A DNA stretch of 64,000 nt, taken from NCBI GenBank assembly GCA_024679065.1, contig JAGIQG010000011.1, positions 60,264,001 to 60,328,000 on the forward strand, given 5' to 3'. This stretch comes from Sphyrna mokarran. Its lineage: Eukaryota. Below, one piece after another: positions 1 through 64,000 of the stretch. Each line of letters opens with the position of its first letter. The first letter of the stretch is position 1. The notes under the pieces are model-generated. The model worked only from the letters and a program-made list of their open reading frames with translations, did not search any database and had not been told where the DNA came from. The position numbers and the translations under genes are program-made.

Positions 1-180
1 GTCCCTTATTGTCCTAAAATGTGCAGGTTAGGGGGATTAGTGAACTAAATATGTAGGGTTGCTAAAATAGGGGCTGGACAAGATGCTCTCTGTGAAAGAG
101 TCAGTCCAGACTCAATGGGTTGAATGGCCTCCTTCTGCACTGTAGGAATTCAATGATCCTATGGTGTATTGATTCTATGA
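1..180 (+). mobile_element. HE1 SINE 3' half (CR1/HER1-type tail A)
   Basis: gactcaatgggttgaatggcctccttctgcactgtagga...ttctatga. Confidence 0.75.
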
Positions 181-520
181 TTGTACGAACACAACTACAA
201 GCAGTATCACTGAAACCGTGTGTGAAAAAGACTATTTGTGTTGCATTATTAATTATTTCATCTTAAATTATTGACTTAAAAAATTGTGATGACTGTCAAA
301 CTGATTATTCAGCTTGCCTTAAAAAGTCAATTACAAAACTAGTTGATATTATAAACAATAATTTATTGAAACTCAGGATTTCAGACTATGGCTTTGGTTG
401 GTCAAATTACATTGCCACTTGAATTGAAGTTATCTGCAAAATAGCTTTAGGAGTCCGCTGAAGCTAAATTAAGGAGTATTTGCGTGGTTTCAACAAAAAA
501 TAGTGTGTAATTTGACCAAA

Positions 521-815
521 CTCACCCATGCCGACCAGGTTTCCTAATCTGAACTAATCCCATTTGTCTTATTTGTCCCATATCCCTTTAAACCTTTGCT
601 ATCCACATACCTGTCCAAATGTCTTTTAAATATTGTAATTGTACCCACCTCTACCACCTCCTCTGGCAGCTCATTTAATAGACGAAGCGGCTTTGGGTGA
701 AATAGTTGCTACTCAGGTTCCTTTTAAGTCTCTCTCCGCTCATATTAAACCTACGCCCTCTAGTTATGGACACCCCTAGCCGGGGATAAGGCCTTGGCTA
801 TTCATCTTATCCATA
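521..815 (-). mobile_element. CR1/HER1 LINE 3' fragment
   Basis: catgccgaccagg...catatccctttaaacct...cctctaccacctcctctggcagctcatt...aaacctacgccctctagtt, the usual CR1 3' end. Confidence 0.75.
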
Positions 816-1289
816 AGCAAACAGGTTTGAATTAAACTAAAAAAATTTTAAAAAAGCTATACAGAAATATTTGCTAGTTATATTGGTGAAGTCAGTTCCT
901 TAGTGAAGTGAAAAGTGACATTTAAAAGTTTTAAAATATGCCTTTAGCATTCTAACAGTTAAAAATAGCAGCTTAATTTTAAGAGTCTTATTGAAGGCTC
1001 ACAAACGGGCAGAATTAACAGCAACTCCCAACAGTGATTAATTCAATTTGGAGACATGGCCAAATTCTATTTTGATGTTTCCAAATTAGTGCAAAGAAAT
1101 ATGGAAACTTGTTTTGTGCTGTATGTAATTTACACTTGAAATGTTTGGTATTGGTACGACCTAATTTAAATACTGTGTTGCATCATTTATTTTCAAACAA
1201 TGCAACACAGTATTTTTTTCCTTAACACAAGTAATGATTTGTCTTTACACACCATGTAACTTTAAAATGGAGGAAGAACAGCAGAAGCA

Positions 1290-1562
1290 ATCCTTTATCA
1301 CCTGGAAGAACAAGGGCAGTGGGTGCATAAGAACAGCAACTAACTGCAAGTTCCCTTCCAAGTCACAATAACATCCTGATTTGGAACTATATTGCCATTC
1401 CTTCACTGTCAAAATTCTGGTACTCCCTCCCTAACAGTACTGTGAATGTACCGATACAATCTGCAGAATTCAAGAGGGTGGCTCACCACTACTTCCTTAT
1501 GGACATTAGTGATTGGAAATTCAGGCATGCCTTGGCAACAACATTCTCATGAATGAATAAAG
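1290..1562 (+). mobile_element. 3' end of a second shark CR1/L2-group LINE family (here LINE-B)
   Basis: gaagaacaagggcag...ctgcaagttcccttccaag...catcctgatttggaactatattgcc, shared with copies at 6250-6570, 42300-43240 and 60830-61550. Confidence 0.7.
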
Positions 1563-2570
1563 GAGGTTTTAACAACAGCAACTGGTGGGCTATTAGAACA
1601 TTACAGGTGGAGGACAGAGTACTTGTAGCAGTGCTTATATATTCCACCGTGTCTACTGTCCAAAGGAAAAAATATGAACCACCCCAAAAGTGGATGGGCG
1701 GCATCGCAAATGCGCAATTAAAGTGTGCCCATTGCTTCTGAAACAGGCAGCAACACGAGCTTCAGCTCTAGAATGGCAACACTGGGATCAGATCAGCATT
1801 ACATTCTAACTTGATGTCACAATCCACTAACATTGCTGACTTTTGTCATAGGTTCACTCACACATGGCAAAACCTTCACCAGAATGCCTGGCACACAATG
1901 TACTTGAAGACTGATCACATGCCACAGGTGCCATTTTTGAGCCAAATGGTACTCGTAGCATCAGAAAGATAGGCACTGAACAGCCAGATAAACTACCTGA
2001 TAGGGTATATTCCAGGATGTAACAGAGAATAACTATCTCAGCCTCTCGCTGCTCCAGGGGGAATATACTGTCAGTGGCTCTCAATGTCACCATCATCCTT
2101 AACAGATCCAAACAAGTCCAACCAAGCAAACTAAAAATTAATTTCAAAAAGCCTCAAGAAAACCTACAGCAAGAAGCTGAAAAAACTCTTGAACATGCAG
2201 CATTTATAAGAGCTGTCACTATCATTTCACTAGTGGACTGTCAGTAGATTTGACAGAAAACTTATTAGTCAGCAGAAATTAGTCTAATTAATCCAAAGTA
2301 AACCAATTTTATTTGACTTTCATTCCTAACCTCATGCCAGTTTTGCAAAGTAAACTGCAATTTGGAAGGGAGCACTGTATGTAGAGAGCAAATCCTAAAG
2401 ATAGATAGAATGAAGACAGGGACTTGCATTTTATAACAAAATTATATTGCTGCTGTAGTCAATGTTATTATTAATTAGACTGCTCAGAAATGTAACTCAT
2501 TTTAACAGCATCACTTTACGATTAGAAATGTCGAGGGAAATCAAATCAGTCAGAAGGATCGTGACCTTAC

Positions 2571-2705
2571 CTTTTCTCCAAAATTAAGCTTTGCAAAAGT
2601 GAATGTTTTCAGGCAAACATTTGATCCACATATTGAAGGTTCAATGTTGTCTTTAAAGAATTTCTCCAAATACATCCCAAAATATGGCCAGGCTTGCTTG
2701 ACAAT
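2571..2705 (-). CDS. ESYT3: ESYT3 coding exon 3 (IVKQAWPYFGMYLEKFFKDNIEPSICGSNVCLKTFTFAKLNFGEK, SMP domain)
   Basis: 135 nt exon with CAG acceptor and GTAAGG donor, open in phase 0. The WPY..MY.EK and LKTFTF.KL.FG.K motifs are closest to ESYT3 among the ESYT paralogues. Confidence 0.93.
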
Positions 2706-2966
2706 CTGGTTTAAAAAATATTAGAAAATGATACCTATGAAACATGAAGCTCAGAACATCCAAGTTTAATTCACTAAAGATTTAACAGTATTGACACAAT
2801 TAGCTTATCTAATGAATTTATCTAACCAACAATAATGAATATCTCTGTCATGGTAAGTGCATGAAAACGTATGCTTCTTTAATTCTTATTTTAAAATACA
2901 TACACTATCACAAGAACTTCCTGCCTGTATTTACATAGGAAACGTGCCCACGAATAGAACTATAAA

Positions 2967-3276
2967 ATAGATGATAGAATCCCTACAGTCCTGAAGGAGG
3001 CCATTTGGCCTATCAAGCTGCACTGACAACAATCCCACTCAGGCTCTATTCCATAACACCACATATTTACCCTGCTAGTCTCCTTGACACTGAGGGACAA
3101 TTTACCATGGCCAATCAACCTGATCCATACATCTTCGGATTGTGGGAAGAAACCGGAGCACCTGGACGAAATCCATGCAGATAAAAGGAGAGCTTATGAA
3201 CTCCAAATTGATAAATCACCTGAACTCAGGTCCTTGGCGCTGTGAGGCATTAGTGCTAACCACAATGGCACTGTGC
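2967..3276 (-). mobile_element. HE1 SINE (tail A)
   Basis: Antisense tRNA head (gtgctaaccac), V core (gggaagaaaccggagcacc) and tail (tagaatccctacagt). Confidence 0.85.
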
Positions 3277-3696
3277 AGTCCCGTGAATGACAAGAGGTTG
3301 ACTGCCACATTTTTGTTGTTAAGAAAGATTTTAGTTCAGAAATTCAAAAGCATCCATTTATACTAGCAGAATAGACTGTTGAGAGAGCTCCAGATATTTG
3401 GCCTGATATCTCATTCGCACAAGTCTTGTGGAAGTGGAAGAACCCTCTGGTCCAAACTGGCTTCATGACACACTATCTGTAACCCCCGTAACTTGCCTGG
3501 GTTAGCAAAAAACCTCACTTACTGTGCTGTCTGGAGAAAACACACAATTCTCCAACAATGCTCAGGATTCCCTTCACACACATTGTTCGCCACTTTAACA
3601 CTTCAATAGCAGGTTAGATGTAAGGATTCGCATTCTAATCAGCAATCTCTGACTGTCTGTGCTGATGTGTGCTATTGCAGACCAGAACACTGCATT

Positions 3697-3730
3697 TGCC
3701 TGAGGAAGACACAGGAGTCGAAAGCTCGCG
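3697..3730 (+). ncRNA. Minimal type I hammerhead ribozyme motif in a PLE-end fragment (element continues to ~3790)
   Basis: UGC-CUGAGGA-A-GAC-ACAGGA-GUC-GAAA-GC-UC-GCG: intact core boxes, 3-bp stems I and II. Followed by the same caaataaa..gttgga.t.taa..tggtgttg tail as the other PLE ends. Confidence 0.55.
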
Positions 3731-4029
3731 TTTTTACTATCAAATAAATCAGTTGGATTATAAATTGGTGTTGCTAAATTCTTACTGAGTTCTTACCAAA
3801 CTGAAGGAATACAGAGAGCAGGGGATGTGAGGTGGTGAGTGGAAAAGATATTTGGGTTGCAATGCCAGCCATCTTTAATGTGAAGCAAGTTAACTCTCTT
3901 TCAAGATTGCTGCCCACAATAGCACAGGCTGCCTCAGATCAAGCTCATGTTAAAGTGGGGACATTAGTTAGACTTAATGGAAAAGAGAAAAGAATCCCAT
4001 TTATAAATCATCTTCTGATGTGTTAAAAA

Positions 4030-4330
4030 AAAACTTTACATGCAATTAATTATTTTGAAATGCAACAACTATTTCAAGCAATGTGAGTGAAGCAGGGACC
4101 ACAAATCAATGAACTGAAACTTTTGTTTTGGTAGCATATTAGTTGGGACACCAGAAAACTCTGCTTTTCTTGAAACAGTGAAATGGGATTTTTAACGTCT
4201 ACCTGAACCACTGGATCAGGCAGCAGGAACTACTATTTTAACATTAATTGTGAAGTGTAATTTCCAATGTTTTGAACATGTCAGCATTTATGAAGCAAAA
4301 TTGGGACAGTGCCACTGAAATGAAGCATTG
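4030..4330 (-). mobile_element. Old Deu-domain SINE fragment
   Basis: gggacaccagaaaactctgcttttcttgaaacagtg..atgggatttttaacgtctacctgaacca. Confidence 0.55.
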
Positions 4331-4574
4331 ACCAAGAGTACTGGCTCTGTGGTGAATGAGATCCTAAAGGTTCTCAAATTCTCTTGCAATTAAACTACAG
4401 CAATGTCAGCATTATAGGAGAAGTATCTTTGGTCAAAGGCACCCTATAGCAAGGAACAGAAATGGAGAGAATGGACAGAAAAAGAGGATTATGTTCTGAA
4501 GATGTGTTAGGAATGTAAAGCCTAAAACTACAGTCTAAAAAGCAAGATATAGATTACTTGATACCAGCCTCAAT

Positions 4575-4865
4575 ATTTATTTATTAGTGTCACAAGTAAG
4601 CTTACATTAACACTGCAATGAAGTTACTGTGAAAATCCCCTAGTCGTCACACTCTGGCGGTTTGTTGGGTATACTGAGGGAGAATTTAGCAGGGCCAATA
4701 CACCTAACCAGCAGTTCTTTTGCATTCTGGGAGAGAGAACTGGAGCACTTGGAGAAAACCCATGCAGACATGGGGAGAATGTGCATATTCTGCACAGACG
4801 ATAATCCAAGCCGGGAATCGAACCCAGGTCTCTGGTGTTGCAAGGTAGCAGTACTAACCATTGAC
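4575..4865 (-). mobile_element. HE1-type SINE (tail B)
   Basis: tttattagtgtcacaagtaagcttacattaacactgcaatgaagttactgtgaaaatcccc tail plus V core and tRNA head. Confidence 0.88.
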
Positions 4866-5779
4866 ACAAAGCATAAATCAAACAAACGTGAAGAGATATC
4901 AACCATAAGAGTTGTGGAGCAGTCATGTAACGCAGACCAATAGGTTTAACAAAGATCGATTGGAAAAGTGAATGTCTTAATAGATTTACACATTTATAGT
5001 AGTTACATTTGAGATGTAGCCAGAAATGGGAACATTTTTAATTGATAATTGCTAACTTGCTGATATTCCCAATGTTTTGCAGCAGCAAAAAAGTTGACAG
5101 TTTTTACCATCACTGTCCTATTAAAACCAATAAAACAAAAAATCAATCATTGCCATGCTCTTATTTAAATTTGCAATTTAACTGAGCCAAAACATTGGTC
5201 TAATACGAATACGAAAGTGGCAGTGGAATTAGAGAAACCAATAGGGATTTAAGGTTAAATATTTGGACAGAGCAGACAGGCACAAAAATACTTCAGCTTG
5301 AAGGAATGTTGATAAACATCATGGAACAAATAGCCACTATCTATCTGGGAACCCAAGGTAAAAGAGGCAAAGTGAGTTTCACTGGAGTTTAATTGGCTTT
5401 ATAACACATCTGATGCTGGAAGCCAGGAAGTAAGACAACTCTCTGTGATATGTCTTGATGAAATAGGTTGGGAGGTTTGTAACAAATGAGTAGAGATTAC
5501 AAAGAAGTTCTGAGTGGCAGGATGCAGCAAGTGATGTTCCCCAGAGATAAGCAGCTTCAGCTTATCAAATATTCATCAAATATTCACTGGATGAAGTAAA
5601 AGTGGAATGCATCCAAGTTTTCAGATAAAATTACTTTAAGAATCACAGTACATTATGCAGAGGGAATAGTTAAGTTTCGAAAGAACGTGGACAGAATATA
5701 GAGCAGCCAAAACTACAGCAGAGTTCGACATGTGAAACAGGAGGTCATCCACTTTGCATCCGAAAAACACAAATGAGAA

Positions 5780-6173
5780 TTTTTATTATTCAGTCATGTG
5801 ATGTAGACATCATTGGTAAAGTCCGTATTTGTTGCTCACCCTTGAGAAGATGGCCCCCTTTAATGGATGTAGTTGATACTGTGAAGGTATTTCCACATCA
5901 CAGTTAGAGGAGGAGTTCCAGGACACAGCAACGATGAAGGAAGAGCATTATATTTCCCAGTCAAGATTGTATATGGAGATGCGGGTGAAAATTAGAGGTG
6001 GTGTTGTTCCCATGCTCTTCTGTCCTTGTCCTTCCAAGCGATAAATGCTTGGGTTTGGGAGGTGCGGTCAAAGGAGCCTTGAAGAGTTGCTGCAGTGCAT
6101 CTTATAGATATGCAATGTTGCACTGTGCACTGGTGTTGGAGAGGTTGAATGTTTAAGGGGATGATTGGGGTGC
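5780..6173 (-). mobile_element. LINE-B 3' fragment (antisense)
   Basis: Reverse complement aligns to the 6250-6570 copy. Confidence 0.7.
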
Positions 6174-6249
6174 ATGGTGGGGATAGACTTTGAGTTTTGG
6201 AAAAGTAATGATATTTAGGTTCCATGTGCACAAATCACTAAATATTCTT

Positions 6250-6570
6250 CCAATTCACCAAAGATCCCTAGACAGCAACTTCCAAACCCATGATCACTTC
6301 CATCTAGAAAGACCAGGGCAGCAGATAAATGGGAATATCCACACCTGCAACTTCCTTTCCAAGCCTGACTTGGAAATATATTGCCGTCCCTTCACGAACA
6401 GTGGGGCAAAATCCTGGAATTTCCTCCCTAATGGCATTGTGTGGCTCAACTCACAGCATGTGGACTGCAGCGATTCAAAAAAGCAGCTCACCTTCTCAAG
6501 GGCAACTAGGGATGGGCAATAAGTGCTGGCCAGTCAGCGACGCCCATGCTCCATGAATGAGTAGAAGAAA
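6250..6570 (+). mobile_element. LINE-B 3' fragment
   Basis: ctagaaagaccagggcagcag...caaaatcctggaatttcctccctaa...caagggcaactagggatgggcaataagtgctggccagtcagcgacgcccat. Confidence 0.8.
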
Positions 6571-7024
6571 TACTATCAAAAGTAATTGAAAAGGTAACTG
6601 AACTTTGCCTTTTGTCACAAGGAGATTGGAGTTGAAGCCTCATAGAAAGGTACACTGGCCTTAAGAACAGTATGGTATGGATTCACCAGAATGATACCAG
6701 GACTAACAGGTTAACAATTCAATTTATATAAACATGACTTCCCTTCCCTTTGAAGTTTACAAGAATATCTGATTGAGCTGCTTAAAATTACAAAGGGATT
6801 CAATCATTTTTATACCTCAGAACTACATCATCTGATGGAAAAGACAAAAGAGGGACATAATCTTAAAATTAGAGCAAAACCATTCAGCAGTGAAAAAGCA
6901 GTGCAGAATTTGGACTAACATAGACAACAAATCTCACTGCATCATAACCAATTTTCTAAAAGGCAAGCGATAACCTTGAACTTAAAATGAGGATTAATAA
7001 TTTAGGTACATCTCTCTTCCTTAC

Positions 7025-7066
7025 CTTGTTCAACCATTCCACTCTTTCAATATCTGGAAAATGCAC
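7025..7066 (-). CDS. ESYT3: ESYT3 coding exon 2 (VHFPDIERVEWLNK, start of SMP domain)
   Basis: 42 nt exon between a polypyrimidine tract plus CAG acceptor and a GTAAG donor. Encodes the conserved ESYT motif FPD.ER.EW.NK and is in frame with exon 1. Confidence 0.95.
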
Positions 7067-7634
7067 CTGAAGAAAGAAGAAAACAAAATTAATGCAAAAT
7101 AGTTGAAACTTAGAGAAATATGGCTATTCTGTGGGTAGAATCCATCATACAATCAACTTTGAAATGTATTTTAGTAATATCCTATTGCAACTGGACCAGC
7201 CTGCATGCATCATTGCCCAGATTTTTCACCACACCAGTTTCTCCTTCTGTTGGGGGCCAATGGAAAGAAACAAGGCAGGCCTTCTAACTGGCCCACCTAT
7301 CCATCCAGACTCCCTGAGTATCTGAGCTTTGAACCCAATCGCCGTGTAAAGTCATACATGAGTTGGTGTGCCATTTGCAAGCAGTGTGCAGACTGGGATT
7401 TCCTGAGTGAGAGGAAGATTCTTCCTTATGTCACTGACTAACTATAATTCCATCCTCATTCTTTTCAGACTTACTCAAAAGAGGCTGATAATTTTTCAGG
7501 ATCCAACACAAATGTTTGTGATCAGTTAACATTCTTCCGTGTTACTCAAAAATAATGACCTGGCACAACTTTGGTCCAAGAGTGATGTTGGGATATTTTT
7601 CTTCGAAGAAATTTGTGCTACTTATAAAGATAGC

Positions 7635-7790
7635 TTAGGTTGATTGGCCATGCTAAAATGCCCATTAGTGATAGGGAGATTAGTAAATATGTAGGGTTAT
7701 AGGGATAGGGCCCAAGTGGGATTGTTGTTGGTGCAGTGTGATGAGCTGAATGGCCTCCTTCTGCACTGGATGTATTCTATGATTCTATTG
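7635..7790 (+). mobile_element. HE1 SINE 3' half (tail A)
   Basis: ttaggttgattggccatgctaaa...gaatggcctccttctgcactg...ttctatgattcta. Confidence 0.8.
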
Positions 7791-8504
7791 AAACTTGTTT
7801 ACATAGAACTATCTCATGCAAAATATCAACTATGATTTTTCAGTATTTATCAGAATAATTGTGACTGGGATAATTGCAAAGCTGTCACTGTTTGCCCATC
7901 ATTATTTCTCTGGAACATCCAGAGTTCACACAAGGTTGAATGTGGAAATGTAGAGATGCTGCCAGTGATTTTGCATTTCTTCAGAAGGTGCAATATTTCA
8001 GAATTTGAAACTGCTGAACTGAAAAGAACTTGTGTAAAAACCATTAAAAAAAGTCACACATTGTTTAAGGAGTTTATAATGGCGTACTACGTTCAAACAT
8101 ATTGCTGAATAGCTTCACTGACACTTTGCAACCAAGTTTTTAGTTGCAATCTGTCAGATATTTTAATAATTAAAAAAGTCTGTATCTTAAACTTTTTATA
8201 AAGTTTGATATTTCAGCTTCTATTTTAATCCCAATTGCCTGTTCACATTATTCAATTTTGCGCACAGCTAAATAAAAGTGCACAATAAAAGTGACTGCAT
8301 TTCACTCCCTGGTTTGTTATCTGGAAGGATACTTCAGAGAGTGACCCTGCTTAATGACAGTACTGTTGCAGGATACCTCCACAGCTCTTTGATTTGGTGT
8401 CAGGTTCAAACTAATATTGGGAAAGGGAAGATCCATCTTTGTGGGCAATCCTCTGAGGTCAGGGACAGCTCAGTGACTATCATTGTGCTATGCAGATATA
8501 TGGA

Positions 8505-8762
8505 TTTGGGCCTGTGTCTGTGGGAGTTTGCACGTTCTCCTGTGCTTGCATGGGTTTTCTCCGAGTGCTCCGATTTCCTCCCACATCCCAAAGATGTGCT
8601 CATAGGCTGATAGAACAAATTCTCCCTAAATTGTCTCAAATTTGGTTCTAATGCATAGATCTATAAACATAGACAGGGATCATGGGTAGAAGTGGGAACA
8701 TCGAGGTAGCGGTGCGGGCTTGTTGAGCTGAAGGGCCTGTTTCCCGTGCTGTTTTGTTCTTT
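8505..8762 (+). mobile_element. HE1 core fragment followed by a CR1 tail
   Basis: gagtttgcacgttctcc...ttcctcccacatcccaaagatgtgc; then gagctgaagggcctgtttcc. Confidence 0.7.
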
Positions 8763-9102
8763 GTGACAAGCATTATCACTTCACCACTCACCACAAAACC
8801 CAAGCCTCATTTTGGAATATATTAGTATATACCACTAAAATTAGATGCAGCGTGATCTATTTGTCACCTGATAGCAATATTAACTGAAATATCTGGAATT
8901 TGATCACAATTTTCTTCATCTAAAAAAAAAAATCTTTTTCGAATCTGTATTATTCTTAACCAAAGTGCTGTTAGTCTCCAAGCACCTGAAACTTCGCCAG
9001 GATGGTCTTTTCACTAAGGATAACCCCCAGTTCTGCATGAAAATGGAAAAAACAGCAGGGGGCATAAGGCTGTGAAAATGAGGAGTTTTAATCAAAAACA
9101 GC

Positions 9103-9388
9103 AGCTTGGTGGCACAGTGATTGGCACTGCTGCCTCACAGCAACAAGGACCCTGCTTCAATTCTTGACTTGGATTACTGTCTATGCAGAGTTTGCAAGTT
9201 CGTCCCATGACTGCATGGATTTTCTCCAGGTGCTCCGGTTTCTTCCCACTGTCCAAAAGACTTGCTTGTTAGGTGCATCATTAAATTCTCCCTCAATATA
9301 CCCAAACAGGAGAGTGGAGACTAGGGGATTTTCACAGTAACTTCATTGCAGTGTTAATGTAAGCCTACTTGTGACGCTAATAAATAAA
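9103..9388 (+). mobile_element. HE1-type SINE (tail B)
   Basis: ggtggcacagtgattggcactgctgcctcacagc...ttttcacagtaacttcattgcagtgttaatgtaagcctacttgtgac..taataaa. Confidence 0.9.
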
Positions 9389-10309
9389 ACAGTCAGAATT
9401 ACCTCTACATTTGCACTCATTTGGTGCCAGATTTGCATTCTCATGTAGGCAAATGAGCATTGTACAGATTAGTGTAGGAGTCATTTAAATTTTGACTCAA
9501 ATGCTGCAAAGTGAAATCCAGAAAATTTAGGGCCAATATTACTTAGAGATAACCAATAGCGTCTAAACTCTCTTGTACAAGCACCATCAAATAGAAGCAG
9601 CACACTCAAATAGACTGATTTTCACAAATTGACACAGGGCAATTTGTAATGGTTCTTTTATTTACAGTTTCATCGTTATTTTGTTACAAAGTGACTCATG
9701 GCTGAATGTGCCACAAAATGACAATGAAACCATGAAGACATACTGTTATATTGTCAAGTTAGAAACACCCACTTATACATTATGCATAAATAGATACTAT
9801 GAAATTAGGAAACATTTTATTCCTAAAATATTGGTGAAAACCAAGTGGATGGCAGTGCTGGAAACAGATAAGAAACAGTTCTTGAATTGAAGTACATTAG
9901 AAATTTTATAGATGACAGGAAAATTTTAAAAAGTACAACTCCTATTTATGTTAAAGATGCAATGAAATGTGCAACCTTTATAAATAGGTAACCATATATA
10001 AAAATGAATAAAGTGTGAAAAATATTGTAACAGACTGAGATTTATAGTCTATCATTTTAAAAATCACTAATATAAATGCAGGTACAAGGATACTTGATGT
10101 ACTATCCAGAAGTGAATGCTTTTGTTCATATTAGTAAATCCATTCAAGTTGTTCAATCTAACCAAGGTATAGGTAATATACATGTGAAACCTATGCTTAA
10201 AAGTTATGTTCCTGATTTAATTATGAAATTGAATTAAATAAAAAAATTGGACTATATAGCTACAAATTAAATAGCAAATTAAACAAAATAAACAGGCAAC
10301 ACACTGAGG

Positions 10310-10592
10310 CAGCAGTGCTGCCTCACAGCACCAGAGATCTGTGTTCAATTCTCAGCATGGGTTACTGTCTGTGTGTATTCAGCAAATTTTCCCTGTGTCT
10401 ACTTGAGTTTCCTCCGGATGCTCCAGCTTCCTCCCATAGTCCAAACAACATGCTGGTTAGGTACACTGGTAATGCTAAATTCTCTCAGTGTTACTGAACA
10501 AGCGCCAGAGTGTGATGACTAGAAGATTTTCACAGTAACTTCACTGCAGTATTAACGTAAGCTTAGATGTGACACTAACAAATAAACTTTAA
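10310..10592 (+). mobile_element. HE1-type SINE (tail B)
   Basis: Same head, core and tail B. Confidence 0.88.
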
Positions 10593-11665
10593 ACATGTTC
10601 CTACTTGCAATGTCCAGAACTCATATCAAACCTTAGACTGAGTTGGACAACAAAGTCAATCCATTCAAAGCCCCTTTGTTCATTCTTTCTACCACACCAT
10701 GCATGTCAGTAGATCTTGCATACATCTGTTTACATGCAACTAAATTCTGCTTCACTGGAGCATTATGAATCATACAGTATGGGCAGTGGAGAACTAAATA
10801 AATATCAGACAGATATCAGTAGCTGGAGACAGACTTTTGAACACGTCTGTCTTTGCAGGTGATCAGGGCCGAAATGTGTAATATTTGAATAACTAAAGAA
10901 GCTATAGACATGTCACCGGCTTAAATCCAAGAAAGAAATATTAAAATGTTCAACCTCTGAGTAAAAGAGGGTTGATAAGTCCCCAGAATGCATTTAAATC
11001 TGTTCAGAGAAACCTTTGTCAGAATTAAAAGGTAAATATGATGTAAAATTGCCAAATACAATGAACAATGTTTAAATTATGGCACACGACAAGCTTGGAG
11101 AAAGCAGAAAGCCCACAGTGGACAAGAAAGTGAAATACGTTAGTTCAATTCTGAACAGAAATGAATGCTCAGCTCCTTGAACAATTAGTATGGCTCCAAT
11201 GTGACACTTAGATATTAATAAAAATGTTCTTGTGCCTGTTTTGTGGACATCTCAATAGAACAATACCCAGAGGCATTGATCCCACGATCAAGTTCACGTT
11301 CTTACTTAAATATGCAAATAATATCTAATGTCTGTTAAAGGACTCATGAGGAACTGATCACCGATGATTGAGGCAGCAGTTGGGTTTGGCCCACTTGGAG
11401 TTCTTCAATGGCCCACCACACAAATTTAATCACTTCCATTTATTTCACTGAAAAAAAAGACACACATCGAAGGGAGTCAGAAGGGATAAGAATATTTCCC
11501 TTACTCCACAGGAAATATGATCACCACCTACCTCCCCTGCTTTTATTGTCCCAAAGCTCATCTTTGGGTTGTTATTAGACAATACAGGCAGATTAATATT
11601 GACATCACTTCGCTGATGAGACAATTCACCTGAGCACAAATTGTTCAACCTCCCCACTAAATAGC

Positions 11666-11926
11666 TGTAATGAATCAGGAAACCTGGCTGGAAAAGGAAC
11701 ATAGTTTATTACAGAATGCAAAGAAAAACCATGACAGTGGTGTACACATACTAGTCCCTACCTGGGACTACATTTAACAGACCTTGTCCTAGGCCTGTCT
11801 TATACAGCACAGGTAATGAATTCCAGCTGGGAAAACCACCGTGTGTTACCAGGGGAACTCATCCTCAACAAGCTGCATAGGGGGATTAGTCAGTGATTCC
11901 CCTTCAGCCTCATGGGGGTTACCACA
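11666..11926 (-). mobile_element. Solo LTR (261 bp)
   Basis: TG...CA termini, flanks atagc / atagt (5-bp TSD, one mismatch), and a TATAA-like box (~11800) followed by AATAAA (~11706-11711) on the minus strand. Confidence 0.65.
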
Positions 11927-11959
11927 ATAGTCTTGATGATTAAAATATTTCCCCACATC

Positions 11960-12300
11960 ATGGGTGGAATGGTAGCACAGTGGTTAGCACTGTTGCTTCA
12001 CAGCTCCAGGGATCTGGATTTGATTCCTGGCTTGCGTCACTGTCTGTGTGGAGTTTGCACATTCTCCTTGTGCCTGCGTGGCTTTCCTCCGGATGCTCCG
12101 GTTTCCTCCCACAGTCCAAAAATGTGCAGGTTAGGTTAATTGGCCGTGATAAATTGCTCTTTAATGTTCTGAGATGCATCAGTTAAAGGGATTAATGGGT
12201 GGGATATAGGGATAGGGCCTGGGTGAAATTGTGGTCAGTGCAGACTCAATGAGCCAAATGGCCTCTTTCTGCATTGTAGGGTTTCTATGATTCCATGATC
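11960..12300 (+). mobile_element. HE1 SINE, full length (tail A)
   Basis: ggtagcacagtggttagcactg head, V core and ttctatgattccatga tail. Confidence 0.92.
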
Positions 12301-12344
12301 TCGATAAATGGCAAAACACATTGCTTTACATTCTCAACATGTCA

Positions 12345-12680
12345 TTGAATCCCTATAATGCAGAGGAAGCCAGTCAAGCCATTCAGTCTGCACCGACACT
12401 GTGATAGAGCAACTTATCCAGGCTCCCTCTCTGCCCTATCCCTATAATTCTGTGCATTTACTCTGATAATCCTCTAATCTGCAACATCTTCAGACACTAA
12501 ATGGTTATTTAGTACGGCCAATCCATCTAACTTGCACATCTTAGGAGCATGGGAGGAAACCGGAGCAAACCTTCGCAGACACAGGAGAGCATGCAAACTC
12601 CTCACAGACAATCACCCAAGGCTGGAATTGAACCTGGGTCCCTGGAACCGTAAAGCAGCAGTGCTAACCATTGTGCTTTC
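12345..12680 (-). mobile_element. HE1 SINE, near full length (tail A), inverted relative to 11960-12300
   Basis: gaatccctataatgcagagg ... gggaggaaaccggagca ... gcagcagtgctaaccattgtgc. Confidence 0.9.
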
Positions 12681-13719
12681 TTAAATCAGTAATGAATATT
12701 TTGCTTGTCATTTGGAGCTTTCTTAATTTTAGAGACTTAGGAAAATGCTATGGGATTTGTTGAAGCCGTATTCCCTCTCTCAGCACCCCTCTTCAATTGC
12801 TAATGGATTGTAATATGCTTCACAGATTCAAATAATGTGATGAAAACTGAACAAACCTGAACAATATAGTTCTGATAAACTTCCAAATTTTTAATTGAAG
12901 AAACACTACTTAAGTATTCTTAGGAATAAAACTTCATTAAAAAGCAAATTTTAAGAGAAATGTTTTTGTTTTGTTTCAGAGCTGTCCAATGCATCCATTA
13001 TTTCCTAGACTAGGTGACCTTGATTTGGTTCTTCAATAATGCGTTGGCAGCCAAGATGTACTTGCGGCACTGAGACAATCCTAAATATGTGCTTGCAATG
13101 CTTGCCAGATAGAAGCAAAAGAAGGAAGGTGAATTATAACATCATAACAGCGCTGAGAAGGAGTTCCTAATGGAAAAGTCTATGGATTGAACAGAGTTCA
13201 TAACACAGGAAACTGCTTTACAAAGAGGGAGATTTGTACTCGTAGGAAGGAGAGAAGGTACTGTTTGTGTCGTTTACTATAGAACAGAACTTTGATATAA
13301 TTAAGTAAAGGATTCTCAAACTTTTTCCAGAAAAAACAATTTTCAATGGAATTTAATCCAAACTATACAAGTTACCACAAAACACCAAAATAGTGGTGAT
13401 CTACTGATGTATTGAGCTGAGAATTCATTAACCTGCAGCTTCATATTCTTGCGACATTCCTCAGTTATCTCACTACAATCTGAACCCACAACTAGCAATC
13501 TATCCAGCTACTTTGTTCATTCATTTTTTTTTTAAATTGGAGTTCTCTCTCATCTGCTAATTGTATCCATTAACAAAATCATTTTTAAAAATAAACAAAA
13601 ATGTGCTGCACATAATGTTTGATGTCTCATTCATGTTTTTGACTGGAGGTTTCAGTTAGATTCTTATTCAAACAAACGCTGCAAGTATAAAGCAGATTTT
13701 TGCCTAAATTGTGGCTAAT

Positions 13720-14996
13720 TTAGAATCTCTACAGTGCAGAAGGAGGCTATTCAGCCCAACAAACCTGCAACAATCCCATCCAGCCCTATTCCTGAAGCCC
13801 CACATTTTGTGCTGGTCCTCCTGGCACTATGGGGCGATTTTACCACTTTTTGTCTAAGCCCTGGGCAGAGTTGAAGCTGGGAGAGTTTCAGATCCATTTT
13901 TGGGCATGTTTTCAGAACCCTCCATATCTGCCTACAAAATTCTGAGCGAGCCTGCTGCTCATTGCAGTCGCCTGTGGGCAGGGCTTAACACACCGGAAAG
14001 CCTGCAGTGGAGGGTGTCCCTCTGATACTGCACATGCTCATTTGCAGGGGTCTGATAAAAAGAGAGCTGTCAGACCCCCTGCTAATACAGCCAGCCTGAA
14101 GCAGCTTCTCTCCTCTGGAATTGCCAGGCTCAGTGAGGGCCCTACTGAACACCCTCATTGCCCATACCAATTGCAGAACCACCCCTCCCTCCCTTTCCGA
14201 TTGATCGCTGCAGAGTGGCAGCAAGCCCCATTCCCTCTTCCCTGCAGAGTGGCAGCACTCTTCACCCCTTTCCCTCCCTCCCCCCAACTCCTGCAGAATG
14301 GCAGTGGGCTCCCTGCCCAATTAGCTTTGCTCCCACTGGCCCCTTCCCCCATTAGCCCCATTCCCAGTGAAGTCTGTTGGGCATTGCCCAGGTGTCCACT
14401 GGGCATTGCCCAGGTGCCAGGGTCACACTGTCAATCTGGCACTGCCCAAGAAGCACCACCTCATTGCTCTTGGCCTCCCCAGGGGGCCTCAACATCCTCC
14501 GGTTCCACTAGCAAGGCCAAGTCGACTGATCCCTGTTCGTGGGGGGCATGTCTATTTCTTACTGTGAGATCATGAAGGCGGGGTGAGCCCAGACAATTGA
14601 GCACAGGTTCACTAAGCAAATGCTAAACAGCATTTAAACACATCAACCTGCCTCTTACCTATTTCTGGCAGGAGGAAATGACACCAGTCACAAAAACTGG
14701 TGTCAATTGCATAAAGCACATTATGCCTGACTTTACCACCACACCGAACCCAAAAATGGGTGCAACGTTATGGTAAAATTGCCTGCTCAGAGTCAATTTA
14801 GCATGGCCAATCAACCTAACCTACACATCTTTGGGCTATGGGAGGAAACTAGAGCACCCACAGGAAACCTATATCGACGTAGGAAGAACATGCAGACTCC
14901 ACACATATAGTGACATGAAGTGTAGTTGAACCCTGGTGTTATAAGGCTGTTGCTGATGGCTATAAGGCAGCAGTACTAACCACTGTGCCACCATGT
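13720..14996 (-). mobile_element. HE1 SINE (tail A) split by the DNA transposon at 13831-14784
   Basis: Tail at 13720-13830; core and head at ~14790-14996. Confidence 0.82.
13831..14784. mobile_element. Non-autonomous TIR DNA transposon (Harbinger-like) inserted in an HE1 SINE
   Basis: TIRs ggggcgattttacca / tggtaaaattgcct. Interior resembles 44606-45679. The flanks are the two halves of one SINE. Confidence 0.72.
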
Positions 14997-16099
14997 CACT
15001 CTAAAGCTAACTACTGAAATTTTAATAATTAGCTCCATTTTGAAATAACAGACCAAGTAAGAGACTAACACAGGATAAAATATGTTCACATTGCTAGCCT
15101 TCATATAATCTTTAACTGCCATTAAACTGTATGTTCTGTAATGTGCAAAATGGGAAAATTTGCATTGTTCCATGACATGTATAAGCTTTCCCCTGTAGAC
15201 TATATTTACTCTGTTTTTCTAGACTGAACATGTATACAACAGCGAAAAGAAAAACAAAGGGCTAGAACCCAATTACATGAGCAAAATTGTACACAAAATT
15301 CTTTGCTACTAAATACCAGCTCGCCAAACGTACCAAATAATTCAATTTATTTTCAGAACAGCCTGATAAACAATAAGTTTCAGGTTATACAACATCGGTT
15401 TATTTTACATGGAACAGTAAATGAATGGCAGTGCAAAACAATACATGTTCCAGTAATTCACTGTCATACTTCATAATTTGTCCAAGGTAAGACTGAGCTT
15501 AACATGCACTGAATATTAAAAATTAAGGTTCACTGCTTCTGTGAAAAAAACTCATTAAACAAGCCTAATTGCTTTTCTGGCTAATGGAATATAAAATAAT
15601 TCCTGCAATAAACACAACTAGGAATAATATTCCAATTCCTCATATTACCCTTTATCTTATTAAGATTTCTAAGCATAGTTTGTCAATTACACAGGGAGGT
15701 TGTAATCATTTTGAAATGCCTGTGATACAAGCAATTTAATATTTCATCCATCCTGCCACAACATTATAAACTGGTCACTGTTTTCTACAATCAAAATGAT
15801 ATTGCAACCTCTGACAAAAATCAATACAAACATATATATATTAACTGATGAGTTCAGATTTAAAAAAAGCTTAATGAAATATTACTTGTTTATTCTCTCA
15901 TCAGATGCTAAAACTGACTTGTGGTTATGGTATTTTGTATTTTATTTCAGATGTTTGCAACTGCATTTCCTTTGCTTTTTATTTTAATTATTCCCTGTCT
16001 GAATGAAACAATTATTCTCTGTAGTTTTAAAAAAGCAGACAAAGGAATCAATTAACCATGTATTATTACTAAAGATAAGCAATTAAAGTAAAAGTAAAT

Positions 16100-17340
16100 C
16101 AATGAGGTTACATGCAGAATGGTAATAGTACTGGGGAACGTCATTCAACTCATTGTGTTTGTGTCATCTCTCTGCATGAGCAATTCAGCCAGTCCCACTC
16201 AACTCGCCTTTCCTACCTATCCTCACTGTTCAGGTATTTATCCAGTTCCCTTTGGAAAGCCATGATTGAATCTGCCTCAACTATATATTCAGGAATTGTG
16301 TTCCAGATTCTGGTCACTCTTTTCCTTTTTTTTATTTTTTGGATGTTACACAATTATCATTCCTTAACATTAACCATCATTTTTGGGTTTGGGGGGGGGG
16401 GGGGGTGTGGTGTGGTGGTTGGTTTCACAGCCAGATGCCCTTCCTGCCACCAATCCTCCGTTATCCAGACTGGATACAAGCACCGATATATAGTGGCTTG
16501 CCGCATCGGTAGCTGAGTTCTTTCATGGCCAACACAGACCTGGAGTAGGACTTGAACCGGGGGTTTTACGGCTGAGTTAGGAGAGCCCACCACTGCGCCA
16601 CTTTGGCTCCCTCCAGATCCTAATCACTCACTGGGAATAATGTGTTCGTCATGCCAGTGCTCATTGCTTCTTTTGCCATTCACCTTAAGTTAAGTTGTGC
16701 CCTCCAATTCTTGACCCTTCTGCCAATAAAAACACTCTCTCTCTACCTACTCTACATGATCCTTCATGAACTTGAACACTTCTGTCAAATCCCCTCCTCT
16801 CAGCCTTCTCATCTCTAAAGAGAATAACCCCAGCTTTATCTGTCTATCTACACAACTGTTGACTCTTACTCCTTCTTCCGCACTAATGTAAATTCTTCTT
16901 ACCCATCCTAAAATGCAATCTTCAGAATTGTGTACAATTCATCTTTTGAGGTAGAGTCCGTGTATAATGAAGATTTATCATAAACTTCCCTGCTTTTGTA
17001 CTGAGTGCCTCAACTTATAAAGCCCAAGATTATGCCTGTCTTTTTAACCATGCTCTCAACCTGTCCTGTTTGTTCAATTTTACATTAATTCTCAGTCACT
17101 CAGCGCCTTCACCAACTTTATAATTGTACCCTTCCTTTAATGATACCGCTCCTGATTCTTCCTACTAAAGTGCATCACCTTACACTTCTCTGCATTAAAT
17201 TGAATTTGCCACATGTCCGCCCATTCTACCAGCCTATGTCCTCTTGAAGTCTATCAAATGTTCACAATGCTCCCCAGCCTTGTGTTTATTGCAAATTTTG
17301 AAATTGAGCCCTGCACATTGCAGTCTAATAATTAGCATGT
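16100..17340 (-). mobile_element. Old CR1 fragment interrupted by a SINE
   Basis: tatttatccagttccctttggaaag...ttccagat..taatcactc, and ttacacttctctgcattaaat..atttgccacatgtccgcccattc (antisense W...WQ..FN..KC). Confidence 0.7.
16320..16611 (-). mobile_element. tRNA-derived SINE distinct from HE1, with A-rich tail and 18-bp TSD
   Basis: A box TGGCGCAGTGG and B box GGTTCAAGTCC on the minus strand. TSD tccagattctggtcactc (16302-16319) / tccagatcctaatcactc (16612-16629). Confidence 0.8.
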
Positions 17341-18782
17341 ATCAATTCTACTGTATGTCATCTCCCATTCTAAAAAAAAATCACACGTCATTCAGCCAAC
17401 TTTTCAGCTATCCTGTTCCTCTGTGTGAAAATTTTTTAAACTTTTCACTCAAATAACATAGTATTTAATCTACATCTATTAATTAAGGAAGTAAAATAGC
17501 ACAAGCACAACAGTAAAATATTGACTTGTCATTGATTGCATTAATTACTGAAAAGGCTGATTATCTGGAAAGGTTAAGATAGCACATCTAATTATTATTT
17601 TTAATAAATTACATCCTGCATCAGTTTGATTATTATGCTATGCAAGAACAGAAGAAGTTATTTAGCTGCTTAAGGCTGTTCCATCATTCAGTCAGATCAT
17701 GACTAATTTGTATATCAAATCCATTGCAGTACACTTTGTCAAAGCTAATTACAGTGTTGAATAAATTTGAAACTGTTCTGTGAATCTCTTCTAATATGTA
17801 AAATACTGTGCATCAAAACCCTGAAGATGCTTCTGTCAAACTCACATTGTGTAACCATCAATATGGAGTCAAGAGATTGGGATATAACTAGTCAAAGCTT
17901 TGCTATCTACAATTGCAACATTTTTCAGGAAAAATTAAAACTGTAATCTAATCCTGACCATCTAATCTAATTCACTCCATTGTTAAATTCAAAGCTGAAG
18001 AACTTTGGTAGTTTATGACAGCAATTGAATCAGTTAGTTTAAAGCCTCATCACTATTCCAAGTTAGCCAATATTATTGATTTAATTCATTTTCCAGAGAA
18101 GATCTTTTGACCAGTGTAATTTTTTGATATTTTGTTTGCTATTAGCTCTGGAATAGAAATTTCCAAACTTCTCTTTTACTTCAGGGAGCTAGCCATGATT
18201 TCAAAGCTGGGGCATGTACTTCAGAGATTCGTGCCAATACAATCAAGATAGCTACTGCCCCAAGTTTCTGACATGAGAATTGTTTTTTTCATTTTGGAAG
18301 CACTAAAGAGAGGAAGAGACACCCACATGTCCTCATTTGAGCTTCTTTAAATCTATTTTGCTCCAATGATTAGAACTGGAATTAAATGACAATAACAGGA
18401 TATTCACCCCATCGAGACATTGTGACATTCTAACATTTGCTATCACGTCCTTGGTTAAATGTTGCTATGTTTGACCTCACCAAAGGATTCAGTATAGCAA
18501 TAAAGAACCACTAGTGGGAGATCTGTTAGTGCACTTAATTTCTGAACAACACCAATTGCATGGCCTCTATTGGCCTCCTTCTGCACAGGAATGAAAACAT
18601 TTTACACTTTGTATTTTTAAAAACTGCATCTGCTGCAAAGTATAAAACATTCAAATCAAGTTATACCTTGGCATTTTTCACAATTATCTGCCTAATGAGC
18701 AAGTTATGTGTTAGCAACAGGAAGTATTTTGAATTCAACATGCTCACCAGTTCTTTTTCATTAAAGATTGGTTTTGAATTCA

Positions 18783-19047
18783 AATGGTTAGCACTGCTGC
18801 CTCACAGCACCAGGAACCCAGGTTTGATTCCTGGCTTGGGTTGTTTTCTGTGTGGAATCTATACATTCTCTCTGTATGCTCCAGCTTCCTCCCACAGTCC
18901 AAAAGACGTGCTGGTTAGGTGCACTGACCATGCTAAATTCTCCCTCAATGTACCCAAATAGGTGCCGGAGTCTGGTAATTAGGGGACTTTTACAATAATT
19001 TCATTGCAGTGTTAATGTAAGCCTACTTGTGACACTAACAAATAAAT
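18783..19047 (+). mobile_element. HE1-type SINE (tail B)
   Basis: tggttagcactgctgcctcacagc...gcctacttgtgacactaacaaataaa. Confidence 0.9.
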
Positions 19048-20249
19048 ATCTAGTGGAAGAAATTCCAAATATTCAGTATGCTGCAAATTAGAAATCTACC
19101 TCCTTGCTTTCATACATCATTCATTTGGAAACTCACGCTATTTCTCTCCACACATTCAATAGCTTCTTCAAATATCCTTCTGTTCATCTCCTGGAAATTT
19201 AGTTAGTTAGTTCTTCTTCTCATATCCTATTATATGTTGCCTCTTTGGATAACTTACTGCATGAAAAGAAACCATATAAAAAGGTACAAGGTAGCGATCT
19301 GCATTACGTAGCTCTAATTTTGGCTGGACTTGTGATATAATTTCCAGTCCCAAACTCCATTCATGTTCAGTGTCAATTATTATAAATAACTTCAGGTAAT
19401 AATGAGCTGTGCAATATACTGGTACTGTATTGGAAACTGAATGCTCCACAAGTACACTAAGCTCAAGATAAACTGCAACAAAGTGGCATAAATAGAAAAT
19501 TAATACATCAATTATACAATAAATGCTGACCACATGGGGAAAATCTTAGAAGTTAATACTCTATTAAGACAACACATAATTGAAAATATACTAACAAGCA
19601 CATTCAACACTGCACAGTGAAGTTAAGATTGTAAACTCGGATGCAAAATATTGTGTGATGAACTGTTCTCCCAAATGGTATACAATTGAAATCTTTCACT
19701 AATAGCATATTCTGTCATATAGCACCACCGACATCTCCATAATAGTTGTGAAGGATATTGAATCATTAAAAAAAATTGTTGCACTGTAATTTAAATCACC
19801 TTGCTCATTAGAATATATTACGTTCCTTGACACAACCTTATTCATTAATTTGCTATCACTATAGTACAAAAGAATGCATCACAGCAATGAGAACATAGTT
19901 CCTTGGTGCCAGTTTTGCAATAGTGCTAGAACTGCTTCTGATAATGAGCTGATTCAGATAAGATGGTCTCATCCAATTATGCTGTGGAACATGTAGAAAT
20001 CCTGCAGTGGATTTTTAAAAGCAACTTGGGTACTCATAGAACAAATGTTCTTAACCCCCAAATATTCAAAGTAGATAATTACTTCATCAATTGTTTCAAA
20101 ATAATCCAGTAGATCTCACTAACAATCCAAGGCTGGTAATTGGAATCAGTAATTTTTGCGTGTATGGGCCTGTTCCATTTGTAAGTATGGATAAGTCATA
20201 TAACCAGTTATCTGAAGGTGTATTTGTATTGTGGCTTTCACATTTTTAG

Positions 20250-20470
20250 GATATCCCTAAACATGTAATCATAGTTTTATGTAGGCAAAAGAGCAGGCAG
20301 TTTACAAACAGCAATGATAAGTGGCCAGTTACATAGTAGTGCTTGTTCTGGAAGTTATATTGTAGGGACACGAGAGAACTCCCTAGCTTTCTTCAATTGT
20401 TACCACGGGATCTTTTGCAAGGGGAACAGATCTCTTCAACAGTATTCCAAGTACAGCACAACATAAATTT
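20250..20470 (-). mobile_element. Old Deu-domain SINE fragment
   Basis: acaaacagcaatgataag..ccag ... gggacacgagagaactccctagctttcttcaatt..taccacgggatctttt. Confidence 0.55.
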
Positions 20471-20607
20471 ATTACGTTTCCACTGAAAAAGAAAACATTT
20501 AAAATAGCAACTGTTCCCTTCCAAATGGCCTGTTGTACCTTTGGGGCATTGTCTCTTATTTATTACAGTGGCCCATCATATTTTGAATTACCATACAATC
20601 CAAGAAA

Positions 20608-20870
20608 AATATTTACTTATTATTGTCACAAGTAGGCTTACATTAATACTGCAATGAAGTTACCGTGAAAATCCCTTAGTCACCACCTCTGACACCTGCT
20701 TGAGTACACTGAGGGAGAATTTAAGATGGCCAATGCACCTAACCAGCATGTCTTTTGCACTGAGTGCAAACCGGAGCACCTGCAGACACCGACAGTGGCC
20801 CAAGCTGGAAATGGAACCCGATCCCTAGCGCTGTAAGGCAGCAGTGCTAACGATCGTGTCACAATGCCAC
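20608..20870 (-). mobile_element. HE1-type SINE (tail B, internal deletion)
   Basis: Antisense tail B and head, with a shortened core. Confidence 0.87.
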
Positions 20871-21607
20871 CTCAGGTTATACCAGGTATTTCCTAAGGAA
20901 ACGAGCAGTCTTCGATATGTATTTTTACTGAGGAGAACTACAATTTCTAAGTTAGCGATAATGCATAGTCTCTTTTTGGGAGAAACACTATATTTTGTGT
21001 ATATGTACATACACATATTTAATACACAGGCACGCATATATATGACCCACTTAATGTTTGCTTTTATGAGGTCTTTCTTTAGAAAATACCGAGGAAATGA
21101 ATTTAGTGCAAGGACAAGTACCAACTAATTGGTTATTACAATGTTATTCTGTGAATGTCTCCATGTCCCGATGAGAAGTGGATTAAGTATCCCTCAATTA
21201 TATCCCGAGAAACCTGTCTAACTTGCGCAATACTTCGGTCTCAGTTCTGTTTCGCAATTATTTGACAAGCGTGTGGCCTAGAATGGTGTAAAGAACCCGG
21301 GCAGGTCGGAAAATTGAACAGACAGGGAGGCAGGAATTCCGCAGCCGGCAGTTACTGCTGAATAAGGGAGGGAAATAAGCAATCGTTAAAAGTTTCAATG
21401 TAACAGCGGAGGGGGGAGAAAGCAGCTGCTAGCGAGCAAACCCTGCATTGCCATCTGGTTGCCGAGTAACAAGAAATCTGAAATGACAATGATGATTATA
21501 AGACCATGCCGATAAGTAAAAACAGGTTCCTGCCTGCACACACACCAAACCCACTGCAATCAAAGATCTGATCTGATTTCAATCTTACAACCAGCGAGTG
21601 TACCCAC

Positions 21608-21967
21608 CCAGGGCGGTAGATCTTGCTTAATCTCATTAGTAATCACAAACTTCTCGTCTTCCAGTAATTGGAATGCTGCTTGCAAGCGGGCAAGTTTCCA
21701 GCCCCGGTTCCTCTTCCACCAAATCCAGATGAGGAGGCCGAAGATGATCCAGGTGAGACTCAGTCCGAAGTAGCCGGTCAGGTAGACGGGGAAGAGGTAG
21801 CTGAAAGCCTTGGCGAATTGTGTCAGCAGCTCCATCAAGCCCGGCAGCAGAGGGCTGTTCTCTGTCATCTCGCTGCAAAGTATCTCCGAGGACACTGAGG
21901 CTCTCCGCTCCGAGAAGGAGATACTCTCCTTGCCTCCCAATTTCTTCACTTCCGCGGCGCCCCTCAT
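21608..21967 (-). CDS. ESYT3: Extended synaptotagmin-3, coding exon 1 (N-terminus and hairpin membrane anchor), 120 codons
   Basis: First in-frame ATG at 21967 gives MRGAAEV...LFPVYLTGYFGLSLTWIIFGLLIWIWWKRNRGWKLARLQAAFQLLEDEKFVITNEIKQDLPPW, followed by donor GTGGGT at 21607. This matches the ESYT3-type motifs PVYL.GY.GLS..W and WW.RNR..KL.RL.AAF..L..E...LP.W. Length 360 nt, phase 0. Confidence 0.93.
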
Positions 21968-22070
21968 CTTTGCCTCCACAACCCCTTTTTTTATTTTTTC
22001 CTTCCTCTTTTCGGGAAGAAACTTCTACGATTGAGCCCAGTTTCAGCACTGCAAATCCTCTGTGTTTATA

Positions 22071-22089
22071 CACACACACACACACACAC
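22071..22089. repeat. (CA)n microsatellite upstream of the ESYT3 ATG
   Basis: cacacacacacacacacac read directly. Confidence 0.95.
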
Positions 22090-22410
22090 GCCACTCCTAC
22101 TCAGCTCTTAACCCTCCGGTCCCTCCTGCTCCGGGGGCATCACGGATTTGTGGCTGGAGTCGCGGCTTCTCCACTAACCCTCCACCCTCTCTCATCACTG
22201 CGCAAAACAAACTCTGTCCGCCTCCACTGAGAGAGACACTCCCCCCTCCAGCCAGCCTGACTCTGCTGCCTCCTCCTCCCCCTTGCTGGCAACTTTATTG
22301 ATTGACTGCTTGTTAATGCCGAAACTGAAACCATCCGGTAACATTTGCACCTTTTACTTTAGATGATATTTAAAATGCACTGCACATTATTGGGAAGTAT
22401 TACCCTCTTG

Positions 22411-22452
22411 CCCCCCCTCCCCCCCCCCCCCCCCCCCCCCCCCCCGCCCCCC
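22411..22452. repeat. Poly-C tract (~42 nt; poly-G on the minus strand)
   Basis: Read directly; three single-base interruptions. Confidence 0.95.
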
Positions 22453-22924
22453 GCTTAGACCAAGGAATCTGCCCCTCTGTGTTGCTCAGTCCAAATCCAA
22501 TTTCTGCCCAGTTCGGATCAATGGATGTCAGTGAAGTCAGTGGCAGGTGCAAACACATTCTCAGCTGCAGGTCTGAAGCCTGACACCAGTGCTCTTTTCA
22601 ACAATGAAATGTGACACCTGAAACATAACAGACATGTACGAGATTCACTGTTTAAAAAAAAATCTGGAGAAAATATCATATCTTCGACCATTAAAATCGG
22701 GAAAATAAAAATTGCCAGTGATTCTGAAAGCATCTGACCTGTAGCGCTCTATTGAGATGGGGCTTTGGAAATTTATTAATTTAGATTCTCTGGGGTCTGC
22801 TGTGAGTTGTCTTTCTATTTTTTTCATGCATTAAACAAAAGAGCAGAACCTAGAAATCAACTCCCCAATCAAATGGCACAAAAACTCCTCACTCATTGTA
22901 AGAGGTATCCCTATAAATAAGACT

Positions 22925-23217
22925 TATTTTTATTTGTCACAAGTAGGCTTACGTTAACGTTGCAATGAAGTTACTGTGAAAATCCTCTGGTCGCTACACT
23001 CTGGCACCTGTTCAGGTAAACTGAGAGAGAATGTAGCATGGCCAATACACCAAACTAGCATATCTTTCAGACTGTGGGAGGAAACCGGAGCACCCAGAGG
23101 AAACCCATGCAGACACGAGGAGAACATGCAAACTCCACACAGACAGTGACCCAAGACAGGAATTGAACTCAGGCCCCTGGTGCTGTGTGGCAGCAGTGTT
23201 AACCATTGTACCACCCA
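22925..23217 (-). mobile_element. HE1-type SINE (tail B), full length
   Basis: Antisense tail B, core and head. Confidence 0.92.
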
Positions 23218-25334
23218 AGATCTGATAAATCATCAATGCATAATAACAGTCAAACAATAATATAACATTCACAAAGTACCAATTCCATCTTCCAAGCATC
23301 CAACAATTAACTGTCTCTCTCTCTCTCTCATCTGCCTTACACGCAGGCCAATTCACTCAGATCATGCACTGTCTCTGTCAGCAAACAGCATCGGAGCCAC
23401 AACCTGGCCCAATGGGGAACATTGTACACACGGCAGGCCACAATAGGCATATGACTGAATATCATCAATACTGTAATTGCAATGGATTTCTAAAGCAAGT
23501 TTCATTCGTTTCCTTTTAAAAATGTAATGTTTGGTACTATGATCAGTTTCAGGTGAATTCACACTGGGGTTGAGGAAAAGCAGTTACTTTTGTGAAAGCT
23601 GGATGTGGTTCAAAGGTGAAATGAAAATAATGAATGAAAGTAGGTGACAGTTACTCTGGTGTTTCCAGGTTATTTTCGTCTAGTAGTAATGCTGCTGTAA
23701 CAATGAATCGTAGAAGGGAGGTGGGTGGAATGAGGGTGGAATTGTTGTGAATAAGCTTCAGTTGAAAGGGACTTTTAAAAACTTCATTCTAAATTAAAAT
23801 TTGGAAGCAGTTTTATTAATTGTAACATAGGGTGGAAAATAGACTTGTCCCCTACACATCCAGTTCACTACTCTCCTATTTCCAAACCCAGATTGGGCCT
23901 GCTTATTGCATCACATAGAAATAGATCACAGATAGTGATCATTCAGACCACCATGCCACTGCAAGCAGTTAATGCCTCCATTCAGCTTTTTGATCTGCAG
24001 CACTATAGTTACAGCACCTCAAATGCACATTGAATATTTTTTAAAACATGATGTGTTTCTTTTCAACCTTTTCAGGTAGTGAGATCCCAGACTCCCATCA
24101 TTTTTTAAAGGTGCTGTATAAATGCAAGTTGCTGTTAGTGCAAAATACACTACTGATATTGAGGAAGCAGATGAAAGACTGAGATGATTATCTTTCATTT
24201 TTGCTCTTGTTTGTGTCAGCATTCAACAGGATCTGCTTAGAAAGGAAATTACACATCCTGTAGACCCAATAACAGAGAGATAGTCATGACATAAGTAAGT
24301 CTTTGAAAATACTGTAAATAGTGGACTGTAATGTAATTAAATAAATGCCAACCCTCAACCAGAATCTGCAACTTCTCTCATTCTCCAGGCACATTCTCAT
24401 ATCCCAGCTGAATGGTCGACAGTAACACCACCTTTCTCTTTTTACTGCCTCATACCAATGTCTCACAGCAAAATGTGTAAATGCCTCACAGTAAAATGTG
24501 TAAAATATATAGACCTGAATCTTACATTCCTAATAGCAGTGACATTCACCACTATTAAGGGTTTCAACAATAATGCAACTTAAGGAGAGCCCACTTACGT
24601 TTGAATTCAGAAGATATGTCCAAACATATGAATTAATAGCTGGAGTAGGCCAATTGCAGTTCTCCAGAATAGGTTCGTGTGGAGCACACACTGATAGTTT
24701 TACTGTACGTGAGCTGTTAGGTATCTGGCTCCACAATCCCACGGATGTTGGAGAAAATTTGGGGATGTGCAGCATGGTGGTTGAGGGGAGGGTAGCTAGT
24801 TGTGGAGAGGAACAGCAGGGCCGTAATTAACATAGATTTTAGTTTGTGATGTTAGATTGAGCAAGGCTTCACCAGGAATTGTGTCTTTTCACTAGGCCTC
24901 TCCTTTCAGCTTGCTGGTGGTTCCATACTGTAGCTGGGAAAGCAAATTCACGTCGTAACCAGTGAAAAAGGTAGGCATGTAATTTCGAGCACAGTCAGCA
25001 GTGTACACCCTTGTTTTGCTGCCGCCCACAGGATCCAGGCCAATTATTGATTATCAGACATAAGCCTATCTGTATAATAATGACCTAGATTTAGTCATTT
25101 TTAACATAGGAAGTAGTCCCAGGGTGAATCACCGGGGCTTAATTAAAAAAATGCAGATGGGCTCAGATAATCCAAAAAGACAGACCCTGCCTGATCTCCA
25201 CCAATTAGAAGTAATAACTAGTGTGAACTATGGAAACACGACAACATGATATAACTAGCCTTCTGAAATGCGTTTGACAAATGCTAAATGAAAAATGAAC
25301 AGCCGAACTCAAAACAATGGTAAATCAGGACAAA

Positions 25335-25500
25335 AATAGAAAATGCTGAAAAATCTCAGCAAGTCTGATAGCATCTGTGGAGTGAGAATAGAACCAACAC
25401 ACCCTCTCTACAGATGCTGTCAAACTTGCTCAGATTTTTCAGCATTTTTTGTTTTTGTTTCAGATTCCAGCATCTGCAGTATTTTACTTTCATCTTTGCA
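25335..25500 (+). mobile_element. Fold-back fragment of a second PLE-like family, perfect 14-bp TSD
   Basis: taaatcaggacaaa at 25321-25334 and 25501-25514. Internal inverted arms aaaatgctgaaaaatctcagcaagtctgatagcatctgt / acagatgctgtcaaacttgctcagatttttcagcatttt. Related pieces at ~60030-60176 and ~63330-63390. Confidence 0.7.
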
Positions 25501-26084
25501 TAAATCAGGACAAACTTGGGAACAAAGAATAAAAATTATTAACAAGTAGAAAAGATCAGGTGACTGAATTTTATTTGAATGGACTTGCATAAGATGATGT
25601 TGGGTTAAAAAGAGGTGTGGTGAGGGGAGATATGTGGTAATGGATCAGGAACCTGTTTATCCTATTTTTAGCAAACCAATGAAACTAAACTAGCAAGCTG
25701 AGGGAAAAGTAAAAAGGCAGTCCCTTTTAAAGGGATATTGCAACAAAGAAACAGAACTGAGAAGGAAACTTAAAATATTGAAACAAAAAAGTTTGATAAA
25801 GCAACCCTGTTCCCATAGTGTCCAGTGAGCACAGAAAGCCTCGACCATCCGTGAACCTGTTTATCAATGAACCAGATTTCACCTTGGCTCCTTAACTAAG
25901 CCACTGTATTTTATATTCTACTTCTGACTATCCTGAACAGAAAGAGTGAGTGGGATGACCATACAGAAGTATCAAGTGATCGTTTTCTAATTAAAGAGAT
26001 TCTGACATGGATCACTTTGGCTGAACTGTACATTGATTTTTTTAGCCTTTAGCAACCACAGGAATAGTAAGCAGACCTGGGATG

Positions 26085-26285
26085 GCTGCTCTGAGTCAAG
26101 AATACTCAGATGTGTGTTCTCCTGCAGCATTTACAGGGCTGAAATGAAGGTGATGCTTGTCAAGGGAGGAAAACGCCAACTGGCTGCAAGTGCATGAGGA
26201 AGTGAGAAGCAAGAGTGTTGACCCTCAAACTTGGAAACAGTCTTCTAGGAGGTTCAAAGATCTCCAGAGACCAGAAAATGTGAGC
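26085..26285 (+). pseudogene. Harbinger-type Myb/SANT remnant
   Basis: WLQVHEEVRSKSVDPQTWKQSSRRFKDLQR (ORF 26157-26420) fits the pattern W.EVA..V.S.S..PRTW.QCRKRF.DL. Confidence 0.7.
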
Positions 26286-26569
26286 AACATAACATTTTCA
26301 GGTGTGAAGTATGACAGTATGATTTTCTCAGCATTCTCCTGTACAGCAGTCCTTGGAACAACACACAACACCATGCTTTATTCTAACTCTGTCCAATCTC
26401 CTTCTCATATTCCCATCTGAGCAGTTAGTGTTCACATTTGTCCTCATCTTTGCATCATCTTACACTCATGTCACAAAGGCATCCTCCAAAAATAATATTC
26501 AATTCTTCTCTGCACACGTGACATTTAGAGGAATCACCAATCTCTCTGAATTCTTTGCTTCCAAAACGT

Positions 26570-26856
26570 AAAGTTTTTTAAAGTTTATTTATTAGTCACA
26601 GACAGGCAATGAAATTATTGTGAAAATCCCCTTGTCATCACATTCCAGCACCTGTTTGGGTACACGGAAGGAGAATCTAACAGCAATACACCTAACCAGC
26701 AAATCTTTCAGACAATGGGAGAAACAGGAGCACCGGAGGAAACTCATGCAGATGTGGGGAAGAATGTGCAGACTCCGCACAGTGACCTCAGGCAGGAATC
26801 AAACCCAGGTTCCTGGCTGTGAGGCAGCAGTGCTAACGCCTCTGCCACCGTGCTGC
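26570..26856 (-). mobile_element. HE1-type SINE (tail B)
   Basis: Antisense tail B, core and head. Confidence 0.88.
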
Positions 26857-27707
26857 TAGGGGAAAAGAGCAGCAAATTTCAGAAAGATGTGTGGGGGATG
26901 TGGAGCACTCCAGTAATAACCATCTTGTCAACCAGCAGCAATGAGTTTCTACCTGATTGATTAGAAAGAAGGTCTTGTCCTACAAGGATGTAGATGTCAG
27001 CAACAACCAGCAGTGGTAGACTGAGCTTCCTGAGATATTAATGTTCACACATGTCAATTAGCTAATCTTCTGCCAATAGATCCTGTTTTGGCTGGAGTGA
27101 TGGTGGGATCTCTATGACCAGCTCCTTTGCACTGTGAAATGGCAGTGGAGAAGGCACCCAACATTCCTGTTGCTGTTATTGTTGCTGCTCGTCTTGTTCT
27201 TCATCTGAGGTGCAAGGTGGAGGTGCATTGCTCCATGCCTTACAGAAAGCTGTCAGCAGGAAAGTGAGCAAAGAGCAAGACTGGCTTCGAAAAAGCAGAG
27301 GTTGCCTGGCAAACATTAAGAGCACATTCTTAGAAGAGATGCTGCAATCTCTCACCAATATCACTGCCGTTCTTTAATTTTGTTCTTTGAAGGCTTCCCA
27401 GCCTGTCAGTTTCACTTAACCAAACCATGCCGTGTCTTGCCTCATTGAACCTGAAAGCTCTGCACAGCTCAAGAAGCCCATACATTGGTTGTTAAAGCCA
27501 GAATACCAGGTGAAATCAGGAGTTAATTACCCCTTTACATATTTTAACAACTCAACAATTGCATAAAGGTTTCTGGTTGCCTGAAAACTCACCTAGTCTA
27601 CATCCAGAAGTGGATGGGATCTTGTCGGTTTCCCAACCTGACTACTTTTCAGCCTTTTAAACCCCCACCTGGACCCTAATCCATTTCCCCAAGACCTTTA
27701 AAATTCT

Positions 27708-27937
27708 TAGTAAGAAGTCTCACAACACCAAGTTAAAATCCAACAGGTCTATTTGGCAACACTAGCTTTCGGAGCTTCAAACTCCTTCATCAGGTGAGGC
27801 AGCTGATGAAGGAGCTTGAGGCTCCACAAGCTAGTGCTGCCAAATAGACCTGTTGGACTTTAACGTGGAGTTGTGGAATTTCTACTATGTTTACCCCAGT
27901 CCAATGCCAGCATCTCCACATCATGGCTATCAGTGAC
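27708..27937 (+). mobile_element. Fold-back Penelope-like (PLE) terminal fragment with inverted 5' copy and 14-bp TSD
   Basis: Inverted arms ~27709-27794 and ~27801-27886. Flanking direct repeat acctttaaaattct (27694-27707) / acctttaaagttct (27938-27951). Same family as 3697-3790, 35875-35991 and 63518-63729. Confidence 0.75.
27760..27796 (-). ncRNA. Minimal type I hammerhead ribozyme motif (intact core)
   Basis: Minus strand reads CAC-CUGAUGA-A-GGAGU-UUGAA-GCUCC-GAAA-GC-UA-GUG: stem I CAC/GUG, core CUGAUGA, stem II GGAGU/GCUCC, GAAA, and palindromic AGCU in place of stem III, ending in a UH cleavage site. Confidence 0.7.
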
Positions 27938-28609
27938 ACCTTTAAAGTTCTCCCCAAGCAGTAAGTAGAAGAGTAATAATAAGATTGATGAAGTCCCATG
28001 TCAGTGCCCAGCGGCTCATGTGTAGATACCCATTACTTTGTATTTACTTCAAAAACTCATTGCTAATTGGTCAAATTTGCAGAAAATACAAACAAGAAAG
28101 GACAGTTGAATTTGAGGAGACAGTGTGAGGCATAAAATTCCACATATGCCAAATGTCGGACTTTTTTGCGGCTTGCCAACCTATTAAGCAATATGTCAAC
28201 TTTTCAGCCTTTTACATGAGATATCAGCTTTCTGTGGTTATATAAAACCAGGAAATTTGGGAATAGGCGGCAATTAACATTTACCAAAAGTAAAAGTGGG
28301 TTACGATATTTCTGGGCCAAACCACACATCTGGTGCAGCTGGAAGCTGTTAGAATATATCAGCCAGAAGTTACTTTGGCTGCCACATTTTAGTAATAAAA
28401 CAGTGACTGTATTTCATGAATATTGCATTAGCTGTGAAGAGGATGTCCTGAGGATGCATAAGGCACATTTCAAAACCAATTCTTTATTTACTGCTGCATG
28501 GTCTGTCAGCTGCTTCAGAAATATTGAGTAGTTTTTGTCGGTTTTATATAAGTTGGGGTGTATGAAATACTTTAGGCAAAACAGAAAATATGATTCAACA
28601 CTCAACGTA

Positions 28610-29260
28610 AGACCATAAGAAATAAGTACAGGAATGGGCCATTCGGCCCATTGATCCACCATTTAATAGGATCATGGCTGATCTGATATTCACTTTCCTG
28701 CTCATTCCCCATAACCCTCAATCCCCTTAATGATCAAAAATATATCTAACTCGGCCTTAAATGTACATAAGATTCTTCCTCTACAGCTCTCAATGGTAAG
28801 AAGTTCCAAAAACTCAACTCTCTGAGAGAAGGAATTCCTCCTCATTTCAGTTATAAATTGATGCTCCTTTATTCTGAGACTATACCCTCTGGTCCTGGAC
28901 TCTCCCATTAGGAAAAGCATCCAACCTGAGAAGCTCCTTAAGAATCCTATATGTTTAAATGAGATCACTTCTCATCCTTCTACATTCCAATGGGTAAAGT
29001 CCCAACCTGTTTAACTTTTGCCCATAAGACAATTCCTCCACAGCGGGGATAAATCTAGTCAACTTTCTCTGAACTGCTCCAATGAAATAATAGCTTTCCT
29101 TATATAAAAGGATCAAAACTACTAACAATATTCCAGGTGTGGTCTCTTGTACAGCTGCAGCAAGACTTCCTTACTCTTATATTCCAATTCCCTTGAAATA
29201 GGGGCCAACATTCTAATAGCCTTCCTGAGTACTTGCTGCATTTGTGTTTTGTGCACAAGT
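28610..29260 (-). mobile_element. CR1 LINE 3' fragment
   Basis: LEYKSKEVLLQLYK.RPHLEYC and GESRTRGYSLRI...RRNSFSQRV; tail taagaccataagaaataag. Confidence 0.88.
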
Positions 29261-29269
29261 ACCCCAAAT

Positions 29270-29790
29270 CCCACTATCATCCTGTCTGCAGAGCTCACCT
29301 CACTGTTGATCATCCCCACTGCCTCCACCCTCTTGCATTTGGCTCCCTCCTTGCATAGCCCTCTTCCCTGCCATGCAGGGCTCCCCCATTGCCTCCCACT
29401 TGCCTCCCCCCATCATCATCGCTCCACCTCCACTTAGGCCCCACCCATCTGACGCTGCACTGGCATAGTTAAGTTGCCCAATGGACACTGCCAGGAAGGC
29501 ACTGTCCAGCCATGCCCCTAACCACCCAGGTTTTCCAAAGCCCTATGATATCCTGGTGTTGCCATCACGTCTGCTCCTCAATGCTGGACACTTCTCACCC
29601 TGTTAAATGTGTCATGTCATTAATATTTATGTCAGCCGATTGCGCTGACAAAACAGGACTAGGAAGATAGTTTTCAGCACAAAACTGGTTTGCACCCATT
29701 GTGAAAGCCTTGCGTACTAGCTTCCTGGCTTGCTGCACGATTGACCAATGCAGTACGCCGAAAAGATTGTGCCCGTTATGTCCAAGTTGA
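29270..29790. mobile_element. Partial copy resembling the interior of the Harbinger-like non-autonomous elements
   Basis: C-rich segment with ggcactg/cactgccagg motifs abutting the CR1 fragment; no clear TIR pair. Confidence 0.4.
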
Positions 29791-30039
29791 ATGGTGATCT
29801 GGTCAGACCATAGCTTGAATAGTGTGCAGTTTGAGGCAAGGCAATGAGACAACTAGTGTCTTAGGAAGAATCCCAACTGTTAGACACATGATGGAAGACT
29901 GGGAAAACTTAGATTTTTGACCTAGAAAAGAGACATCAAAGAGACAATATTATAGAGACAACATGGAAAAAAATACATGGAGGAAAATCCAAAATGGCAC
30001 TGGAGTGAGGCAACTTCTTGCAAGCTGTGCCCAGCATAC

Positions 30040-30226
30040 TTTCAAATTCTATGTTTTACTCTCGTTCTATGCTTCTCAAACTTCATTCTACAGTTTGCAC
30101 TCTCATTTCCTTCTCTATGAATGGTATGCTCTGTCACATACCTTCTCTATGAATGATATGCATGCAAGAAGCAATACTTTTTTCTGTATGCTAATACATG
30201 TGACAGTAATAAATCAAATGAAAATC
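30040..30226 (+). mobile_element. Probable Rex1/Babar-type LINE 3'UTR fragment
   Basis: ttctctatgaatggtatgct...gcaagaagcaatactttt..ctgtatgctaatacatgtgacagtaataaatcaaat resembles Rex1 tails as I recall them; not database-verified. Confidence 0.5.
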
Positions 30227-31858
30227 TGGAAAATCACTTTCTGCATTGTGAGAGTAAGAAAAGGGAGAATAGAATGGGTAGAATGCAAATTTGGAAAGAA
30301 TGTCTCATATTCTTTGCGTAAGATTTAACATTCCCTTCCCTCACCCCCGATGGGGTTGAAGATGGGGACACATGTTAAAACCACTTACCTGGCTGTCCCT
30401 GCTCTCATCTAATTATACTAGTGATGGGGGTGGCATTGGGAAGTCTACCCTCCTGTCAGTGAGTCAATTGAGGCCCTTAAGTGGGTAACTGAGATTCCTG
30501 TCTGACATCAGCTTGCCATTGCTGGTGTTTAACTGGTCAAAGGAGAGACCCCCCAGTGGTCAGATTGGCAAGTTTCCCTGTGTGACTTTGTGCTGGGCAG
30601 AGTGTTGAAATCCTGCCTTAACTGGCCCCCTGGACCCACCAGAAGTCCCCTCCTGCTATGGTATAACCCCCATCCCATCTTGCACTCCCCTGTAACCTCT
30701 CAAACCATAGCCCCCACCAACATCTCATTAACCCCAAAACACTTACAACCTTCCAAATCATTATAACTGAGTTTCTCCTACTGGGGGGCAGTAGATCTAC
30801 AACTACTATGAGTAGATCTATAATTGCTCTGATTGGCCAGCAACTCGAGCAGGACCTCCTGTCCCTGATGGATGTAAGTCCCAGCTCCAAAATATTAACT
30901 GGGCTGTGAAATGCAGACTGTCAGGCTGCAGATCTCTTGGTAGGTGGAGTGGGGAACAGGGCACCTTTTATAACTCTTCCCAGTGAGTGATCAACTCATA
31001 AAATGGTGTCCCAGGAAAAATAATCGACAAAAGCCTTGCAAAATCTCAAAGGAAACATGGATATGATAGTAGAGACAGTGTAAAATAATTTTGATTGAAT
31101 GAACTGACATGAGCTGAATGGCTTTATGGATTCATATTCAGCTTGTGATCTATTTTAAATAAATGTAGTTTCTCCATTATCTAGCCCTTGACCCACAATT
31201 AATTGACCATTTCTGCAATTAACAATGTGCTAAATCACACTTTCAAGATATTATGTTCTCTCTCTTCTTAGATATTCTCCCCTGAGGTGCTTTACCTCCA
31301 TTCTATTAAGTCCAAAGATTGCAATCTTGAATATCTTTGACAGAAAACTGGCTTAAGCATTCACTACCACATTTAGCTGGATCGCATAAAGCATTAATGC
31401 TTCCTGCTTTCCATTGCTGCAATTGGGAATCCAGCAATACAAAAATAAACCTTGGCTTCTCTTCTTTATTACAATTCCCTTCTAATGCTACCCTCTCTTG
31501 CCTCCTCTACCTTCATGTCCATCAACCAGTGCGACAAACTAAGGACTTTTTCTCACTAGATTCAAGACTATTCCATCAGCTGCTACTTCCTCCTTCTGGG
31601 TGACCAGATCAAACTTCCTCTTTTGTTGCCCTTTGGCCTAGCTCTGAACCTATGCCTTTCTGTAGATTCTATACTGTCCCTTGCGTTACTCTCTGTGAAC
31701 TAATTTTGTCCATAAGGCCCTCGTTACCTCAGCCCCACGTGAACCAAACTGTTTGGAACTCCCAAATCCAATTCCGGGGAGACCGGAAATTATAGCTGTA
31801 AAATGTCGCTGTGGAAGGCCAATTTCAGAGGATAAAGTGAAACTGTCTTTCCATCTGT

Positions 31859-32323
31859 CAAATCTGGATGGTCAGTATTGAGGCAAGGAATTTATCTACC
31901 TAGGACAAAGCATTTTTTATATGTTAGGGAACCACCTGTTCCATTGCTTGTAAACACTAGTCAGGAAAGGAGCTGGATAATTGACCAGACATCCAGAAAA
32001 CAAAAGTGAACAATTTTACCCTGAGTTACCAGTTAGCTGGGCACAGCCATTGTATACACATAAAGACCTGGCAGGGAGTACATGTGGCACCAACTTTTTC
32101 CCATTGCGCCTCTGCAGCAGCTGCTGCAAGCATCCTTCAGCACATAATCCTGGACCTTGTAATGTGCCAGTTTGTGACACTTTATCATGACAACTCTAGA
32201 CATTGGAGGACTAAGAGGTTTTCAAAAGAAAAAAGATTGTCTTCCATTGAGTTGATGATCCATAAATGTTTCTCTTTATCAAGCATGAGCTGTGCCAAAT
32301 ACTGGGGGTGCTAAAACATGCGC
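31859..32323 (-). repeat. Left arm of ~460-bp inverted duplication (contains a Tx1/L1-like ORF2 C-terminal remnant)
   Basis: Reverse complement aligns end to end with 34111-34584. Confidence 0.92.
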
Positions 32324-32804
32324 AACTTTTCAAACCTCAGTATATGTACAAAGACTGTGCACAGTGAAATAGGATGCTTAAAAGCTGTTTCCATCTCTGA
32401 ATGGCAACATACTCAAATATCACAGGATGAACGCAAGTGTGAGAACAGGAGAGAAAGTGTTCCATATATCCACATTTTTGGAACATTAAAAACAAATGAA
32501 ATAAGGAAATTGCTTCTTTAAAAGTGAACCAAAATTTAAAATTTTAGCAGAGTTACTGGCTTTCAGAATAATTTGAGCTCTAAATCTTTCTCTTTCTCCT
32601 AGCATTCATCAAACATTGTAACATTGGAATTTGCTCTCAAGGTGAGAATCTTTGGGATAAAACATGATTGGATGAAATTTAATGAACTTGAAGTTATTCT
32701 CTGTATGTGAATGGGTGACCCTCAGAATAAAAACAAGCAAACATCTAGAAACATTCAGATGATTTGCCGATTTTTTAAATTATTTTTGTTGATACTTAGA
32801 TTTG

Positions 32805-33610
32805 AAACAAAGAAGTTTGGAAAAGGAGGAGGCCATTTGATCCTTCGAACCTACTCCATCATTCATTACAATCATGGATGATCATCCAGCTTAATAGTCT
32901 AATCCTGCTTTTTCCCCAAAACGTTTGATCCCATTCACCCAAGTGCTATATCCAGCTCTTCTTGATGATATTCAATGTTTTAGCATCAACTACTTCCTGT
33001 GGTAATAAATTCCACAGGCTAATCACTCTTTGGGTGAAGAAATGTCTCCTCACCATCATCCTAAACGGTCAATCCTGAATCCTCAGACTGTGACCCCTGG
33101 TTCTGGACACCCCCACCAGTGGGAATATCCTCCCTGCATCTACCCTGTCTAGTCCTGTTAAAATGTTATAAGTCTCTATGAGATTTTCCCCTCATTTGTC
33201 TGAACTCCAGCAAAAACAGTCCTAATCTAGTCAATCTGTCCTCATAATCAATCCTGCCATCCCCAAAAATCAACCTGGTAAACGCTTGAGAGCAAAAGCA
33301 TCCTTTCTCAGAAAAGGAGACCAAAACGACACATAATATTCTAGGTGTGGTCTCACCAAGGCTCTGAATAATTGCAACAACATATCTCTGCTGATGTACT
33401 CAACTTCTCACAATGAAGGCCAACATGCCATTTCCTTCTTTATCTCCTGCATGCTTATCTTCAGTGACTGGTGCACAAGGACACCTAAGTCCCACTGCAC
33501 ATTCCCCCCTCCCAATTTACAACCATTCAGATAGTAATCTGCCTTCTTGTTTTTGTTTCCAAATCTGAATAACCTCACATTGATCCAAATTATACTGCAT
33601 CCAAATTTCA
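32805..33610 (-). mobile_element. CR1 LINE 3' fragment
   Basis: FGNKNKKADYYLNG...DLGVLVHQSLK plus a typical CR1 3'UTR. Confidence 0.88.
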
Positions 33611-34110
33611 CATAACTAAAATAGTGAATAATTTTTAGTTAGTTAGATTGATTTGCAAATCAGAGCTTTTAAAGGACCAATGCCATTTGTTTAGTTTCTT
33701 TACTGGATTTATAAATATTAACCAAATGCATCAGTGTCTCTAGGATGCAGTTCTGTCTATCAATTTGCATCCACCTCAAAGCTGTGCTACTCACTGGGTT
33801 CATTGCTCAAGGGGGGGGATTCTCCCCTGCATCAGGGAAACACCAGGAGAGAAATTTGTCAGTGACCTGAGTTCTGCAAGACATGCCATTTTATTGCAGA
33901 AATGAGAAGAAATGGTCAATGGTGGCTCCATAGAGTTGGTGGGAGGGAAATTCCAATTGGAGTGCTGAAACAGGGGTAGCTTTCATTCCCAATTTTCCAA
34001 TGCTTCTCAATTTCAAGTGGAACCATGAAAGATAATTTCCCCTGTAATTGAGCCATGATTACAGCAACCATTTTATAAATATATATGAGGAACAAAATGC
34101 ATGTGATAAA

Positions 34111-34584
34111 GCTCATATTGCAGCACCCCCAGTATTTGGCACAGCTCATGCTTGATAAAGAGAAACATTTCTGGATTGTCAACTCAGTGGAAGACAATCT
34201 TTGTTTTTTTGGAAACCTGTTGACTCTCCAGTGTCAAGAGTTGTCCATGACGGAATGTTGCAAACTGGCACATTACAAGGTCCAGATCTATGTGCTGAGG
34301 GATGCAGTAAAGCTTGGGGCAGCTGCTGTAGAGGCACAATGGAAAAAGATTGGTGCTGCATACACTACCTGCCAGGCCTTTATGTGTATACAATGGCTGT
34401 GCCCAGCTAACTGTTAGCTCAGGTTAAAATTGTTCACTTTTGTTTTCTGGATGTGTGGTCAATTATCTGGCTCCGTTCCTGACTAGTGTTTATAAGCAAT
34501 GGAACAGGTGGTTCCCTAATATATGAAAAATGCTTTGTCTTAGGTAGATAAAGTCCTTGGCTTAATGTTGACCATTCAGATTTG
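34111..34584 (+). repeat. Right arm of inverted duplication (Tx1/L1-like ORF2 C-terminal remnant at ~34150-34350)
   Basis: Translation IVNSVEDNL..GNLL.LQ.QELS.TECCKLAHYKVQ.YVLRDAVKLGAAAVEAQW resembles the C-terminus of Tx1-type ORF2 (recalled, not searched). Confidence 0.9.
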
Positions 34585-35090
34585 CAAAGGAGTCAGATTG
34601 CCATATGTTTTTTATCCAACCTCTGTGCCAACAAGCTAAATGGGCTGGTTAAAATTTGTTTTTATTCTCTGAGTGGCATAATTCCCTATGGTAACAAGAC
34701 TAATCATGTGGGAATAAAGGTGCTTGCAAGTTATCAAAGAGACAAAAATATGAAGTGAAGTATGAGGAACTCAGAACAAAAAATATAATGAGATACTTGT
34801 GTAGAAGAAATTATACCAGAATTACAATTGCCTCTAATGAGAACATGAAGCAGAATTTGTTCCTTGATCTTCATAAAAATATTCTGGATGACTTTCACTT
34901 CATAAAGCTGGAGGTGCTGTAATAATAAACCATCTGCCAACAGGTTTGAGCTTTTAATCCAAAATCAGACAAAGCTAATAGATCAATGCTCAGTTACCAG
35001 AAACATGAGGGAACTAATAGTGAATATGATAATCCCCAACACTTTTCCACCTGTCTTCTGGGATATTTTCCATATTTTGCATCCAGACTT

Positions 35091-35401
35091 TAAGAACGTA
35101 GAATATTACAGCGCAGAACAGGCCCTTCGGCCTTCGATATTGCGCCGACCAATTAGGAAAAAGCAATGATCCTCTAACCTAAACCATTCCCTTTTCGTCC
35201 ATAAACTTATCTACTAACCTCTTAAACGCCACCAAACTTGGCACATCTACAACTGCCGCAGGCAGGGCATTCCATACCCTTACCACCCTCTGGGTAAAGA
35301 ACCTACCTCTGACATCCGTCTATAACCACCACCCCTTAATTTAAAGCTATGTCCCCTCGTGCTAGCTTTTTCCATTCTAGGAAAAAGGCTATCACTGTCC
35401 A
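35091..35401 (-). mobile_element. Short 3' fragment of the same young CR1 family
   Basis: Highly similar to 54685-54990 (ttacagc.cagaacaggcccttcggccttcgat.ttgcgccgacc ... ggaaaaaggctatcactgtcca). Confidence 0.92.
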
Positions 35402-35484
35402 TAGTCCATAAGAGGTCTGCTATAAGTAATAAGTAAAATTCTACTTCAAAGTTGTTCACTTTGATGGGATTGCTAAGGTATTTA

Positions 35485-35775
35485 AAGTCTATTTATTTAT
35501 TAATCACAAGTAGCTTACATTAACACTGCAATGAAGATACTGTGAAATCCCCTAGTTGCCACACTCCAGCACCTGTTCAAGTACACTGAAAGAGAATTTA
35601 GCATGGTTGATGCACTTAACCAGCAGGTCTTTCAGACTGTGGAAGGAAACTAGAGCACCTGGAGGAAACCCATGTGGACATGGGGAGAATGTGCAAACTC
35701 CACACAGACAGTGAGCCGAGCCGGGAATCGAACCCTAGTTTCTGGCAGTGTGAGGCAAAAATGCTAACCACTATT
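35485..35775 (-). mobile_element. HE1-type SINE (tail B)
   Basis: Antisense tail B, core and head. Confidence 0.88.
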
Positions 35776-35874
35776 TATTATCCCATCTTGACAGCCTCAC
35801 CATTTAGATTGACAAAACAAATGAAAAGCATATTACAAAAGTTCATATTGAAGCATGCCTGCTACTGAGTAGAA

Positions 35875-35991
35875 AGTCACACAACACCACTATCAAATTA
35901 CTATCAAATAAAATGGTTGGACTTTAACCTGGTGATGTGAGACTTCTTACTGTGTTTACCTCAGTTCAACACCAGCATCTCTACATCATGG
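35875..35991 (+). mobile_element. Short PLE terminal fragment, hammerhead part missing, 12-bp TSD
   Basis: Perfect direct repeat tactgagtagaa at 35863-35874 and 35992-36003 flanks gttggactttaacctggtgatgtgagacttcttactgtg...catctctacatcatgg. Confidence 0.7.
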
Positions 35992-36574
35992 TACTGAGTA
36001 GAACAAAGCTGCCTGATGTTGATTCTAATTCAGGGAATTCCAATTGAGTTTTTGAAGTAAACATTGAAAGGATCTAAGATTAAATACATTCATGCATGAT
36101 GGCAAGGAGTTTCTAATGATAAAGGCATTAGAATCTAATGTAATGGTGGAATTAATTTTAGGAGGATATTCTTTTCCAATGACTTTAACAATGCTGTAAA
36201 TGGTCAAAAAGGAATAACTGTTTGTGTATACAGAATTAGGGGAAAGCTTTTATGTTCTGAACACAAGAACCCATTTGTAATACAAATGCACAATGTAAAC
36301 ATCTTGTCACCTTTAGTAAAAGTACAAAGTGTACTCTCATGTTTAACTCTGCCCAGGTATAATGTACACACTCTAAAACTCTCCCTACTCTCTAACTGCA
36401 AGATAACACAAAAGTTCAATGCTTTTTGTTACTGGTTGTAATGCAGTAAATGTATTTTCTTTCTATGGATTTTACTTTTTCTAAAGAATGAATTTTGAAA
36501 GTTCTGGACCATTTTCATAATAGTAATATAAGGCATTAGCCCCTCAAGCCTATTCCACCATTCTGACCTATATA

Positions 36575-36890
36575 TCATAGAATTCCTACAGCACAGAAGG
36601 AGGCCATTTGGCCCATTAAGTCTGCACCGACCCTCCGAGTATCTTACCCAAGCCCTATCCCCATAACCCTACGTATTTACCCTGCTAATTCCCCTAACCT
36701 ACACATCTCGGGACATTAAGGGGCAATTTAGCATGGTCAATGAACTTAACATGCACCTCTTTGGAGTGTTGGAGGAAACTGGAGCACCCGTAAGAAACCC
36801 ATGCAAACTCCACACAGTTACTTAAGGTTGGAATTGAACCTAGGTCCCTGATGCTGAGAGGCAGTAGTGCTAACCATTGTGCCACCCATA
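36575..36890 (-). mobile_element. HE1 SINE (tail A)
   Basis: tcatagaattcctacagcacagaaggaggcc...gtgctaaccattgtgccacc. Confidence 0.88.
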
Positions 36891-37199
36891 TAAAGGCTGT
36901 TCTGCAACCTAACTCTGTGGATGGAATGTTCTGCTCCAATGACGGGGTGCAAATGGTGGTTGGGAAAGTCATTGTTTTTCCCATTGGCCAGAGTGACAGA
37001 TATCTGCACCAGATGATTTGCTTCTCACCTCATTATGTATGGATGAATGAGCAACACATCGTATCTCGAGGCAGGGTGAGTCAGAAATTGCTTATCCCAC
37101 CATTACCTCGTCAGCATTTGAATATTTTTCTGGGTGATATATTTAAACAGCACCCGTGTACCTATTCATTGTCTGTAGCCCAAGACATACTGTAATGAG

Positions 37200-37440
37200 T
37201 GATGGTTCTCAGAAGAGACAAGCACTGTCTCCTGAAGTTCACTGACAAGGAACTGGCGGCCTTGACTCCTCCAGTCAATCAAAGAGCAGTGGAAAATACT
37301 TTCCCCCTGTGATGAGAATTGGAGGTCCACCAATCTCACCAACAAGGCTTGGGAGGAGGTCGCCAATGCAGTTAGTGCCTACGCTCCTCAAAAAAAGGAC
37401 TACTATGCAACGCAGGAAGAAGGAGAGGATCTGCCAAATC
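37200..37440 (+). pseudogene. Myb/SANT-like DNA-binding domain remnant of a PIF/Harbinger transposon
   Basis: KFTDKELAAL ... AWEEVANAVSA..P.KRT.MQ.RKK..DL read across frameshifts. Confidence 0.75.
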
Positions 37441-37929
37441 AAAATCCATCTCACTCACAATTCACATTCTCATAAGACTGTCAGGCAGTCACAGGGTTAC
37501 AGTCCACAGGGACCTTACACACTATCAGCACAGGGACAGCATCACTGATTCTTGCTCACACTCTTTTACACCTTCATCTGTCGTCACATCCTGCACAAGT
37601 CAAGTCTTTCATCACTTACATACATTCAACACACACATGCTGCAGGGAGGCATACTTATTGTATGCTTTGACATTTGTCCTGCTCACAGAGTGTCCAGCT
37701 CTCCTCATGCAAGAAAAGATTACCCACAACAGCAGGGAGGGATCCCTGTGTGCCGGAGTTCAGGCCACACGCCCACTTTGGAATAACAAGCAGCAGAGCT
37801 GACTGACGAGGACAGGAACTTGCCCCGAAGGTGAAATTGGTGCCATTGAGGCCCCATCCACGAGTCTTCGCCCACTTCCCACCTCCCCTCCTCCTTATTG
37901 GAAAAGATGTGCCACTCCTCCATCTGGCA

Positions 37930-38760
37930 ACCCATCCCCTCTTTGGAACACAGGTTGTGTAGAGCACCACAAACAATGATGATGCAGGACACCATCTGGG
38001 GAGACAACAGGAGAGCATCATGACTGCTCCAGACTCAGAAACACATCTTCAATATGCCAATGGTCTGTCAATGTACCTCTCCTCCACTGCACTTTGTGGC
38101 CACTGAACTGGTGTCATTAGTCTTTCGAGGATAGCCTTTGTCATTGATCAATTAACCTAGATTACCCTGCAGATCTTCCAAGATCTGTAACATCTGTGAG
38201 TGACTCAGGGTGTAAGGGCCATGGGAGCTCCTGGAGTATCTTACATAAACCTGTGTAACCTGCTTTTGATGGTTATAGATCAATGCATGTTGCAAGAGTG
38301 AAAGACTTTTCTATTGGTGAATTTTTGTGGCTGATGCCAGTGAGCTCTTAAAGCCACATGTGCAGTTGATGGTACCCTTCACTTATGGGAAGCTGAAGAT
38401 TGCTGCAAATTCCACTGCTCTGGTATCTTCACAGGCTTCATCCAGGGACAACTGGATGTAAATGTGTGTTTTATTCATTAGGGTGTTGGTAATCTCATAG
38501 GTGTTTCCAATGGAGCCCTGGAATGAGCTACCCGCAAAAAATGTTAAATATGGCAGTCCCCTTTAGAACCATAGTCAGTGGATGGTTTCCCAGTCATGTG
38601 GCATTGGATCCTCCCAAAGAATGTGGCAGAAGTGAGCCACTACATACGTTCTTTGACTAGCGAAGATGCCTGCGGCATTGTGCCTTGCCCATCTGCAAAT
38701 ATGAGAGGTACGTTTAGTTCACTGTGGATCATGCCAAACATCACCGTGGAACTGGCCTCT
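37930..38760 (-). pseudogene. HARBI1-like (PIF/Harbinger DDE) transposase remnant
   Basis: Motifs occur in order across frameshifts: SYLQM..AQCRRHLR, SSFQGSIG, EFAAIFSFP..GTINCT, NRKVFHS, NDKGYP..LMTP, IGILKM.F and SPQMVSCIIIVCGALHNL. Confidence 0.85.
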
Positions 38761-40057
38761 GCACCTCAGCTTCTGGGTTTACATGGAACCCCACTGCCTT
38801 ATGCTGTTCATGTCGAGATTCTCCCTTTCTCCCACTAGGCAGCGATGGGCCCTTCTTCTCTTTCTCAGTTCTGTGAGAGCCGTGAAAAGTAGTGTTACCT
38901 ACTGCTCCATTCTGAACTCCTGCTTGTCCCTGCGGAAATATCGTACAGAAACATGATTGACCATTTACCCTGCAATGATCACAGTCCCTTGCCAAGATCA
39001 GGAGTCACTGTACAGTCCTTTGATAGCCCTCATTTCAGGCATTCCATCCCCAGACCCCCTCATTCAACTTCAGAATTAAAGTTATCCTTTAATAATTTAT
39101 AATTCTCATGGCATCATAAAATTTATCTACAAGTCACACTGGATGATTAGTCATGCAGCCAGGTAAATAGGCAAATCTCATTCAAGATATAAAAGGACGA
39201 CACTAACTTATTTATAAGGAACATAATTGTTGATCTGCGACTGTTCAATTATAATTAAATATTCAATGGAATTTTTCATAAAATTGTTTTAATAATACAC
39301 CAAGTACAAAAGGATGGCATGTTGGTCCTGTGTGTAACAGTACAAAAATATACATAAGACCAATTTTACAATCCAGATTGAAGAATGCCAGGGCTGCTAT
39401 GAGCGTGACTGGAATGCACAGATTTTGCAAAGTTAAACCCTTTAACTTTTAATTCAACTCCCACTGTGGATTTCAGGAGTGCAGGAAATGGATTAGCAAG
39501 TGGGTGTGAAATTCGATAAGGCAGCTCGTCTTTTAATGGTTTCTGCTAGTATTTAGTGATGAACAGTATTTCTGCATCGGTGACTGTCAATAATGATGGA
39601 TTTAGGAAAAGGGGAATTTGATCTGCAATCTATTTATGACATGGGTGGCCCCCTATTTAGGTTTTGGGTGCAAAATGTCTGGATGTAGGTAGATTATTGT
39701 GATACTTGGTGCATTGTGTCCAGAAGATGTCGAAGCAAATAAGATAGCAAGCCACAGCAATGGAATACAACTGTAGATGATCTTGATCTTGAAGAATGTT
39801 ATTGTTGTGCTGTAAGAGACAGAGCTGAAACACTATCCTTTTCATCTGATGCAGAATGTGAAGTGACCTTTCCACTTTTTTCTACTTGAATTCATGTAGT
39901 TAGATGAAGTAGTTTCTAATGCAAGCTTTAATCATGTAAGGTGTGCTGCAAACTAACACTGCCACTAAAATCTACATACATGTTGCATAACATGTAGCGA
40001 GAGCATAGACATGATTGCCATACCATAAAACGTCTAATATCTTTATGATATTTCAAA

Positions 40058-40400
40058 GGGAAGGTGATGGCCTAGTGATATTAGTGCTTGACTATTAATT
40101 CAAAAACTCAGCTAATGTTCTGGGAAGCCGAGTTCAAATCCTGCCATGGCAGATAGTTTTTGTTGAATTCAAATTCAACTATCTGAAATTAAAAATTTGC
40201 TGGTGACTATAAAACCATTGTCAATTGTCAGAAAAACCCATCTGGTTCACTAATGAACTTTAGGAAGGAAATCAGCTGTCCTTATCTGTTTTGGCCTACA
40301 TGTAACTCCAGAGCCACAGCAGTGTGGTTGATTCTCAATTGCCCTCAGGCAACTAGGGATGGGCAATACATGCTGGCCATGTGTCACAAATGAACTAAAA
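40058..40400 (+). mobile_element. tRNA-derived SINE sharing the LINE-B 3' tail
   Basis: A box tggcctagtga, B box gagttcaaatcc, and end ggcaactagggatgggcaatacatgctggcc as in 6502-6531. Confidence 0.78.
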
Positions 40401-42299
40401 ATATCTTGGGCCTGGGAATATTCCAAAAACAGTCAATCCTACTTTGTTCTGGGGCTACACCAGGGGAGACAGGTGTCCTGGCTATGGCTTTTGAAAATCT
40501 AGGCACCCTATAAAAATGAATGCCCTTGATGCCCAGGGCCTGAATAATTCTTTATCTGTCTCTAGTCAGAGTTAGGTTCCACTAGGTCATGTTTAGTGAC
40601 CACTTCCGCACAAATTTTCTTTTGCTTGCCTTCTAAAATTTCTTTGCCCAAGAACTAAGGAATCTTTTTAGTGGATTATATATAAAAGAAAAATGGGCCA
40701 TTCATTGATAGGCTTTATCAGGACCTCAAACATGAAAACACATCTTTGCAGTGTATAAAAATGCATTGTAACATTTTCCCTGGGAGTTCTACATCCTGTG
40801 TGCAGCTAGTATATCAAATATGAAAGCTATATTTAATACTGTATAAATAGGCATTAAAGCCACTCACTATTTAAGCCATGAAATTCACTATTTGAAACCA
40901 TGGATATACTGAAGAATGAAAATGTCAGTGGGTGATATATTTTTAAAAAGCACAGTCCGCAAAAAAGTGAAAATCTGTTTTCTATTTTAAGGCTGTTGGA
41001 ATTGTTTAAAGGATTTAATAGAATTTAAACAAGAACTACCCGGGTCACACTAAAGGATTAAGAATGTGCCACTTGGACATGTTTAGATATTATTTTAATT
41101 TTTAAAAATCCTGCTAATAAATATCAATGTTTTATTTTAGCTTGAGCTTTCAGCAGGCTAGTTAATGTCTTTGCCTATTTATTAAAACATTAGAAAGCTG
41201 ATGTTCCTGCTGCTCTGTGGCAGCAATTAATGTGGAATGTCCTACTGCTTTCAGGAACCAACCAAGCAACCAACATTGTTCTCAGAGACAATTTCAATGA
41301 AGGAAGTGCTTTGTAGGTGCGCTTAGAATTCAATCTTCATTGCAATCTTGGAAACTCACCAATCTATGTGTAAAAGTCTACAACATCATAAAAAGCAAGG
41401 GTCAGAAGGATAATTTAAACTATGTAGCTTCATCATCTGGATTCCTTCCTATGAAAAACAAGTTTTTTTTGGAAGATTTCTAAAAATTTTAATTTGTTGG
41501 AATGTGGATGTCTCTGGCTAGACCAGCATTTATTGACCTTAAGAATGTGGTTCAAAAGCTAGAAATTGAATTTGCCACACTTTTGATCAATGGAAAAATC
41601 AATAGCAAGATGAGTGTCACACAAACGAATATGTTTTAGTCCACTCCACTCCATCCTCATCCTCTGTCACACCCCAGAGCACTGAAGGGAAAATGTACAA
41701 ACCCCAGTGGAATACTAAGGATTAGATTCATCCTCCCCACTTGATTCCAAACTACTTTCACCTTCATCCGCTGAACAACAAAGCATTTTCCAACTTTTCC
41801 CCTACAATACACATGCATGCTTCCCCATTAGATACATTATCCTTAATATGCACACTCCCCCCTCCCCCCCCCTCCATGGACATATTCCCCAAAAATGCAC
41901 ACTTCCTCAATATAGACCAGATCAAAGCATAACAAAAGCATTCTTTATTTTGAATTAATCTTTTTTATCCCAACTGCAAAAGTGAAAGCTTTCTGCAGGT
42001 ACAGAAAATAACATTAAAAAATCACACATGCAGGATTCCATTTACAGCAAAGAAATTAATGTTTGGATAATTTGTATCAGTGATGTTAACACAGGAACAT
42101 CTAAAGACTCATTTGCTTTTCCTTGTACAATGCCTTGGAATCCATTATTCTCTTTCGAGAGTGCAGAGTTTAACATCCTATCTGGTAATATATACATCAG
42201 ATATAATGGAAATCCTAGTATATAGAGCAATTATCAATACTCCTGTACTCTAGTGAGACCTGGACAATGTATCGACATAAACAAAGAAGGTAGAAGATG

Positions 42300-43660
42300 T
42301 CGTTGATAGTGCTATCAAGTGTCAATTAATCAGCAATAATCTGTACACTGACGCTCACCTTGCATGCCACCAGAGCCATTCAGTTCCTGACCTCATTATA
42401 GCCTTAGTCCAACATAGACGAAAGAGCTGAACTCAGAGGTTGCCCACAATATCAAAGCAGAATTTAAGTAAGTGTGGCATCAAGGGGCCCAAGCAAAGTT
42501 GTCAAAAGAAATCAGGGAGGAAACTCTCTGCTGATTGGAATCATACCAGCACAAATGAAAATAGTTGTGAATGTTGGAGGTTAATTGCCTCAGGCACAGG
42601 ACATCACTGCAGGAGTTCCTCAGGATAGTGTCCTAAGTCCAAACATCTTCAGCTGCTTCATCAATATCCTTTGCTCTACAATAAGCTCAGAAGTGGAGAT
42701 GTTTGCAATAAACAATGTTTAGCGCAACTTGCAATTCCTCAGATGCTTAAACAATCTATGTCCAAGACCAGGACAACATTTAGACAGTATCATTAGCACC
42801 AAACAAGTGCCAGGCACTGATCATCTCCAACAAGAGAGTCGGACTATTACTGCTTGCCATTCAGTGCTTATTATGCTGAATCCCTCATTATCAACATCCT
42901 GGGTGGATTACCATTGATCAGAGATTGAACTGCAGTAGTCAGATAAATACTGTGCTGTAAGAGTAGGTCAGAGGCTGGGCAATCTATGTGGAGTGACTCA
43001 CCTCCAGACTCCCCATCCACTATCTTCAATATTCATTCTCTCCACTACTGATGCGCAGTGGCAGTAATATATACCATCTATAAGGTGCACTGGAGCAACT
43101 CACCAAAGCTCCATTAATAGCACATTCCAAACCCTTATCATCTACCACTGAGGAGAACAAGGGCATGGGATGTATGGGAACACCACCATGTTCCCCTCCA
43201 AGCTGCACACCCCTCTGACATGGGAACTATATTTTGTTCTTGTTGTGATATTCTAACAAAGGGAATACGCTAATAAAAAAGTAGCCAGAATGCAAACCAT
43301 ATTATCAGCAGATATTTTTTCAGCGAAGCTTTCACTTTGGCTGGCAGCATGATGAGATTGCAGTACTTCCCTATTAACAATACTAGTTGAATCTTTATAG
43401 CAAAACTGCCTGCTCAGCAATCATATACTACATTTCCAAATAAATCAAACTAACATTTAGTTCACCAACCTGAGTTTGATAAGTTTATATTAAGTAGATT
43501 AACATCCTAGAACTCTGATACTCAAAGCACTTTGGGTCTATCTACACCAAATGGACCAGTGGTTCAAGAAGCTGGTTCATCACTTTCTTCTCAAGGGTAT
43601 AGGGGATGGGCAACAAGTGTTGACCTAGATTTGCAATACCCACATCTGTGAAAAGATTAA
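42300..43660 (+). mobile_element. LINE-B RT-to-tail fragments (42300-43240; tail piece 43505-43660)
   Basis: GVPQ.SVLSPNIFSCFIN motif (caggagttcctcaggatagtgtcctaagtccaaacatcttcagctgcttcatcaat) and the LINE-B 3'UTR. Confidence 0.78.
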
Positions 43661-44605
43661 AAAAGCAGTATTTCCGCCTCAATCCCTGAATTCAGTGAGT
43701 GGATCATCAAACAAACACTGACATCCTTTTTGAAGCGAGTTGCACGAGCATTCAAGAAAAACACCTGCAAATTCAACTTCAATGGACTGGACATCATAAG
43801 CGGAATTTTCCTATCCCATCTGCCATGAGACTGGTGGGACACTGACCATGCAAAGACCTATTTACCTCGGGGTTTTCCAGCTTTGGGGTGAGCACAAGAG
43901 GAAAATCTCATCCTGTGTCTCGATAGCTTGAAATCACCTTCCCCACCAGGATCTGTTTTCTCAGCTGTCAAATAGCCAGAGTTCCAGGGCAGGACAAGGA
44001 CAAAGTTTCAAAGACACTCTGAAATACTTCTTAATAATATGCTAGGATTTTATTAATGACTGGAAGGAATCTACTGTCAATCATTTAGAATGATAACTTG
44101 TCCATTAAGCTACATCACATTAGGAGACAAGTGGCTGCAGAGAAGAAAATCCTCTACTCTGGGTCCCATTACCTTGTGGGACATTCTGAGTTAGGTGCCC
44201 AAAGATCTGCAGGTTGTGAATTGACCTGTTTGGTCAGTTGAAGATACTCTGAGGAGATGCCATCCTCAGATTGAGGGACAACTGCCACTGTTGATATGAG
44301 TCCCTGAGTGCTCTTTTAATACTGCATTGAAAAGAAACCACATTCTTCTAGGAAATCAGTGTGTTAGATGTTAAATTTATTTTGTAGTAAGTGTATTCTA
44401 AGGGTTGAAGGGTTATGGGGAGAAGGCAGGAAAAAGGAGATGAGGAGCATATCAGCCATGATTGAATGGCAGAACAGACTCAATAGGCCAAATAGCCTAA
44501 TTCTGTTCCTATATCTTATGAATGTTAAGAGAAGAATAAATTATTAATTTGACACTGTAGCTAAAATTAAAAACAGGACAAATGGAAAGATTTAATGAAT
44601 ACATA

Positions 44606-45679
44606 GGGGGTGATTCTCTCAAAAAATTTCTAAGTGTTGAATTTGCAGGAAAACTGGTGTAAATCGGGCTGTTTTTCTCGGTGGGAGTTCACACTCGAAC
44701 CTCCTATACTTCGTGCAATGCAGAGGTCACAATCATGAATATCATTAAAAACTCAGGTGGGGAACAGGGCCTATTCATGCCAGAGTTGAACACTTCTGGG
44801 TCTCTGCTCATGCGCAGTGGCCCTGAACTGTCAGCATACAGTTTGCTAGCCAGTTCAGTTGCTGACTAGCCCATGACCTCCACAATGCTGCTCCTCCCAG
44901 GGCCTGATTGCAGCCCACACCACCATTCCCAAGCCAATCCTCCTTTCCCAGAGCACTCTGATCTCCCCCACCTCTCCTGCAGCAGTAACAATGACTCGCG
45001 GCAGATCCCCACCCACTAGAGGCAGACTTCCACAGTAGACACCCCACCTCCTGACAGACCTCCCCCAGGCCAATACTCACACCATGGGAGGCAGTTCCCC
45101 CTGGCAGACCACCCACCCCCCAGCCCACCCTAATCACTGGATCCTCTCCAGCTTCGACCAATCCCCATACAAAGTAGCAGCAGGATCCCCCTCCCCCACT
45201 GATTGCACTTAGGCCTTGCTCCCAAGGTGCTGCCCCCTTGACACTGCCTGATTCCTCATGGGCAGTGCCAACATGCTCCTTGGGCAGTGCTGGGACACAG
45301 GCTGGAACTGCCAGAATGCCCATGCCCTGGAGGTATCACACCCTTTGCCTGATGCCCTGGGGGGTCCTGATTGCCCTCCTTCAGTCCTGCAGGGTCTCCC
45401 GCTTGTTTCCTGAAAGTTGGGAGCTAGTCTGAACCCCGCCAGAATGAAATTACACTGACAGGGTGAGAGATGCTAGTGGGCCCAGAGACATAATGAAGTT
45501 AAAAATAGGTTAAAATTACCTCTTGTTCCTGCCAGTTTCCAGCATAGACCTGACCGTGCTGGATATCCAATCGAAAATGCCTAATCGAAAATGCATTTGC
45601 CTCAGGAATGCATGCATGAATCCCACAAATCAGTCCACACACAAATCTCCTACCTTGTCAGGACGGGAGAATTGCCTCC
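44606..45679. mobile_element. Non-autonomous TIR DNA transposon (PIF/Harbinger-like), 3-bp TSD ATA
   Basis: TIRs gggggtgattctctc / gggagaattgcctcc. ATA at 44603-44605 and 45680-45682. GC-rich interior with repeated ggcagtgcc motifs. Confidence 0.78.
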
Positions 45680-46144
45680 ATAATATCTACTTTGATGTCC
45701 AGTTATTCACAGACCTTGTAAATTGGATAGGCAATTGAACCTGCAATGAGGGGTAGTGTCAGCGATGTTAATGCATTGATCTGCTATTTTCAATAATCAT
45801 CATCAGGTAATATCACTGTGGCAATCTTTTGGTTTCAGACAATATTTTGACATTGGAGTAGAGTTCTGCAGAGTTGGATCAACTCAAGGTGCCTTTAAAA
45901 ATGGAAGGCAGGAATGAATCTTGAAGTCTTCCTCCTATTTCTGGGAGACAGGCAAGGGGGAGAAAGGAGGTGGAATATGAATCACACAGACAAGAAACCT
46001 GAACATAGGATAATATGAAATTAATGCTGAACTCAAACAGATTTCATTTTCACTGCTCCAAGGGCCTTAATCTGTAGAATGGGACAAAAATCAATATAGG
46101 TTAGTACCTTATTACAGTTAGAAATGGAGCAATTCAAATTTCAA

Positions 46145-47810
46145 AAAAATGACTGAGGAACTAAATTTGTATATTTTTCATTGCTTCTGTCTTCACAAAG
46201 GAAGATATGTACTGGCAGTTTTGAGAAACACAAATTTAATTGAGGAGCTGAAGGAAATCAATATTAATGGTTTTGGGGAAATTAATGGGATTGAAGGTGG
46301 TTAAATCCCCAAGGCCTGATAATCTTCATCCCAGAGTACTTAAGCAAGTGACCCTAGAAATAGTAGATCCATTGGTGGTCATTTTCCAAAATTCTTTGGG
46401 CTCTGGACTGATTCCTACAGGTTGGAGAGTAGTTAATACATGTCTGCTATTCAAAAAGGTACAGAAAACAGGGAACTCAAGACCAGTGAGTCTAATGTTA
46501 GTAGTAGAGAAGTTGTTAGTGTCCATCAACAAGGATTTTATAACACAACTATGGAAAGCAGTGGTATAATCAGACAAAGTCAGTATGGATTTACAAAAAG
46601 TAAACTATACTTGACAAATCTACTGGAATTCTTTAGGGATATAACTAGTAAAGTTCACCAAGGAAAACCAATGCATGTGGTTTATTTAGATTTTCAAAAG
46701 GCTTACAACAAGGTCTCATACAGCTGATTACTACGTAAAGTTAAAGCACATGAGGTTGTGTGTAGTGTCATGAAATAGTTAGAAAAATAATTAGCAGACA
46801 GAAAGAAAAGAATCTTTTTCTGACTGACAGGCAATGAGTAGTAGAGTACTACAAGGATCTATTCACACTATATATTAATGATTGGGATGAGGGAAGTAAG
46901 TGCATTATCTCCACATTTCAGATAATATAAAATTGGGTGGGAGGGTGAACTATGAGAAGGATGCAGACATGCTGCAACATGATTTGGCAGGCTGAGTGAG
47001 TGGACATCTGCATTACAGTTGCAGTATAAATGTAAGATTATCTACTTTGGTAGCAAAAATAGGAAGCAGATTATTATTTCAATGGATGTAAATAGACAGA
47101 AGTGGATACTCAGTGAGATCCTGGTCCTTGTGCATCAGTCACTGAAAGCAAGCACACAGGTACAATAAACAGTAAAGAAAGCAAATTGTATTTTGGCCTT
47201 CACGGTGAGAAGATTTGAATATAGGAATAGAGATGTTTTACTGCAATTGTATAAGATGTCGGTAAGGCTATACCTGGACTATAGAGTGCAGTTTTGGTGT
47301 TCTTATGTGAGGAAGGATGTTCTTGCAATAGAGGGAGTGCAGCAAAGATTTACTAGGCTGATTCCTGGCTTGGTAGGACTGCTGTATGAGGAGAGACTAA
47401 GTCAGTTAGGATTATATTCCTTAGAGATCAGAAGAGTGAGAGGGGATCTCATAGCAAGTTTTGAAATTCTAATAAGGTTAGACAGAGTTGATGTAGAAAG
47501 AATGTTCCTAATGTGGGAAAGTCCAGAACTTGGGGTCCTAACTCTTTAAGGACTGAGACTTAGTTTCTTCACCCAGAGAGTGGTGAATCTGTGGAGTTCA
47601 CTACCACAGTAAGTAGTTGAGGCCAAACATTGTATGATTTCAAGAAGGAATTAGATATAGCACTTGGGGCTAAAAGGATCAATTGATATGGATGGGGCAG
47701 AGGCAGGATCAGCGTATTGAATATGACTAGCCATGTTCGTTATGAATGATGGAGAAGACTCAAAGATCTAATGACCTAGGCCTACTTTTATTTTCTAGGT
47801 ATTATGTAAT
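46145..47810 (+). mobile_element. Decayed CR1 LINE (RT region to 3' tail)
   Basis: ORF fragments KSPRPDNLHPRVLK, RPVSL, QYGF..LTNLLEFF, VVYLDFQKAYNKV and VRLYLDYRVQFW, broken by stops and frameshifts. Confidence 0.92.
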
Positions 47811-48689
47811 CCCCAGCTCTTAAAGCATGAAAAAAAGACAGGTTGTAGTTGTCAGTACCTTGATTAACAGAGCATCCAAATATGGCTTAGAAACAAAATT
47901 ACTATTTGATCCTGCAGTTTTAAAATGTTTCATTATTGACGTTTTCCAATGGCTGCTAATGCGGCTTGACCCACGATGAATGCATGGCTCAGTTTCATAA
48001 GCTTGATGAGCAATTATCTCTATGGAAGTCTGAATTCATATTTTGATTGACATTAAGAGGCTAGTAAAGGATTAACTATCTTTGATGTGGTTCATGAATT
48101 GATGTTTATTTACTTTCTGGAACAGATTGATCACATACAAAAATTTAGAATTTCATGAATGAGATGTATTTCAGTGCCAAATGTGTATGTGTGAGAGTAT
48201 GGCTTCTGAAGTCAGCCCATAGTAGATATTGAATATGAGGTGACATGGGGGCACGAGAAGCATGGGAGGTTGGGTGGAGGTAAAAAGCTGAGAACTTGGA
48301 GGGAGGGGGTAACAACCTTTATAAGAGGGGCCTCCTGAGGCTCTCATACGCACAGAAAAAATCTGATCCATTGTGTGCCTGTTGAAGATTGTCAATGGAA
48401 TATTACACAAATGAGAATATTATTTCTCTTCTATTGAAATTTTGGACAAAAGTTGTAGTGCTTCATAATTGTAGTCAATTAGGTCGAACTACTGAGAAAA
48501 TATAAGCATATAAAATAAGAGCAAGAGTAAGGCTCCTTGAACCTGCTGTACCATTCAATAAGATCATGCCTGATCCTAATGTAACCTCAAGTCCACATTC
48601 CTGCCTATTCTTCTGTTAGCAGAGAATCATGGTTTAATTAATAATTAATCCAATGTTTCGGAATAATAAATTATTGATTCTTCATCCAT

Positions 48690-49990
48690 TTCAATCTGTC
48701 TATTTGCCTCAATCATGGCTGAGCACACCGGCACTGCCTCTCTACTGTTGTCCACTTGGTTTGGACTGCTCTTACATGGTTCCATTCTTATTTATCCAAT
48801 TATAACTAGAGTCTCATTTTCAATAGCATCTCTTTCAGTTTCTGAGATGTTACCACATCCTCTTTGGATCCAACCCTGTTATTTACAATCTACATGTTGC
48901 TCCTTGGCAATATTATCTGAAAGTACAGAATTAGTTTTCACACTCATCACTGTCTGTCTTAACTTCCGCACTGTTTGTTAAATTATCAGACTGTTTGTCT
49001 GACATCCAGTGCTGGGTGAATAGAAATTCCCTTCAGGAAGACTGAAGCCATTGTCTTCAGTTCCAGATTCAAAGAACGTTGCCTAGCTACCAATTCCATT
49101 CCTCTCCCTAGCAACTGTTTGAAACAAAACCAAACTTTTTGCAACCTTGGCGTCACACTTTCATTTGAGATGAATTTTCAACCACGTAGCTGTGCCACCA
49201 CTGCCCTTATTCCACCTCTGTATTATTGCCCAAAAGGCAGCGCAGTGACACAGTGGTTAACTGTCTGTGAGGAGTTCCTCTGGGTGTTCCAGTTTCCTCC
49301 CATAGTTCAAAGGAAAGGGGATTAGTCCTGATAAATGTGTGGGATTATAGAGATAGGACAAGGGCTTGGGCCTGGGTAAAATGCTCTTTGAGAGACAGTG
49401 CGACCTCAATGGGCTGAATACCCCTCTTCTAAACTGTGAGGATTTTATGTTCCTGCCTTAGCTCAGCAGATGTTGAAATGCTCATTTGTGCTTTTAAAAC
49501 CTATGGGTCTGACAATTCTCACACACTCTTGACTGGTCTCCACTTTGTAAACTTTGTATCATCCAAAACTCTGCTGTCCCTATCTATTCTTGTATTCTTA
49601 ACTCGGATGACTTACACTAGCTTCCAGTCAAGCAATACATTGATCTTTTAAAAAAAAACTCATTCTATTTTCAAATCTTTCCATGGTTTTGTCTCTTCCC
49701 TATCTCTGAAATCTCTTCCAGCCACATAACCCTCTGGAATGTCTGCATTCAACACCTTCTGGCCTCTTGAGCATCCCCGATTTTAATTGTCCCATCCTTG
49801 CCAAACGTCTCTACCACTTTTTTTCCTTTAAGATGTCCTTTAAAACCTTCCTCTTAGACAAAACATTTGGCCACCTGTCTTAAAATTACTTCATGTGGTT
49901 TTGTGCCAGATTTTGCTTCATAATGCTGCTGTGAAGCACCTTGGAACATTTTCGTACCTAAAGGTGCCATATAAATATAAGCTGTCACTG
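48690..49990 (+). mobile_element. Decayed L2-clade LINE 3' region, interrupted by an HE1 SINE remnant (~49235-49440)
   Basis: L.WFHSYLS, CLSDIQ.W, KTEAIVF and NLGV-like pieces, and the tail gtgaagcaccttggaacatttt...taaaggtgccatataaat. Confidence 0.75.
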
Positions 49991-50289
49991 TTTAAACTGC
50001 ATTCATTTTTCAGTTTAGGTGGGAAAATAAATTCATCATTGAGCAATGTTATTTATGTAGGTTCTTCGAGCCTTTTCAGAATTGAATCTTGTAACATCAC
50101 GTGCTCTATTTGCCACTCTCTTTGCTATTATTAATCATGCTGTTACATAAGCACCATTACAGACATAAGACAATTAGTACTGTTAGCCATCTGTTATCTT
50201 TCTTGTTATTAAGCAAATATTAGCTTTAGATGTTTGAATAACTAAATGATCCAGATCTCTATATTTTGAACGACACTTGTCATTTATAT

Positions 50290-51240
50290 GGATAAGCTTC
50301 CTTCTCTTAAACTGATGGTCAGCTCTGCATTATGCATCAGTTGGTGTGGCTCAGGCGTCCTACTCTATATGGCAGTCTCTGCTGCAGAGGACTGAGAAGG
50401 CAACTTACTGGCCTCTGAGTTTTTGTTGGACTCTCTTGTCTGGCTGAACTTTCATTTCTGTTTGCCTCTTCCAGTCAGCCTCCACAGGTGATTGCCGTCA
50501 GCAATTGTCTTCCAGTTGTCCGAGTCTGTCACCTTTCTTGCAAGTATCTTTGTAGTCAATGTATGGACATCCATGAGTTCGTGACCCAGTAGCCCATTCA
50601 TCATACAGGTTGTGTTCAGGTATAGGGCAGTCATTCATCCAATGAACATGGCTGACTTAGTGCAGGTGTTGCAGGCTTAGCAATGAGTGTATGTTGATGA
50701 ATTAACTTGCTCGAGGACCTCCAGAGGAGATTCCGGAGTTGAGAGAGTTGGCTTATGAGGAGAGACTGAGTAGACTGGGGTTATACTCATTGGAATTCCC
50801 AAGAATGAGGAGATTATAAAGGGAATAGATAAGATAGAAGCAGTGAAGTTGTTTCCACTGGTGGGTGAAACTAGAACCAGGGGGCATGGACTCAAAATAA
50901 GGGGGAATGAGATATAGAACTGAATTGAAGAGGAACTTCTTCACCCAAAGAGTTGTGAATCTGTGAAATTCTCTACCCAGTGAAGCAGTTGAGGGGACAG
51001 ATAAATTTTTGAACAGTAAAGGAATTAAGGGTTATAGTGAGCAGGGGGGTAAGTGGAGCTGAGTCCATGAAAAGATCAGCCGTATCTTATTGAATGGCAG
51101 ACCAGGGTCAAGTAGCCAGGCCTACTGCTGCTCGTAGTTTTTATGTTTTGAGTTGGTGATCTTGTGCTGGTTAGCAGTGCCAAGGATATGTCCAAACAGC
51201 AAAAGTAGAAACTTTTCTCTTGTCTAGCATATGTCTAATA
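50290..51240 (-). mobile_element. Decayed RTE-clade LINE 3' fragment (split by the CR1 at 50722-51150)
   Basis: Antisense translation gives TYARQEK (~51235), EVLEQ (~50720) and D.DNWKTIAD..HLWR (~50500), resembling the RTE ORF C-terminus. Confidence 0.65.
50722..51150 (+). mobile_element. CR1 LINE 3' fragment inserted in an RTE fragment
   Basis: tatgaggagagactgagtagactggg...actagaaccagggggcat...ttcttcacccaaagagttgtgaatctgtg plus a CR1 tail. Confidence 0.88.
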
Positions 51241-51829
51241 CACAATTCTTCTATCTTGAGCAAGTCTGATTCAGTGTTTCCCTTTCTGGAGACATATGTT
51301 TTGCTTCTTTTGTGATCTGGTGGTCAAAGAGAGAATCATGCACTTCACACTCAGACATGCATCCTACTACTCTGTGCATCACATGTTGGTTCAATAAAAG
51401 CTGTCTTGAATTTTAAGGTTCAAAGCTAAATCACAGCTTTGAAACTGTTCAAGTACAAGATTATTGGGAAAGATTTGGGATTGTAATTACCAATTTTGTT
51501 AGATAACTTTGTTCTTAATCAGCATCAATCGCTATCAAAAATATTAATCTAAAATACATCCATTCAAATGTAATTCAATTTACATTTAATCGATACTCAT
51601 TACTTTGTGTTGCATTTGTTATCTCCCAATAGTCTCACTCTCTGTTCAGTTTATCACAACCAAACAGCAACTCCTGCAACACTTCAGCAGATTCACCGTA
51701 TAACAACCTGCTCAAGTACCTGTTCATGAATTATTGAAAAAGAGCTTTTAGTCTAAATAGCAAATCTTCTACTCTCAACTGACATTCATTATAATTTTGG
51801 TATGTATGTGTCTAGTTATGGTTATGAAA

Positions 51830-52620
51830 GAAAGACTTCCTTATATATAAAGCTCTTCACAACCTCAGGATATCTCAAAGCATTTCATAGAAATCTCACA
51901 GTGCAGAAGCAGGCCATTTGGCCCATCTGGTCTGCATGAACCTTCAGAAAGTGTACTTTATTTAGGCCCACTCCCCTATCTTAACCTATGCATTGTTTAT
52001 AATTAATCCACCTAATCTGTACATCTTTGGACAGTAGAAGGAAACTGGAGCACCCAGAGAAAACCCATGCAAACATGGGAAGAACATACAAACTTCACAC
52101 AGACAATCACCCAAGGCTGGAATTGAACTATGGTCCCAGGCATTGTGAGGCAGTATTGCTAACCACTGCATTGCCTCTTTCTGGCCAATTCAATGCTTTG
52201 AAGTCCAGTACCTGTCAAATGTAGAAAACAAAACAGCCAATTTGTGTGCAGCAAGTTCCCACAAACAGTTCTGTGATAATGTCCAGATGATTATTTTTAT
52301 AGTGTTGATTGAGGGATAAATCTTGTTCAGAATACTGAGGATAAATCTCCGCTCTTTGAAATTGAGGATCATTTACACTTGAGAAGGCAAGGAAGGCTAC
52401 GTTACATAGATTTGTGATTGATAAAGAGACAAAGGCCTTGGGTATAGGAAGCAAAGTGGAGTTGAGGCCACAATCAGTAACTACAACCTTGTTAAGTGCA
52501 GAATAGGCCTGAATGCCCAACTCTTGCTTTTCTTCTGTTTGTAAGTAATGTCACAGGATCATTTACATCCACCTTAGAGAGTAGAATGACCCCTTGGTTT
52601 TAACATCCCATCTATAAGAC
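51830..52620 (-). mobile_element. Old Deu-domain SINE (SacSINE1/AmnSINE1-like), interrupted
   Basis: cttcacaacctcaggatatctcaaagcattt ... cagccaatttgtgtgcagcaagttcccacaaacag ... ttgattgagggataaat ... ggatcatttacatccacc. Confidence 0.7.
51885..52175 (-). mobile_element. HE1 SINE (tail A) nested in a Deu-domain SINE
   Basis: catagaaatctcacagtgcagaag...ttgctaaccactgc. Confidence 0.85.
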
Positions 52621-52667
52621 AAATAAAAGTGGAATATGCAAGGATATGAATTTGTTTCAATAATAAT

Positions 52668-52876
52668 GGTGGGATTCTCTGGTCTTTCATGCTGGCAGGA
52701 TTCTCTGGTCCCACTGGCAGCATCCTATGCTATCAGGAAACCCATAGGCAGGGTTGCAGCTTCAATGAAAAACTCCATTGACAGCGATGGGAACGGAGAA
52801 TCCTGCCACCGGCGAACAGTGCACTGCCTCCCACTGCTGAGAAGCACGAGGCTGGAAAACCAGAGAATCCTGCCCA
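52668..52876. mobile_element. MITE (~210 bp, palindromic)
   Basis: Ends ggtgggattctctgg / ccagagaatcctgccc; internal inverted pair ggcaggattctc / gagaatcctgcc. Confidence 0.7.
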
Positions 52877-54676
52877 GCATTTTGTGTTCGAACTGTGAGA
52901 GTTTCTTTTAGGTCAAGAACTAATTTTATTCTCTCGTGCATGTTTTTCTATAAATAGATTTTGTGCTTTGCAAGATGAAGGGTATCAGGACTTGGAAAAT
53001 GGATAATTATCCACTTTAGTTATTCAGAGCCAGACATAGAGGAAATTAGTCAGATCCATTTGTTCTGTTAGATCTTATTAGCAAAGAAAAGTCTTTCTCA
53101 ATGTCTCCAGGTACTTGTCTGTGTATTTTCCACAAACAATTGCAGGTACTCCCATTACTAAATCACACAATTCAAATGATTGTACCTGTATTATATAATG
53201 GAGTATTGAATTTTCATATTACAATGTAATATTACTGTTTGCATTGCTTGATTCAATATCTTTGAGTTTATTTTTTTCCATTAAAAGTCTCAGTTTCAGT
53301 TTTAAAATTTTCAATTGACCAGTATATTCCAGATTTCCATAATGTTTTGTGTGAAGAATTATTTTCTGAAATCATCCATGATTTGTCAAGCTCTCAGGTT
53401 ATATATCCTGTTGTTTTGGGCTCTTCAAAGAAATAGGGTTGACAAAGACAAACTATCTTTTATCATTTAATTACCTTGAACCCTTCAATTATGTCACTGC
53501 CTAATTTCTATGTTTAAGGGAATACAACATTAGCATATGCAACTTGTCCTGATAATCCAAAGCACCTCACCATTGGAGAGCAGGATTAGAATAAGCCCCA
53601 TTAGCAAGCACAGGGATTACAAGGTGCAATTACTCACCTGTTGTGGAAGTGATGCAGGCAGCATACAAACCTCAGGCCAGTCAGGCTTGTGGTGTATTCC
53701 TGGCTTGTGCACTTTCTCAAATCCTACTTTAGCTTCCAAACTGCAGATAAGGTAACCATACATTTTTTGTTCATTTGTGCTTTCAGATACTCAAGAATAG
53801 TCACCTAACCTACTGATGGTAGCTGAGATTGAAGGTGTAGAGGAAGAACAGATCTCTTAAGAAAGAAATCTAGCTACTTGATCTGACTCTCACAGCTATC
53901 AGCTCAAGTCACTATCACTGCATATTACCTTAGTTGTAGGATTGGCATGTGATGCTTCATTGGGCATGAGTGGGCTGCAGCAAGGCAGGTGAAAGGATAG
54001 GTGGTGTGCCAGCTCACCAGAGGGTAGATTGTAGATAAGTTTTGCTTTAATGAAATCTTTGACAGGGTGGCTTACAGGAAAAGGCAGATGGATATACAGA
54101 CAAAATGCTGCTTTGGCAGGCTTATCAATGAACAGGGGGAAGTCCAACTGCAATTTGACAGGACTTTGCATAGAGAATTGACCCCATCCTTCCCAGTGTA
54201 GAAATGGTTGGCAGCTCTGAGAGCACTTGCGAAACCCAGCCATACTGCATCTGATGGCAAGTAGTTACAGCTTTCAGTGTAGTGCAGGCAGTAGCCACAT
54301 TGTTGTAGTGGAAGCCCAGAGTGGAAATTATTAAATGTTTGCTTGTTACCAAGCGAGCCCAGTTTGTTAACATGCTGGCTCAAACTGTTATCTTCATGGT
54401 TGCAGTTAGCAGTGTTCAAAGATGATTCAAAGTCTCGCACAACCCAACAATCTGTGCTCCAACAAATCACTAACATTGTTGAAACACTGCCAGGGAGAGT
54501 GGCACTATGGCACACGACCTGAACTCCCTGAAGGTGTCAGCATTCACATTCCCACCACTGTTAATCTGCCAGTGCTCTTGCTGTTGTCTGTCCAACCTGC
54601 CAGCCTAGACTGCTCCACCCATGCTGTAATGATGATTTCAGATGTCAGGCTCTCCATGCTCATGTCTGCTCAAGGC

Positions 54677-56045
54677 AGAACATAGAACATAGAACATTAC
54701 AGCACAGAACAGGCCCTTCGGCCTTCGATGTTGCGCCGACCAATATAAAAAGCAATGCCCCTCCAAACTAAACCATTCCCTTCTCTTCCATATACTTATC
54801 AACTAACCTCTTAAACGCCACCAAACTTGGCGCATCTACAACTGCTGCAGGCAGGGCATTCCACTCCCGAACCACCCTTTGGGTAAAGAACCTACCTCTG
54901 ATATCCGTCCTATAACTATCACCCCTTAATTTAAAGCTGTGTCCCCTCGTGCTAGCTTTCTCCATCCTAGGAAAAAGGCTATCACTGTCCACCCTATCTA
55001 AACCTCTAATCATCTTATATGTTTCGATAAGGTCCCCTCTTAGCCGCCTCCTTTCTAACGAAAACAACCTCAAATCCCTCAGCCTCTCTTCATAAGACCT
55101 GCCCTCCATACCAGGCAACATCCTGGTAAACCTCCTCTGTACCCTCTCCAATGCCTCCACATCTTTCTTATAATGTGGGGACCAGAACTGCACACAATAC
55201 TCCAAGTGCGGCCGCACTAGAGTTTTGTACAGTTGCAACATGACGTTGTGGCTCCGAAATTCAATCCCTCTACCAATAAAAGCCAAGACTCCATATGCCT
55301 TCCTAACAACCTTCTCGACCTGACTGCCTACTTTCAGGGATCTATGCACATACACACCAAGATCCCTCTGTTCATCTAGACTACTAAGAATCCTACCATT
55401 TGCCCTATACTCTACACATTTATTATTTCTGCCATAGTGCATTACCTCACACTTTTCCACATTAAACTCCATTTGCCACCTCTCGGCCCAGCTCTGCAAC
55501 TTGTCCAAGTCCCTCTGCAAACTATAACACCCCTCTTCACTATCTACCACTCCACCGACTTTAGTGTCATCTGCAAATTTACTAATCCATCCTTCAATAC
55601 CCTCATCCAGATCATTTATAAAAATTACAAACAGCAGGGGCCCCAAAACAGACCCCTGAGGTACACCACTTGTCACCGAACTCCAAGATGAATATCTCCC
55701 ATCAACCACCACCCTCTGTCTTCTATCTGCTAGCCAATTCCTAACCCAATTAGCTAAATCACCCTCTATCCCATACATCTGCATTTTCTGCAGAAGTCTT
55801 CCATGGGCCACCTTATCAAACGCCTTACTAAAGTCCATATATACCACATCAACCGCCTTACCCCCATCCACCTCTTTGGTCACTTTTTCAAAAAACTCAA
55901 TGAGGTTAGTAAGGCACGACCTACCCTTCACAAAACCATGCTGACTATCTCCAATCAATTCATTACTCTCTAAATAACTATAAATCCTATCCCTAATTAT
56001 TCTCTCCAATACTTTGCCCACCACAGAAGTAAGACTCACTGGCCT
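54677..56045 (-). mobile_element. Young CR1-clade LINE, 3' part (RT domain to tail); open ORF 54768-56039
   Basis: Uninterrupted 423 aa with QHGF..GRSCLTNL, YMDFSKAFDKV, GVPQGSVLGPLLF, KFADDTK and [15 protein letters not shown]. 3' tail is a (TTCTATG)n microsatellite on the minus strand. Confidence 0.97.
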
Positions 56046-57400
56046 TAGAACATAGATGACATAGAACTGAACAATACAGCACAGACAGGCACTTCGGCCT
56101 CGATGTTGTGCCGACCAAATATAAAAAGCAATGCCCCTCTAACTAAACCATCCCTCTCATCCATATACTTATCAACTAACCTCTTAAACGCCACCAAAAT
56201 TGGCGCATCTACAACAGCTGCAGCAGGGCATCCAGTCCCTAATCACTCTTGAGTAAAGAAACTACCTCTGATGTCCGTCCTATAACTTCATACCCCTTAA
56301 TTTAAGTTGTGTCCCCTCGTGCTAGCTTTTTCATCCTAGGAAAAAGGATCACGTCCAACCCTATCCAAACCTCTAATTTATCTTATATGTTTCAAGTAGA
56401 TTCCCCCCTTAGCCGCCTCCTTTCTAACGAAAACAGCCTCAAATCCTTCATCCTCTCTTCATAGGACCTGCCCTCCATACCAGGCAACATCCTAGTAAAC
56501 CTCCTCTGTACCCTCTCCAATGCCTCCACATCTTTCTTATATGTGGCGACCAGAACTGCACACAATACTCCAAGTGCGGCCGCACTAGAGTTTTGTACAG
56601 CTGCAACATGATGCTGCGGCTCCTAAATTCAATCCCCCTACCAATAAAAGCTAAGACTCATAAGCCTTCTTAACAACTTTATCCNNNNNNNNNNNNNNNN
56701 NNNNNNNNNNNNNNNNNNNNNNNNNNNNNNNNNNNNNNNNNNNNNNNNNNNNNNNNNNNNNNNNNNNNNNNNNNNNNNNNNNNNACCAATAAAAGTAAGA
56801 CTCCATATGCCTTCTTAACAACCGTCTTGACTTGACTGCCTACTTTCAGGGATCTATGCACAAATACACCAAGATCCCTCTGTTCATCAACACTATTAAG
56901 AATCCTACCATTAGCCCTATACTCTACACATTTATTATTCCTGCCAAAGTGCATTACCTCAACACTTTTCCACATTAAACTCCGTTTGCCACCTCTCGGC
57001 CCAGCTCTGCAACTTGTCCAAGTCACTCTGAAACTAAAACCCCCTCTCACTATCTACCACACCACCAACTTTAGTATCATCTGCAAATTTATGATCATCC
57101 CTCAATACCCTCATCCAGACATTATAAAAATTACAAACAGCAGGGGCCCCAAAACAGACCCCTGGAGGAAACCACTCTGTCACCGAACTCCACGAAGAAA
57201 ATCTCCCATCAACCACCACCCTCTGTCTTCTATCTGCCAGCCAATTTCTAATCCCATTAGCTAAATCACCCTCTATTCCACACATCTGCATTTTCTGTAG
57301 AAGTCTTCCATGGGCCACCTTATCAAAAGCCTTACTAAAGTCCATATATACTACATCAACCGCCTTACCCCCATCCACCTCTCTGGTCACTTTCTCAAAA
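56046..57400 (-). mobile_element. 5'-truncated CR1 copy of the same family nested in the host CR1 (contains the assembly gap)
   Basis: Repeats the tail and RT 3' region of 54677-55895 with many 1-bp indels. Its 5' end is at ...FEKVTREVDGG. Confidence 0.9.
56685..56784. other. Assembly gap (100 N)
   Basis: Run of n read directly. Confidence 1.
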
Positions 57401-57410
57401 ATTATAGTGA

Positions 57411-58622
57411 CTATAATTCCCTGGAAGGTCTCTCTTCCCCTTCTTGAAGAACGGGACCACATTCGCTATCCTCCAGTCCTCCGGAACCACACCCGTAACC
57501 AACGACGACCTGAAGATCAGAGCCAGAGGCTCTGCAATCTCCTCTCTTGCCTCCCAGAGAATCCTAGGGTAAATCCCGTCCGGCCCAGGGGACTTATCCA
57601 ACTTCAAACCCTCGAGAATATCTAGCACATCCTCCCTATCTACTTCAATACTTTCCAGTTTGCAACCCTGTACCTCAGTGTTCTCCATAACTACATTTAC
57701 ATCACCCTGCGTGAATACCGAAGAGAAATATTTATTCAGTGCCTCTCCAATCTCTTCAGGCTCCACGCACAACTTCCCACTGCTGTCTATGACTGGCCCT
57801 AATCTTGCCCTAACCAATCTTCTGTTCTTAACATATCTAAAGAAAGCTTTAGGATTCTCCCTAATCCTATCAGCCAAAGTCTTCTCGTGTCCTCTCTTGC
57901 TCTCCTCAATTCACTCTTTAGCTCCCTCCTGGCTAATCTATAGCTATCCATTGCACTAACCGAGCCTTCAAGCCTCATCCTGACATAAGCCTCCTTTTTC
58001 CTTTTAACTAGCAAATCAACTTTTTTCGTACACCAAGGTTCTCTTACTCGACCATTTCCTCCTTGCCTGACAGGGACATACTTATCAAGGACTCGCAGCA
58101 GCTGCTCCTTGAATAAGCTCCACATTCCAGATGTTCCCAGTCCCTGTAGTTTCCTAGTCCAATCTATGCACCCTAATTCTCTCCTGATGGCCTCATAATT
58201 ACCCTTCCCCCAGCTATAACTACTGCCCCCAGCTTCATGCCTATCCCTATCCATCACTAAGGTGAACGTAACCGAATTGTGGTCACTATCACCAAAATGT
58301 TCACTAACTTCCAAGCCTAACACCTGGTCTGGCTCATTGCCCAGCACCAAATCCAATGTAGCCTCACCTCTAGTTGGCCTATCTACATACTGAGTCAAAA
58401 AACCTTCCTGCACACTTTGTACGAAAACTGACCCCTCTAACGAGCTAGAGCTATAGCTATTCCAATCAATATTAGTAAAGTTAAAGTCCCCCATAACAAT
58501 TACCCTATTACTTTCACTCCTGACCAGAATTGACTTTGCAATCCTTTCCTCTACCTCTCTAGAACTTTTAGGAGGTCTATAAAAGACTCCCAACAGGGTG
58601 ACCTCTCCTTTCCTGTTTCTAA
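57411..58622 (-). mobile_element. Young CR1 LINE, 5' part (APE endonuclease C-terminus and linker), one frameshift
   Basis: GVFYRPP, VMGDFNF, PTRGEATLDLVL, GDSDHN, KSPGPDGI and ...DLPGNY in ORFs 57799-58593 and 57395-57877. Confidence 0.95.
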
Positions 58623-59079
58623 GGAGGAAAAGACCAGTTCAAAACCCGGTGAAAATCTGTAACACTGGCAGCAGTAATATTGAAGTTCCATTGTAAGCTG
58701 CACAATATCATTTCAGGCAAGTTTTACCAGTACCCTTCAATTCCAGATTTTCTTATCTGCAGTCTGCCTCTTAAAAAAAAAATGGCCTTCTATCAGCAAC
58801 GCTGCAAACACAGGTAAAGCACTAGGCCAGGCAAGTGCACTATCAAGGCAGGCATGAAGGAAATATACCAATGGTGAATAATTAAGTAATGTATTGATTA
58901 TTGGAAGTTTTGGATAACGTTCATATGAAGTAGTTGCCATTTTGTGTTATTTTAATTTTAGGATTGTGACCAAGTGAACTGTTTACGATCCAGAACAGAG
59001 GATAGTAAGCTGGGAAAATGTTGAACAATGTAGATCTGATCACCCAATTTGAGAGTTATTGGACTTCCTCCTCCTCCTG

Positions 59080-60030
59080 AGTCTCTGATGGTCAGGCTGC
59101 CCTTTCACAATGAAAGACACAGCGTACGACCAAAAACCAGGTGATATGCAGTGGCAGGTACTGAAGAGCTCCGGAATCTTTGTTCCAGGATTCCAATGGC
59201 CTGTTCCATGATGTTCCAAGTTTGAACATGACTGTCATTCTAGATGTGCTAGCCACATATATTTGGTTATGTAGGGGAGTTATTACACATATTTACAGCA
59301 AAAAGCCTTCAGCAATTAGTAAGTACCCTTAGGTGTAACCATATGGCTTAAAGATAGGTAGAACTGAGGTCATGCATGGGATGAAAGCATTGTGGCTGCT
59401 GCCAAGATCACGTACAGGCATTCACCAACATGACATTTTCAGTTTGGTCACACACCAGTTGCATGATGAGTGATTGGTACCCCTTCCAATTTCAGTACAT
59501 CTCCACATTGAGGCTACTTGTGTAAAATTAATGGCTTCCATCATCATAGGAAGCCCACCAGCCTGGCAAATCCTCACACCTTCTTCTGTCAGCTTAGAGA
59601 AAGCAATTAAGTCTCAGTCATGACACACAGGGTCTCTGTGGCTTTCTGGGTGCAGCAATGGACTGCAAAGTAGACAATGTTGGCAATTGTTCCATCCAAG
59701 GAGGTAGATATTGAGACTCATGGTCACATTGATGGCCACTTATATATATCTTGTCTGAGGATGCAGACCTGAGTAAAGGAGGTGTATAGCTCTCCACGCA
59801 CTTCACTGGTTTAAGTGTCATCATTGGAGACACAGCCTCTGGCTGTGATAGAGACAAGATAAATACTGTCTGTAGATTCTAGGTAGACAAAGCCTCCTAC
59901 TGAGAGCCCTTGTCCCCTTCCCTCTGTAAATAGTTTGTCTTCTTTGCTGCCTCTGTTCCATTTTCTATAATACAGTTCACCCTGGCTGCAGCAACTGTGG
60001 CTCCTCTGGCTGAAAACAAGTGGTGAACTC
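59080..60030 (-). pseudogene. Second HARBI1-like transposase remnant
   Basis: RRLCLPRIYRQYLS, VAINVTMSLN, FAVHCC, NWKGYQSLIMQLVCDQ, GSSHNAFI and SGALQY.P in the expected order. Confidence 0.75.
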
Positions 60031-60176
60031 AGAAAAAAATCAACATATTGCAAATGCTAGAAATCTGAAATAAACAGAAAATGGTGGAAAAATTCAGCAG
60101 GTCTGACAACACCTGTGGAGAAAGAGAAGAGGAGTTAATGTTCCAAGTCCAATAAAACGATCCTTCAGAGGTTAGA
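60030..60176 (-). mobile_element. Fragment of the second PLE-like family (degenerate)
   Basis: Homologous to the 25335-25500 arms (aaacagaaaatggtggaaaaattcagcaggtctgacaacacctgtggag). Confidence 0.55.
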
Positions 60177-60829
60177 AGCTTTTGAAATACACCCAACTCC
60201 TTCCAAGGATCTAGCATCACTGCCTTCTCACTTTTATTTATTTTATAAAGCACTGATTACATTGTATGTGCAAAATAACACAAGTTGTTATTGCTGTCCA
60301 GAACTTCTGCCAATTTCCCTGGCAACACAGAACTTCCACAACTCTGTAGCAAATAAATACTGTAATTAAAAGCATTTCCCCTGAAAACTGATATCTGTAT
60401 ATGGTATCTGCTTGGTGCAGGGCTGGACAGGGTTATCATGGACACATTTAACCATGTGCATTTTAATTAATGCACACGAGGGCATTAGTAGGACTAGGAA
60501 GCTCCAAGTTGCCAGATTGGTTGTCAAATCAGTGTTAGATGCTGAATGATGTTACAATCAGCTCATTCACCATGTTCACGATACATGAACCAAAATGTAG
60601 AAGACAAAAACGGGCAAACAGAAGTAGGGATACCGGCCTGAACTGACTTTTCCTTCCGGGAATCCTGCACTATTGCCTTACACAGCATGCCAGATGGCAG
60701 AGGCTATGGAAGGATTTGTCTCCATCATTTCTCCTCTCCCCTCACTCCTATTGCACTGAAACCAGCATTTCAGAGCCAAATTCTGTTGCCTCTTAGTCCT
60801 GGGGTAAATTTTGTTGGTGGAGACAGAAG

Positions 60830-61550
60830 GAACAAAGGGGCAAGCACAGGTATAACCCTAGATCCAACCATCTTCAGCTGCTTCATCGAAGAGCTTCTCT
60901 GCATTTTAAGGTCAGCGAGGCAATGGTTGCTGATGACTGGACTTTGTTCAGCACCACTTGTGACCTTCTGATACAGGAGTGGTCAATGTCCAAATGCAGC
61001 AAGACTTGGAAAATATCCATGCTTGGGCTGACAAGTAATATTCATGCCATACAAGTGCCAGGCAATGACCATCTCCAACAAGAGTGAGTCTAACCATCAC
61101 ATCTTGATATTCAATGGCATTCCCATCGCTGAATTGCCCATTATCAACATCCCAAGGTTACCATTGACCAGGAATTGAACTGGACCAGCTATATATAGTT
61201 ACAATAGTAGGACTGATGCTAGAAATCCTGTGGTGAGTAACTCACTTCCTGACTCCCCAAAATCTGTGCAGCATCTAAAAAGGCACAATCAAAGAATATG
61301 ATGGAATACTTTCCATTTGTCTGGATGAGTGCAGCTCCAACAATCCTCAAGGAGTTTGACACCTTCCAGGGCAAAGTAACCCACTTGATGGCATCCGATC
61401 TCCCCAGACATTTACTCCTTCCACTATTAATGTACAATGTGCACCAGCTACAAGATGCATTGCAAGAACTCACCAAAATTCTGTAGACCTTCCAAATCCA
61501 CAACCGTTACCATTTAGAAGGACAACAGCACCAATTGCAAGGGAATACCT
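60830..61550 (+). mobile_element. LINE-B RT C-terminal fragment
   Basis: PTIFSCFI, MQQDLENIHAWADK and MEYFPFVWMSAAPTILK motifs. Confidence 0.8.
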
Positions 61551-62319
61551 GAAAAATTAGAAGAGAGTTGTTTGATTTCTAGGCTATACACTAATGAATG
61601 CATTAAGTAATCTGACTGAATGAGAAGATAAAATAACTCTGATAGTGGTCTCAAAATTGTTTCTGCAGTCAGAAAATGGGCAGCTATGAATTAGGTTTGA
61701 GAACCCTTCATGCTCATTTCTCTGACCTGCACTGAGTGAGATTTCACCCAAGGAGCAGCTTCAGACAGTTAAGTGGTTATAGTGTTTATATACAAAGACA
61801 CAGACACTTCTAACAGATGTCGTCAAACCAGAACCAGACAATCCAAATTCTCAAAGCTTCTCTTCAAATATGAGCAAAAAATTCAATGACAAATTAAAAA
61901 TTTAACAAAGAATTTAACTGAATACTAAAGACACTATTTGTGGAAGCATTTGTTTGATTAATGTTTCCTTTCAACTAAGTAATATTGTGACAACACAACA
62001 CAAAGCTACAGGGTAACACATACCTCAGAAAAGGGTATGTGATGGTTGATTAACCCATGTCTATTAATAATAATGTAAGCGGTGTGTCAACTTGCTGTTT
62101 TAAATGATTTCAATGTCCAAGCAGCTCAAACCATTGTCTTGATTGGCTGGATGTCGAAGAAGGGAATCAATGTTGTCAGTAGTTGGCAGCTGTTAAAGCT
62201 AGCCTGCACTGCTCAAATCTAGTATACAGCTCTTAAAGGGGAAGTGCTTTGTGGCTGAAACAAATTCTGGGAATCATGCAGGAAGTGAATCTGGACAGTG
62301 GAACATTCAATAATAGCAT

Positions 62320-62525
62320 AATATGGAAGAGCGCTGACTCCAAGATGTTTGGTTACTGTGCAACAGGCCTTGATAGAGAAGGTTCAAAGTAGAAGAAATA
62401 TCTTATATATACAATGGTCTAGACACATGGTCAGATGGCTGTAGAAGTCAATTCCATGGGGCAGCCACAAGAAACTGGATGCAATACTCTAAGAAGTTCA
62501 ATTATGTCAGAGAAGTTGTCAAGAA
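62320..62525 (+). pseudogene. Harbinger-type Myb/SANT remnant
   Basis: ALIEKVQSRRNILY ... QMAVEVNS ... RNWMQYSKKFNYVREVVK. Confidence 0.65.
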
Positions 62526-63517
62526 CATCAAATCCATCTTCAAGTGCCATGTGTTGTCAAGTGCAGTGTTGGCCTCAGACACATCTACTCGAAGTATTAT
62601 GTTATGCCAGAAAATTAAAAGAATAAAATCCTTCTCAAATGCTTTTGAACAAAAAACATGTGATTGGGAAATGGAAGTTAAATTCTTCAAAATGCAACCG
62701 CTTCTCTTCCCCTTCCTTTCAATCCCATCATTTACCACCCCATTCCTGGAAAAAGAGATAACAGTCTGCAACCACTGCCTCTTGGATCTACAAAGGCACT
62801 GCTTCTTTAATTGGACAAACAGTTGATAACATGCTTTTCTCATGCTTTGTGGTAGTATGCAGCACTCATTCATTCTCTTTCCTTGATGGTCATTCCAAGG
62901 TTAAAGCTGACAGAAATCAGAGGCCTGTAATCTTTTAATATTATTACAGAGTTACAGGCTGCTTTTAAAACTTGTTGCAATTTTCCTTTCTTTTAACATA
63001 CCAAAGATCATTAAGTAGAAATGTCTATTTTAAACAACTGGTTCCATAATTGACATGAATAATTTTAAGGACTTGGCCAGAGTAGTTTGGTTATAGACAT
63101 TTTCATCTGAATTTCTACCTAGTTCTAAGGTCAGGATAAGAACTCATCGTTCTAGAGCTGCCCAAAGGTTTAGCCCCTTGTAATGCTCTGACAAATCTGT
63201 GAAATCTTGCAAGCTAATATGGTCAGAGAGGATACAAGCCCTAATCTGGATGAATTGCATTCATGCATTATTAACATTCAGGATGAGATAGCAAAGGTAC
63301 TATTTTATGTCAGACAATCTCTATCATTCAGACCAGACAGCATCTGTGGAGAGAGAATAGAGCCAATGTTTCAAATCAGGATGACCAGAAAAAGGGTTTC
63401 ACAGCCTGGATCGCTCATAAGGAGCACCGTAGTATGCACCATGGATTGTTTGTCAGATTACTGTGATCTGCTGTGCCCCACAAAACCCACTGGAGCAAAG
63501 AGGTGAGGAATTGATGA

Positions 63518-63729
63518 CAGTAAGAAGTTTCACAATGCCAGATTAAAGTCCAACAGGTTTAGTTGGAATTATGAGATTTCAGAGAGCAGCTCCTTCATTA
63601 GGTGACTCAATTGATGAAGGGGCAGTGCTCCAAAAGCTCGTGATTCCAAATAAACCTGTTGGACTTTAATGTGGTGTTGTGAGGCTTCTTACTGTCCCCA
63701 TCCCAGTCCAATGCCTGCATTCCCATATC
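63518..63729 (+). mobile_element. Fold-back PLE terminal fragment with two decayed hammerhead motifs and 12-bp TSD
   Basis: Inverted arms ~63518-63604 and ~63608-63694. TSD aggaattgatga (63506-63517) / aggaattggtga (63730-63741). Both cores are mutated. Confidence 0.75.
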
Positions 63730-64000
63730 AGGAATTGGTGAGATTAGGGGGTTGTTGTGGAATGATGTGACACTGCATCCTCTGATGCCATCATCCTTAG
63801 ATATCTGGCTTGTGCAGACTATAGATTTGGGCATGAGTGTCTTCCAGCCAGAGTGGAGGTGAAAAATATTGCTGGTTCTGGTTTGCCAGAGGTATGAGAT
63901 TGAGTACAGGTTCCTCTGAATCCTGCAGAGGATTCAGAAGAGCATTTTGATGGGGCATTCTGCAAAGAATGCTGAGGTGTATGCACCACAAAATGCTGCA

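Follow-up and report, generated by a model that had tools for sequence, protein, structure and literature searches.

Penelope-like elements (PLEs) typically carry an inverted copy of their 5' end together with a tail on one side only, a layout whose mechanism is called undefined by Craig et al. (PMC8557442). Inverted terminal copies, target duplications of 8-10 bp, a tail overlapping the start of the open reading frame (ORF) and palindromic head-to-head junctions are described by Arkhipova et al. (PMC3846280), and a 34-bp repeat located at the ORF start was reported by Schostak et al. (PMC2377424). PLEs also carry minimal hammerhead ribozymes, which according to Cervera and de la Pena (2014, PMC4209133) occur as opposite-strand pairs 100-700 bp apart and as thousands of single truncated copies per genome; in that paper the monomer did not cleave and dimers cleaved little, and in Drosophila virilis the end of an intron coincides with the 5' boundary of helix I. 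For the Poseidon element PAc of Anolis carolinensis, Frangieh et al. (2024, PMC11167929) showed that the two strands of the target are both cut and extended, that the RNA used is uncleaved, and that the hammerhead requires protein for its cleavage. The cDNA of PAc starts 111-118 nt past the start codon, with a second start that lies a 30-40 nt tail earlier. Metazoan non-LTR retrozymes (PMC7229834; Li et al., bioRxiv 10.64898/2026.07.22.740005) are short, non-coding, hammerhead-bearing kin of PLE terminal repeats, and they form head-to-tail tandems able to cleave as dimers. The report by Li et al. ties the tandem retrozymes to PLE terminal repeats, gives cleavage for 1 of 9 tested dimers, and mentions non-LTR retrozymes in one chondrichthyan genome.

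The insertion described here, unit A, measures 230 bp and lies in a 64-kb stretch of Sphyrna mokarran DNA, hereafter called the window (Table 1). In agreement with the original prediction, it is flanked on both sides by a 14-bp direct repeat with 1 mismatch (13/14 positions match), and it consists of two inverted arms plus a short tail. The arms, which had been expected to measure about 85 bp, are 84 nt long (27713-27796 and 27800-27883) and 86% complementary, and the tail has 51 nt. Random pairs of 44-nt stretches from the window shared a 14-mer with at most 1 mismatch in 13 of 20000 cases. Aligned with each other, the two arms show differences in 12 of 85 columns, of which 7 are transitions, 4 transversions and one a gap, and the minus strand of the unit folds at -137.2 kcal/mol (z -14.5), a stability that was reached by 0 of 200 shuffles. 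Unit A holds no ORF. It thus lacks the RT and GIY-YIG ORF of an autonomous EN+ PLE and is classed as PLE-derived rather than as an autonomous PLE. By analogy with described elements, an ATG at 27923 inside the tail is possibly the candidate start of the parent ORF.

Unit A belongs to a known kind of feature, in which a minimal hammerhead is found within an inverted insertion of terminal repeats, probably those of a PLE. Inverted ends, one-sided tails, target duplications and opposite-strand hammerhead pairs have all been published for PLEs, and unit A stands out only in that another insertion in its neighbourhood, copy B, is joined at the same spot. The Penelope elements of Adineta vaga and D. 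virilis, as described in PMC3846280, PMC2377424 and PMC8557442, share with unit A the inverted 5' terminal copy, the target duplication, the head-to-head junction and a tail at one end, which in their case measures 30-40 bp and overlaps the ORF start. In those elements an ORF or captured DNA lies between direct repeats and the duplications measure 8-10 bp, whereas unit A has no body and the duplications in its family measure 12-14 bp. Our preferred reading, which we hold to be reasonably probable, is that unit A is a dead insertion made by a PLE protein, in which two terminal-repeat copies stand head to head because cDNA was primed on both target strands and then joined.

Table 1. Positions in the window of unit A, its relatives and neighbouring features.
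Feature	Position	Strand	Details
Left target-site duplication, unit A	27694..27707	+	14 bp
Inverted tail-less copy of element end, unit A	27708..27797	-	outer end +80 from A9 of own core
Minimal type I hammerhead, unit A	27760..27796	-	core intact; C3 27793; AGCU replaces stem III
Head-to-head junction, unit A	27794..27802	.	9 nt between cores; centre base G
Direct copy of element end, unit A	27798..27886	+	decayed hammerhead 27800-27836
One-sided tail, unit A	27887..27937	+	51 nt; ends +129 from A9
Right target-site duplication, unit A	27938..27951	+	
Copy C	3697..3787	+	single divergent tail-less arm, ~60% identical; intact core; different stems
Copy D	35863..36003	+	inverted arm of ~15-25 nt; direct arm without core; 40-nt tail
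Copy B	63506..63743	+	independent fold-back insertion, sister subfamily; both cores decayed; 36-nt tail
Extended-synaptotagmin exons 1-3	21967-21593, 7123-6959, 2720-2553	-	PF17047 E 7e-11; E-Syt2 structure 4P42 E 5e-8
LINE, AP-endonuclease and RT frames	54771-58638	-	PF14529, PF00078; only RT in window

The minus-strand arm had been predicted to hold a hammerhead with every core nucleotide intact, and this is indeed the case from C3 to N17, the A at 27763 after which the cut is predicted. Stem I has 3 bp and stem II 5-6 bp, an unpaired A follows A9, a G10.1-C11.1 pair opens stem II, and GAAA and the AGCU palindrome are in place. The core, the extra A, the G10.1-C11.1 pair and the palindrome together uphold the assignment to the PLE-type minimal hammerheads. 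The same core boxes, an unpaired base between positions 9 and 10.1, the G10.1-C11.1 pair, a palindrome at 15.2/16.2, a short stem I and the absence of stem III characterize the hammerheads described in PMC4209133. Compared with the pairs in that paper, the cores of unit A, with their stems of 3 and 5-6 bp, lie only 9 nt apart; a shark example was sought in two of its supplement files and was not found there. The plus-strand core at 27803-27833 has GAAA changed to ACAA, as had been noted, so that G12 and A13 are altered, and its first stem I pair is broken as well. Among the 5 cores in the window, CUGANGA ... GAAA ... UH is complete in 2, that of the minus arm of unit A (27793-27763) and that of copy C.

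A strict descriptor of the minimal hammerhead found 2 sites in the 64 kb, both in the repeat family of unit A, as compared to 1 match in total in 300 shuffles, while a loose core pattern was not significant (8 matches in the window against 5.5 expected). Rfam at the gathering threshold gave 0 matches over the whole window. At E values up to 10, no hammerhead family was among the 13 Rfam matches of unit A, all of which were under the gathering score and most of which were miRNA hairpin models. The hammerhead search proposed at the outset was positive with the descriptor and negative with the Rfam models; an Rfam match is not expected for a motif that has no stem III.

Over the 5 arms with a core, 82% of the cells of stems I and II are paired, and 4 of the 9 pairs are altered on both sides. 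Pairing this high was seen in 5-10 of 500 shuffles, and slid controls were paired at 27-51%. Since 3 of the 4 double-sided changes come from copy C alone, whose core is intact and whose stem changes are compensatory, this covariation is suggestive only. By our estimate, 2 intact cores out of 5 is about what a decay of 7-10% per arm would leave, so that no selection is required and the copies may well be neutral. These data bear on the view that unit A is a DNA-transposon MITE or fold-back element that resembles a hammerhead by chance. Long inverted arms and a flanking duplication would suit such an element. However, the inverted repeat stops short of the right end, where the 51-nt tail is unpaired, so that terminal inverted repeats are not present at both ends. 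Moreover, some arms occur solo, as in copy C, and others follow a long upstream sequence, as in P0002 and P0005 (see below), the core was kept while stem pairs changed on both sides, and the 2 descriptor matches stand against the single one in 300 shuffles. We regard this view as the least probable of all those considered.

The state of the ribozyme was assessed by folding computations. Stems I and II form with a probability of 0.97-1.0 in the isolated minus arm, and the probability of the hammerhead stems is 0.0 in the whole of unit A, with or without 300-nt flanks. Forcing the hammerhead fold inside the unit carries a penalty of 41.6 kcal/mol, and on minus-strand transcription the antisense arm comes first. 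Because the two cores lie on opposite strands, a single transcript has one sense core only, and their opposed orientation makes a dimer within one transcript impossible. This modelling suggests that the intact ribozyme of unit A is probably silent, as a monomer buried in the hairpin. The original prediction had pointed out the back-to-back pair and the intact core on the strand of the neighbouring gene. A special meaning of either was not supported, as the cores are opposed, the sense core pairs with the antisense arm, and the core is sequestered with a pair probability of 0.0. An intact ribozyme core in DNA may thus be unable to fold in its own transcript, and caution is also called for because such hairpins score as microRNA precursors.

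The gene in question was said to be ESYT3, with unit A about 5.5 kb upstream. An extended synaptotagmin is indeed encoded there, an assignment at the level of the family, and the first ATG of the exon-1 frame (21967, minus strand) is 5727 bp from unit A; the paralog ESYT3 was not confirmed. The position of an intact core on the strand of the gene, 5.7 kb upstream of this ATG, could be taken to indicate that a ribozyme or hairpin was domesticated for the regulation of the extended-synaptotagmin gene. Against this, the arms have diverged at 12/85 columns, the core is monomeric, without stem III and sequestered, and similar copies are scattered over the window. In addition, single minimal hammerheads failed to cleave in the assays given in PMC4209133. 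Domestication is therefore very improbable.

Unit A had been suggested to belong to a repeat family, and a combination of blastn and profile searches of the window confirmed this with 4 insertions in 64 kb. The repeat is presumably abundant in shark assemblies. Copy B is flanked by a 14-bp duplication with 2 mismatches (63506-63519 and 63730-63743), its outer left end lies at most 4 nt from that of unit A, and its junction (63602-63610) has the same 9 nt between the cores, with C as the centre base. Copy D has a perfect 12-bp duplication (35863-35874 and 35992-36003) and a junction that differs from those of A and B; its short inverted piece is weak when taken alone (blastn E 0.045, nhmmer E 1.8). 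For copy C, neither a partner arm nor a duplication was found. It lies in the intron between exons 2 and 3 of the extended synaptotagmin, antisense to the gene, and it represents a second intact minimal hammerhead in the window, from a divergent subfamily. Thus, 3 of the 4 copies have duplications of 12-14 bp that abut their ends (A 14, B 14, D 12), and the tails measure 51 nt in A, 36 nt in B and 40 nt in D. The Penelope-style combination that had been foreseen, with an inverted, tail-less 5' arm, a one-sided tail and a target duplication, is present in these three copies. All 4 copies are single or inverted, and none shows the head-to-tail tandem hammerhead units of retrozymes. Unit A differs from the retrozymes in PMC7229834 and bioRxiv 10.64898/2026.07.22.740005 in being head to head, with one sense core per strand.

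Several bases at the end of the copy D duplication (35863-35874) are similar to the short end of the element itself, and in unit A the first 3 bases of the left duplication may double as the last 3 of the element's right, long end. These resemblances possibly reflect microhomology-aided priming. At 35875-35905, the direct arm of copy D starts about 6 nt downstream of the place where the ribozyme of copy C would cut, and a short local duplication is found there; copy D could have been derived from cleaved RNA, unlike A and B.

When counted from A9, the ends of the copies fall into a tail-less class (+76, +80, +82) and a tailed class (+113, +118, +129). These positions can be compared with those of PAc, because the template printed in PMC11167929 places the A of the start codon at A9, as counted by eye. 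In PAc, as in unit A, two end points lie beyond a minimal hammerhead, with about 35-50 nt between them and the distal one near +111-118, a likeness that concerns offsets and not sequences. By this analogy, the end offsets in the window match the two RT start sites and the tail of the lizard PLE. In PAc the palindrome is ACGU and the ORF begins within the ribozyme (PMC11167929), whereas in unit A the arm frames are closed and the sole candidate for an ORF start lies close to where the tail ends.

The 9-nt spacing common to A and B is not due to chance. It is found in 2 of the 3 inverted copies, namely the two full fold-backs with both cores. The original prediction had considered a fixed short non-autonomous family. 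Such a family would have a palindromic master, or one per subfamily, that was retrotransposed whole by a PLE protein. In favour of this view, A and B are alike in the 9-nt centre, the layout, the left end (within 4 nt) and the 14-bp duplication, and non-autonomous PLE derivatives have been reported (PMC8557442; bioRxiv 10.64898/2026.07.22.740005). The identical spacing, which a fixed master would also predict, counts against our preferred reading. On the other hand, when all four arms from A and B are aligned, 7 columns group by copy (5 substitutions, one of them alignment-dependent, and an indel of 2 nt in the loop), 1 informative column groups by side (a CpG at G12) and 1 is crossed; other side-columns were tail or edge gaps and were dropped from the count. 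This indicates that the two arms of each unit came from that unit's own subfamily, and that each fold-back probably arose anew at a junction hotspot rather than from a single fixed master. It should be noted that arm-to-arm gene conversion could mimic this pattern and that the arm identities separate the copies poorly (74/87 for A-left/A-right, 68/86 for B-left/B-right and 70/86 for A-left/B-right). Further points against a fixed family are the different centre base, the tails of 51 and 36 nt, the other junction in copy D, the apparent mixed-family pair P0003 with its junction 8 nt shorter (see below), and the block of the ribozyme by an 84-bp hairpin. The predicted family was supported in part, by the junction spacing and outer end of B, and weakened by arms that vary by copy, by the junction of D, and by outside relatives that continue into non-palindromic sequence (P0002, P0005). 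Altogether, we consider it rather unlikely.

We also searched for a parent ORF and for relatives outside the window. A Pfam scan of 246 window frames (all 236 of at least 62 aa and 10 short ones at the copies) revealed no RT/GIY-YIG ORF of a PLE, only a CR1-type LINE, and no ORF remnant adjoining any of the 4 copies. Searches against longer proteins retained 0 of 1 candidate for the antisense frame and 0 of 53 for P0002, and no PLE protein was found. P0002 and P0005, short predicted proteins from ENA records, end in the frame of the arm after a common, non-palindromic upstream segment, which indicates that the arm also ends a longer element. The protein searches gave no link from either of them to a PLE protein, and no usable match for P0002 or the exon-1 peptide was found in the Atlas. 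We take residues 35-46 of P0002 to resemble the C-terminal end of fish PLE endonucleases, a likeness that was unsupported by Pfam, by the Atlas and by a search of supplements. Profile A3 gave 5 of 92, among them P0006 and P0007, which have only the upstream segment in common. The junction profile gave 4 protein matches, including P0001 and P0004, which were dropped as chance or low complexity.

P0003 (WP_185167814.1) comes from a 548-bp contig labelled Proteus mirabilis, and its second half is the frame of the arm. This 'hypothetical protein' is a reading frame of the animal repeat described here, and the record is probably contaminating host DNA. In bacterial and archaeal genomes, 3 matches were found, all of 22-23 nt, by chance and without extension, and phage and plasmid collections contained no copies of the arm. 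The first half of P0003 fits the antisense of an ACGU-type hammerhead that ends exactly at the join, while 12 of 2000 shuffles gave a fit anywhere, and the same test on a window control returned AGCU. The junction would be 8 nt shorter than that of unit A, as judged at the protein level from a single record. If read correctly, P0003 is a head-to-head pair of two families, for which two templates are needed, and in this way the record suggests two different templates.

These records are relevant for the view that unit A is a deletion remnant of a full-length PLE, arranged as inverted repeat, direct repeat, ORF and direct repeat plus tail, that lost its body by direct-repeat recombination, or else that it arose from one cDNA which snapped back and primed itself at the 5' end of the repeat. 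The full-length layout with its duplication, solo repeats and palindromic junctions are described for rotifer PLEs (PMC3846280), and either route would give a fixed junction and within-copy identity of the arms. However, P0002 and P0005 have no palindrome upstream of the core, none of the 4 copies is adjoined by an ORF remnant, and neither route can yield a mixed-family pair such as P0003 seems to be. This view is accordingly improbable.

According to our preferred reading of priming on two strands, a protein with RT and GIY-YIG domains would have nicked the target on both strands, with 12-14 nt between the nicks. From each 3' end, cDNA would then have been primed on element RNA, a distal start giving an arm with a tail and a proximal start giving an arm without one. 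Both cDNAs would have stopped at the 5' edge of an uncleaved hammerhead and been joined there, and fill-in would have yielded the target duplication. If joining took place at the hammerhead edge, the fold-back was rebuilt at this hotspot in separate events and not inherited from one palindromic master. Since the joints in A and in B both lie away from the cleavage site, the templates appear to have been uncleaved, as in the anole assay. The cDNA end at stem I may represent either the 5' end of the RNA or a block by a folded ribozyme-protein complex. The hammerhead would have worked, if at all, in tandem parent transcripts, as a dimer or as a protein-assisted ribozyme, and in unit A it would be a passenger that is buried in the hairpin and decaying. 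It counts against this reading that the Pfam and protein searches tied no RT or GIY-YIG ORF to the arm, and that PMC3846280 prefers self-priming at the palindrome over two-strand priming.

A more specific proposal, which we put forward tentatively, is that the 5' edge of the uncleaved hammerhead serves as a programmed stop and joint, at which two RNAs, even from different families, are fused head to head with a 3-base overlap and a central mismatch. Such an overlap would leave G or C as the centre base at random, G in A and C in B. If this is true, two-template priming would be favoured over the self-priming model of PMC3846280, and the repeat would document on a large natural scale the formation of PLE inverted repeats, the step called undefined in PMC8557442.

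With three relatives in the same 64 kb and no sign of function, the single locus matters little. The family may nevertheless interest transposon specialists, since the origin of the inverted ends and one-sided tails of PLEs is unsettled, and the question can be addressed by counting within one assembly when insertions are short, cleanly duplicated at the target, of two end classes and recurrent in their junction. The open-licence literature searched gave no description of the family of unit A or of ORF-less fixed-junction pairs, and motif searches returned unrelated listings.

Lastly, several other features of the window should be mentioned. On the strand antisense to each core, the junctions of A and B (27788-27802 and 63596-63610) have what we take to be a resemblance to a strong 5' splice-donor consensus. 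This donor-like reading is probably incidental, and the same applies to the AP-1-like heptamer at the centre of copy B. The LINE at 54771-58638, which we take to be CR1-like, is partly duplicated around a 100-base assembly gap, and older LINE fragments lie near 29100, 32800-33600, 46200-47800 and 50800. An abundant repeat of about 280 bp, probably a SINE, has copies that are 70-80% identical at 4576-4863, 9100-9388, 10311-10593, 18783-19049, 22929-23215, 26606-26857, 35490-35772 and elsewhere. An inverted pair of about 470 bp (31859-32323 and 34111-34584; 86% identical and about 1.8 kb apart) possibly represents the ends of a DNA transposon.
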